Assembly: GCF_964194155.1 (NCBI RefSeq)
Contig: NC_135880.1
Location: 114,452,001 to 114,516,000, forward strand
Origin: Cetorhinus maximus
Taxonomy: Eukaryota
Length of the DNA stretch: 64,000 nt
Direction of reading: 5' to 3'
The position numbers were made by a program, and so were the translations under genes. Below, piece after piece: positions 1 to 64,000 of the stretch. The number at the start of each line of letters is the position of its first letter. The stretch's first letter is position 1. The notes under the pieces were generated by a model. The model was not told where the DNA came from. It saw only the letters and a program-made list of their open reading frames with translations, and did no database searches.

Positions 1-104
1 CACTCTAAGATGTGAATGGATTAGGAAGGAAATTCTGTAGAATCATAAAATAGTGGATCACAGTGGTGTGCAGTTTAGGATTGAGATAAAGGAATTCTGA
101 CCCT

Positions 105-380
105 TAAGAGTTGTAGATGCATGGGAACACCACCGCCCGCAAGTTTCCCTCCAAGCCACTCACCATCCTGATTTGGAACTATATCACTGTTCCTTCACCC
201 TCGCTAAGTCAAAATTCTGGAACTCCCTTCCTAACAGCACTGTGGCTGCGCCTACATCACATGGACTGCAGCGGTACAAAGAGGTAGCTCACCACCACTT
301 TCTCAAGGCCAATTAGGGATGGGCAATAAATGCTAATGTAGCCAGCGATGCCCATATCCCGTGAACAAATAAAAAAAAAC
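105..380 (+). mobile_element. 3' end fragment of the LINE family seen at 8030-11404
   Basis: Reverse complement of the 8030-8290 tail (catgggaacaccacc...aattagggatgggcaataaatgc) followed by an A-rich tail. Confidence 0.8.
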
Positions 381-950
381 TAAAACATTTAGCTGACATG
401 ATATGGCTAGAAGGATTGCTCCTTTGCATGGAAGCTTAGATTTCATGCTGGTTGGACTTCCAGGGTGCCTTTTATAAAATGGTGAGTAGGAGGGTGAGAT
501 CTCCTGAAGTGCCATTTTTTTTGGGCAAAAAACAGACACTGTTGACATGCAGAACCTGAGAGAACTGATCTTCAGTGTAGATTCAAAGTCCCTGAAAACA
601 CAACAGGAGTTAAGGTAGTGAGTAGATTGCCAAATCAACAGATGATTCAGAGCACCAAATACTGAATCTTTTCTACTTTGCATTGTCAAAGGAAAACTTT
701 AGTGTAGTGACTTGAAGTAGATATTATTGTGCTGATGACTGAGTTTGAGACATCTAGGTTGCTGATTGACAGTCAAGATGTCAGAGACAGATGATAATTC
801 AAGATCAGTTACAGTTTCTATTCTTTGGAGAAAAGTTCTAACTCCAGGAGGCTTCCACAAACTGCTGATGGCTAAAATCTTGAGATCCAGCAATAACACT
901 GTTCTGGGCAAGTCACTCAAAAATAATAAACCTCTTGCTTGTTTTGAAGG

Positions 951-1385
951 TGTCAGTTTTGGCTGAGTGGTAGCACTCTTGCCTCTGAGTTAAAGGTAAT
1001 GGGTTCAAACCCCAATCCAGAGATGAGCACATAATCTAGGCTGACATTTCAGTGCAATAACTAAGGGAGTGCTGCACTGTCAGAGCTGCTGCTTTTCAGA
1101 TCAGACGTTAAATTGAGGGACTGCCTGCTTGTGTAAAAGATCAGATGGTACAATTTTAAAGAAGAGGATATTTATCTTGGTCAATATTTATTCCTCAACT
1201 AACATCACTAAAAACAGATTATTTAGTCATTATCTCACTGGTAATGAGGGATCTTGCTGTGCACATTTGGCTGCCATATCTTCTTATAACAAAGAATGCT
1301 TCATAAGTACTTAATTGCTATAAAATTCTTTGGCACACCCTGAGGTCATGAAAGGTACTGGGTGAATACAAGGTCGTCATTCCTC
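951..1385 (+). mobile_element. tRNA-derived SINE with Deu-like central domain
   Basis: A box (tggctgagtgg) and B box (ggttcaaaccc), then gggagtgctgcactgtc...gacgttaaa core. Homologous to 14681-15135. Confidence 0.75.
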
Positions 1386-4300
1386 TTCTTGAACCATCAA
1401 ATAACTGGCAGTAATCTTTGACGACTTAAATTAGTGAACGATCCAGAAAGAATTGGAAACTTTGTTTGTTTCTGCCCATTCAAGGATTATTATTATATTG
1501 TTTATACAAAAAAATAACAAGTTTTACTGAAGAATATGCAATAATTGTATAAGATTAATATGAAGTTTGTTCTCCAGACATATCTTATGCTAACCAAGAT
1601 GCATTGCATAATCTCTCAAAAGAATTACTGATGTTAGGTCATTAATAAAGAGAAATTCCTGTCAGACACACTGACAGAACTTGTGGTACCGGAAAGTGTG
1701 ATCTAAGAATATTTTCTTGTGAAGCAGATATTAACATTGGCACTAACATGGCAGCAAAAGCAGTAATTATGGTCAGGTGCCCTTAGCGCCATAAGGATGG
1801 TAATTTGAAAGTCTTCCTAGGAGAAGGTGGTAACACGCCATATAAGTCTGGCCACAAGGACTCCTAAACTGTAAGATACTTTCCAAATACATTCATAATC
1901 AATGTAAGCCATATTTCATCCCCATTCTTTTGAAGGACACCAACATATTGCATGTTTTTATACTAATCTCAGTATAACAAGGGTTTGATAGAACATCATC
2001 CAGAACTATCAAACAAGGAGGATGAGTATGAGTTATTGAAGGATGCACTGACTTCTGAAGTCTATTCATCTGATATTGTAGAGCTCACATTAGGCGAGAC
2101 TATCCTATCTCTTTTTGTTTTTTTCCAAGTTGTTCTTTCATCTTGGATTTGATTAGAATTTAAAATCTTATACTGAAAGAAAACAATGATTAGAGATTGG
2201 GATTTTACAGTGAAATTCCCAACAGGGAATGAAGTAGAAGGTAGGCATAAAGACAAGTGCTCGGGTGACATGACAACTTAATGTTGCCAGCCTTGTTGTG
2301 AATGCATTTTCTTATAATACTATTCGTAAATATTTTCCCCATTACAAGTGACTTGTCATAGCAATTTGTAATGGCACCAGTGGTGTGAATGAACCTCCAT
2401 TATTCCCTCTGCTGAACTAGGGCAAGGAGGAAACACCACTCTATTCCTGTGAAAAAATATGAAAAAGAGAAAATTATGAAAACTGAAAGGCAAATGTTAT
2501 CCCATTATATTTTACCATTGAAAGGTTTGAGAAAGTCAAGAAATATAAAAGAACTTTCAAAGAACATGTCCTGACTAGTTGGAACGAAGTAGAAGAGTGC
2601 CCTTGCACTAGGGTGATTGTTAATATTGCATGCTGTTTTAAAAACTCAGTTTTGGGGAGGCAGAGATATGCCATTCAAAAGAATCTTTTTCGTCTGCTTT
2701 TTGTGCCCTGATGCTCTTAACCATTTCCTACAAAAAATCAAGGGGAAGTGACAGACTCCCATGCTTCTTTCAATACAGCTCCTGAGCAGGCAGCTAAGAT
2801 GCGTGTGGGATATTTTAGATGTCTCTGCCTCCAGATTCCTCCTCTTTCTCCCACCCTTCCTCCAGAAAGAATCTTGCATCCACTTAGACCTTGGTTGCTG
2901 GATCATTTTAGAAATTGAGACTGCATCCGAATTTATGAGACACAAGCATCCATTCTATCATCCCTTGCCAAAGTATATCTTAGCACCAATGTATCATGTC
3001 AATGTACATGATTTTCAGTCTTCCAGTCTATTGTGCACATGTGAAGTTAATTTATGAATCTGTATGTGCAAGATTAATTTGAATGAAAGTGTAGTGACAC
3101 AAATCCACAATCACAAAGCTGGGAAAATATACTCTCAACAGGATACTGTAATGAAATGTCAATTTAAAAGGCTTTGGAATAAATCTCAGTCAACAGCTTT
3201 GTGAAATTAGTTAATAGATGTGCAAATTTTAATGTTTACTTCAGTTAAGTGCCTCTGTGTGGTGCTTTTTCAAGGTACAGATATTTAATTCAGGGCTTGG
3301 CATGATAAGGGAAATACTTTAATTTTCACAGCTAATAAAAGGTAATTAAAGCTTTTCTGTTATGTTTTTCCTAAATTAAAAGGCACTGTAAAAGAAAGAA
3401 AAAGCAGAGAGAAGAGCAGGTGGTAGGATTGACATGGCACTGCAAGTTATGTGTCACAAAATTCTACAGTCTGTCACAGACCACATGCTTCTACTTCCAG
3501 TTACTTAAAGAAAATGTTCTATTGCACAGCTACATTTTCAAATGCTTTAAGAATTTTAATATGAGAAATTATCTTGTTCACTGTATACTTGACATATGCA
3601 AATAGCTTTTCATCATACAGTAACTTTTAGTGAAATTTATGGTGGTGTTCTTGGTGAGACAATATGGTTCTTAAAAAATGGTTTTAATTATAAATATGGC
3701 AGGCTTACCTAACACTTAACAGCTGAGAATAAAAAGGCAACAATGCAAGGCAGCTGAAAGAACAATGCACATGCAACCTGTTTAAAGATGTTAAACAGAA
3801 AAATCTTGGCAAATGTTTTAACACTTGTCTTCCAACACAATATTAAATGTTTTTTTTTAAAAAATGCTTGTGGTTTTTTTAAAGTTTTCTAACACTTCAC
3901 TATGACATAAATCACTTGGCATTTTGATGGTTTTTGGCACACGACTACAGTTTGTTATCCTCAAGAGGTTTCTTATAATGAACAAGGACATGTGAAGAGT
4001 TGTGGCTTATTTGACACATGGGCAAATATTTCTTTCTTAATCTTTGTTTTCGTTTTAAGCTGACATTCCCAGAAGTTTTGTCAATCTGCAGCTGCTGGTA
4101 TGCCATTGAGCAGATTTTTCCCTCTGCATGGTAAGTGTATACTATGGATAATGCTGCAAATAATAGATCAGAATTTAAGTTCCAAATAAAAAATCAATGA
4201 GCATGATCTCTAGGAGTTATAAATTAACAATATGAATTAGTGTAACATTTTATGTTGAACTATAATACAGTTTAGTTTAGTATCTTCAAATATGGTGTAC

Positions 4301-5232
4301 ATACACTCTCAGGGCAATAAAATAAGTTTTATCCTCTGCATTGTTGGATAATTTGTTCACTTAAAATGGAGTACAGAAAATTTATGTCCAGATAGATGGA
4401 ACAAGTTGCCTAAATCCACATACATGACTTGACTGTTTAAATGGTTTATAAGGGGACCCCTGGTGTTGCTTTTGAGGGAATGAAATATTTCCATCTGCTC
4501 AACAAAATATTTTCAATTCTACATCATATTGTTTAGCAAAGACAACTGTGAATCATCCTATAGTTTGGGCTTTTTTTTATGGTTAAGTTGTAACTACCAG
4601 GTCTACTTAAGAAAAACAGATGAAGAAAAAATGAATAAAACATTGATTATTTACATCGGTTTACCTTGGCAAGTACTTTGGTAGTGTAAATATGCAATTT
4701 AAAAGGCCGGGGAAGTAAAACTACACTGCTGCACCAGCACATATCTAATTGCTAATGGCAATAAAGATGAACAACGTGACATTTAAAAATGCAATGGATG
4801 CAGTCAATTGCTCCCCTTCATCTAATGTGTTATTGCCCAAACTATATTATCATCTTCCAAATGTACACTCTTTACAGATACACTTTTAATTTTTTTCAAG
4901 AATTTTAGGCAAAAATATTATCCTTGCCGAGTTAGTTTTTTTAAACCTAAGATCTTAATATTACAATCAGAAAATCTATCATAAAAGTCCAAAATAGCAA
5001 TCCTTTTCCATTGCTCTTCACCATAACATCTTCTTTCCTTCACTTCCAGAAACATGCTTAGTTGACAAACAAACAGAATCCAACTTTTTTTTCCCTATTT
5101 TTTTAAACACATTTCCACAGCAGTCCTGCATTTCAGAAGCTGCATTTGCTTCTCAAGGTCTGGTTACCAATAGAAATTCTTGGCAGGTCCTCTGATGCTG
5201 TGGTTAGTTTGCGAAAGGATGGCTTGCAGCAG

Positions 5233-5358
5233 CTATAGAATGGTGCAAGGTTTTTTATCCTTGAAGGGGTTTTCAGAGGCTGGCACTCCAACGAGCAATG
5301 GATCATTCCGTGCATGCTGTTCACAGTAGTTCATCAAATCTACGGCTGCCTTTGATAC
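5233..5358 (-). CDS. gng7: G protein gamma-7 subunit, coding exon 2 ([41 protein letters not shown])
   Basis: Acceptor ctctttaaccttgacAG, phase 0, in frame with exon 1. GGL-domain motifs DPLL and NPFK, CaaX box CTIL, then [24 protein letters not shown] matches GNG7 better than GNG12. Confidence 0.96.
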
Positions 5359-5643
5359 CTGTCAAGGTTAAAGAGTCATCAATGACTTTGATTACTCATG
5401 ACAATGATGTAAGAAAGCACAGAAAAACATGAGCTGCTTGCAGTGTTTTGCATATTCTGCAGCTTTAGCCTCAGTCTTACAGCAGTAAAAAGCATAAACA
5501 CGGCATGTTACGAAACTACAAAATTATTACTTTCTTCAAAAAACATTTTCCCACTAAATTATATGTCTAATTCATTCTCCCATTAGTTCCTAGGATTGAA
5601 AAGTGAGATTAAAATCTTCCAACAGACCTGAATTATTGACACA

Positions 5644-6251
5644 GGGGAGCATCTTCCCCATGTTGGGTGGGCTGGTCGGGAGTGGATGGGCGCTGAGCTG
5701 ATTGCCAGCCGTGATCGGCTCCGCGCTGCCATTTTACGTGGGCGGGCCAATTAAGGCCCACCCAGCGTGACACATGGCCAGTAGCACTCAGCGCTACCTG
5801 TGAGGCGGGGGGAGGAGGGAGAGTCGGGGCCTGCGCTCTTTCACGCATGTGTACAAAAGAGCGCAGAAATCTCCCTGAGACACAGTGTTGCCTCAGGGAG
5901 ATTAAGTTCAAATTGATATCTTTGAATAAAGGAAGCTAAAAATTATTTAGACATGTCCCCTCAATGTGACAGTGCCACATGAAAAACACGAAGGCCGCTT
6001 GGGCTCTTCGACTGCCTGTCAACGTTCAGGTTGGACGGGCAGCCCTGTTAATTATCTGAATTAGTTTCCTAATGGCCTTAACAGGCCTTTGACAGTTTGG
6101 CAGGCGCGCAGCCGCCTCTGGCTCCGCCCGCCGAACAAAAGATCTGAATGACGCGTGGTGACGTCGGAATGCACGCCCGACGTCACCACGCGTCATTTTA
6201 CGTGTTGGCGTGCAGGGCCTGCCCCCCCACGCCGACATGAAAGTTCTGGCC
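5644..6251. mobile_element. Harbinger-type MITE, multi-hairpin family
   Basis: Shares ggcgggccaattaaggccc, the ctccctgag/ctcagggag hairpin and the ttctggcc terminus with other copies. Confidence 0.85.
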
Positions 6252-6744
6252 ATAAATTATTTGGTTATTTTCCTGAAAATGTTTATATTCCTTATGCTTC
6301 AACTGCAATACAGATCTGATAAGTAAGGTGAGATCAACCTGTACATTTTTATTTAACTTATTTGATTTTGAATAAGCCTCACAATGACTTTGTGGAGTGT
6401 CACAGAAATTTTTTTTGGAAAATATGTAGAAAAATAAGAATCTGTAATTTGTCTCTTTAGCCTGGAAATGATGCTGAGTAATGTTAATCAAATTCCTCTG
6501 TGTTACTCAAATAGAGGCACTGGTCCATTTAAAGGAAGTGGCTTAAATGCCTGTGTTAAAATAGTGGAGAAAGGAATTTGATATAAGCATGTGAAGCATT
6601 TGTATGATAACATCACTCACAATTAACTTCCGGACTTATCTAGTGTAATTAGACATAATAAAGGGCTTAGTCCAAATCTTACAGCTGCCCTCAAGGTAGT
6701 TGGACTTGCATTATAAATTTATTTTCCCAGGAAAAACTTCCCTC

Positions 6745-7005
6745 CAGTCTGAAAAACAACTCTTTACTATTACTCTCTGCTTTCTTCCCTTCAGCCACTT
6801 CTGTATCAATGCTGCCATGTCCCTTTAATCCCATTGGCTTTAATTTTGCATACAAGTTTATTAGGTGTTGCTTTGTCAAACACCTTTTGAAAGTCCATAT
6901 ACACATCAACCACAGTACCCTTATCAACTCTCTCATCAAGGAACTCAATCTAGTCAGTTAAACACAAATAGCCTTTAACAAATCCATGCTGGCTTTCATT
7001 TATTA
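6745..7005 (-). mobile_element. CR1 LINE RT fragment
   Basis: Minus strand reads cagcatggatttgttaaagg...gtgtatatggactttcaaaagg (QHGF..VYMDFQK-like), frameshifted. Confidence 0.7.
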
Positions 7006-7561
7006 CCAGAAAATATATCTGTGTTGTGAGATCTCTAAATTACTTGTATCATTGGCATCTGTCTTTTACTGTACACAAAAAAAGAAACAGCATTTATACA
7101 GCACTTTTCTTAGCGTCAAGGCATCCCAAAATGCATCATAATCATTGAAGCACTTATGAAGTATGGTCACCATTGTAATGTAGACAAACATGACATCCAA
7201 GTTGCGCAGGGCATGATCCCACAAACATTAATTTCACTCTCCTGAAACAGGAGCCTAGAACAACTGAAAAAGTAAAACCTTTTTGAAGCTTTCCCCCAAA
7301 AATAGTTAATGGGGTTAGGATTTGGTGTGAAGATTATAAAAAACCCTGAACATGCCGTCACTAGTTTTATTTATAAACTCTCAACTAGCAATTGTGGTTT
7401 AACTTGAAATAGTATTCAGGATTAAACTTCCGTACTCCACTTAATAGTTTACATACATTGTGGAATGTTGGGGGGAGGGGACCGTGAAGTGGGGAAGGCC
7501 ACACATGCAAATAGGAAGCAAAGTTAAACCATCAGTCAGCCACAGTATATTCTAGATGGAG

Positions 7562-7765
7562 TCTTCTTATTGTGTCCACGGACAGTCTATACATGGCCCA
7601 GCCAGAACTGGACACATTTCTGCGCCTTGTTGTTGAATTCGGCAAGATCTGAAACAGTGCAGGGTTCCTCTAGCGATAGGCTTTGCAAGAGATGTTGCAT
7701 AGTCTGTGGCTCAGTTCCACATTCACAAGTTGTCGGGCTTGTATATCCCCATTTGCTTAGTGACA
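7562..7765 (-). mobile_element. Ingi/Vingi-like LINE 3' end
   Basis: ORF 7587-7886(-) contains KWGYTSPTTCECGTEPQTMQHLL, a C-terminal Zn-knuckle motif typical of I-group/Vingi elements, then a short tail ggacacaataagaaga. Confidence 0.6.
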
Positions 7766-8029
7766 CCTTAGGTGGAGTAAGAGAGTGTACTGCAGTACAG
7801 TTGGAAATAATGTCGATACTGACAAGTTGCATTGCAGAGTACTGTAAGCACTTTCTTAATAGCATAAAAAATATCACAGTATGCAAGTAAAGACATACGC
7901 GTGTTCAAATAGTCCATCAATAAAGATATGTTGATCCACCAATGAATGGGTTGCTGAAGGCACTGGCTCTGCTACATAGTTGGAGACTTACCCTGGAGAA
8001 AATTAAGACTTCTTTTCCCATGTGCCTTT

Positions 8030-11000
8030 TTTAATCAATCAGCATATCATGGAAATGTATAGGCCAGCATTTATTGCCCATCCCTAATTGCCCTTGAGAA
8101 GGTGGTGGTGAACTACCTCCTTGAACTGCTGCGGTGTATGTGGTGTAGGCACACACAGAGTGCTGTTCAGAAGGGAGTTCCAGGATTTTGACCCAATGAA
8201 AGTGAGGAACGGCAATATAGTTGCACGTCAGGATGGTGTTTGGTTTGGAGGGGAAATTGCAGGTGGTGGTGTTTCTATGCACTTGCTGCCCTTGCCCTTC
8301 TCGGTGGTAGAGGTTGCAGGTTTGGAAGGTGCTGTCGAAGGAGCCTTGGTGAGTTGCTGCAGTGCATCTTGTAGATGGTACACACTGCTGCCACTTTGTG
8401 TCAGTGGTGGAGGGTGGATGTTGAAGGTGGTGGATGGGGTGCCAATCAAGCAGGTTGCTTTGTCCTGGATAGTGTTAAGCATCTTGAGTGTTGTTGGAGC
8501 TACACTCACCCAGACAAAGGGAGAGTATTCCCTGACACTCTTGGCTTCTGCCTTGTGGATGGTGGATAGGCTTTGGGGAGTCAGGAGGTGAATTCCTTGT
8601 CGGTGAATTCCCAGCCTTTGACCTTCTCTTGTAGCCACAGTATTTATATGGTTGGTCCGGTTCAGTTTCTGGTCAATGGTAACACACAGGGTGTTGATAG
8701 TGGGGGATTTAGCGATGGTAATGCTATTGAATGTCAAGGAAGGATCGTTAGCTTCTCTATTGTTGGAGATGTTCATTGCCTGGAACATGTGTGACACGAA
8801 TGTAACTTGTCACTTATCAGCCCAAGCCTGAATGTTGTCCAGGTTTTCTGCATATGGTCACTGAATGCTTCAGCATCTGAGGAGTTACGAATGGTGCTGA
8901 ACATTGTCCAATCATCAGTGAATATCCCCACTTTTGACCTTATGATGGAAGGAAGGTCATTGATGAAGCAGTTGAAGATGGTTGGGCTTGGACACTACCC
9001 TGAGGAACACCTGCAGTGAACTGGAACTGAGATGATTGACTTCCAAGAACCACAACTATCTTCCTTTGTGCTAGGTATGACTCCGACCAGCAGAGAGTTT
9101 TTCCCCAATTCCCACTGACCCCAGTTTTGCTAGAGCTCCTTGATGCCACACTTGGTCAAATGTTGCCTTGATGTCAAGGGCAGTCACTCTCACCTCACCT
9201 CTGAAGTTCAGCTCTTTTGTCCATGTTTGGACCAAGGCTGTAATGAGATCAGGAGTTGAGTGGCCCTGGCAGAACCCAAACTGAGTGTCAGTGAAGAGGT
9301 TATTTCTGAATAAGTACCGTTTGGTAGCACTGTTGATGTCTCCTTCCATCACTTTGCCCATGATTGAGAGTAGGCTGATGAGGCAGCAATTGCCCAGGTT
9401 GGATTTGTCCTGCTTTTTGTGGACTAGACATACCTGGGCAGTGTTCCAATTGTTGGGTAGATGCCAGTGCTGTAGCTGTACTGGAACAGCTTGGCTAGGG
9501 GTACGGCAAGTTCTGGAACACAAGCCTTCAGTACTATTGCTGGAATGTTGTCAGGGCCCATAGCCTTTGCACTATCCAGTGACTTCAGCATTTTCTTGAT
9601 ATCACGATATCTTCAAATGGAGTGAATTGAATTGGTTGATGACTGGCATCTGGGGATGGATCATCCATTCGATACTTCTGGCTGAAGATTGTAGCAAATG
9701 CTTCAGCCTTATCTTTTGCACTGATGTGCTGGGCTCCCCCATCATTGAGGATGGGGATATTTTTGGAGCCTCCTCCTCCAGTGAGTTGTCTAATTGTCCA
9801 CCACCATTCACGATGGGATGTGGCAGAACTGCAGAGCTTAGATCTGATCTGTTGGTTGTGGATCGCTTAGCTCTGTCTGTTGCATGCTGCTTAGGTTGTT
9901 TGGCACGCAAGTAGTCCTGTGTTGTAGCTACACCAGATTGATGCACCTCATTTTTAGGTATGTCTGCTGCTGCTCCTGCCATGCCCTCCTGCACACTTTG
10001 TTGAACCAGGGCTGATCCCCTGGCTTGATGGTAATGGTAGAGTGGGGGATATGCTGGGCCATGAGGTTACAGATTGTAGTTGAATATAATTTTGCTGCTG
10101 CTGGCCCAAAGTGCCTCATGGATGTCCAGTTTTGAGTTGCTAGGTCCATTCGAAATCTATCCCACTTAGAACTGTGGTAATGCTACACAACACAATGGAG
10201 GGTATCCTCAGTGTGAAGTCGGGACTTTGTCTCCACAAAGGCTGTGTGGTGGTCACTCCTACCAATGCTGTCATGGACAGATGCATCTGTGACAGCTAGA
10301 TTGATAAGGACAAGGCCAAGTAGGTTTTTCCCTCTTGTTGGCTCCCTTACCACCTGTCAGACACATTCTAGCAGTTATGTCAAAAACAAAAACAAAAATA
10401 CCTGGAAAAACTCAGCAGGTCTGACAGCATCTGCGGAGAGGAATACAGTTAACGTTTCGAGTCCGTATGACTCTTCAACAGAATTAAGGAAAAATAGAAA
10501 CGAGGTGAAATATAAGCTGGTTTAAGGGGGGGTGGGACAGGTAGAGCTGGATAGAGGGCCAGTGATAGGTGGAGATTGCCAAAAGATGTCATAGACAAAA
10601 GGACAAAAAGGTGTTGACGGTAGTGATATTAGCTAAGAAATGTGCTAATGGCGACATTAAGGGCAGAAAGCAGGATGAGCAAGGTACAGATAGCCCTGGT
10701 GGGGTGGGGGGAAGGGGGAGTTATGTCCTTTGGGATGACCAGCTTGGTCAATAGTGGTACTACCGAGCCACTCCCTGTGATGGACATTGAAGCCCCCACC
10801 CAGAGTTCTGTGCCCTTGCCACCCTCAGTACTTCTTCTGGGGACAGTATGTGGTAACCAGCAGGAGGTTTCCTTGCCCATAATTGATCTGATGCTATGGG
10901 ACTCCCAGGGCTACTCCCTCCCAACTATATACCACTATGCCACCACCGCTGTCCTATCGGTGGGACAGGACAATACCAGGGATGGTGATAGTGGCGTCTG

Positions 11001-11404
11001 GGACATTGTCTGTCAGGTATGATTATGAGAGTATGTGCGGCAGCTCTCTCAATTTTGGCACAAGTTCTCAGATGTCAGTAAGGAGGTTGCCGTTGTCATT
11101 TCCGGTGCCTAGGTCAATGCTGGATGGTCTGTCTGGTTTAATTCCCTTTTTTCAGGCTTTGTAGCAGTTTGATACAACCGAGTGGCTTGCTAGGCCATTT
11201 CAGAGTCAACCACCTTGCTGTGGGTATACAGTCACATGTAGGCCTGGTTAAGATGGCAGATTTCCTTCAGGCAGTCAACTATAACTGAGACTAGCTTTTA
11301 ATTCCATGGTGATGCCATGGTGGGATTTGCACCTATGTCCCTAGAGTATTAGCTTGGGCCACTGGGTTACTAGTCCAGTTACATTACCACTACACCACTG
11401 TCTC
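8030..11404 (-). mobile_element. Near-full-length decayed LINE (CR1/Jockey-group APE-RT) with tRNA-like 5' head; interrupted by a Penelope fragment
   Basis: RT motifs QFGFCQGHST, ALDIKATFDQVWHQG, GVPQGS, YSPFVW in minus-strand ORFs. APE N-terminus near 10900-11090. A/B-box-like head at 11320-11404. Confidence 0.85.
10382..10718 (-). mobile_element. Penelope-like element 3' terminal fragment
   Basis: Homologous to 17480-17745. Flanked by the 9-bp direct repeat agttatgtc (10373-10381, 10719-10727) inside the LINE. Confidence 0.85.
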
Positions 11405-12110
11405 ACTTCTGATTGTAAGCATGTTTACAGGGATCGTTCCAAATGACCCTAACATAAATCATAGAGTCAGGTCCTAGCCTGGGATATTGGGTCTGAGATG
11501 TACAAGAAAGAGACAGGATTACTGACTGGCTGCAGCCCTCATTGGTAGCCAGTGGAATCTCCTGTTATGGGATCATTTTAGGCTTCACATGAGCAATCTA
11601 CAGTCATTGCTGATTCTGCAGATAACAGCCTGAGACCTCCATGTTTGCGTGTGGATCAGCATATCTGAGCTAGTTTCCAATTTATAGTTTGCTCCATTGG
11701 AACAGGAATTCAACCTTTTGAGTTTATTCCACAATTCAAAAAGATCCTGGCTGATCTTTAACTTAACTCCACTTATTCATCTTTGTTCCATAATGAGAAG
11801 TGAGTTTACAATTTAAAGTCTACAACTAAAGAGAAAATGATTGGCATCTCCATTATCTACTGAAGAGAGAAGAGTAGAGAAATGTATGCTCCAATGTTTT
11901 AAACCATTTGTTGTTCATTTATTTGCCTTATTTATATATACAAAAACACCTTATTAGCTGAGAGGCTGGGTTTCAGTACAAGTTCATATTCAATTTACTT
12001 TTCAAAGAGGATCACCTTGCAGCTCATGATGCATTTCAATAGTTGGCTCTCTGTTACAATCATTGAATGTTAATTATTATTTACCCATATATTGGGCTGA
12101 AAAAGTCATG

Positions 12111-12763
12111 GGCCAGACTTTTTCACTCGTCAGGCGGACTCAGCGGGGGTGGGCAGGGAGTTAGCTGCCGCCCATGATCAGCTCCGCACCACGATTTCAC
12201 GCGGGGGCCATTAAGGCCTGCCCAGCGTGCATTGCGAGTGGCAGTGCTTCCTCTGCGGGCAGGGGGAGGAGCGAGAGTCGGTCCTAGCACGCAGTTCGTG
12301 CATGCATGAGAGAGCGCTTCAATCTCCCTGAGGCACGGAGCTGCCTCAGGGAGATTGAAGTGCTTTTTACAAAAATTAATAAAGATAGTAAAAATTTAAT
12401 AAAACATGTCCCCTCATGTGACTCTGTCACATGAGCTGAGACATGTTTTTAATTCAAAAGTAAAGTTTTTATTTTGTTTGTATTTGTTTTATGAAACGTC
12501 ATCCCACTCGTGGATGAGGTTTCCGAAAAAATGTAAAGGCCGCTTGGCCTTTTCACCTGCCTGCCAAATGTTAGGTTGGACGGGCAGCATTGATTTCAAG
12601 TTAACTGGATCATTAATGGCCTTAATAGGCCTTTTAATTATCGGCGTGTGCCAAATGAAACATCGAGAGACTGTGCGATGATGTTGGGATGCACGCTCAA
12701 CGTCATCGTGCGTCATTTTACACTCAGGGGTGTCGGGCGCGTGCCAAGTGTAATATTCTGGCC
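12111..12763. mobile_element. Harbinger-type MITE, multi-hairpin family
   Basis: TIR ggccaga..tctggcc, 3-bp TSD atg, internal hairpins. Confidence 0.9.
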
Positions 12764-12929
12764 ATGGTCTGGATTGTAGGGAACATGAGGTGTTTATGGG
12801 ACTGCCTGATGATAAAACTGAGAAATTATCTTCAGTAAAAACTCAAAAACATGGTGCAAGCTAAAAAGTTGCAATCAAATAAAATAAAAATAATATACCT
12901 CCCAGTATAAATAGCATTTATGCCAATGG

Positions 12930-14420
12930 TCTAAGAGGTTTTTGAGATATTGATATTCCTTATGAAAGAGCAACGAATAATGTCGAGATTCCAGCAGATT
13001 GAAAATAGGCTAACAAGGTGTTCATTTTCAAAAAGACTGATTGACCGCAGCACCAAAGACTCAGTTATAAAGAATGGCTGAACGAATACCTGAAAGATGC
13101 ACATGAAAAAATAAACAATTTAGCAAATTATTTCAATCTAAACTGTGAGGGTAGAATAAGAGGCATAAGTTCAAGGGCAGAATTTTTCCGCTGGTGAGCA
13201 GGGGGTAGGACCTGCTTGCCGACGCATAAAATGATGCAGGATGACATCGGGCGGAACCCTCGACGTCTTCCCACCCCATTTAAATTTTCAGGAAGGCGAG
13301 GACGGAGCAAAATCAGCTGCGGGCCCGCCGACCTGTCAATGGCCAATCGAGACCATTGACAGGATCATTTAACCAATTAAAGGACCTGCCTGTCCAACCT
13401 TAAGGTTGGCGGGCAGGCCTGGAGCCCCGGCGGGAAATAGAGAAAACATGAAATCTCATCCACCGGTAGGATGAGATTTCATGCAGGGTTTTAAAAATTT
13501 TAATGAAGTTATTCTGTAAATTATGAACATGTCCCAACTAATGTGACAGTCACATGAGGGGGACATGTAAGGGATTTTTTTTCTCTATTTTTAATATTTT
13601 TCAAACTCCAGCCAATCTCCGAGGCTGCACTTAGCCTCAGGGAGATGTGTGCTCTTTTGTGCGCATGAGCAAAAGAGCGCACTCTCGCTTTTAGGGATTC
13701 CCCCCCCGCCCGCACAGGGAGCGCATAGTGCTTCCCGCCGGATGTCACGTTGGGCGGGCCTTAATTGGCCCGCCCATGTAAAATGGCGGCAGAGCACGCT
13801 TTGCTGGCAGGGATCAGCTCCCCACCCGCCGGAGATTGGGTCGGGCCCGCCCGCCAGGCAGAAAATTCTGCCCCAAGTAAAAGGAAAAGTTAGAACTGAT
13901 GCTGAGAAGATTTTCTTCACAAAAAGCGTGGATAATAAATGGAATGAACTTTTGGATAATTGAGTCAAAAGCCCTCAGATTATTTAAAAAACCTATTGGA
14001 TACATTAATCAAGAAACTGTGAGGTCTTTCTGGATTAATGGTTCTAACTTGAATTTATTTCGTGATTATAAGACATTTAGGAAATAATGCCAAGTCAACC
14101 AAATCTCAGGAATATTGCATATCATTAATCAGGGCAGTGAATAAACCGTTGGCACCAAGAGTGCAGACACCGAGGAATAGGTTAATGAACCAGTACCGAG
14201 AACTAGAGGAGATCATTCACAAAGAAATAAATGACCTAGCAAAGGAGAAGTCAGGTTTTCAGTAGTGAGTTAAGATCACGGCCAGAAAATTTTATGGGTT
14301 GTTGTTTCTTCAGTGGAGGTAATGATTTTCATAAATAGAACTACAAGGGTAAAGGAGTGGTTGATTAGTGCAAGTAAATTCAGACAAAGTAATAAAATAT
14401 GAAGCTCAAAAAGCAAATAA
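12930..14420 (+). mobile_element. Highly degenerate CR1 fragments (host of the MITE at 13175)
   Basis: attccagcagattgaaaataggctaac (IP.DW..AN-like) and aggcataagttcaa..ttcttcac (CR1 3' region). Confidence 0.45.
13175..13873. mobile_element. Harbinger-type MITE, multi-hairpin family (opposite orientation)
   Basis: Perfect 12-bp TIR gggcagaatttt/aaaattctgccc, TSD caa. Confidence 0.93.
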
Positions 14421-14680
14421 CAACTAATTTACTCAAATACCAGAAGCATCTGAAATAAAATGCTAACATTGGAAGGATATGCAGTGGAAGGAAATTATTT
14501 AGTTAATTCTGTTATACCAGTAGAAGCCACGCTGACAGTAGAAGCCACGCTGACTGGAAGTGTAAGTTGGAGAACTGGGAATATAACATTGTAGTCCTAT
14601 CTTCAGTACATGCTTCCTATGACCGTGGCTTTCATGCTGTGATTGTGAGAGAGTAGTTTCCCTAAACATCATCTGCTTTT

Positions 14681-15135
14681 GTCAGCCATGGCTCAGTTGG
14701 TAGAATTTTGCCTCTGAGCCATAAGGTTGTGGGTTCAAGTCCTACTCCAGGGCTTGAGTACAAAAATCAAAGCTAACACTCCAGTGTAGTACTGGTTGAG
14801 TGTTGAACTGTCAGGGCTGCTGACTTTTTGTTGAGACCTTAAACCAAGGCCCCATCTGCCTGCCCAGGTGGATGTAAAAGATCCCATGGCATAATTTTGA
14901 AGAAGAGCAGGGCAGTTCATCCCATGTCCTGGCCAATGTTTTTCCCTCAATCAACATCACAAAAAACAGACCATCGTTATTACATTCTTGTTTGTGGGAG
15001 TTTGCTGTATGCAAATTGACTGTTGTGTTTCCTACATTACAAGTGACTATAGTTCGAAAAGTACTTCACTGGCTATAATGTGCTTTCAGATGTCTGATGG
15101 TTGTGAAAAGTGCCAAGTAAATGCCATTCTTTCTT
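14681..15135 (+). mobile_element. tRNA-derived Deu-domain SINE
   Basis: A box tggctcagttgg, B box ggttcaagtcc, core ttaaaccaaggcccc..ggatgtaaaagatcccatggc, L2-like tail. Confidence 0.8.
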
Positions 15136-15779
15136 TTTTTTCTCTTGCATATTCAGTTCAATATGCAAGGAGACATACAGGTTGTTTTGGAGAGTTAGAA
15201 ATTAGAGGGGAGTATAGATAGCTATATATGTTCAGGATAATTTGGCAGCGAAGGAACTTGGAAAAAATTGGAAATAGGAATATGGAACTGCTCTGGGGCT
15301 GAAGAATATTTGAGTCAGGATGTCACTAATCAAATCCAGTCAGCAGATTGGTTGATTATGCGGGTGAAGATACAGAAGCTCACAGATATTGCACCCAGCT
15401 GAAACCTGCTTATGCCTTTCTAAATCCTATGTCTAGAAACAAGTCTATATATATGCCAGAGATGGGATCACAATGATATACAGTGCCAAAGAACTCTTAT
15501 GTTTGAGGGATTCTTCCTGTGAGTGGGTGCCTATACTTCTGCTACAGTGGCATTTATGTCTACTGGCACATTTCACTTACGCTGATGTTCTAAAGTCTGG
15601 GTCAATGAAGACAAGTGTATCATGCTCATCACAATGGCTCGATTGGAGACCTTCCTGAGATACTTCGTTCATGGGTTGATCAGTGCTGACAGGTTGTTGG
15701 CAAGGCATAGTGCTGGTAACTGTTTGGAATCCACCATAGTTGGTGGGTCAGGAGTGTCATATGGCAGTAGTTCAAAAAT

Positions 15780-17258
15780 GTGGTCAGGCATCTCTCTCCC
15801 CTTGTCCAGTCCCTTCCCACCTACATCCGTGATTCCTCTGACACCTTACGTCACATCAACAATTTCCAGTTCCCTGGCCCCAACCGCTTCCTCTTCACCA
15901 TGGATGTCCAATCCCTCTACACCTCCATCCCCCACCAGGATGGTCTGAGGGCCCTTAGCTTCTTCCTTGAACAGAGGCCCGAACAATCCCCATCCACCAC
16001 TACTTTCCTCCATCTGGCTGAACTTGTTCTCACACTGAACAATTTCTCCTTTAACTCCTCTCACTTCCTCCAAATAAAAGGTGTGGCTATGGGTACCCGC
16101 ATGGGCCCCAGCTATGCCTGTCTCTTTATGGGGTATGTGGAACATTCCTTGTTCCAGTCCTACTCCAGCCCCCTCCCACATCTCTTTCTCCGGTTCATCG
16201 ATGATTACTTCGGTGCTGCTTCATGCTCTCGTCGGGACCTGGAAAAATGTATTAATTTTGCTTCCAATCTCCACCCCTCCATCATTTTCACATGGTCCGT
16301 CTCTGACACTTCTCTTCCCTTCCTTGACCTCTCTGTCTCAATTTTTGATGATAGACTGTCCACCAATATCCATTACAAGCCTACTGACTCCCACAGCTAC
16401 CTCGACTACAGCTCCTCACACCTCGCTTCCTGTAAGGACTCCATCCCATTCTCTCAGTTCCTTCGCCTCCGTCGCATCTGTTCTGATGACGCTACCTTCA
16501 AAAACAGTTCCTCTGACATGTCCTCCTTTTTCCTTAACCGAGGTTTTCCAACCACGGTCGTTGACAGGGACCTCAACCGTGTCCGGCCCATCTCCCGCGC
16601 ATCCACCCTCACGCCTTCTCCTCCCTCCCAGAAACATGATAGGGTCCCCCTTGTCCTCACTTATCACCCCACCAGCCTCCGCATTCAAAGGATCATCCTC
16701 CGCCATTTCCACCAACTCCAGCATGATGCCACCACCAAACACATCTTCCCTTCACCCCCACCGGCGGCATTCCGTAGGGATCGTTCCCTCCGGGACACCC
16801 TGGTCCACTCCTCCATCACCCCCTACTCCTCAACCCCCACCTATGGCACCTCCCCATGCCCACGCAGAAGATGCAACACCTGCCCCTTTACTTCCTCTCT
16901 CCTCACCGTCCAAGGGCCCAAACACTCCTTTCAAGTGAAGCAGCATTTCACTTGCATTTCCCCTAACTTAGACTACTGCATTCGTTGCTCCCAATGCGGT
17001 CTCCTCTACATTGGAGAGACCAAACGCAAACTGGGCGACCGCTTTGCAGAACACCTGCGGTCTGTCCGCAAGAAAGACCCAAACCTCCCTGTCGCTTGCC
17101 ATTTTAACACTCCACCCTGCTCTCTTGCCCACATGTCTGTCCTTAGCTTGCTGCATTGTTCCAGTGAAGCCCAACACAAACTGGAGGAACAGCACCTCAT
17201 CTTCCGACTAGGCACTTTACAGCCTTCCGGGCTGATTATTGAATTCAACAAACTTTAG
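15780..17258 (+). CDS. Penelope-like RT / GIY-YIG endonuclease, uninterrupted 492-codon frame lacking the native N-terminus
   Basis: MDVQSLYTSIP, QIKGVAMGTRMGP, RFIDD, FLDL, HYKPTD, Cys linker CPRRRCNTC, and YCIRCSQCGLLYIGETKR..RFAEH. Confidence 0.9.
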   Translation: MVRHLSPLVQSLPTYIRDSSDTLRHINNFQFPGPNRFLFTMDVQSLYTSIPHQDGLRALSFFLEQRPEQSPSTTTFLHLAELVLTLNNFSFNSSHFLQIKGVAMGTRMGPSYACLFMGYVEHSLFQSYSSPLPHLFLRFIDDYFGAASCSRRDLEKCINFASNLHPSIIFTWSVSDTSLPFLDLSVSIFDDRLSTNIHYKPTDSHSYLDYSSSHLASCKDSIPFSQFLRLRRICSDDATFKNSSSDMSSFFLNRGFPTTVVDRDLNRVRPISRASTLTPSPPSQKHDRVPLVLTYHPTSLRIQRIILRHFHQLQHDATTKHIFPSPPPAAFRRDRSLRDTLVHSSITPYSSTPTYGTSPCPRRRCNTCPFTSSLLTVQGPKHSFQVKQHFTCISPNLDYCIRCSQCGLLYIGETKRKLGDRFAEHLRSVRKKDPNLPVACHFNTPPCSLAHMSVLSLLHCSSEAQHKLEEQHLIFRLGTLQPSGLIIEFNKL

Positions 17259-17780
17259 ATCTTAAACTCCCCCTCCCCCCATCCCCACCCCGTTTCCTCC
17301 CCCTCCCTTTTGTTTGTTTGTTTTTTTTTGTTTTCAATAATTTATATAGATTTTTCTTTTCCCACCTATTTCCATTATTTTTAAATCTACAACTAATACC
17401 TTGTCAATCTTTCCACCCCACCCCCACTAGAGCTGTACCTTGAGTGTCCTGCCATCCATTCTTAATTAGCACTTTTCTTAGATAATATCACCACCTTCAA
17501 CACCTTTTGTCTGTGACATCTTTTGATTATCTGCTCCTATCACTGCTTGCTTGTCCCTACAACCACCCCACCCTCAACTTCTCTCCCCCCGCCCTCCACC
17601 TTAAACCAGCTTATATTTCACCCCTCTCCTAACTATACTTCAGTTCTGTTGAAGGGTCGTGTGGACCCGAAACGTCGACTCTTTTCTTCTCCACCGATGC
17701 TGCCAGACCTGCTGAGTTTTTCCAGGTAATTCTGTTTTTGTTTTGGATTTCCAGCATCCGCAGTTGTTTTTTGTTTTTAT
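15790..17780 (+). mobile_element. Penelope-like retroelement (Neptune-like), 5'-truncated
   Basis: RT plus GIY-YIG ORF followed by a pyrimidine-rich 3' region and the terminal hammerhead-like motif. Confidence 0.93.
17642..17680 (+). ncRNA. Minimal hammerhead-ribozyme-like motif (variant core)
   Basis: agtt-CTGTTGA-a-GGGTC-gtgtg-GACCC-GAAA-CGTC-gact: stems I and II, palindromic ACGT in place of stem III. Penelope termini are known to carry minimal hammerheads. Confidence 0.6.
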
Positions 17781-18814
17781 TATTGCCAATTTGGAATTGA
17801 TTTCAGATGGTGCTGGTTTGGTTATGGTGGCTGGTTTCTTTAACTGGTCCCAACTGCCTTGGATACTGCGGTGCAGCCAATGCTAGTGAGACGTAGATAG
17901 ACCCGTTGCTAGCAAAGAGTCAGCATCAAGATAATTTAGATCAAAGTCTCTGGTTCTTTCTTTGGAGTGTTCATTATGTCTTTCTGGTTTTTCCTGTTGC
18001 ATGAGAGATAGGACTGGCGGCACAATTATTCATGTTGAATTATGGCAATTGACATTTTATACACTCTTGATACCTGCTATTGCAACTTTTACAATGCTTA
18101 AACCAAATTACAGAGTTTTAGGCTGCCATATTCTATTGAGTATAAAGGTGAACAGCGTTGACAGAGAAAACAAAAATCAAGCAGGAGTGGGGATAAACGG
18201 TGGCAGACAGGTGCAGTGCCTGCCTCTACAAGGAGTGAAAGTAACAGGTCACCTGTCAGCACATATATACATTATGTTGTGAGATTTTTGAACAGTATGT
18301 CAAACATATTGCTTATGCGCCGACTGGAAGAGGTCTGGACTCAGTGGTGTGTGCAGAGTGTGGAATGAAGAAGATTAAGTATTAGCATAAGTAATTGATT
18401 GCACAGATTATTATACCATAAACAGTATTGGATTTGCACTTACACTCTAAGAATTCATATTGAGTTGGAATGACATTAATAGCTTTAAAAAAGTTGTGTC
18501 CAGGTGTTGGGTAGGCATGCATACAGTGCTCTGCCTCTCATGAGCATGCTTCTACAATAGCATTGAAAAAACACCAGAAACAGCTTAACCAACCTAGTGC
18601 TAAATTATGGAATGAAGGCAAATGTTTCCCTCTACAGAAGATCAGAAAATTACACTCCCTAATGTGCTAACTTGAATTCTGAAAATTAATAGCAGCACAT
18701 CCACCCCTATCATATGCATGTGAAGCCTTTTCTGTTTGTTTTTACATCTTGCACTGTGAATAAGCTTAGTTACCCTCTCAATCTGGAAATGTTGATAGTT
18801 GGAGGGGGTTAAGA

Positions 18815-19131
18815 CAGGGCCTGCAATCCTCCAGGATTGTCCTGGAGTCTCTGGCAATTAAAGATCAATTTCCTGGATGCTGCTTGTAGTAACCCTGGAG
18901 AGAAGGTATATGGGAGCTAAAAAAATGTTTTAAAAAAATTTTCTTTGGACACTTAAAAATGTCTTTGTCAATCACAAAAAAAGGCTATTTGACTGACAGT
19001 CAGAAGCTTTTGTTCACTTTATAATTGGTGTGGAAAGGCAGTGTGCCATGAGGATGGTTGTGTCAGGTGGTGGCAGGAGTGTGGGGTGGGAAGGTTAGAA
19101 GCGGCAGGGTTAATCAATACTGGCAACCCTA
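18815..19131. mobile_element. hAT-type non-autonomous DNA transposon
   Basis: Termini cagggcctgcaa / tggcaacccta. 8-bp TSD ggttaaga / ggttaagg. Confidence 0.7.
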
Positions 19132-20124
19132 GGTTAAGGGAGCAGAACAAAATAAATAGCAAAATGCTTGAAAAAGTTAAATAAAAATTAGGGGTCAGGT
19201 ATCTTTATTGCCTTCCCTCCCTACCTTAATCATGTATAGCACACAGAATTTAATTAAAAGGTAAACATTTCTACAACTTTCACAATACGCTCAGTAACAA
19301 AAAAACTACCTGTCAAGTTTCTGACAGACATCTTACAAAACATGATGCATATCACCATCAATGAAGATTTGTTTAACCACAGATGCCAGCTGGTGATATC
19401 CGCATTCAGTTGCTCAAATACCATTGTTGACGTGTGTATGCTTGTATTGAAGACACTTCCTGAATATTTTATTGTATCATTAGCCAGGTTGCATGGCAAA
19501 GTGCACAGTACAGCAGCAACTGCTACTTTAAAACATGGTGTAATAGATTCTGAAAAAGCAGACAACCCTTTCATTCCTAACACTTGTCAATGAAAATCCA
19601 CTGACCTAAGGTTCCTTTTTAAATTAATTATACAATAATCTAACAACCATTAAATAAGAAGATGCAGATCTTCTTCAGAACCCACCATATTATTGGTATA
19701 TCAATTCAAACATCTTAAAGTATAATTCAAATATTCTACTGCACAGCCATTATGAAGCAATGGATATGTTGGAGTAATATAGGGTTACATCTGTAGCAAT
19801 GTCAGCAATGGGATTGGTGCATTTGCAGTCAGCCAAGAGACTGACCTCAGTTTTAGCTGATCCTCTCCATATTTGTTACTTCTGGAATAAGTAACCTAAG
19901 CTTTCCTACTTTCTATTAAGGTAAATTAGTGGTTAACAAAGATATTGAGCCAAATCTTCCTGAGAAAATAATGGCATATTAATACCACAGGCCATTATTA
20001 ATGTGTAAATTATCTAGCAAGTTCAGGGGTTTTGAGATGTGGCAATGCGATAATACCACTACGCCATCATTTCTCTGGTGTCCAATGATAGATTGGGGTG
20101 AGGGAGGGAACACCAGAGACAGTG

Positions 20125-20330
20125 AATATTTGGAATTCTCTATCCAAGAGATGCGCCATCATTGAATAAGTTTATGGTTGAATGACAGGCTTTTGGACCG
20201 TCAGGGAATCAAGGGAAATGGGGAAAGGGCAAGAAAGTAGGGTTAAAGCCCAAGATTAGTCATGATCATATTAAATGGTGCAGCAGGCTTGATGGGCTGT
20301 TTGGTCTCCTCCTGCTCCTATTTCTTATGG
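20125..20330 (+). mobile_element. CR1 3' tail
   Basis: tggaattctct..gggaatcaaggg..ctcctgctcctatttcttatg, similar to 58600-58812. Confidence 0.7.
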
Positions 20331-20505
20331 AAGCGGGAGGAAGAGTCATTGCAGATGATACTTGAACTATGATTCGATAGATAAGGATGGAACTAGGTGA
20401 GTGAAGTGCACTAAGGTAGATGGCAGGGGAGAGGTGTTGGAGGAGTATCTTGTTGTGGTCAACCATGTCAAAGGCTGTGGATAAGTCAAGAAAGACAGTC
20501 ATATT
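20331..20505 (-). mobile_element. L2-like LINE RT fragment
   Basis: VFLDLSTAFDMVDHNKILLQHL in ORF 20266-20523(-). Confidence 0.65.
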
Positions 20506-20858
20506 GGATTTCATTCCACGCATACATGCTATGAAGGCACAACAAAGTCATTAATGTTATTACTCATTTTTTTCACGGTGGATCAATGGAGAATCTTGAC
20601 AACATTGTGAAGGCATGAATTCGTAAGGGAAAATACAAAAGAAATACAATATGGCAAAAGATGCAGGAAGTTTAAAGAATCTGAAATATGAAAGAACTAC
20701 AAACTGTAGGGAACGTTTCTGTTGGACTTGTAAAGAGCATATCTTTTTATTTTCTGTTGGACTGTGGATTGGGGTTGCAATGGCTGCAGGTTGGGGGCAC
20801 GTCCACTATTTCTTATGGATGAGAGATATATACAATATTACAGTCCTGGAACAAAGTG

Positions 20859-21592
20859 TGCCATGAAAGACAGGAAGGTGCCAGAAAGGAGTTCCGGAAC
20901 AAGGGAGCTGCCTGACAACAGTGTTTTAATTGGCTCCTGACCAGGTGACCAAGGCTTTGTGTGAAGGGCAGTGCAGAAGGCTCCTGGCCTGCAAAGTGAA
21001 AACATTTAAAATCTCTTATCCTCATATCTTTATAATCTGCTCTTTCTCTAAGGAAACCCCGGTAAAAAGGAAAAGGGGAAAAGCACTGTTAGAGACACTG
21101 AAAAGCAATTTCTCCACCAGTGAACTAAATACTGAAAGTGCTGGAAGACTACCTGGTGTCATCAACAAGAACTGAAAGGAATTTGGAAGACATCGATCAA
21201 AATCAACCCATTGAATCCTGTACTTCGGATTGGAGCTATTGAACTGTTTTATTCCACCCTTAAAATCCATGTTTTGTGTGTCTTGTGTGTGGGTTTATGT
21301 GTCTTGTGTGTGTGTGTGTAGGGATTTAAGAAGGAGGTAGATTTTAAGTTATAGTGTTAGAAGTTAGCAGTTCATATTTCTTTCTTTTGCCTAGTTAAAG
21401 GCAATTTGTTCAATAAACAGTTATTTACTTATTAAGTTTACAAACCTGGTGCTTGTATTCTGTTAGCCTAAATTAAACAGTTAGGTAAAATTGGGGCAAT
21501 CTGGTGGCTTGGTCAAACTTCTCACACTTGTTGCGGCTTGGAGAACAGTGGGGCTTGATATTACAGTGCACTATCCCCAGTGAGTTGTGACA
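20859..21592 (+). mobile_element. Putative solo LTR
   Basis: TG..CA ends (tgccatga / ttgtgaca), internal AATAAA near 21412, GT-rich tract. No clean TSD. Confidence 0.5.
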
Positions 21593-22934
21593 AAACTAAT
21601 GTGAAACTTACCAAAGCCTAACAAATAATAGTTTAAGTGAAGTGTGTCAGTGTAGGGGAGATTTAATCTTCTGGAAGATATTGAAGAATGAATGGAAAAT
21701 GCCTCAATAGGATGACACAAAAAAAGGGGAATAGCTACAAGTACTTTGCAGTAGCCTTTTCATTCACACTGAGCTCCACTCCACTCACTGTTTGCAAAGT
21801 GACTGGAGGAAGTATTTGTTGTATAAAAGCAGTTAAGGGCCAGGACTTTCATAACATTTTACCTCAGGCAAAATTTTTCTCCCACTTTCAGCTGAGAGTC
21901 ACAGTAAAATCTCAAAACTTATGTTTTTCTAGTGGTTCGTTGAGTCTATCAGAAGGGTTTCATAATTTTGAAATTTATATGGAAATGAATATAAATACAA
22001 AAGTCTGATCCATAGTAACATCTATTAAATGTAGGCTTCTGGCTCTTTTCCTTAGTTATCACTATACTATGTGCTTGCCAGCTCCCTTCCCTGCACACTC
22101 ATAGAGAAGCATTCAATTTTGGCTTGGGCACTAAAACTCATTGTCAAGATTCACAAATTAATAATGGCAAATTGGATGAGATATAAAGAGATACAAGGTG
22201 TATGTTGATTAATGCCTCAGGAGGGAGTCGACATTTTCAGAGAAGAAAATGATGAGGATGGGGCAGAGAGTGGGTGGAATGCTCAAGTGAACAAATGCCT
22301 TGTAACCATCCTTATTTGCTGTTCTTTACTTTTTGTCACAGCCAGTAGATAAGGGATCCTGAAAGGTTTGAGGCAGATGCATTTGTTTGTATGTCTGGGT
22401 ACACTGGATTGCCTGGGCACAGTGCATAGTGGAAAATCAGGCAAGTCAGGTGGGTTCCCTTGTGAGGGTGTGCCTATCCTCACTGGTTCTGTTATATGCC
22501 AAGCCCTGCCACATTCTCAACCTCTATTTCCCATAGCAACTATCAGAATTGAGTCCTCAGCCTTGTCTTCTAGAGCTCAAGGATATTTTTCAAGACCTTT
22601 GACTGAATACGGTTTACAAGTGAAAGGGGTGTAGAATTAAATCCAAGGTGCACAATTCAATACTATTTTATTGGCTTGTGTCATTTCTAAGTACTCAGGT
22701 ATTTAATGTTTGCAATTGTTTCTAAAGATATTATGAAATTCTTTAACTCTGTTCAGAACATATTCTCTCGATTCTTCCAAAATAGCATTGCTTTGTCACC
22801 TATTCTGCGTAATGTTATGAATTTAGATTGTCTCTGTCAGCAGGTTGTAAACACGTACTTACAATTGTGCAACCCATTCTCAAAAGAATTCCTACTATTT
22901 CTGTGCATTACCAATAGCATATAGAAATCAGTGC

Positions 22935-23205
22935 CTGGAAGGGCAAAGACGGCAGATGCATGGGAACAACACCATCTGCAAGTTCCCCTCCAAGCCATAC
23001 ACCATCCTGACTTGGAACAATATCCTTGTTCCTTCACTGTCGCTGGGTCAAAATCCTAGAATTCCCTTCCTAATGACACTGTGGGTCTACCTGCACCAGA
23101 TGGACTGCAATGGTTCAAGAAGGCAGTTCACCATCACACAATTAGGGATGGACAATAAATGTTGGCCTTGCCAGCGACATCCAAATTCCATGAACAAAAA
23201 AAAAA
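22935..23205 (+). mobile_element. 3' end fragment of the 8030-11404 LINE family
   Basis: Same tail as 105-380 with a poly-A end. Confidence 0.8.
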
Positions 23206-24449
23206 TCCAGGAATTGCAGTTTTTTTATTTTGTCTTTCTACTGTTTTATGATGTAGATTCATTCGCTCATTCATTCTCATCATTCTCTCAATTATGTGCT
23301 TTTATGGTAACTAATTTCTGCTTTTTAAAGTAAAGTTGCTTGCTTGGAGGAATTTAGGACACAGGCATTACATTTTTGTAGCCCTTACTAATTGTTATTA
23401 TTGGAAAATCATTTCAATTCACAATCTATTGTGTCTCGTTAAGTGCAATTATTGAGATGCATTTTAAAGTTTCACTTGTTTCAATGTTTACTTTTCTAAA
23501 GTTGTTCAGAAATCAGGGTTTGGGTATTTTATAGATAAGAAGGTTCAAGGCTGTTTGTACTTTATTTGAATTATGGTTAAATTCATAGGAATTTGTATTG
23601 TATGACATATTGTATGATGTGGGTTTTAATCTCATGCTAACATTCTGCAGTGACCTTTAGTTAGTGTGTATAAATCAAGAATCTGATTGAAAGTGCACCT
23701 TTTGATCTCCCAGTCAAAAAGATGGAACTAAGTATTCAAGGATCAGATTGAACATTTTTGGTGTGCAAGGAAAGTTCTCCACTGCCAGGTAAGATTCTTG
23801 CAGGGACCAATTCAATAAAACAAACCAAACAAAACTGAAGTTGAAGTACAGAAATACTGCAGCTTTTTCCTGAAATTTATCTAGAAAATGGCTGAGTCAC
23901 ACAACAACAAGGCTCCACGTTCAATTTAACATCTTTGTTGAGATGACAGTTTTCAGACAGGACAGTGGTAGGTGCATTACAACTGGTTTCAGTGGTCTTA
24001 GGTTCGCAAGAGGAAAAGTCAGCTGCAGTTATTGCTTCTGATCACTGTCCTGCGGCTCATGTTGAAATGCATATTTGTGGACAATAGGTGAGAAAGAACT
24101 GGGCTTGGATGTGTAGCCATGCAGTTGAAAAGTCTGCAAGCATTCCGCGACAAGGGTCATACATGAAAAATGCCTACCTTGATGAGGGAGGTTCTGGGCA
24201 ACTGAAGTGAGGGACAGAGAGAAGGTTGGAGAGGTATTCTGTTGGACAGAAAGGTGACTGGGTACTGTCTCACTGGAAAGGGATGAAGCAATGTGGGTTG
24301 CTGCTTTGGCAGAACTAACTGTAGGAGGTGCAGTTGAAGAACCCATCTATGCCCAGTAAGGCTAGTTGGAGATCCAAGGTCTGGTTTTTGCTGGCAGCAG
24401 TGGAGAAGTGTCACAGAGACCCTGCCCAGCAATAAGTTTATTCTTGTCA

Positions 24450-24960
24450 TAAATTCAGGATGTAAGATGAGAACTACACTCATGTATTCCTTGATAATGA
24501 TCAAAAGAACTAGCTGCAACTGGCCAGGAAACCTATTGTACTGACTCTGAGAATGGGGAGGGCTGCTTTGGCAGCAGAAGCAGTTGGGCAGCACTACGAA
24601 TAAGATTTGAGGGCCAGTTCAATATTATTGAAGGGCTCAGATTGAGGGAAATTGCAGGTGTACAGCTCAATAGTTCCATCCATTTATTTAAATGGATGTT
24701 AGCTTCAATTTCATGCAATGTGCTGCAATCATGGGAGCTCAGAATTGACCTGTTTAAGCAAATTGCCTGGATTTGATTGGATGTTGAACACATATGACTG
24801 CACAGAATTTTGTAAAACCTAAGGTGCAACTTCAGTATGACGGGATCTCTACACACCACTGTAGCCTCACCGTGGATGATTTTCAGTCGTTTCCATGATT
24901 TTATTACTTTTGACAGACTCAGTAGTCTCTGCCGAAGAGTCTGCCAAAATGTGGCAGAAG
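24450..24960 (-). pseudogene. Possible very old hAT transposase C-terminal remnant
   Basis: Frameshifted minus reading resembles the hAT dimerisation motif (F.NIELALK..V.LP.TASA...IL.RV). Weak match. Confidence 0.3.
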
Positions 24961-24967
24961 AATTAAT

Positions 24968-25500
24968 TAGAACCATAGAACACTACAGCACAGAAAACAG
25001 GCCCTTCGGCCCTTCTAGTCTGTGCCAAAATATTATTCCGCTAGTCCCATTGACCTGCACCTAGTCCATAACCCTCCAGACCTCTCCCATCCATGTATTT
25101 ATCTAATTTATTCTTAAAACTTAAGAGTGAGCCCGCATTTACCACGTCAGATGGTAGCTCGTTCCACTCTCACCACTCTCTGAGTGAAGAAGTTCCCCCT
25201 AATGTTCCCCCTAAACCTTTCCCCTTTCACCCTAAAGCCATGTCCTCTCGTGTTTATTTCTCCTAATCTAAGTGGAAAGAGCCTACTCGCATTTACTCTG
25301 TCTATACCCCTCACAATTTTGTAAACTTCTATCAAATCTCCCCTCATTCTTCTACGCTCCAAGGAATGAAGTCCTAACCTGTTTAATCTTTCCCTGTAAC
25401 TCAACTCCTTAAGACCCGGCAACATCCTAGTAAATCTTTTCTACACTCTCTCAATCTTACTGATATCCTTCCTGTAGTTAGGTGACCAGAACTTCACACA
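24968..25500 (-). mobile_element. CR1 LINE 3' end, relatively young
   Basis: LPGLKELSYRERLNRLGLHSLERRRMRGDLIEVYKI..RGNFFTQRVV plus tail ending ttctatggttcta. Confidence 0.9.
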
Positions 25501-25661
25501 ATTCTGCAGAACGTCTCAGGGGCTGCAACTTAACAGTGTTAGTGGCAACTCTGGTTGCTGAAGATGTCATAAAGCTTATTAATATATGCAAAAGTAAGTG
25601 CATAAACTGCTCTTCACTGTCCCTAGTAACACCAAACATCAGGGATGAACAGGTGTCCCTG

Positions 25662-26279
25662 GAGCTGAATATTCGGCTCAGCGAGCAGGGGCATGGCCCA
25701 CTCGCTGAGGTGTAAAATGACGCGGGGTGAGTTGGCTGTGTGCCTGCCGAACTGCCAAAGGCCTGTTAAGGCCATTAATGAACTAATTAAGCCTATTGAG
25801 AAAGCTGCCCATCCAACCTTAAGGTTGGTGGGCAGGCGAAGAGCCCAGACGGCCTTCGTATTTTTCATGGAACCTCATCCATGGGCGGGATGAGGTTTCG
25901 TGAATGATTTAAAATTTTCAGAAACATTTTTATTAAAATTAATGCACATGTCCCAGCTGACGGGACAGTTTCACATGAGGGGACATGTCATAAAAATTTT
26001 TACAACACTTTATTACACTGTTTAAATTTAAAACTAATCTCCCTGAGGTACCTCTGTGCCTCAGGGAGATTTCTGCGCTGTTTTGCGCATGTGCACTCCC
26101 AACACAAGGAACCCCCCCCCCCTGCCAGTGGGTGCACAGCGTTTTTGGGCGCATGTCACGCTTGGCGGGCCTTAATTTGCCAGCCCACGTAAAATGGCGG
26201 CATGGACCCGATTGGGGCGCTGTTCGGGTCCGTGCCTGCCCCCACACAACCCCCCACCGATTGGGGGAAAGTTCTACCC
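25662..26279. mobile_element. Harbinger-type MITE, multi-hairpin family
   Basis: Internal ccaaccttaaggttgg, cctcatcc/ggatgagg hairpin, terminus aaagttctaccc. Confidence 0.85.
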
Positions 26280-26322
26280 TTGGTGTCCACTCTTGCCATG
26301 ATGCAAATGATGGGAAGTATGT

Positions 26323-26587
26323 TGGGTGCCATATTTTTGACATTTGCATACTAATACACTGCACCCTATCATTCTTGGGCAGACATATTTTATACCCTCT
26401 ATCATGTCTGATATAGCAAATCCAAAAATTAGCAGGACTGAGTTGGTGGATTGGCTGCACCAATCTGTTAGAGATACGAGTGGATAACCTTGGTCTTAAT
26501 TTCTTTTTACCTCCCATTCATGATAAATGGTTGGATAATATAACCTATATAAATCTTTGAATTTTTAGCATCATTAGATGATAGAGT
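26323..26587 (+). repeat. Local ~260-bp direct repeat, copy 1
   Basis: Colinear with 27833-28087 (catatttttgacattt..agcaggactgagttggtggattgg..gaatttttag). Confidence 0.9.
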
Positions 26588-27573
26588 AGAATATACATCT
26601 TCTTCTACAATAATTGTATAACAATATTACATGATGAAAAAAGGAATACATTTGTTTTACGTTGCATTATAGATAAACAGAAGATAAAACCTGGAAATGC
26701 TGGAAATATGGGAAAACTACAAAATGCTGGAAGCATTTTGCTGGCGGTATCTGAAAAGAGAAAAGGGAGTTTAATATTTCAGCTGCAGTACCTTCAATAG
26801 GTACTAATGGCCCTATCGTGTATTTCCAGCATTTTCTGTTCTATACTGTAACTACACGTGTGGAGAATGAGACTCTATTTTTGACTCCTTTATTGGATCT
26901 CTCCCAGGAATACACATAGTCCAGTTGAATGAACTGCAATTTAAAATGACTTGATCCCAGGCCTCCGCCAATACTGCTACGAAATACCTGGTAGCACTAA
27001 AAATGGTGGCTTGCCATGTGTCAAGGAGTTTGGTGTGCACTGCTTTCTACTGTTCTGTGGTGCATTATGACGGGCCTTTGGTACATAGTGCTGATGTGTA
27101 TTGTGGACCTGCCACTTTCATCTATCATTCTAAATAGCAAAAAGATTAAAATGAGGAGAAATCACAAACCACACATTGCAAGATCTAGAGCTCACTGAAA
27201 CTCAAAATCTGACCACTGTAATCAGGAAAAGTTCCATCAATTTCAGTTGGCTGAGATTGCTATTAATATTAACTTGTATTAAAATACTAAAATGACCCAC
27301 CACATGGAGAAGGAAGTTGTGTGGTGGGCATGTGATTCCTCACAGAAAGTTTTGCATCTCCTTCTGATGGGGCGCTGGGGGAAAAATGATAAAGGTTAAG
27401 AAGCCTGAGTTAGTTTTGTAGAACTCCAAGCAGCTGATGACAGAGCACCATCAAGCATAGGCCCATGAGAATGTACTGTCTGTCCTCTAGAATGAGCAAT
27501 AATGTGGGTTGGCAGAAAATAATTTTTTTTTCAGTGGAAAACCTTATTTAACATGCACATTTCTAAATCTCAC

Positions 27574-27651
27574 CTTGATCCTTTCAATGCCAGCTTCAAT
27601 CCTTAACTGTTCCACCATTTTCCTTGCCTGAGCTATGTTGTTCGTTGACAT
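27574..27651 (-). CDS. gng7: G protein gamma-7 subunit, coding exon 1 ([26 protein letters not shown]); whole exon 27574-27680 including 29 nt of 5'UTR
   Basis: Hand translation of the minus strand. Acceptor gtttttccttatctAG precedes 27680; phase-0 donor AAG|GTGAG at 27574/27573. Peptide is nearly identical to the vertebrate GNG7 N-terminus ([23 protein letters not shown]). Confidence 0.96.
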
Positions 27652-27832
27652 AGTCACAGTTTATCCAACAGGCCAACTTTCTAGATAAGGAAAAACAAAT
27701 AATTAATTACCATAAAAAGCATAAACACAAAAGTATTTATGACAACAGAAAATATATCAACTTTCATGGCAGGTTTAGTGGTGTTCCTAAAAATATATAT
27801 TTTCAAAAAAAATTGCAGTTTAAATCCTTTTA

Positions 27833-28087
27833 TGGGCTGTCATATTTTTGACATTTACATATTAATACTCTCTCATACTTGTGCAGACATTTTATATCCT
27901 CTATCATGTCTGATAGCAAATCCAAAAAGCAGCAGGACTGAGTTGGTGGATTGGTTGCACTAGTCTGTTAGAGATGTGAATGGGTAGCCTTGGTCGTAAT
28001 TTCTTTTCACCTCCCATTCAAATTTAAACAGCTGAATAATATAACCCATATAAACCTTAGAATTTTTAGTATCATTAGACAATAGTG
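27833..28087 (+). repeat. Local ~260-bp direct repeat, copy 2
   Basis: Colinear with 26323-26587. Confidence 0.9.
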
Positions 28088-28298
28088 CTGAAAGTTTGGC
28101 AGGCTTCCAGTCCTGATAACTGTCATCCAGTCATTCTTGATGGAAAGTGGATGTCAGATGAGGACATACTGGCCTCAATTGTGAACCCCTCTGACTCTGC
28201 CTATCCTCAGAGTTTGGGTTGTGTCAGGAAAATATAATAATTTCCATAATTGTTATTGGAATTTATTATAAAATAGAGTAATAGTGGGATGTGTCTAT

Positions 28299-28427
28299 GG
28301 CCAGGATTTTCCGGCCCCATTGTGGATGGGACCCGCCGCGGGCGAGGCGGCGTCCCAGCCAGAAGTCCATTGCCTTGTGGTGGTACCGGAAGATTCTGGC
28401 GGCGGGCAGGTGTGGAAAATCCCGACC
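28299..28427. mobile_element. 129-bp Harbinger-type mini-MITE
   Basis: TIR ggccaggattttcc / ggaaaatcccgacc, TSD tat. Confidence 0.8.
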
Positions 28428-28528
28428 TATATGTGTATGTGAGAGACTTAATTGAATTAGAGACAGCTAGCCTGGGTGCTTTGATGCAAGAAGAGAAGCT
28501 AGGCTTGAAGTGTTAATTAGGTAAACAT

Positions 28529-29120
28529 GGGGGAGATTTTCTGCCTGTTGGGCAGGCCTGTGATTGGCTGCATGCGCCATTTTGCGTGGGCGGGCCAATT
28601 AAGGCCCACCCAGCGTGACGCGCACTCAGAAGCGCTACCTGTGCGGGTGGGGGGAGGAGGGAGAGTTGGGGCCTTTGCTCTTTCGCGCACGTGAGTGAAA
28701 GAGCACAGAAATCTTCCTGAGGCACGGAACTGCCTCCGGGAGATTAATTTCAAATGTGAATTTCAAATTAAGAAGCTGGAAAATCACTTACATGTCCCCT
28801 CATGTGATAGCGTCACATGAGCTGGGACATGTTTTTCAAATGTTCCAAAAATATTTATTATTGTTATAAACCCTTCATTCCACCTGTGGATGAGGTTTCA
28901 TGAAAAATGCGAGGGCTGCCTGGGCTCTTCGCCTGCCCACCAACCTTAAGGTTGGATGGGCAGCTATAACAGGCCTTTGACAGTTCGGCGGGTGCGCAGC
29001 CGGCTCCGGTGCGCGCCCGCCGAACGGAAGATCATAATGACATGCGGTGATGTCTGGACGCCTGACGTCACCGCGCATCATTTTATGTGTCGGTGTGCCT
29101 GCACACCGACACATAAATTG
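28529..29120. mobile_element. Harbinger-type MITE, multi-hairpin family (right end eroded)
   Basis: Family motifs as at 5644-6251. Confidence 0.85.
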
Positions 29121-29327
29121 AATTTGACTTGATCAGGGTATGATATTTCTTTGCCTGGATATGTGTCTTACTTTGCCTTAATGAAAGTATAACTAGGAGT
29201 CAAATCAAGTAGGAGATTTAGAAGTCATCATTGTAGTAATTTGTGGATCTATGTATGTATTTAAAATCATTTCTCTTATTAATAAATGTTTAATCTAGTT
29301 TTGAAAAAACCTATAAGACTTGGGGTA

Positions 29328-29719
29328 AAAGCAAAAAACTGTGGATGGTGGAAATCCAAAACAAAAATAAAAATACCTGGAAAAACTCAGCAGGTCTGGC
29401 AGCATCTGCGGAGAGGAATACAGTTAACGTTTCGAGTCCGTATGACTCTTCAACAGAACCGGTAACAGAGCCAGTACTGTAGAGTTGCTGGCCTCTGATT
29501 GGCTGAGAGCTCAGAGGCTGGACCTCCTGTTGCTGAGGGGCGGAAGTACCACCTCAACCCAACTAATGACCAATGGGCTGTTCAGTTCCTGCGGGGTAGG
29601 TGTTGCGCCTGTGGACGGACTCTTCTGTTGAAGAGTCATACGGACTCGAAACGTTAACTGTGTTCCCCTCCACAGATACTGCCGGACCTGCTGATTTTTT
29701 CCAGGTATTTTTATTTTTG
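29328..29719. mobile_element. Inverted pair of Penelope termini enclosing a captured 148-bp filler
   Basis: Arms 29362-29458 and 29623-29719 are reverse complements. Filler 29474-29621 matches 30338-30485. Confidence 0.9.
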
Positions 29720-29998
29720 TATAAGAATTAGGGGTATTGTTACTACTGAATTCAAGGCATGCATCTTGAAATTTATACAAATTGCAAGTAAGTTGTGGCA
29801 GATGTTTCAAATTTCCCTCTGGGATTTGAATAGCTCAGCATTTACCATCTGCTGTGTCATAACAGTTGTGCACAGAAAATGCCCACTTCGACAAGGTAAT
29901 GCTTGTACAGGTTAAGTTAGCATTTTCAAAACAGGGAAGAAAATTAGGGGAAATGTTATTCAAAATATCTTCTATTTTCTTTGAGTTACTAAAACAAG

Positions 29999-30540
29999 GG
30001 GCTGGATTTTACTCTCCCACCGGCGTATTTGAAGGTGGGGGGTGGGACTGCATTAAATCCAGCGTGTGCTGTGCCTGCTGCTTACCTGCCAGCTCCTGCC
30101 AGCGGTGAGATTTAAGCAGCAGTGGTAGAGGTCCATGCCAAGTGTCCAGTCTGGCCCTTCCAGATCCTCCTCCCACCCTCTGGCCTTTCTACCCTGGCCC
30201 CAGCCCTCTCGCCAGGACCAGCCACCTTCGCTCTGGCAAGACTCCCAACACTTACCTCAAATACCAGATTCAGCACTGCACGCCTTCCTTTCTGCCACGT
30301 GTAGTGCCAGCAGTGGCCACCACTCCTGGTGTAGGTGGTACTGTAGAGCTGCTGGCCTCTGATTGGCTGAGAGCTCAGAGGTTGGACCTCCTGTTGCTGA
30401 GGGGCGGAAGTACCGCCTCAACTCAACTAATGGCCAATGGGCTGTTCAGTTCCTGCGGAGTAGTTGTTGGGTCTGTGGACGGACTTTTTAACTAGGAGGT
30501 GGGGTAGTTGGCGGTGCAATGGCCCCATTAAATACAACCC
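29999..30540. mobile_element. Harbinger-type MITE, second family
   Basis: Termini gggctggatttta / taaatacaaccc, TSD aag. Confidence 0.7.
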
Positions 30541-31296
30541 AAGGTTTTCTGAACTGAACTTACAATGCTACTTTTTATTTTGTGCTGCTCACTAACATGC
30601 TGTCAGTCATAATTCAACTGGAATCATCTGTCTACAAGAGGGTCTATTTTAAAATCAAAGTACAGGTTAGATAAGCTAGAATTCTTCTGTGTAATTTGTA
30701 GCTGTGATGAAGTGGTTCTGGGTTTTACAATAAAAAAACCTCACAATGAAATAACTTAATTTCAAAACCTCTCTGAAGAGCACTTGATAGCCTTTTGTGG
30801 AATATTTAACTAGTAAATCTGTGTTAATAATATCCCTTCACAATACAATATTTTGGAAATTCGGGCAAAATGTGATGAGAAAGAAAACAAAAAACTCACT
30901 GTGGGACAATGTAGCATTAAAAGCTCCAGAGAAAGTGGATACCTGGAAAATTAACACTAACTGCAACCAATAATCTGTTCTTAGGATCAGCTATCTTATA
31001 TAGCTGGGCTCAACCCACAAGAATTCTATCCTTAACGTTTGAGTTCTTTAAAATCGAGGATTTCTGTCACAACTAATCCAGGTTAAGAGTGAGTGTGTTG
31101 TTAAGTATTTTGATGCATTAATATTTTGCATGAAACAATATGATTCTTAATGCCCCAGGTTGTACTTAGACAGGTTGACACTGCAGCTTTGTCTAGGTGA
31201 AGCAATAACTTTCCATTGTAGCCTACTCATTGTACAATTTGTGTTAGCTATATAAACTAATAAAAGTCACTGTGTTTGATGAGATCCAGACTTGTT

Positions 31297-31955
31297 GGGC
31301 TTGATTTTTCATTCTGAGGTCAGAAACCTGTTGTCCAGATAATTTCTGAGTTCTGACCCTGCGACTTCAAATCATAATGCCCTAATTGGGTTGGAAGCGA
31401 GCTCAGTGTACAATTAGTGGTGCCGAGCTCTGCGAGGAAGCAGGAGCTGCCTTCAAAAGGAGCAGTGGTCAAAGGCAGATGGCAGCCATTATGAGGCCTG
31501 CCACTACCTTGCACAAGAGAGGAGGCTGGAATTTGGCGGGCCAGAAGCCTCAGCGCTCAGAGAAATGGCCAAATGGTCAGCCAAATGATACTGTGCCTTA
31601 TCTCACATTGAAACCCCTGACAGAAAAGATTTTTCTGATTTAAAAAGAACTTTGCAGCTTCCTGCATTGAACGCAACAGCTGTGCATTAATGTGCACCAA
31701 ACTGTTTGGGTTTCGCGATTTCCGATGTGAAAATTGGTCCCTGGCTCTCCCCAGCCTGTTTACAATCTCCAGAAGGAGCTTAACAGGAAATGAATTGGAG
31801 GTGAGTGGGTTTGCGGTTACCCCCCCGTCGACCTCCTTTTGAAAACTGCGTCGCATTTTGCAGGAGTCGGAATCTAGTGATGCTATCCAGGTATCAAAAT
31901 TTCAGTGAGTCCTTGCACCTCTACTTTCCCCCTCCTGCAACTGAAAGTTCAGCCC
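31297..31955. mobile_element. Harbinger-type MITE, third family
   Basis: Termini gggcttgatttttca / tgaaagttcagccc, flanks gtt/att, GC-richer than surroundings. Confidence 0.55.
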
Positions 31956-32040
31956 ATTAATTCAATGAAAGTACAAAATGAATGAACACCTGTTGTGACC
32001 AAAACAGTAAGAAAGTGCAAGAAAACAATGGCTTGACCAT

Positions 32041-32571
32041 GGGCAGGATTTTCTGTTCATCAGGCAGGCGTGGTGGGTGGGCCGAGAAGTGGCGGGGAAA
32101 AGGTCCGCCGTCCAGGGTCGGTCTCCAAACGCGATTTCACACTGGCTGGCCAATTAATGGATTTTTAAATCCGGTAAAAAATGTCCATGCAACACAAGCA
32201 GTCACCTGAGCATAAACATTATAAAAATTCTGTGCATAGATTTTAATTTTTTTAAATTTAATGACGGAAACCTCATCTTGCTCTTGGATGAGGTTTCCTG
32301 AAAAATGCAAAGGCTGTCTGGTTGATTTGCCCACCCACCAACCGTAATGTTGGATGGGAAGTGAAAAATCCCAGTTAATTGCGCTGTTAATGGGCTTAGT
32401 AGTCCTCTTCTTTGACAATGGGCATGCTTCCTAGTTTAGTGCGTGACCGCTGACTGAAATATCGCACGAGTGCTCGATGACATCAGGACGCTCGCCCGAT
32501 GTCATCATGCGCTATGTTATGCTCAAGTGGGTCGGGCACGCGCCCGTCCACTCAGCCAAAAATTCTGGCCC
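32041..32571. mobile_element. Harbinger-type MITE (internally deleted)
   Basis: gggcaggatttt / aaaattctggccc termini and family motifs. Confidence 0.85.
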
Positions 32572-32579
32572 AGGTATCA

Positions 32580-32978
32580 TTCTTAAACATTCACTCCCTC
32601 CACCACTGACATATCGTAGCAGTAGTGTGTACTAACTACATGATGCACTGCAGCAACTCACCAAGGCTCCTTCGACAGCACCTTCCAAACCCGCAGCCTC
32701 TACCACCTAGAAGGACAAGGGCAGCAGATGCTTGGGAACAACACAACCTACAAGATCCCCCCACAAGCCACACACCACCTTGACTTGGAACTATATCACT
32801 GATCCTTCACTATTGTTGGGTCAAAAGCCTGGAACCCCTTCCTGACAGCACTGTGGATGTAACTACACCACATGGATTGCAGCAGTTCAAGAAAGTGGCT
32901 CATCACCATCTTCTGAAGGGCAATCAGGGATGGTCAATAAATGACGGCCTAGCCATATCCTGTGAACGAATAAAAAAT
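32580..32978 (+). mobile_element. 3' fragment of the 8030-11404 LINE family
   Basis: aacattcactccctccaccactg..cagcaactcaccaaggctcc..tail. Confidence 0.85.
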
Positions 32979-32989
32979 ATATCTTCTAA

Positions 32990-34450
32990 ATCTACATGCA
33001 TTCCCTTCAAGCCCAATATACCCTTCCTTGAATGCAGTGTCCAGAACTGCTCTAACCAGGGCTTTGTACAGCAGTAGCTTGGCTTCTACTCTCTTTATTC
33101 TGATCCTCTAGATGTAAAGGCAAGCATTCCATTGGCCTTTTGATCATTTTTTGTTTCTGTCCATAACATTTTAATGATCTGTATACATGGACCCATAAGT
33201 GTCTTTGACCTCCACTGTTTCTAGCTTTTCACCTTTTAGAAAGTACACTGATCTATCCTTTTTAGGTCCGAAGTGGATGACCTCACACTTGCCCATATTG
33301 AAATCCATTTGCCACAGTTTTTCTCATTAGCTTAATCTAATAATATCTTTGTAATTTTATGTTTCCGTCTACATTGCTTACAATGCTACCTACGTTTGTG
33401 TCATTGGAAAACTTGGATACCTGACTATCCTGTAATCTAACTCATTAATAAATACAACGAATAGTTGAGCCACAAGACAGAAATCAATGGAATATTAATA
33501 GTCACATCCTGCTATTAAGATTACCTACCCATTGTCTTGCTCTCCGTCTCCTCCTGCTGAGCCAATTTCCTAATTATGTAAATAGTTTGCCCTCAATCCA
33601 ATGAACTTCAACTTTAGCTGGCAGTCTTTTATGAAATACAGTATTCACACCTTCTGGAGGTCTATATAAATCAGGTTCATCAGGTATTAACCTCCACTTT
33701 ACAAATCCATGCCAGCTCACTCTTTGATTAGTTGAAAATTTTCAATGTTCAGTCATTCTATCCTTAACTATAGGCACTGGTATTAGCCCGACAATAGATG
33801 TTCACCTAACTGGTCTATAATTCCCTCGTTTCTTCTCTTGCCTTTCTTAAATAGCAGAGTGACATGCAATTTTTCAATCTAAAGAAACGGTTCCTGAATC
33901 AAGAAAACCTCGGAGGATTACAGTTAGGGCATCTGCAATGCTCTCACCTACTTCCTAGGATGAAAACAATCTGGTCCTGGGGATTTGTCTTTAGTGCCTT
34001 TGTTTTCATCATAACTGTCAATTTTCTCATTAATTACGCTGAGTTCCAATCCCTGATTCAATATTAGTTTCCTTGGGATGTAAATTCTACTGTAAATACT
34101 GATGCAAAGTAATTATTTAACAGGCCTTTCAATTCCTTATTTTTAACTATAATATCACCATTATGAGATTTTAAGGGTCCCATATTGCTATTAACATATT
34201 ATCATTGCAGAAGTTTTTTTTGTATTGATTTTGATAATCCTTGCCAGTCTATTCTCAGATTTGTTTTTTGTAGCTCTTACGATGTTTTGTCACCCATTGC
34301 TGTTCTTTATATCTCTCCCATTTGCCAGGATCTGAGTTATTTTCTGCATTTGTCTATGTTTTTTCTTATGGCTTGATATTGTACCTTTTCTCTTTCTTTC
34401 TCCATGGCTGCTTTTCTCAGCAAGTAGTGCTCTTGCCCCTTAGGGACATA
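32990..34450 (-). mobile_element. Degenerate CR1 ORF2 fragments
   Basis: Minus strand aatggatttcaatatgggcaagtgtgaggtcatccacttcgg (MDFN..KCEVIHFG) and aattatagaccagttag (NYRPV). Confidence 0.7.
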
Positions 34451-34808
34451 AATTTACAGTAGAAATGCTCTTACAGTAGTCTATCGCTGCCCTAGATTTA
34501 GTATTTTGCAAGCACAGAAACAGATAGTTTAGTTACCCGCAGTCTGAAATGAATTAGGTGAATGTTAGAGCATACAAGCCTTGTTAAGTTTCAAGCCATC
34601 TCTTAAAATGATAGAATATGAACATGAAACTGGTCCAAGAATGTTAGCAGCAGGATCACTAAATAGCAGATCATGTAACGTACAGAATGTTTCTTACCTC
34701 TACAAATACTATGGGAGATACTCTCCTTATTTCTATCTTTAGCCATAATTGTTTAGCCTGACACAAAACATAGAACTTTAGCATAACTGCACAAATCTGA
34801 TTTCTTAC

Positions 34809-34889
34809 CTCTGAACGAACTATGGCGTTTGCTAGATCTGCAGTAATCATTGAAACAGTGGATTTGCAGAAATGTTTATCTTCAGCGTA
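34809..34889 (-). other. Candidate 5'UTR exon of gng7 (81 nt)
   Basis: cttgtttgtAG acceptor and GAG|GTAAG donor in non-repeat sequence upstream of coding exon 1. That exon begins at an acceptor, so at least one upstream exon must exist. No transcript evidence. Confidence 0.3.
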
Positions 34890-35699
34890 CTACAAACAAG
34901 TTTATGCTATTTACTAACTCCTGCCCACTTGCAAAACAGCACTTAACAAGAAGCTGAATTTTTTGTTCCTTTCATTACTCATATTTACCTACAAATAACT
35001 GCAACAACTGTGCAGCACTATCTTAGAGTTCCCTATTTCAACACTAACAGCAAGACGGAAGATGTTAATTTTCCACATCAGTGCATTTATGCAGTTTCTC
35101 AGAAAAGGAAAATGCCCAGGCTCCATTGAGGAAAAACAAATCAGTGTTGGATTGCCATAATGAGCTAAATCAGGAGATACTCTGATGATGCTGGCTGATG
35201 TGCTTTATCCTCAGACATTTCCTGTTTTTATTTGAAGATGTAAGTCCTGTATTTACTAATCATATGAAAAAAGTACATCCTCATGGATTCACTGCTTCTT
35301 GCCTCCTTGTACCTGATGGGTTTCCTAAGGTCAGATCACTGTTAAACCAAGGCACAAAGCCTCATTAAAATATTTAAGCAACTAACCCACTTCCTGAGGA
35401 TCAATAGATCATCTGTCCCTCATCCCCCCTCTGTAAAACCAGAAATGGGCAGATTCGGTTCTTGTTTCAACCTTTTAACTTTTGAACCTCCCATTTGAAC
35501 CAAACCCAACTGTTTCTGGTGGTTAAAATTACTCCCTCTTTCTCTCTCTTTGCTTTTGCTGCCTGACCTGCTGAGTATTTCTAGCCTTTCTGTTTTTAAT
35601 ACAATTGTAATGGTTATGTGGTCTAAATTTACATCTGGAGTAGGAACAAGAGAGGGAATATTTAACCAAGACCAATTTTTGATAAATATTTAGAAGTAA

Positions 35700-36760
35700 A
35701 TATGTTTAATAGACTATGAAAATGCATTTGATGCTGTTTGTCACCAAAAGCTAATAGACATGCTGCTACACTGGCAGTAAAGATGTGAGATTTATCCAGA
35801 GCTTATATTGGGACCAAATAGCGAGCATCAAGTTAGAAGCTGGACAATCAGATGTGTTTCAAGTGAAGAGGGGAGTACGACAAAGCTTTGTACTGTCACC
35901 AAAATTATTCAATTTGTTCACAGAATAAATATTCAGAGGATTAGATGCATTTGTAGGGGTACAAATTGAAGGCAAGAACACAAACTTGTGGTATGCCGAT
36001 GACATAGCGCTACTTGCAGAATCTGAAGAGGCCTTACAAAATATCACAGAACAAGTAAAACTAGGAGTTTAGAATATAGATTGAGTATAAACACCAAAAG
36101 GACAAAATTAATGGTAGCTAGAAGGATTACATTAGAAGAAACTAGGGTGAAGATTGAAGTAGATGGTGCCATACTGTAACAAGAAGATAAGTTTGTCTAT
36201 TTAGGACAAGTAATAACAGGAAATGGTAGATGCAATGCTGAAGTCAAAAGAGGTATAGAGATAGCCAGAAGTATTATGAAGATGAAGGGTGTGTTAATGA
36301 CAAGAAAACTCAAGCTTGAAACAAGGAAAAAAACATATGAGATGCTACATTCTATCCACTTTCCTACATATCTCAGAAACCTAGACAACAAATAGAAGAA
36401 AATAGAGGCCTTTGGAATGTGGATGCTAAGATGTATGCTTAGATTTTTTTATACAGGCCATAAACATATGAAAAGATGCCTAAAATTGCAAGAGCAAAAG
36501 GAGCTCTTAAAAATGACCAGAAAATAAACTGTCTGTATTTCAATTATTTCTTCAGAGCTGAAGAGTTACAGGGATCTCTTCTAGGGGGAAAAGTAAAGGA
36601 CAGCAGAAAGAGGCAACAGCCTAGGCATATTTGGATGATGGACGTCACAGAACAGTTTCAGATGAGCCACAGTGGATGCGTGAAGATGGTGCAAAATAGA
36701 CGAGTGTGACAAGCAATGACAGTAGATTTCCTGGTAGGAATAGTTAAAAGCAGCAGCAGC
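35700..36760 (+). mobile_element. RTE-clade LINE, decayed RT and 3' end
   Basis: GVRQSFVLSPKLFNL, NLWYADDIALLAESEEALQ, IEAFGMWMLRCML read on the plus strand; (cag)n tail. Confidence 0.75.
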
Positions 36761-38558
36761 AATTGATGCTTAAAGTTAATCTTAAATTACATTGTACTTG
36801 TAATGGTCTTGTGTATGGTGAAGAGAGCATGACATTTAGAGGACCATAGTAGTATTTACATACCATATTTTAATTTCCATTCAAGGAGCACTAGCATGGT
36901 TCCGAACTATCAGCTGTTCAGCTCCCTTTCGTTCTTGAGTATTTTTACATTTATTTCTTCCATTAAACTTGTTAGTTGCTGAACTGAATCTTCATGAAAC
37001 AAGGTCAACAATATCCAAATAATTATTCCATTTGCATTTAGTAATTCATTTACTAGTAATTTTCAAATAAGCCTTGTTTCATTAGGCTAAATTAAGCCAA
37101 GGTGCTCACATGTTAGGAACAATTAAGAATATCTATACAAAAGGTGGAGAAAGTATGGATATAAAATGGGCCTACAGGATTAAGCTAAACTTAAGCAGGG
37201 ACAGAGGTACTGGGATAAGGTGTAAAAATTAGTCCATCCACTTAGCAAGGATTGAAGTTCTAAAGTCAAGTGTCAAAATTGAAAGAACAAGTCAAATAGC
37301 AATTAGGATCTTCAGCATGGCTGTCAACGCTACTTTTTGTGTAAACATCAATTTTTCTAGTCTTCAGTTGACATAGGGACCAAGAAAATAATTTATTTCT
37401 AGATCCTAGCACAAACAGCATAGCTGAGAACTGGAAAAGCTGATTTCTGCATGAAAAGCAGATGTTTGGCAATTATGTGCATTTTTCCTATCTGTTATCT
37501 GGCCAGACGTATTTACCAGCTTCAAATCGCTATCCAACCAAATCCAGGTGGAGGATTTACTGGAGACTGACTAAAAGTGTGAAGAGGGAGGGGTTTTTCA
37601 TGATGGGAATGAATGAAAAGCAACATTTCACAGAAAAACAAACTGAATTGTTGAATGTGATCTCAAAACACTAGTAAAGATCCTGAACACCACTGTAATA
37701 AAAAAAAGGAATTTAGCTAACTCAGTTGCTTTCAAATGCTGGTCTTGGTCTAGGGTTATTTTTCAGTCTAACATTGGATTTTGAGTTAGCTGCTTTTCTG
37801 AAATTGTTCATCAGCTTTTCCCAGTTTTGCATTTCAGCATCTATGTACCAGAAATTCAGAACTGTTGTAAGGGAAGTGAGGTAGCCACCTGTAAAATCCC
37901 ATGGTAGAGATGTGTAGGCAGGTAGGCTCTCTGACTTATTGGTCAGAGGAGTAGGGGGTAATTTTGCTCTGTGCTGCCTGGGTGCTAACCTGATGGGATG
38001 GACCACATGTCCATTGTAGAAACTGACAATTTTTGCTCCATTGATTAAAAATGAAGAAATTACAAGTCACACGGGTAAAATTCAGAAATCCTTGAAGTGT
38101 CTAATCTCCATAAACTGAATAATAATTATATGTTAATGATGAAATGTTAATAAGCAAAACCTTTAAAAGCTGACCGGGGTAGAAGCACTGATGGGTGTTT
38201 TATATTCCAAAAAAACTCTCAGATGTGGAAAATTAATTCTTGAGTGTGCCAAACTCTTTGTGTTCAAAGGTCTAATGATATGAATCATGCATGAAATACC
38301 ACCTCTGACTGTACTAACCATTTTTTACACCTCAACACAAGTCTATGCATCACTCTCTTTTGAGAGCTATTCCCACAGTGGTATCTGAAGCCTTGAACAT
38401 AATGCATTTTATAATGCTTCTGTGCTTTGCAGAAATACCTGTCCCTCTTTAATATAAATACATAAAAATTAATGTAATTAAACCACTGAGTTTGGAGTAT
38501 ATTGTATATCATAGCACGCAGTATGATGCCACCTTCAGTGATAATTACTAAACTTCAT

Positions 38559-39109
38559 GGGGAGGATTTTCCCCTCGCTGGGGCGCTGAGAGCTCAGCAC
38601 TGTTGGGGTGGGGGTGGGAGGATAACGAGCGCTGAGGTTTGTGCACGTGTGGGGTGCACTCACTGAAAGCTCCCTGAAGGCACAGAGCTGTCTCAGAAAG
38701 CTGAAGATTATTAAAAACAAAATTAGGTGTTAAAACTACGGGAAAAATGTCAGCACAGCGGACTCATGCACCTTTACATGATGATTATTAAAATCCTGCC
38801 CAAACATTTAAAAAAAAATTTAATTACGGAAATGCAAAAAATGCAAAGGCAGCCTGGCCTATTCGCCTGCCTGCCAACCATAAGGTTGGACGGGCAGTGA
38901 AAAATTCAACTTAATTATCAGCTTAAGGGCTTTAATAGGCCTCTTAATTGTCAGCGGGTACGTTGCTGACTATTGCGCGCGTGTGCCCACCGACTGAAAT
39001 ATTCTGCGAGTGCGCGATGACATCGGACGCTCGCCCGACATCATCACACGCTATTTCATGCTCGGGTGTGTCGGACGCATGCCTGCACGCTGAGCTGAAA
39101 ACCCTGTCC
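38559..39109. mobile_element. Harbinger-type MITE
   Basis: Termini ggggaggatttt / aaaaccctgtcc, TSD cat, family right-half motifs. Confidence 0.85.
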
Positions 39110-40614
39110 CATATTTCTGATCTGTAAGTCACTGTTGCAACCACTTCAAACTGATAAACCATTGAAAGTTTATTTGATGGTTTACATCAAACAATGACAG
39201 AGGCAGAGATCATGCACACAGTTGCTAATGCTGAAATATCAATTCTTTAAGATTTATAGGACTAATGCAGCAAGCCTGATGATCATGCTCTACAGGCCTA
39301 TTAAAGTTTAAACAAGTTGTAAGTAAATAGTAACTGTCAAACAAAATATAAGATACCATAAGGATAAGGCCCTGAAATTCTGGGGTATCATTTCCGCTGC
39401 CAGAAGGGTGGCGAAGCAGGACCCCCACGCACTAACAGCCAAAGTCACAGACACCATCTCAAAATGCAGGGCCAAGGTCACTTCCCTGGTCTGATGTGTC
39501 CGTAGGTGTTTTGGTATTTTATCTCCCACTTTCTGATACATTCTCTTTCATGCTTAGAGTGGCATTAGTAAAGCCCGATGCTTTTAAACATATCCAACTC
39601 AAGCACAAAGATATCAGCTCATCACTGAGTTCACTTAGTCACAGAATGTGAGCTTGAGAATTTGGTGAGTGAGGGAGTTTGGTGCAGTGAGGGAGGAGGG
39701 AAGCAGGTAAGTGATTGGTTGGTGAATATTTTGCTCATTTATCTTTCAAAACTCACGTCAGCTATCAGTAATGGTAAGGTTTTATTATTAAGATTTACCA
39801 GCAGTAGTAAAGCTCATTGGGGGTGGTAGAATTTATTAATTATAAATCAATTAAGAAAATAACAATAAATGAATTAACTCATAATAAAGATGGGTGGGCA
39901 GGTGATGTGTTGTGATTGCAGAATGTGGGAATTTTTTGATCCAGGGCAAACACATCTGTAATAAGTGTCAGCGGCTTGAGGAGCTTTGTCTCAGAGTCAC
40001 AGAGCTGGAGACCGAGGTGCAAACACTGTGATGCATCAGGGAGGGGGAATGTCACCTGGACACTTTGTTTCATGGGGCGCTGGCACCAGTACTGGGCAAA
40101 GTGGGAGCTGTACGGTTGGGACAGACTTCACCTGAACCATGCTGGGACAAGTCTTCTGGCGACTGGTATACCTAGAGTGGTAGAGAGGGCTCTAAGCTAA
40201 ATAGTTGTGGAAGGGGGGAGGGATCATATGAGAGGGCTTTTAGTAAGTCAAAGGGTAACAACGAGGTAAGACAGCAAGGTAGCGATTTGGGTAAAGATAA
40301 CCAGAGTTTGGCAGGAAGAGATGGAGAGTGCAAACTTAAGGGCTGCATTTTATCCTTGGCGAGCCTGGGACCGGTCGGGAAACAGGCCCCCGCCTGCGAT
40401 CAGCCCACGACCGCGATTTCACGCTGCCTGGCAAATTACTGCCTGCCCAGCGTGAAACGCATCTTCCCAATGGTTGGGAAGGGCCAGGCTGGAGAGGGGG
40501 CCTATCGGGCTCTGGGTCCAATGGCGACCCACAAGCCAGTTTAAAAACGGCACAGGAAGCTCCTTGAAGGCTGCCAGGGAAGAACATGTCTTCTGCATTC
40601 TGGAGACCGAAGCT

Positions 40615-42482
40615 ATGGCCTCAACAGCAGCTGGAGACACCAGGACGGAGGGCAGATCAGGTGTGCACTTGGTGCCGCGCCCCCCCCCCCGACCCCAAAA
40701 AAACCCCGGTTTTCAGACGAGAGCCTTGTGGTCCTCTTGGAAGAGGTGGCTGCCAGGAGGGATACCCTTGTCCCTAGAGATGGAAGGAGGAGTCTCCAAA
40801 ACAGACAAAAAAGGCCTGGGAGGAGGTGACAGCCCAGGTCAGCAGCCACAATGTTGCAGGGTGCACATGGGTGCAGTGTTGCAAAAGGTTCAATGGCCTG
40901 CTGCTCAGGAAGGGTGAGTACCGTTGGAGCAGTGTGGTGAAGTGTTAAGAGCTGGCCATATCCCCGTGGAGCTCAGGGGTGTTAGAGTCTGAGTGCCAAC
41001 TGTCAATGGCGCTGGAGCTAGCCAAGGGGGTAAGACCTGGGTACTTGGACTGAGTGCCTTGCGGCTTGCGGGCCATGACTCAGATGTGCCCTGCGAGGTA
41101 TTCCTCAGGTGGGGCTGGCCAGGCTGCAATGGCGCTGCAGGTAGAAAGTGGACTAGTCAATACTCCTTTGTACTTTCAGGAGAAGACATGCTATAACAAC
41201 TTTGAGGGGTCACGAACAGGCAGAGGCCCCCCAAACTTCCTAATCCTAACCAGATTTGAGCAGGATGCCTTGGAGCTGGAGAGGTGCCATGCACCTCGTT
41301 CAGCTGGTTGTGGAGAGGCTGGGGTGTCAGGCGAAGGTAGGAGTGCAGTGCACAGAAGTGAGAGTTGCAGATAGTGCAAACGTTATTGTGTAGTCTCTTC
41401 ATTGATAGGAGCCTCAAAACTGTAGTCCCCATTGATCACTGAAAGATGATGGCACCATGATGCAGATCTCCACTGTCTCACTGGGGTACCTGGCATGCAC
41501 AGTGACAGTGTGATGACTTAAACTAATGACGTCGTTGTTCTCCCTTAGACTCGCCAGCAGGTACTTGTTCGCAGGACTCCAAAGAGCCACCCTTGATGCC
41601 AAAGTACTGCCGGGCTTTAGCTGCACCTGCGGCACACTCGCTCTCTGAACCAGACACCAGCACCTCAGTGGGCATTAGATCTTCGGCTAGAATGTCGGTG
41701 CACAGCAGTGAGGGCACTTCACACTCGCTTGAGGTGCAGGTGGAGGCAGAGAGTGTCCAGGTCGTCGGCAGTCGGAGGAATGCTGAAGGCCAGGACGATG
41801 CTCAGTCAAAGGCAGATGATGAGCCTCTGGAGTCATCCATTCGGTGGCAGATGCTGGATGTCCAGCGGGATATGCGGGAGGATCTGGCAGAGGTCCATGA
41901 GGGTATGCGTGCCATGGTCTCTGTTGTGGAGGAGTTCATGCGGAGCATGAGCATTGCTTTAACCCTCATGGCTGAATGCACTGCCTCCTCCACTGAGAGA
42001 GTGGCGACTCTCATGGAGAGGCAGCTCCAGGGACAGAATCAGGGGTTCCTAGGGTTGTGCTCGGACCTGCAAGCCCTCACACAGGCAATAACCTCAGGTG
42101 GTCAGTGCCAGTGTGGGAGATAGATGTGGCACCCAGTAGCCCAGCTAGGTACCCATCCATCAATGGCAAGCAGGGGGGTCCAGAGCAACCTCAGGTTGGT
42201 GGATGAGTTGCTTGTTGTCTCTACAGGCTCCTCTCAGGGCGTTCTGGATGATGGCAGCATCTCCTCCACCCTTCTGCCAGTGATTGTCGCATCTAATGAG
42301 GCTGCGATGACTGGGGAGATGCCAGCCGTGGCACTGGCCGCTCCCTCCCAGGAGGGGCCAGCATAGGCTCCACTGGCCAGAGGATGCCCACCAAGGTCAT
42401 CAAGGTTAACAAGACAGCAGAGTCAGCAGGCTGCCTCCAATGCCGGTGCCAACGAGGGGGGGGACACCAAGACGCAACATAA
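40615..42482 (+). pseudogene. Harbinger Myb/SANT-like DNA-binding protein gene, 3 exons (40615-40913, 41180-41336, 41549-~42482)
   Basis: PxFSDESLVVLLEEV..KKAWEEVTAQV..TWVQCCKRFNGL across frameshifts. GT-AG junctions agg|gtgagt, tttcag|g, aag|gtagg, ccttag|a. In-frame TAG at 42121 and 42364. Confidence 0.8.
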
Positions 42483-42822
42483 GTTGAAGGTACCATGAGC
42501 ACAAGAGGGACTGTTCACGTGTGATCTTCTGTTCTGTAATGTTTTGTTTATGTTTACTGGTGTGGAAATGAACACCAGAGATGGTAATGTTAATTTGATT
42601 TAATTGTGAAAATTATATAAATTTTGTTTTGTCCTAATGGCCTGAGTATGCTTCACTTTTTCTTTGGTACAGGGTACGCTAATATGTAATACTGGACGTG
42701 AGTGGCTCTATACTTGATTGCACAGGCATCGAGTGGATTTTGGGTTCGAATGAAAGGGTCGTTCCTGGATCCTGGATGGAGGCGGCAGCCCTGACATGAG
42801 GTGGAAGCAGACCTTTGGCAGC

Positions 42823-43999
42823 CTAGCTGAAGGAGCGTTGGATCAAGGTGTCCCTGCCTCCACACCCTCAGCCTTCTCCTCACCCCGCGCTTCTTCTGAC
42901 TGGGTTCAGCCTGTGGAGCTGCGTCAAGATCCTCTTCCTCCAGTGGGATCCCCTCTTGCCACTGCCAGATTGTGGAGAGTGCAGCATGCGACCACTATCA
43001 GTGACACCTGCTCTAGCGGGTGTTGTAGTGCAGCCCCTGAATGGTCCAGGCATTGAAAATGCATCTTCAGAAGACCTATGGTCCTCTCGCCCTTGTGGAG
43101 GCATGACTCCTATTATAACGCTGCTCTGCCTCTGTTCTTGGGTGGTGGAGAGGCATCATAAGCTGCCTTTTCAACAGATAGCCCTTGTCACCCAGCAGCC
43201 ATCCATCCAGTCGGGCTGGAGCACTGAATAACCTCAGCACCTGGGAGCGTCTCAGGATATAAGCTTCATGGGAGCTGCCAGGGTACCTTGCACAGACTTG
43301 CAGAATCTGCGTCCTGTGGTCACACACACTATCTGAGTGTTCATCGAGTGGAGTCCCTTCCTGCTAACAAAGGCACCCGGCTGACCTGCTGGCGCCTTGA
43401 TGGCCATGTGTGCAGTCAATTGCACCCTGGACGCAGGGGAACCCAGCAATCGCTGCAAAGCCCCTGGCTCGCTCAGCCAGGCTGGCCTTGTCCGTACCGA
43501 AATGAATAAACATCATTACCCGCCTGAACAGAGCTTCTGTCACCAGCTTGATGCAGCTGTGGACAGCTGATTGGGAAACTCCACAAAAATCCCCCACTGA
43601 CCCCTGGAAAGAGCCGGAGGCATAGAAGTTGAGTGCCACTGTGACCTTCAGAGTCACTGGCATGGGGTGTGCACCCACACAGCTGAAGGTGGTCTCAGGC
43701 CCAATCATATGACAAATGGAGGTCACGGTCTCCCTGGAGGTGTGGAGCCTCCTTCGGCATTGCACCTCGGACATATTGAGGTAGTTGCATCGTTGCCTGT
43801 AAACCCTGGTAGCAGGATAATGGTGTCTTCTGCGGCCCCTTCTGTCCCTTCTTGCTGGCTCTGCACCCCTTGTGCCTGTGCCTCTCCTCCCACAGATCAC
43901 TCCCCTGGAAGCTGCATTGGGACACCAGGCCCCCTCTGCCTTCTGCCCCTCTCTTTCCCCCTCAGAGGAGGTGCCTCCAGCAGAGAGCACAATCCCCAT
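42823..43999 (-). pseudogene. Harbinger (HARBI1-like, DDE_Tnp_4) transposase, frameshifted
   Basis: VALNFYASGSFQ, QGAIDCTH, SRKGLHSMNTQIV, ARYPGSSHEAYIL, GWLLGDKGY, YNRSHASTR, CTLHNL, ending DTLIQRSFS*. Confidence 0.92.
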
Positions 44000-44942
44000 T
44001 ACCAGGGTTCAGAAGGCTGTCTGATACCTGGAAGGGTCCACACAGTCAAAATCTTCTGGGGTCCCTTGGAGAAATGAAGCCTAGAAATACTAAGAATGAA
44101 GATCAGAACTGAGATGAAGCTGTCAAGTTCAAATAAGCAAACTATCTCCTAAACTCCTCACTACTCACACTGGCAATGCTGCTGACCCTTTTTATCTCGC
44201 CCTTGGATGAGGTTTTGCAAAATGTGGGCTGCCCGCCTGCCCGTTTTGCCTGTGCGACGAGTGGAAAATTGCATGGACAGTGTAAAATCTGGATCAATTG
44301 GCTTTTAAATGGCCTTAAGTGGCCTTTTAATTGATGGTAGGCGCAGCTCCGACACCTGCGCGTGCCCGCCGACCTGAAGATTGTGCTCGTGCAGGGTGAC
44401 ATTGGGACACTCGCCCAATGTCTTCTTGCTCTGTTTTACGTCCGATCGGGTCAGGCACACGCCCGCCCGCGAGACGTAAAATTCTGCCCTAAGAGTGCAC
44501 CAGCAGATAAGGCCAGAGGTTGCAAAAATAGTAAAATGACAGCATTCATAACAAAATGGATGAATTGTTAGCACAGACAGAAATAAATATACATGACCTG
44601 ATAGTCATCACAGAGTCAAGGTTGCAGGGTGACCAAAGTTGGGACCTGAATATTGAAGGGTATTTGACATTTCAAAAAGATAGGAAGCTAGGAAAAGGTG
44701 GTGAGGTAGCTCTATTAATTAAGGATGTCATTTGTACAGGAGTGAGAGATGACCTTAGCTTGAAAGAGTAAGGTGTAGAATCAGTTTGGGTAGAGATAAG
44801 AAATTGGAAAGGTAAGAGGTCATTTATGGGAGTAGTTTATAGGCCCCCAACAGTAGTTACATTATAGGACAGAGTATACAGGAAGAAATAAATAGGGCTT
44901 GTAAGAAAGGCACCACAAGAATCATGGGTGGCTTCAATCTAC

Positions 44943-46391
44943 AGGCGGAATTGTCTCAGATTTGTACAAAGCGCAGTAGCGAGTGGGAAAAATATTGTTT
45001 TACCTGCCAGCCACAATGGTAGGTTTTCACGCCATATCTTCCACTTCCTGCTTTGTTAATTTATGGAGCCCCAGGAAACATACCATCTGGCTGGTGGGCG
45101 GCTGCTGAATTGCCAGAAACGCTGTTACCTGACTCCGGGTGCCATATCTAAACTGCAGCCTCGCACACAGTTCTCAATGTTGCAGCCCAGGACTGCTTCA
45201 GTGAAGACATGGCCCTGAAAGCCAAGAAGAGTTCAGTGACCCGTCACTGGAATGCTTTTTGGAGGCCCATCGTGATGTCCTCCACCACCCCCCCCACTGG
45301 CCACTGGGGGTCCAGCACTCTTAGCACTCCGCCTTGGGACCTTGGGAGGCAGTGGCAGTGGTTGTCAGTGTCAATGCTGCACAGAAGAGGTTGGCCATCC
45401 AGTGCAGAAAGAGGATGAATGATCTCATCTGTGACGCCAGGGTAAGACAACCATCTCACCACTCTAAACTCACACACTCTTGACTTTGGAATTCTCTTCC
45501 TCAAAAGGTGGTTGAGGCAGAGTCCTTGAATATCTTTCAGACAGAGGTAGATAGATTCTTGATTAGCAAGGATATGAAAGGTTATCGTGGGTAGGTAGGA
45601 ATATTAGGTTAAAATCAGATCAGTAATGATCTTATCGAATGGTGAAGCAGGCTTGTGGGGCCAAGTGGCCTACTCCTGCTCCTAATTCATATGTTCATAT
45701 TCACTGGCATCTCACTCACTGCCAGCTCAAGTCACATCACCACTCACTCTCTCACATCTCCATCTGGCCACATCTCCTCTGGAGATTGTCTCCTCAGCCT
45801 TCACCATCTTGAGGCTACTTGCACAGATCAACATGTGCCCTCGCGCACACCCTGAGATACCCCCATTCCCCAGGACAACCTCACCCTGCAGCCTCTTCCC
45901 TTGCCTGAGGCCAGTTCTCCCCCTTCCCCAAGCAAGCCCTAAAGCCGTTGAAAATCCAACCCTCACCTCCGGCTGGTCTGGTAGGTAGAGACCTGCCCAT
46001 GAATTCCCCTAAAAGTAATGTGGTGCCATCTGTGATGCCTGATGATGATGACCATGACTGCTGTCCGAAGCAAGGTAGGCAAACAAACATTGCAGTCCTG
46101 AGCGAAATGCAGCTTGCCAGGTGCATGTCGCTTATGTACAGTTATGGAATACGTTGACATGACAGCATGGGGGCATGATTCCAGTGAGCAGGGCTTATAA
46201 CGACGTGCTAAAGTATTGAAATTAGGTTCCTGATGTGCGCGGCGGGAAACAGACCTTGCAATTGACAGGTGGAGCGGATGATCGCAAACTGGTTTCATGA
46301 GTGTAAAACCGATTTTTGGCATTCTCGCCATATTGTGCCCTCCCCAACCCGCCATGATGACCGACGCCAATGGGGCTGGAAAATTCCAGTC
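44943..46391 (+). mobile_element. Second Harbinger family deletion derivative retaining Myb exon 1; contains a CR1 tail at ~45480-45700
   Basis: TSD tac, termini aggcggaatt / aattccagtc. FSDPSLEC..WEAVAVVVSVNAAQKRLAIQCRKRMNDL then agg|gtaag at ~45442. Confidence 0.75.
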
Positions 46392-47174
46392 TACATGTAG
46401 ATTGGACAAATCAGATTGGCAAAGGTAGCCTGGAAAACGAGTTCAGTGAGTGTATGCAGGACAATTTCTTAGAGCAGTACGTTTTGGAGCCAACCAGGGA
46501 GCAGGCGATTCTAGGCCTGGTAATGAGCAATGGGACAGGGTTAATCAATAACCTCATGGTAAAGGAGCCTCTAGGTAACAGCAAGCATAACATGATAGAA
46601 TTTCATGTGCAGTGTGAAGGGGAGAAGTGTAGTTCTAAGACTAGTGTTTTAAACCTGAATAAAGGTAATTAAGGGTATGAAGACAGTGCTGATCAAAGTG
46701 AACTGGGAAACCAAGTTAAAAGTAGAGATGCAGTGGCAGACTTTTAAGGAGATATTTAATAAATCTCGGCAAAGATTTATCCCGGTAAGAAAGAAGGGGT
46801 CTTTCAGAATGATGGATCATCTGTGGCTGAATAAAGAAGTTGAGGATTGTACCAAATTGAAAGAAACACTACAAATCTGCAAAGATTAGTGGTAAGCCAG
46901 AAGATTGGTCAGATTTTAAGAACCAGCAAAGAACGTCCAAAAAAATAAAGAGAAAGGAAGTTGAGTATGACACAAAGCTAGCTAATATAGTTTAAATATC
47001 GCAAATATAAAAACAGATAGTAAGAGTTTCGACAATAATTTAAATAGGAAAAGGGTAACTAAAGGTAGTGTTGGTACTCCAGATAGAGAGACTGGGGAAT
47101 TAATAATAGAAAACAAGGAAATGGCGGAGGCATTGAACAAGTATTTTGTGTCTGTCTTCACTGTAAAAGACTTA

Positions 47175-47867
47175 GGCCTGAATTTTTCCCTCCTTGGGCA
47201 CGCACAATCGGTGAGTCCAGGAGCAGATGGGAAATGCGCTTCCGACTGCAATTGGCCCCCGACCGCAATCTTACGTTGGCTGGCCACATAAAGCAGCATG
47301 AAACATGGCCGGAGAAAAGCTCAGCACTGCCATTGGGGCCAGGAAGAGGGCGGGCGCCGATGTCACCGTGGGTGCTGGTGAGTGCTTCCACTGAGCTCCC
47401 TGAAGGCAGACAGATGCCTCAGGGAGCTGCAGACCTCCAAATAATAAAAGAAAGCACAATAATGTTGCAAAAAATGTTCATGCAGCACAATCAAGCACCT
47501 GAAAGCATACCTCTAAAATTACATTTCTGGGGACTTTTTTAATTTTTACATCCTAATGGAGATTTCATCCCGCACTTAGATGAAGTTTCATCAAAAATGT
47601 AAAGCCCGTGCTGCCTAGCCGATTGGCCCATCTGCCAGCTGTAAGGTTGGATGGGCCACGGAAAATCGCTGACAATTGGGCTGCTAATGGGCTTAATTGC
47701 CCTCTTAATTGTTGGCAGGCGTTCCTCTGACTTCTGCATGCGCCTGCCGAACGAAATATCACGCAAATGCACGATGATGTTGGGACATTTGCCCGACATC
47801 ATCTCGTGTGATTTCACGTCCGTTCGGGTCAGTTGCGCGCCTGCCCATGGGATGTAAAATTCTGGCC
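47175..47867. mobile_element. Harbinger-type MITE
   Basis: TIR ggcctgaatttt / aaaattctggcc, TSD tta. Confidence 0.92.
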
Positions 47868-48429
47868 TTAGAAAACTTCCCAAAGATACATAAAAATCAA
47901 AAGGTAAACAGCAGGGAGGAACTTAGTACAATCACCATCACCAGGGAAAAGGTGTTGGGAAAACTATTAGACCTAAAGGCTGACAAGTCTCCAGGGCCAG
48001 TTGGCTTGCATCTTAGGGTCTTAAAAGAAGTGGCTGCAGGGCTGGTAGATGCACTGGTTATAATCTTCCAAAATTCCTTAGATTCTGGATGGGTCCCAGT
48101 GGATTGGAAAATAGCTAATGTAACACCTTTATTCAAGAAAGGAGGGAGACAGGAAGCTGGAAACTAGAGGCCAGTTAGCCTAACATCTGTCATAGGGAAA
48201 CTGCTAGAATCCATTATTAAGGAGGTTATAGCAGCATATTAGAAAATCATAATGAGATCAGGCAGAGCAACATGCCTTTTGAGTTTTTAGAGGAAACAAG
48301 AAGCAAGGTCGATAAAGGGGAATAATTTGAACTCATGCACTATATTTGACGTCTTCCAGTTGATGAGTGGGTATTTATATGCCACTTTCTCAATGTTCCT
48401 GCTTCTTTAAAATACAGGCTTCATCACAG

Positions 48430-48874
48430 GTTTTCCTTTACGTTTTTTTAGGAATCCTCATCCACGAGCGGAATGAGGTTTCCTAAAGCTTTTATAAATT
48501 AAATAAAAATTTTTTTGAAAAATAAAAACATGTCCCATCTCATGTGACACAGTCACATGAGGGGACATGTTTCATTAAATTTTTATCGTACTTATTTATT
48601 TTTTGAAAAAGCGCTTCAATCTCCCTGAGACATGGAGCTGCCTCAGGGAGATTGAAGCGCTCTTTCGCGTGCATGTATGAAAGAGCACTGGACCTGACTC
48701 TCCCACCTCACCCCGTCTGCATAGGTAGCGCTCAGCGCTACTGCTCACGATCTACGCAGGGCGGGCCTTAATTGGCCTGCCCGTGTGAAATTGCGGTGCG
48801 TAGCCGATCATGGGTAGTGGTCGGCTCTGAGACTGCCCCCGCTGGGCCCGCCCGATGAATGGGAACCCTGGCCC
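48430..48874. mobile_element. Half copy of the multi-hairpin MITE
   Basis: Reverse complement of ~12111-12530. Confidence 0.85.
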
Positions 48875-49241
48875 ATGAGTACAAGAGCACGTTTACACAC
48901 CTCTTACTCTGTTAGTCTACATGCACAGCTTCCATGTCATGACTTGAGGTCTAACCAAGGTTCTGTACAACGCAAGGTTTACTTCCTCACTTTTGAATTC
49001 CAACCCCTTGAGAAAGAAGCCAACATTTTATTAGCCATTTGAAATTCTTTTTATACTTGTGTACAGCTTTTAGCAATTTATGTAGGTGGGTACTCCACAG
49101 CTCCTAATCCTTGGCCATTAAGAAAATGTTCCAATTTATCTTAGATCCAAGCCGGGTGATCTCACACCTCTCAACATGGAACTCCACCTACCACGGTTTT
49201 TTGATTGTCTTTGAATGGAGGCACGCTAAGCATCAACACAC

Positions 49242-49407
49242 AGGCAGGACTTCTGCCCGATTGAGGGGTGGAAGCCCCATCTCCAGCCACCTAATACTCT
49301 TCGGTGTGTTAAATGGCTGTGGGGCTGCCGTGATTGGGACAGATGCGTTACCTGCCAACTCTTTGAATGGTAGGGCAGGAAAACCCTCCATCTTAAAAAT
49401 CCTACCC
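49242..49407. mobile_element. Short MITE-like element
   Basis: Imperfect TIR aggcaggacttct / aaaaatcctaccc. No clear TSD. Confidence 0.4.
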
Positions 49408-49779
49408 ATGGAAGAGTAAACATTTGAAGTTGCACAAAGGCATGAACTTCAGTGTGACACACAATGTTAGATTGTTAAATTTATGTTTAATGTTTAAGCC
49501 ACATAAATATCATTAGTTTCCACCACTTTGCTATGTTGCCTACTTTTAGTTGCTGCCTGGCAGCAGTGGCCTGAAAAGTGGTCTTTTCACTTGTGATGAA
49601 CGGTAAGACAAGAATTGATGCCAATCGGTGAATACTGTGAAAGAGATGCTTGGTTTTTTGTAGGAATGTTTTGTGCTCAGAAAAGGTGGCGTGTGCAACG
49701 AAGTGGTTTTTGAATGTGGCTGTCAGATAAGTGGACAAGCTGGAACCTCGCAATAAAGAGGGAATTCTGGCCAGCAATA

Positions 49780-51937
49780 TGCACTGCAGCTGATACCTTT
49801 GCTGCATCATGTTCCGCCAACTCCTCCTCTGAGTTGTCTGAAGAAGCTCTGTGTTTTGTGCCTTGTTCCTCCTTCATGTCCAAACTTCGCAGTTGTGCAA
49901 CAGTCTGCAGAGCGCAGCACATCATGACCATTCTGAAGATTCTGGCTGGTGCATATTGAACAATGCCTCAAGGTCTGTCCAGATACCTGAAGTGCATCTT
50001 CAGCACACGAATGGCTTGGTAAATGACATATCTGGCTTTTATTGCATCATTCCGGGACCTCATTGGTTGGGTTCCTCATGTGTGGCAGCCACATTTTAAT
50101 TAGGTATCCCTTGGGGAGAATTTTCTCCCCGTTGGGGGCTGGGCAGGAGCGGACGGGGAGCGACTGTGAGCTGCCATGTTATGTGGGCGGGCCAATTAAG
50201 GCCCACCTAGCGTGACGAGCACCCGGAAGCGCTGAGCGCTCCCTGTGCGGGTGGGGGGAGTAGGCTGAGTCGGGGCCTGCGCTCTTTTGCGCATGCTCGC
50301 CTCAGGGAGATTAGTTTGATTTTAAAAAATTTAAATAAGAAAGAACAAATTTTTTAAGACATATCCCCCTCATGTGACAGCGTCACATTAGCTGCAACAT
50401 GTCTATGAATTTTATTAAAAGTTTTTACTGAAATTTAAAAACCTTCATGAAACCTCATCCCGCCCAATGGTTGAGGTTTCATGATAAATGCGAAGACCGT
50501 CTGGGCTCTTCACCTGTCCGCCAACCTTAAGGTTGGACGGGCAGCTCAGTTAAGTATTTTAATTGATATTTAAATGGCCTTAACAGGCCTTTGACAGTTT
50601 GGCGGGTGCGCAGCTAACTCTGTTGCGTGCCTGCCGAACTGAAGATCTGAATGACGCACGGTGATGTCGGGACGCATGCCCGACACCACCGCGTGTCATT
50701 TTACGCGTTGGTGAGCGGGGCCCGACCCCGCACGCCGACCCGAAGATTCTGGCCCTTGTCTTCAAGCTGTACAAAGAGATCAAGGAGGATGGACTGCCAT
50801 AGGACGAAACATCATGCCAGCTGTCCAGGAATCTTGCGCACACCTGCATAAGCATCTTTTTGTGGTTGCAGACCAGCTTCACGTTGATGGAGTGGAAACC
50901 CTTGTGGCTGATGGGGGAGCTGGAGATGCCTTAATTGCCACAAGCATGCAGTAGATGACACCCTGCACTTGTGAAAAGTCAGCTAGAATTGCAATCTCAG
51001 CGACTACTCATTCTGACTGGCAACATTAGTGGCAAAGGTGACATAATTGCCTGTCCTGGCAAAGAAACCATTATTCATCTGACTTATGCAGTTGAGAGCT
51101 GCTGACTGTAAGATCCTGCAAATGTCTTTGGCAAAGCCCTGGAAGGAGCCAGAGGAAAGGAAATTATTTGGGGGGACGACTTTGACATCCACTTTTAAAG
51201 TGTTGTCACCAGGCCCACTTCGAGCAGAACTTGTTCCAACAAGCTGCAAATGTCTGCTACCATCTGATACGTGACCCTGAGCCTCCTAAGACACTAGTGT
51301 TCTGACATGTCAAGGGAGCATATCTGCTGCTTGTACACGCTATGTTGCGGGCATGGCCTCTTATGAGTGGCACCTCTCTGCTCACGCCTCTTTCACATGG
51401 AGCAGCAGATTTGTGAAGAGTAGGCTGTTGCTGCTCCTGCTGGTGCTGTTCCTGTTGGTGCTCTTCCTGCTGATGCTACTGGTCATCCTAGTCCTCATCT
51501 GAGGTCCAAAGTCAAACAGAATAACTGGCATGTGTGCTGATCTGATAGATCAGTGCTCCAAAGTGAAGGTCAGATGTACAAATTTCCAAAGCTGTCAAAG
51601 TCTATCCGAAGTTGTAAAAATCACCATTAAAGTTATAAAAATAACTTCTCTTTTACGCAAACAGGCAAGAAATCAGTTGTGAGGTTTTAGTACTTGTTAT
51701 TGCATTTCCCTATCATGTCTTCAGCCCACTCAATTGCCAATATGCTCTTGCTTTACTTTCACTGGTGAGTTCCAGGCTGCCCTTCTCTCGAGAGGCTTGC
51801 TTGATTGCATCCTAACTTGCCGCAATTAAATGTGGGGATTGTAGAGTTGGACCCGTTTCCCCAATATGCCAGCTCGTTTTTAATCAACTGCCCCCGCATC
51901 CGCTCCCAAACCCACCTGCAAGTTAAAACATCCCCCC
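49780..51937 (-). pseudogene. Third, older Harbinger: transposase remnant and one terminus
   Basis: FLSSGSFQG..DICRI.QSA, KGFHSINVKLVCNH..VCARF, EDKGY (split by MITE), QYAPARIFRMVMMCCALQ. Terminus ttaaaacatccccc at 51937. Confidence 0.8.
50114..50755. mobile_element. Harbinger-type MITE, multi-hairpin family
   Basis: Termini gggagaatttt / aagattctggccc, TSD ttg. Confidence 0.92.
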
Positions 51938-52409
51938 TGAAGTGAGTCCACAAAGGCAGCAGGAGGAGTTCAAAACGAGGAAAGGTACAGATTGATGGGG
52001 TGAATTTGTCAGAGTGAATCTATCTTTCTATGATAAGTAATCAGCCAAGTGGGCTAGTATACACATGCTCATTTTTGTAATGGCATGTTGAATTGATCGT
52101 ACCAAGTAACTTTCAGTATACTAAGTGCACTGCATGTTTAATAGGAATGATAGTTTACAAACTGAACTAAATTATGCCTCATCTAATGTTAACTCAGCCT
52201 GTCTTTAGATTAAATGAGTACATGAGCTTAAGGTAGAACGATGGGATTCAGATTACTGTCATATTCCCGGTTCTGCATGGACAGATATAGTGCGGTTGGG
52301 GTCAATTTCCATAAAAAAAGCATGCAATCAACTACTTAAGGGAGAAACTGATACCACTGAAACCAAAGAGATACCTGTGGTACATAGCATGCAAATTATT
52401 TCCAAAATT

Positions 52410-52500
52410 TGATAAAAACAGAAAATTCAGGAGACACTTAGCATCTGTGCAGAGAGAAGTATAACAATTAATATTTCATGTTGATGATCTTTGTCAGAAC
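52410..52500 (-). mobile_element. Degenerate Penelope terminus
   Basis: aaaaacagaaaat..agcatctgtgcagagag..tttgtcagaac resembles 29362-29458. Confidence 0.5.
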
Positions 52501-52514
52501 CCTTTGAGAAAAAT

Positions 52515-52830
52515 CTCAGAGTCAGAAGGTTTATACTGTACTATGGGCTTAAGCACATAATCTAGGCTGGCACCTCAGCATAGTATTGCCATAGGAGGGA
52601 GTGCTGAATTGCTGGAGGTGCCTTTTTCTCTGCCAATATCCATCTGTTAGCCACACCATTATCAAAAACAGATTAATTGCTCATTCAGTTGCTGTTTGTG
52701 GGACCTTGCTGTGCTCAAAATGACTGTTGTGCATGTCTACATAACAAGAGAAGCAGTGATTCAAAAAAATCCACTGCTTGTAAAGTGCTTTCTGTTGTCC
52801 TGAGGTGTGATGAGATGCTATCTCTTATAA
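52515..52830 (+). mobile_element. Degenerate Deu-domain SINE
   Basis: gcacataatctaggctg..gagggagtgctg..gctgtttgtgggaccttgctgtgc, as in the other SINE copies. Confidence 0.65.
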
Positions 52831-53484
52831 AATAAAAACTCCTTTGTTCTTTAACTGCTCCTTATTTGGGACTTGCTGTTAAGCAAGAATAGCTTGGATG
52901 ACTCATTTTGCACCTTTCCTATCCCGTAGAATTAGGAACTTGCCACGTGGGGTAGCATAGGAGGGAACCTAATTCTTCCATGGCAAAATATTTACACTTT
53001 CTGCCAACTATATATACATTTAATTATACCAGAAGCCTGAGAACTTTCCCCTCCACCACGTCAGCTTCTTCTCGTCTACTTGGGGAACTCCCAAGGCAAT
53101 TTTGCTGCATATTGTTTGAAATTAGTCACAGACTTTACCAGCATTAAACATTTCTGTGTACTTGCATGGATTTTTTGACTAGTCTATCATAACTGTTGGC
53201 TTTTGAAAATATAATTTTACAACAAGTCACACATTTTCTCAGAGTAAGTGAGGATGTGGCAAAGTTGTGGAAAAACTATACACATTTCTGAAAGCTGGGC
53301 TAACAGTTCTTTACATACAAGTTTTAGGAGAATTTCTTGTTTCCCACAGACCTCACTGAGTCAGGACATGGGGGTGAATACTTATTATACTTCCCTGTAT
53401 ATTGTCTTCCTTGCATTGTACTTTGTCAAATTTTCCTCACAATGTTGTGTGTCTCTTGCAGTGGACTTGAGAAGCATTTTACAA

Positions 53485-53830
53485 AAACAACTTGCATTTA
53501 TATAGTGCCTTTAACATAGTAAAATGTCCCAAAGTACTTCACAAGAGAACAGTCAAACAAAAATTGCCATCAAGCAAAGAGGAGATATTGGAAAGGAGAC
53601 TACACACTTGATCAAAGAGGTCAATTTTAAGGAAAATCTTGAAACAAAAGAGAGAGGGGCAGGGTGTTTAAGGAGGGAATTCCTGAGCTTAGTCCAGGCT
53701 GCTGAAAATATGGTCTCCAAAAATGGGGCAAAGGAAATGGGGGATGCACAAAAGGGCAGAGTTGGAAGAATACAGGATACAGAGGGTTGGAGGAGTTTAC
53801 AGAGATAGGGAAATCACAGGAGGATTGAAA
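53485..53830 (-). mobile_element. L2-like LINE 3' end
   Basis: acaacttgcatttatatagtgcctttaac.. is the reverse complement of the tails at 59720-59870 and 63530-63960. Confidence 0.65.
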
Positions 53831-54495
53831 GCTTAATAAGAGAAAGGGATCACCTGACTAGGTCAGATCCTTCCAGCAGTTTGACACATTTCACTTCTCT
53901 AGCATGACTACTATTGTGGCCTTCAAATGAAGCATTGTACTCTGGAATATTTAGCAGACTTCAATACAATACAACCCCATGGGCATTTTCCTCCACTTCC
54001 CAACAATCTCCAGCTGACACATCTCCATTTTGTGCACTGTGCCCACTCTATGAACAAGGAGGGACAGAAAACCTGAGGGAAAACTGGTACTGGAAACTTA
54101 GGACAACTGCTAATGAAGGAGGAATAAAGCAAGGATATAGTGTAATAATCTAAATAGCAGCATCTGAAGCAAAATACAGGAAGCGCCATTGAAAAATCAT
54201 ATATTGCAAGCATCACACCCTGCACAAATTTTCAAAATTTGCCCTTCCAAACAAGAGGGGTTATAGTCAGAAAGGCATCCTCCTCCACATATTTCAATCA
54301 AGTCCTTGCATCCAGCCATTGTGGACAGCCATCCTGACTTTTCTCACAATCCCAGATGACCTACTGGAGCAAACATGGCTTGACAACTGAAGAGCAAGGG
54401 GCTGCTCCAATCAACAAACTAGTGTAACTCTCACAACTCGATATGAGGAAGTGCAATCCTCCTCTGAAGTGAAGCACAGTCCTTCCACAACAAAT

Positions 54496-57400
54496 CATTT
54501 TAAAAAGAGCGCGGAGAGCGAGGCGAGCTCATTTTAAAAAGAGTGCGGAGGGTAAGGGGAGTTCATTTTAAAATGCACGTGGAGAGCAGCTGATTGGTGA
54601 GTGGTAGGAATAGTGAGTATTTCTGGTCTTTAAAGTAAAATTAAGGTGTTTAGTTTTGTGTTTAGGTCTCTAGTCTTTATTTTTTCTTTCCTAAAAATAG
54701 CTTAAGTATAAGATTGATAATGGTGTAAAAATTAATTACAATAAATTGTAAAGAGCGGGGGATTCTTCAAGTGTAAAGAACAAGGGTACTAGAATAGCTA
54801 ATTAATAAATTAAATAAAATACAATAGTGAGGGGAGAACGGTTGATGTGTTGCTACGGCAGCATGTAGGAATTGCTGGACACAAACGTGATCCAGAGCGA
54901 ACACATCTGTAGTAAGTGTTTGCAGTTCGAGGAACTTCGGATCACAGCTGAGGAGCTGGAATCTGAGCTGCAGACATTGTGCCACTTCAGGGAGAGGGAA
55001 TGTTACCTGGACACTTTGCTCCAGGGGGCGGTCACACGCCTCAGAGTAGGTCATTCAAACTTGGACTGTGATCAGGGACAGGAGGGTGTGACTGCAGGCG
55101 AAGCAGGTATGGGGACCCAGGGGGTAGCGTTCGAGGAACCTCGGCCCCTGCAAATGTCCAACGGGCTGGTCAGATGGGCTGATCAGTGGCAAATGGAATT
55201 TAATCCAGATAAGTGTGAGGTGATGCATTTGGGCAGAACAAACAAGGCACGGGAATACACGATGAATGGTAGGACCCTGGGAAGTACCGAGGATCAGAGG
55301 GACCTTGGTGTGCATGCCCACCGGTCCCTTAAGGTAGCGGGACAGGTAGGTAAGGTGGTTAAGAAGGCATATGGGATACTTGCCTTTATTAGCTGAGGCA
55401 CAGAATATAAGAGCAGGGAGGTTATGCTGGAACTATAAAACACTGGTTAGGCCACAGCTAGAGTATTGCATGCAGTTCTGGAATCTGCATTAGAGGAAGG
55501 TTGCGATTACATTAGAGAGAGTGCAGAGGAGATTTACCAGGATGTTGCCTGGGCTGGAGAGTTTTAGTTATGAGGAGAGATTGGATAGACTAGGGTAAGT
55601 TGGGGGAGGAAATAAGAACGTAGTAGTGATAGGGGACAATATAATTAGGGGGATAGATACTGTTCTCTGCAGCCGTGAACGTGAGTCCAGAAGGCTATGT
55701 AGCCTGCCTTGGTGCCAGGGTTAAGGTCATCTCCTCAGGGCTGGAGAGGAATTTGGAGTGGGAGGGGAGTTGTCGTTGTTCATGTTGGTACCAATGACGT
55801 TGATAGGACTAGAAAGGAAGTTCTGCTGAAAGAATTTGAACAGTTAGGAGCTAAGTTAAAAAGCAGAACCTCCAAGGTAATAATCTCGGGATTACTACCT
55901 GAGCCACGGGGAAACTGGCAAAGGGTAAATAAAGTCAAGGAGTTAAATGTGTGGCTCAAAGATTGGTGTGGGAAGAATGGGTTTCAGTTCATGGGGCAAT
56001 GGCACCAATACTGGGGTAGAAGGGAGTTGTTCCGGTGGGAGGGTCTTCACTTGAAACCGTGCTGGGACCAGTGTCCTGGCGAATCGAATAACTAGGGCTG
56101 TAGAAAGGGCTTTAAACTAAATAGAGGGGGAGAGGGTTCTGGAGAGGGCATACATAGGCCTAAAAAGCAAAAGGATATGGCAGCTTTGCAGGGCAGCTAT
56201 TTAGGTAATGATACCTAGAGTGTGACAGGAGGGGACAGACTGTACAAACATAAAAAAAAGCAGCAAATAGGGTCTAAGGGGGAAAAATGATAAAAGGGCA
56301 AAATTAATGGCTCTTACTTACACACAGTATTCGGAACAAAGTAAAAGAATTAATGGCACAAATACAGGTTAACCATTACGGAGAGGTGGTTACAAGGAAA
56401 TCAAAGCTGGGAACTAATATTCAGGGGTATGAGACCTTTCGAAAGGGCAGGCAGGAAGGAAAGGATGGTGGGGTAGCTTTGTTAGTACGGGATGGAATCA
56501 GTACGATAGCAAGAAATGATCTTGGATCGGAAGATGTAGAACCATATGGGTGGAGGTAAGAAATAACAAGGGGAAGAAGGCACTGTTGGGAGTAGACTAC
56601 AGGCCCTCTAACAGTTGATTCTGGAAAAGTCCCAGAGGATTGGAAAACTGCCAATGTCACACCCTTATTCAAAAAGGGAGGAAGACAAAAAACAGGTAAC
56701 TATAGGCCAGTTAGCTTAACATCCGTCATTGGGAAAACGTTAGAATCTATTATAAAGGGTGTAATAGCAGAGCATTTAGAAATGCATAATATAATCAAGT
56801 GGAGTCAGCATGGCTTCATGAAGGGGGAATCATGCCTGACAAATTTATTAGAATTCTTTGAGGAGGTAACAAGCAGGATAGATAAAGGGGAACCAGTAGA
56901 TGTAATACACTTAGATTTCCAAAAGGCATTCGATAAGGTACCGCACGTAAGGCTACTTAAAAAGATAAGAGCCCATGGTGTTGGGGGTAGTATATTAGCA
57001 TGGATAGAAAATTGGCTGACTAATAGAAGACAGAGAGTTGGGATAAGGGGGGCATTTTCAGGATGGCAACCTGTAACAAGTAGAGTGCCACAGGGATCAG
57101 TGGGGCCACAATTATTTACAATACATTAACGACTTGGCTAACGGAAGTGAATGTACTATTGCCAAGTTTGCGGATGACACAAAAATAGGTGGGAAGGCAA
57201 GTGATGCAGATGACACAAAGAGTCTACAGAGGGAGGTAGACAGGTTAAGCGAGTGGGCAAAAACTTGGCAAATGTAATGTAGGCCTGAATTTTCCCGTCG
57301 GCGATTTGGAGGCGGGGCCCGCTTGCCGACGGGAAAATGACACGGGATGATGTCGGGAGGAACCCCCGACGTCATCCCGGTCCATTTAAATCTTTAGGAA

Positions 57401-58812
57401 GGCGGGCGGACAGTGAAATCAGCTGTCCGCCCGCCGACCTGTCAATGGCCAATTGAGGCCACTGACAGGGTAATTAAGATAATTAAAGACCCTGCCCGTC
57501 CAACCTTAAGGTTGGTGGGCAGGCCAGGAGCCCCGGCGGGCTTCTGATAATACATGAAACCTCATCCACCGGCGGGATGAGGTTTCATGTACGTTTTCAA
57601 AAACTTTAATAAATCTTATGTGATATTTATTAACATGTCCCATCTCATGTGACATTGTCACGAGGGGGACATGTTAATAATTTTTTTATTTTTCTATTTT
57701 TTAACTTTGTAACACTTTCATTGATCTCCCTGAGACAGCACTTAGTCTCAGGAAGCCGTGCGCATGCGCGAAAGAGCACACTTTGACAATTGAGGAATCC
57801 TCCCCCACCCACCCACCTCCCCGTACAGGAAGCGCATAGCACTTCCCATCGGGCAGGCCGCTGGGCAGGCCTTAATTGGCCCGCCCACTTAAAATGGCAG
57901 CAGGGCCTGCTTCGGTGGCAGAGTTCGGCTGCCCACCTGCCGCCGAGCCGGTGGGGCCCACCAGCCAACTGAGGGCAAAATTCTGTCCATAATGTGGGAA
58001 AATGTGAGGTTATGCACTTTGGCAGGAAGAATAGAGGAGCAGAATATTATTTAAATGGAGAAAGACTGCAGAAAGCTACGGCACAGGGGGATATGGGGGT
58101 CCTCATGCATGAATCACAAAAAGCTATCATACAAGTTCAGCAGGTAATAGGGAAGGCAAATGGAATGTTGGCCTTTATTTCAAAGGGAATGGAGTATAGT
58201 ATAAAAATAGGGAAGTCTTGCTAAAACTATACAAGGCACTAGTTAGACCACACCTAGAATACTGTGAACAGTTTTGGTCCCCTTACCTAAGGAAAGATAT
58301 ACTGGCATTGGAGGCAATCCAGAGAAGGTTCACTAGGCTGATCACGGGTATGGAGGGAATTTCTTATGAGGAGAGGTTGAGTAGGTTGGGCCTGTACTCT
58401 TTGGAGTTTAGAAGAATGAGAGGTGACCTTATTGAAACATATGAGATTCTTAGGTGGCTTGACAGGGTGGATGCTGAGAGGCTGTTTCCCTTTTTCAGAG
58501 AGTCTAGGACCAGAGGGCATAATCTCAGAGTATGGGGTGGCCCACTTAAGACAGAGATGAGGAGGAATTTTTTCTCTCAAAGAGTGGTGAAGCTGTGGAA
58601 TTCTTTACCGCAGAGGGCTGTCGAGGCTGGGTCATTAAGTATATTCAACATTGAGATAGGCAGATTTTTAATCAGTAAGGGAATCAAGGGCTATGGGGAA
58701 GAGGCAGGAAAGTGGAGTTGAGGATTATCAGATCAGCCTTGATCTCAATGAATGGCGCAGCAGACTCGATAGGCCAAATGGCCTACTTCTGCTTCTACGT
58801 CTTATGGTCTTA
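54496..58812 (+). mobile_element. CR1 LINE, 5'UTR to 3' tail with internal deletion; nested CR1 fragment (~55163-55593) and MITE
   Basis: 5'UTR tandem units, ORF1 HICSKCLQFEEL (zf-lz) and esterase VVHVGTND..IISGLLP, RT QHGFMKGESCLTNLLEFFE/LDFQKAFDKVPH/FADD, C-terminal VRPHLEYC..RRNFFSQRVV, tail tcttatggtcttat. Confidence 0.92.
57282..57988. mobile_element. Harbinger-type MITE, closest to the 13175 copy
   Basis: TIR ggcctgaatttt / aaaattctgtcc, TSD gta/ata, interrupts CR1 RT. Confidence 0.92.
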
Positions 58813-59169
58813 TATGGGACCTAAAACAATTGGAGCGAATGATGCTTGGTCTCTGCTTGCCAAGTGGTCTAGGGCCTGCATTGGACAGTCTACACAAAAA
58901 TGAAAAATTGCTCCCCCAGCATACCCACTGACCACAAAGGACAACCTCAACTAACCTGACCACGAGCAAGTGTGCCTCCTTCCCCATTCCCAGAAAGCAA
59001 AACAAACGGCTTCTACACTACTACTGACCTACACTACTCTAAATGTAAGGCTTCACATCCTAGAAACTTGGATCTGTCAGTGCAGTTCTCCTACATGCAT
59101 CACACAAGAAAAATGTATCCAGGCTTCATAACATTAACATTCTAAACTTACAAATAAATTCATTAACCA

Positions 59170-59420
59170 CATAGGCATAGGCTAGTTGGTCCATCAAGCC
59201 TTTTCTACCATTCAATTAGATCATGGCTGATCTGTACCTTAACTGCACTTAACCAGTTTTGTTTCCATATCCCTTAATACCCTTAACAAACAAAAATCTG
59301 GCAATCTTAGTTTTGAAAATTTCAATTGACCTAGTATCCACAGCCTTTTTGGAAAGAGATCCAGATTTCCACTACCCTTTGTGTAATGAAGTGCTTCCTG
59401 ACATCATCCATTCATATTTA
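59170..59420 (-). mobile_element. CR1 3' tail
   Basis: ccattcaattagatcatggctgatctg..ttccatatcccttaatacc, reverse complement of the CR1 tail type. Confidence 0.7.
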
Positions 59421-59714
59421 TGTTCATACATATGAATGTACACTTATGCACGATGCCTTCATAAAATACATATGTGAATGTACTATCTTGTAAACATAAT
59501 GAGGTGTATCTCTATGAAACTGATTATTGGTTCTTGGCATTCAATAATTTAATAGAGTCAAGTTATAGATATATATCCAACCTCTGTATTGTATAATGTA
59601 TGCAGAAATGTAGAAAATTTACAGCGCAGGAGGAGTTTGTTCGTCCCATTAGGTCGGAAAATATAAGCACCTTGATATCTGACTATAGCCATCTGCCATC
59701 TGCAATAATACGAT

Positions 59715-59872
59715 CCTCCTTAAAGCCTACCTTTTGACTAAGCTTTTGGTCACCTGCAATAATATCTCCCTTTGTGGCTCTGTGTCAAGTTTTGTCTGAT
59801 AACGCTCCTGTGAAATGTCTTGGGATATTTTACTGCATTAAAAGTGCCAAATAAATGCAAGTTGTTGTTGAT
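59715..59872 (+). mobile_element. L2-like 3' tail
   Basis: ctccttaaagcctaccttttgactaagcttttggtcacc..ataaatgcaagttgttgttg. Confidence 0.7.
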
Positions 59873-61999
59873 GATGTTTAGAACAAAATAATTTTACAAG
59901 GATTTTTTTTCTTTAGCACGAAGCTTCGCATCAGGATCATTGCTGTCTTAATTAAAGGTATTCTGAAAAAAGCCTATCCAACAAAAGCTGTTTCTTGAGT
60001 GCAATGAGACACTTTCTTGTATTGTTTTGAAAGTTAAGGCAAATGTACAACTATAAGGATAATTGATTATGTTATACAGAAATCTCACTGCTGAACAAGC
60101 AATAATGTTTGCAGCGGATAAGAAAGCAAGACATTCCTGCAGCAAGCAAATTCTATCTGCTTATGTGGCTCGGGTTACTAGGACAGTTTAAATTGTTGGG
60201 GATATAATGCCATTGGTGGCATTTTTATGTAAGTCACCCATAGCCTGGAGACCCAATAGCACTGACGACCTGAGTCTTGATGCTGTCAGCAGGAATCCAC
60301 TTACAACAAAATGTGTTTTTTCATATTTGATGCTTTTGCAATTCTCATGATAGGAACGTGACATCAGTACCTTAGCTCCCTTGCTTACATTGTAAAATCT
60401 ACTGCTGTATTCCAACAATTGAATGATGGGTTCAAGACAATCTGAGTCTACAAATAAGTTGGCAAGATAAGTGAGACAGTTTTATCAATGTTAACCTAGA
60501 GAGGCAATGCCCAAATTCATTCTCCAATGACCAAAACTGTAGAACTAATACATATGAAAGAATGAACTTAATTTCCTTCCTTATGGAAATTTAATTATCT
60601 TAATTTGGAATTGAAGCAGGAAGAAAATTAAATGGACAAGAATGGAGATAAAGGATCTTTGAGCACCATATTCTGGGTCTCCTTTTGTAACCACAAGTAA
60701 ACTGTAGAACCAAGTGACCTGCTAGAGATTAAATAATCCATTAATGAGGTTTATAAACCAATTGTCAATCTATATTAGTTTATACTTGAAAAAAAAGCAA
60801 CTCATGATTTTTATATCAAATCTCTTGATTTTTAAGAGCTTGCCTCCATATTTATAAGCCAGTAGGTTTATAATACTGTGTACTATCCAGTTTTTACGTA
60901 TATATTCCTCTAGTGGTACCAATTAGACACTCTCCATGTACTTGTTTTTGTGCCCAGCGCCAAATACCAGTTCCACAAGCAAACCCACACTTCCTATCAC
61001 ATTATGCAAAAAATAATTTGGGAGGTAGCATGCACTGAATACAATGTCATCCATTGTCAATGCTGGAAATAGTAATTGCAGATCTACCTTAATAATAGGC
61101 AAATTGCATTTTACAATAGATTATAAACTATGAATCAAGCTTATTAAGATGCAAGTTAAAGAAGTGTGATGGCAAATGCAACATATTTCACTCCAAGTTA
61201 CAGTAAAATAATCCTAGGTTTATCACCTAGTACATTAAAGCATTCAAAATAACAAAAACCTTAAATATTTAATATTCTCAGAAGGTGTAAGTGAGAGCAA
61301 GGTTAAAAGTGAAACTGGATCTTCATGGAGGATTTCCACTGTCTGCTAAAGTGGAGATTCACTCAAAGGCCTTGATACAGGGCAACTGTATTACCCTCTC
61401 TTTGCTTTAAATTCCAAAAGAGACAAAGGGATACTAAAAGACGTACTTCACAACCGTCAAAAAATTATGATTAAAGCAAATAAATTGATAACATTCACAA
61501 TTAATCAAAGCTAAAAAAACATTTCCAGCACAGAATGGTCCAGCAATCAAAATGGGTTTCCAAAATATCAAGGAAGCTGCTCAAGTATCACCACCTTCAA
61601 AACAAAGTGGTGCTGAGTACTCTGGCAGGCAACCATTTCTACTCAATCGAATTACAGAGTTGTGCAGCCAACTGCACATGCACCAGCGCTCTGAAAGATA
61701 TCTCTATTTAACCCCAAATCCTGTTTTCCCATCCCCCTTTAAATTTTTCTACTTTAGATATTTATCCATTGTTTGACAATGACAATGCCTGACATCATAA
61801 TAATGAAATTGACTAAATCTGAGCAGATCATAGCCAGGAGAAGCTTATCAATGATTTTCACCAACTGGGTGGGCTGTTATCAATCTATCTAAACATATGC
61901 AAGTCTTCTACCCATGAAGAGGCAGACTGCACACCAGCCAATGTTGTGGATTCTCTCCAACACTGAGAATACAAACAAGCAGAGAATTTTGCAGAAGAT

Positions 62000-62732
62000 A
62001 TTTTAATATCGACGTTTGGTAGTACAGAACTTGAGTATTCTGAAAAAAGAGACATGCGGTCAAAGCTTTTCGTCTTGCACTTATCGGGATAGCTTGCAAG
62101 AAATTACCACCAGTAAGGGGAGAACAACAATTTATGCTGCCATGAGAAGAGATTGCTGATTGGTTGGCAAGTGGACTCTGATTGGTGGAGGCATTTCCAT
62201 AGAGAATATCGCATGAAACAGTTAACTGCACAGCTTTGTTCAAATTTTAACCGGGCTAGTCAACTCTGATTGGTCAAAGCATTGCCCCGGGGAACGAACC
62301 AGGGAATGACTGTACCCTAAGCTTTTGTTTGGTTGAAAAAGGTGCAACGTGTGGACATGTACCTTCTGTTTGCAGAGGAAGGGGCCATTTGTGTGAATAT
62401 ATGTAGCTTCCAGCATGTGTAGGTGAGCCTACAAATCTAACTGACAATCTTAAATTGGTATGTTCGCATAGCTGAGCAATGTGCTATCTGAATTTCAGTG
62501 CCGTTGAGATGCCAATTATATAGGCCGTACATTCCAATGATTGGCGGATCATATTAAGCAGCATGTCCCTTTGGCTATTCGCAACAGGAAAAGTACTGAC
62601 CGTACTCAACCAGCCCATGCTTGCAAAACTCAAATTATAGTGTTCAACATTAGATGTAATTTCGTGAATGGACAACACCTGCTAAACAATCCTGATTGTG
62701 CTAAGAATGACTCTGAAAACCAATTTAAGATT
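62000..62732. mobile_element. Second Penelope-like family: GIY-YIG fragment with internal inversion
   Basis: Plus 62477-62732 reads EFQC..ANYIGRT..LADHIKQHVP..GQHLLNNP..NQFKI. Minus 62460-62000 continues QFKIV..HMLEATYIHTNGPFLCKQK..TLHLF and the 3' terminus. Confidence 0.75.
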
Positions 62733-63508
62733 ATTATATTTTGGGACTGTAACTTTAAATTCAGTGTAAAGAAAGGATTCATTTGACCTGCTCTGAAGTC
62801 TGCTAGACAGTAAACCAGGGTGGTTTGATTGTTAGAGAATGAAGCAAGGTTTAGATTGTTTTACTGAGAAGAAAGTACAAGGTATTTATGCTTGGAGACA
62901 ATGGCAGCAGTCTCTTGAGTTTACAATTTGTGGACTGAGAGTCTCCAAAGCCCCAGAAGAGTTGTGAATGTAAACACTTGTGCAAGCCATTTACTTCTAA
63001 GATGTGAGCTACCATAACCGGATGTGGGGGGGGAGACGATCTCTAGTCGAAGAGATGCATCCTGCAGCCATCTAAGGATTCTGGGAGGTGTGTCCTGGCA
63101 TGGCCAGGGAAAGAAGAATCATCAAAATAGGCTTTCCTGTTGGTGGTGGATTTAAAAACTCCGAAAACTGAGAAAAACACCTGGAGATGGTCAATCAAAG
63201 TTACTACTCAGCAAAATGGAGTTATAGGAACCCATTAGAAGCTGGGGGCAACTGTGGACAGTTTACTGAAAGGGCTGTAATTCTGTGGAAAGTGTGATGG
63301 ATGATAAGTATACAAGAAGAATGTCACTGTCTGCAATTAAAGTATAAGTTGCCTACAAAACAAAAATTGTGTTCAGTCAGTGGTTGTTTTTAGTCATTAG
63401 TTAAAGTAAAAGTTTTGAACTTGAAATCTTATTGGTTATTCTTTCAGCTAATAATTGGAAATTCAAATCTCTTTTTAAAAGCTATCAGTCCCTACGGAGA
63501 TAGTAACA
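62733..63508 (+). mobile_element. Putative solo LTR
   Basis: Ends in ..agatagtaaca; start resembles tgttatatt. No TSD seen. Confidence 0.35.
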
Positions 63509-63529
63509 AGTCCGTATCTTAACTCACTC

Positions 63530-63960
63530 CAAATCTCATTCTTGCATCATCCCCAGGCTTCCTGACCTTCTCTGGCTCCCCATCCAACAATGCCTTAATT
63601 TTAAAATCCTCCATGGCCTCATTCCTCTGTATCTGTGTAGCCGCCTCCAGCCCTACCAGCCTTCAAGATCTTTGCACTTCTCCAATTCTGGCCTCCTGTG
63701 CAGCCCTGAATTTAATTGCTCCACCATTGGTGATCATGCTTTCAGATGCCTTGGCCCCAAGATATGGAATTCCCTCCCTAAACCTCTTGCATTTTCTTCC
63801 CCTCTTTCTTGTTCAGCTACCCTTTAAAAATTATCCCTTTGATTAAGCTTTTGGTCATCTTTCCTGATTTCTCATTCCATGGCTCAAAAAAAAATTGATA
63901 TTGCTCTTAAGTGCCTAGGGATGTTTGACTACATTAAATACATATATAAATGTAAGTTTT
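63530..63960 (+). mobile_element. L2-like 3' end
   Basis: tggctcccc..ttttaaaatcct..tggaattccctccctaaacc..aagcttttggtca..ataaatgtaagt. Confidence 0.7.
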
Positions 63961-64000
63961 TTAAATGTTATTAGACTTAATTGGATTAGTATGGTGTATC

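What the first reader, a model, noticed from the sequence alone, without database searches (positions are those of the whole stretch)
29312..29736. Inverted ribozyme-bearing Penelope termini that captured a copy of neighbouring DNA
Seen: two ~97-bp Penelope termini (29362-29458 and 29623-29719) form an inverted repeat with about 6 mismatches. Each arm ends just inside its hammerhead-like motif. They enclose a 148-bp filler (29474-29621) that is a direct copy, with 9 mismatches by hand count, of 30338-30485 inside an unrelated MITE ~0.9 kb away. The unit is flanked by an imperfect ~16-bp duplication (tataagacttggggta / tataagaattaggggta). Known: Penelope-like elements form inverted pseudo-LTRs and carry hammerheads. 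Inference: arm and filler divergences are similar (~6%), suggesting one event in which the RT or repair machinery switched template onto local DNA or RNA. The product is a compact hairpin cassette with one ribozyme motif on each strand. If such cassettes recur, they would be a PLE-driven route for local sequence capture.
Basis: partly seen in the sequence, partly recalled or inferred. Interest (0 to 1): 0.7.

Follow-up and report, generated by a model that had tools for sequence, protein, structure and literature searches.

The report
Penelope insertion that copied nearby DNA
This is a small, mirror-image insertion of a very common jumping gene with a 148-base copy of DNA from about 600 bases away in its middle, likely patched in while the insertion was being sealed; such nearby copies recur at other insertions in this genome and resemble events known for human L1 elements.

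Summary
29326-29719 is a head-to-head pair of Penelope-like (Neptune-type) 3' ends with a one-sided ~36-nt tail and a 14-bp target duplication. This layout is a common form for the family: 11,603 such cassettes were counted, control 0. The 148-bp filler is 94% identical to the donor 617 bp away; the next best long genomic matches are 75-80%. A contig from a related organism carries the filler-to-arm junction, so an assembly artefact is unlikely. Capture recurs: 10 of 17 fillers of 30 nt or more map within 700 bp, on either side and strand, and two more map to the same contig. The rate is about 0.5% of cassettes. Junctions mostly show 1-4 nt microhomology or short linkers, which fits synthesis-dependent end joining of two cDNA ends; the polymerase (host or element RT) is not resolved. 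Arm ends peak sharply at the hammerhead's first bases, likely the RNA 5' end. The hammerhead motifs are probably inert passengers. Templated insertions are known for L1; a local origin for Penelope fillers was not found in my literature searches. This scan noted the same thing on other DNA of this genome (e1-8633408).

The parts
29312..29325 (+). Left copy of 14-bp target-site duplication
   Evidence: 2 mismatches vs right copy; 8 paralogous copies of the host repeat in held loci run through this site once, without the insertion
29326..29361 (-). One-sided PLE 'tail' (~36 nt) at the 3' end of the left arm
   Evidence: Absent from the right arm, shared with related termini; signature described in PMC8557442 and PMC11167929
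29362..29459 (-). Left arm: 5'-truncated PLE 3' terminus, ending at the family truncation peak
   Evidence: 1 difference from the majority base of 86 subfamily arms in 97 positions
29421..29459 (-). Minimal hammerhead-like motif, CUGUUGA core variant
   Evidence: Read from sequence; folds as helix I + helix II when isolated; no Rfam hit
29452..29475 (+). Imperfect 12-nt tandem duplication spanning the arm-filler junction (accounts for linker 29460-29473)
   Evidence: 10 of 12 identical
29474..29621 (+). Filler: direct copy of 30338-30485
   Evidence: 139 of 148 identical; best non-self genome match; 2-nt TT overlap with the right arm
29623..29719 (+). Right arm: tail-less PLE 3' terminus starting two bases before the hammerhead core
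   Evidence: 5 differences from the subfamily majority in 97
29623..29660 (+). Hammerhead-like motif lacking most of the 5' strand of helix I
   Evidence: Only UU remains upstream of the core; does not take the hammerhead fold when isolated
29720..29733 (+). Right copy of the target-site duplication
30338..30485 (+). Donor of the filler, inside a dispersed repeat of about 29999-30545
   Evidence: Most of 28 family copies align with the donor beyond the 148 bp, but with the cassette essentially only over the filler; single-copy orthologous contigs in organisms B and C
29160..29868 (.). Older host repeat interrupted by the cassette
   Evidence: Both flanks hit adjacent positions of the same paralog in 8 held loci
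15771..17779 (+). Related longer PLE copy in the window: RT + C-terminal GIY-YIG frame followed by a related terminus; anchors the family identity
   Evidence: RVT_1 E=4e-6 and GIY-YIG E=0.003, both below Pfam cut-offs; CX4CxxC linker and CxxC between the GIY- and YIG-like motifs; terminus 85% identical to the left arm

Best explanation
The unit is one head-to-head insertion of a Neptune-type Penelope-like retrotransposon with a copy of DNA from 617 bp away at its central junction, likely added by synthesis-dependent end joining while two cDNA ends were being joined. Steps: (1) the element's endonuclease makes a 14-nt staggered cut (duplication shown; enzyme inferred). (2) Both 3' ends prime reverse transcription, one at the tail site and one about 36 nt further in (layout shown; two-site, two-strand priming shown in vitro for a Poseidon element, PMC11167929, inferred here). 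(3) Both cDNAs run off the 5' end of the RNA at the first bases of the hammerhead (peak shown; RNA 5' end inferred). (4) The two cDNA ends have the same polarity and cannot anneal; usually they are joined near-blunt or through short palindromes, but in about 0.5% of events one end pairs by a few bases with nearby chromosomal DNA and is extended (recurrence shown; chemistry inferred). (5) The extended end is joined to the other arm; a 12-nt slip at the left junction arose then or later. The product is a dead insertion. Polymerase odds, my judgement: host Pol theta-like 55%, element RT on DNA 35%, other 10%.
For: 11,603 tail-anchored inverted cassettes with gaps up to 500, controls 0; duplications in 197 of 237 cassettes vs 4 of 236 shuffled pairs, 143 of 197 being 13-15 bp. 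Filler 94% to the adjacent copy vs 75-80% for the next long matches among 40 scored of 93 candidates. 10 of 17 fillers >=30 nt map within 700 bp, up- and downstream, direct and inverted; for 9 tested, 0 of 246-247 control loci reach 80% of the own score. Two distal donors are both on the same contig, at 126 kb and 12.8 Mb. Junctions of 10 mapped fillers: 12 of 20 ends overlap by 1-7 nt, 7 have a linker, 1 is blunt. Arm-arm and filler-donor divergence agree: 6/98 and 9/148 here; summed over 11 cassettes 32/1076 and 38/1411. Either arm can be the longer one. Organism C has a single-copy 143-nt contig on 29504-29646 with 5 differences, crossing 24 nt into the right arm; it has the donor base at 4 sites and keeps the filler base at 29551.
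Against: 7 of 17 fillers are not local; one has no donor in the genome search. L219 is a PLE ORF piece ending in an A-run, and six fillers are PLE sequence from beyond the tail, which looks like RT jumping onto RNA, so an RNA template is not excluded here. L220's filler is equally identical to an unlinked repeat copy. Fillers were enriched by targeted patterns; the unbiased rate rests on 2 of 93 mid-size and 0 of 90 small cassettes, all from part of one contig. The organism C contig has 24 letters on the arm side, under the tool's 31-letter bridging rule. Four cassettes have the same chimeric junction on both arms (L104, L144, L222, L229), which needs an extra fold-back step or a chimeric RNA. 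No test of the enzyme was possible.
Confidence: 0.8

Rival explanations
1. The element's RT ran off its RNA and jumped onto a nascent local transcript, so the filler is reverse-transcribed RNA, not copied DNA.
For: Some fillers look RNA-derived: L219 (ORF piece + A-run) and post-tail PLE sequence in L072, L074, L099, L104, L105, L229. L142's arm+filler matches an older PLE copy plus its upstream flank 126 kb away, which read-through RNA could explain.
Against: Donors lie on both sides and both strands within 700 bp; none of the 10 local fillers ends in an A-run; linkers and microhomology fit SD-MMEJ (PMC2943611 abstract). In L142 the left arm agrees with its own right arm at 2 sites where the distal copy differs, weakly favouring a DNA switch.
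Confidence: 0.12
2. The filler entered later: a break in the hairpin-prone palindrome was repaired from nearby DNA after the insertion.
For: Near-perfect inverted repeats are break-prone (general knowledge); the 12-nt duplication shows at least one step after the junction formed.
Against: Both arms end exactly at the family peak with no loss, unlike a processed break; filler-donor divergence is not lower than arm-arm divergence; organism C already has the filler.
Confidence: 0.06
3. Arm+filler is a mobile composite family, or the unit is an assembly artefact.
For: One other filler-bearing cassette occurs 12 times on contig C291.
Against: This filler has one match above 90% in the genome search; the C291 cassette examined sits in a tandem satellite; arms and copies differ by 6%; an independent organism holds the junction.
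Confidence: 0.02

Closest known systems
Insertion units of endonuclease-bearing Penelope-like elements, Neptune type (PMC8557442 passages; PMC3846280 passages; PMC11167929 main text)
   Same: Inverted 5'-truncated copy, one-sided 30-40 bp tail, target duplication, hammerhead in the pLTR; RT + C-terminal GIY-YIG with CX2-5CxxC linker in a related window copy.
   Different: Both arms are ~100-bp stubs ending at one sharp site; the junction holds a traced copy of flanking DNA.
Templated insertions during human L1 integration (bioRxiv 10.1101/2024.08.27.596794 and PMC11702581, passages)
   Same: Non-element genomic template under 250 bp copied into the insertion; rare (22 cases; the figure legend gives 3,598 insertions; 0.6% is my division); SDSA-like switch proposed.
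   Different: There somatic or experimental, at poly(A)-primed L1 insertions, with templates stated as within 15 bp; here germline, shared between species, between two cDNA ends, donors 56-693 bp away or further on the same contig.
Host DNA captured between solo pLTRs in Adineta vaga (PMC3846280 passages)
   Same: Unrelated sequence between pLTRs, bounded by target duplications.
   Different: Read there as mobilisation in trans; the passages seen do not trace the captured DNA to the insertion's neighbourhood.
[quoted passage not shown]
   Same: Templated inserts, short microhomology and linkers at the joint.
   Different: Ends here are cDNA flaps; dependence on Pol theta untested.
Dual minimal hammerheads on opposite strands 100-700 bp apart (PMC4209133, parts 1-2 of 4)
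   Same: Same inverted arrangement, extra base before helix II, palindromic ACGU in place of helix III.
   Different: Core reads CUGUUGA, and one copy has lost most of helix I.

Membership tests
EN+ Penelope-like element | RT plus C-terminal GIY-YIG endonuclease upstream of the terminus | tested here: met
   Met in the related copy 15771-17779, both Pfam hits below cut-off; the cassette itself has no ORF, and its own subfamily's ORF was not retrieved
EN+ Penelope-like element | Inverted 5'-truncated copy with one-sided 30-40 bp tail | tested here: met
EN+ Penelope-like element | Target-site duplication | tested here: met
   14 bp, 2 mismatches; family mode 14; empty paralogs
Neptune/Nematis clade | CX2-5CxxC linker before the endonuclease, CxxC between GIY and YIG | tested here: met
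   CPRRRCNTC and CIRCSQC in P0001 (definition)
Neptune clade | RT phylogeny places it in Neptune rather than Nematis | not tested
   No tree was built
Minimal type I hammerhead | Core boxes, helix II with extra 5' base, palindromic loop 3 | tested here: inconclusive
   Layout present, but core position 6 is U (canonical A and numbering recalled); no Rfam hit
Minimal type I hammerhead | Intact helix I in this cassette | tested here: not met
   Right arm keeps 2 bp; left arm keeps a 5-bp helix partly formed by linker bases
Minimal type I hammerhead | Self-cleavage (as a dimer) | not testable with these tools
   Needs an in vitro assay
Templated insertion at a retrotransposon junction | Insert is a copy of a nearby genomic segment, donor intact | tested here: met
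Templated insertion at a retrotransposon junction | Same age as the insertion | tested here: met
   6/98 vs 9/148; pooled 3.0% vs 2.7%; wide sampling error for one locus
Pol theta-mediated end joining | Genetic dependence on Pol theta | not testable with these tools
   Only junction signatures were seen
Non-autonomous composite family (retrozyme/MITE-like) | Dispersed copies of the same arm+filler unit | tested here: not met
   One copy only

The most novel reading that the evidence does not exclude
Penelope integration leaves two same-polarity cDNA flaps that end at the RNA's 5' end, and the element's own telomerase-like RT closes the gap by invading neighbouring duplex DNA, snapping back and annealing to the other flap. 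The thousands of mini-cassettes would then be a fossil record of PLE second-strand joining, and filler donors a map of germline chromatin proximity at the time of insertion.
Probability: 0.25. Interest if true: 0.7.

Novelty: new variant of a known kind. Interest (0 to 1): 0.4.

Why it matters
How Penelope-like elements form their inverted junctions is described as undefined (PMC8557442). This genome offers over 11,000 minimal products with a sharp arm end, a 14-bp duplication and traceable fillers, which makes the joining step testable by counting and in the published in vitro system. The cassette itself is probably a neutral relic, and capture is rare and short, so it is a minor source of new sequence.

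Tried and rejected
Rfam search found no ribozyme. No RNA holder was listed, which says nothing on expression. No filler contig was seen in organism B runs or in run X2 of the window's own organism; those runs were read to 65-74%, so the hole proves nothing. Two k-of-n coverage scripts and one alignment script gave wrong arm limits and were replaced (replaced). The offset for short arms was 3 too large and was corrected. The automated duplication scan missed this cassette because its arm limit left out the tail; read by hand. Rejected: arms stopping at the hammerhead cut site (no clear peak; 3 of 348 arms at -33); one arm always copied from the other by fold-back (either arm can be longer); a cap-templated extra C (seen in a few junctions, not quantified); polarising the 9 filler differences with family copies (too diverged). 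L142's filler was not within 15 kb before the genome search placed it. Loci dropped as duplicates before counts: L042, L059, L073, L133; six irregular loci were left out of the duplication count. Supplements of the cited papers were not read; the L1 preprint's supplementary figure 4d bears on the stated 15-bp distance.

Full report
Observation. The two arms differ at 6 of 97 positions and the filler differs from 30338-30485 at 9 of 148, both without gaps. The left arm continues outward through a ~36-nt tail (29326-29361) that the right arm lacks. With the tail assigned, the target duplication is 14 bp with 2 substitutions. The cassette interrupts an older repeat: in 8 held loci both flanks hit adjacent positions of one paralog, which shows the target once. 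The 14-nt linker left of the filler is an imperfect 12-nt tandem duplication across the junction; on the right the filler overlaps the arm by TT.

Family. A related terminus at 17643-17779 (85% identical) follows a 495-aa frame with RVT_1 and C-terminal GIY-YIG matches, both under Pfam's cut-offs, and with a CX4CxxC linker and CxxC inside the nuclease. PMC8557442 (passages) gives these as Neptune/Nematis features and describes the inverted truncated copy and one-sided tail as typical. The inverted pair is very common here: 593 pairs with this subfamily's hammerhead anchor within 300 bp, and 8,898 + 2,705 tail-anchored cassettes with gaps of 0-200 and 201-500, all with control 0. Duplications were found at 197 of 237 cassettes against 4 of 236 shuffled pairs; 143 of the 197 are 13-15 bp.

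Is the filler local? The genome search returned the adjacent copy at 94% and other family members at 75-80% over long matches, up to 86% over short ones; 40 of 93 candidates were scored. Most of 28 family copies align with the donor beyond the 148 bp but with the cassette essentially only over the filler, so the donor is the native copy. The arm+filler unit has no second copy.

Is it real and how old? Organism C (run X13) has a single-copy 143-nt contig lying wholly on 29504-29646 with 5 differences and no gap; it crosses 24 nt into the right arm, under the tool's 31-letter rule for bridging. It carries the donor base at 29559, 29569, 29600 and 29606 and keeps the filler base at 29551. The flank differs by 47/1151 from organism B and 26/621 from C, less than the 6% inside the cassette, so the insertion likely predates these splits. 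Over 11 cassettes arm-arm (32/1076) and filler-donor (38/1411) divergence agree.

Does capture recur? I examined 17 fillers of 30 nt or more that are not copies of the arms or of post-tail PLE sequence. Ten map within 700 bp of the cassette edge: this one (617), L120 (118), L137 (adjacent, complex), L143 (383), L144 (693), L216 (85), L220 (534), L221 (56), L223 (667), L228 (347, in a satellite). Donors lie on both sides; L137, L221 and half of L144 are inverted. For the 9 tested, 0 of 246-247 control loci reach 80% of the own score within 1 kb, though L220 also matches an unlinked repeat copy fully. L142 maps 126 kb away and L217 12.8 Mb away, each on its own contig; the L142 donor includes an older PLE arm with the same end point. 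Five are not local: L215 (no donor found), L218 and L224 (repeats), L225 (47 bp, not searched genome-wide), L219 (PLE ORF piece + A-run). Most were found by patterns that enrich for fillers. Unbiased: 2 local and 1 unmapped in 93 mid-size cassettes, 0 in 90 small ones (90 of the first 100 listed), about 0.5% weighted.

Why do both arms end at the hammerhead? Among 168 + 180 arms, weighted by class, 23% end within 0-4 nt past the CAGAA landmark: 0.046 per nt, against 0.002 at +10 to +24 and 0.011 at -15 to -6, with no clear peak at the predicted cut site. Of 153 cassettes with spacers up to 8 nt, 50 were listed; by eye 20 have the same junction and none of 100 rows runs past the second base into the upstream consensus. 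The sense sequence there, TTAGTTC or TCAGTTC, fits an initiator pattern (recalled), and pLTR promoters are reported (PMC2377424 and PMC3846280, passages). With internal RT initiation on uncleaved RNA and extension of both target strands, as shown in vitro for a Poseidon element (PMC11167929, parts 1-2 of 4), run-off at the RNA 5' end is the simplest reading (my odds 65%; no RNA data).

Mechanism. Two cDNAs of equal polarity must be joined. At the 20 ends of 10 mapped fillers, 12 overlap by 1-7 nt, 7 have linkers and 1 is blunt; some linkers are snap-back copies of the arm. This fits SD-MMEJ (PMC2943611, abstract) or an RT that can use DNA, as noted for L1 ORF2p (PMC11702581, passages). Same-contig distal donors favour a DNA template. 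RNA-like fillers (L219, post-tail pieces) show that RT jumps probably also occur, so RNA templating stays open.

Ribozyme. The motif has the minimal-hammerhead layout of PMC4209133 (parts 1-2 of 4), which reports no cleavage by a single motif and already notes inverted pairs 100-700 bp apart. Here the core reads CUGUUGA, the right copy keeps 2 bp of helix I, each transcript would carry one motif, and the predicted fold is an arm-arm hairpin of -225 kcal/mol. Function is unlikely, untested.

Novelty. L1 templated insertions (10.1101/2024.08.27.596794, passages) and host DNA between solo pLTRs (PMC3846280, passages) are known. Searches listed no paper tracing PLE junction fillers to local DNA; most subscription journals are not covered. 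PMC9977147 and 10.64898/2026.07.22.740005 (passages) added nothing on this. Earlier notes of this scan, read after my tests, reach the same view on other DNA. Verdict: real, recurrent, a new variant of a known kind; interest 0.4.

Noticed in passing
L144 (G000:C4:150723441), L104, L222, L229: Both arms carry the same chimeric junction, giving palindromes that extend into the filler. Suggests one extended cDNA folded back and then annealed to the other cDNA, or a chimeric RNA.
   Followed up: partly
L142 and L236 (G000:C1:54092479 and 53966695): An arm plus 168 bp of unique flank duplicates an older PLE copy 126 kb away: homology-led switch or 5' read-through transduction.
   Followed up: partly
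L219:4921-5086: Filler is a PLE RT-coding fragment ending in an A-run, as if RT jumped onto a prematurely polyadenylated element RNA.
   Followed up: partly
L072, L074, L099, L104, L105, L229: Fillers made of PLE sequence from beyond the tail, implying the template RNA extends well 3' of the priming sites.
   Followed up: partly
G000:C291:245791-334378 (L228): One filler-bearing cassette occurs 12 times on this contig; the copy examined sits in a satellite and its filler is identical to the nearest unit.
   Followed up: partly
G000:C3:12674448-12674746 (L230): A 38-bp hammerhead-containing unit repeated about seven times in tandem inside one cassette; would place several motifs on one strand.
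   Followed up: no
L043, L068, L082, L089, L100, L078, L130, L131: Second cluster of arm ends at +25 to +39, often joined through palindromic overlaps AGCT, TATA, ATAT or AATT.
   Followed up: partly
window 29474-29621 and 30338-30485: Filler and donor contain CCAAT-type and GGGGCGGAAGT motifs that resemble promoter elements (labels recalled).
   Followed up: no
window 15771-17258: 495-aa open PLE frame with YFG after an FIDD motif in place of the usual YxDD; upstream part not open.
   Followed up: no
window 10380-10649: Unpaired copy of the same terminus subfamily, 97% identical to the left arm, running about 170 bp further.
   Followed up: no
window 28300-29120, 25729-26212, 50096-50754 and others: Abundant dispersed repeat family with internal palindromes next to the cassette.
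   Followed up: no
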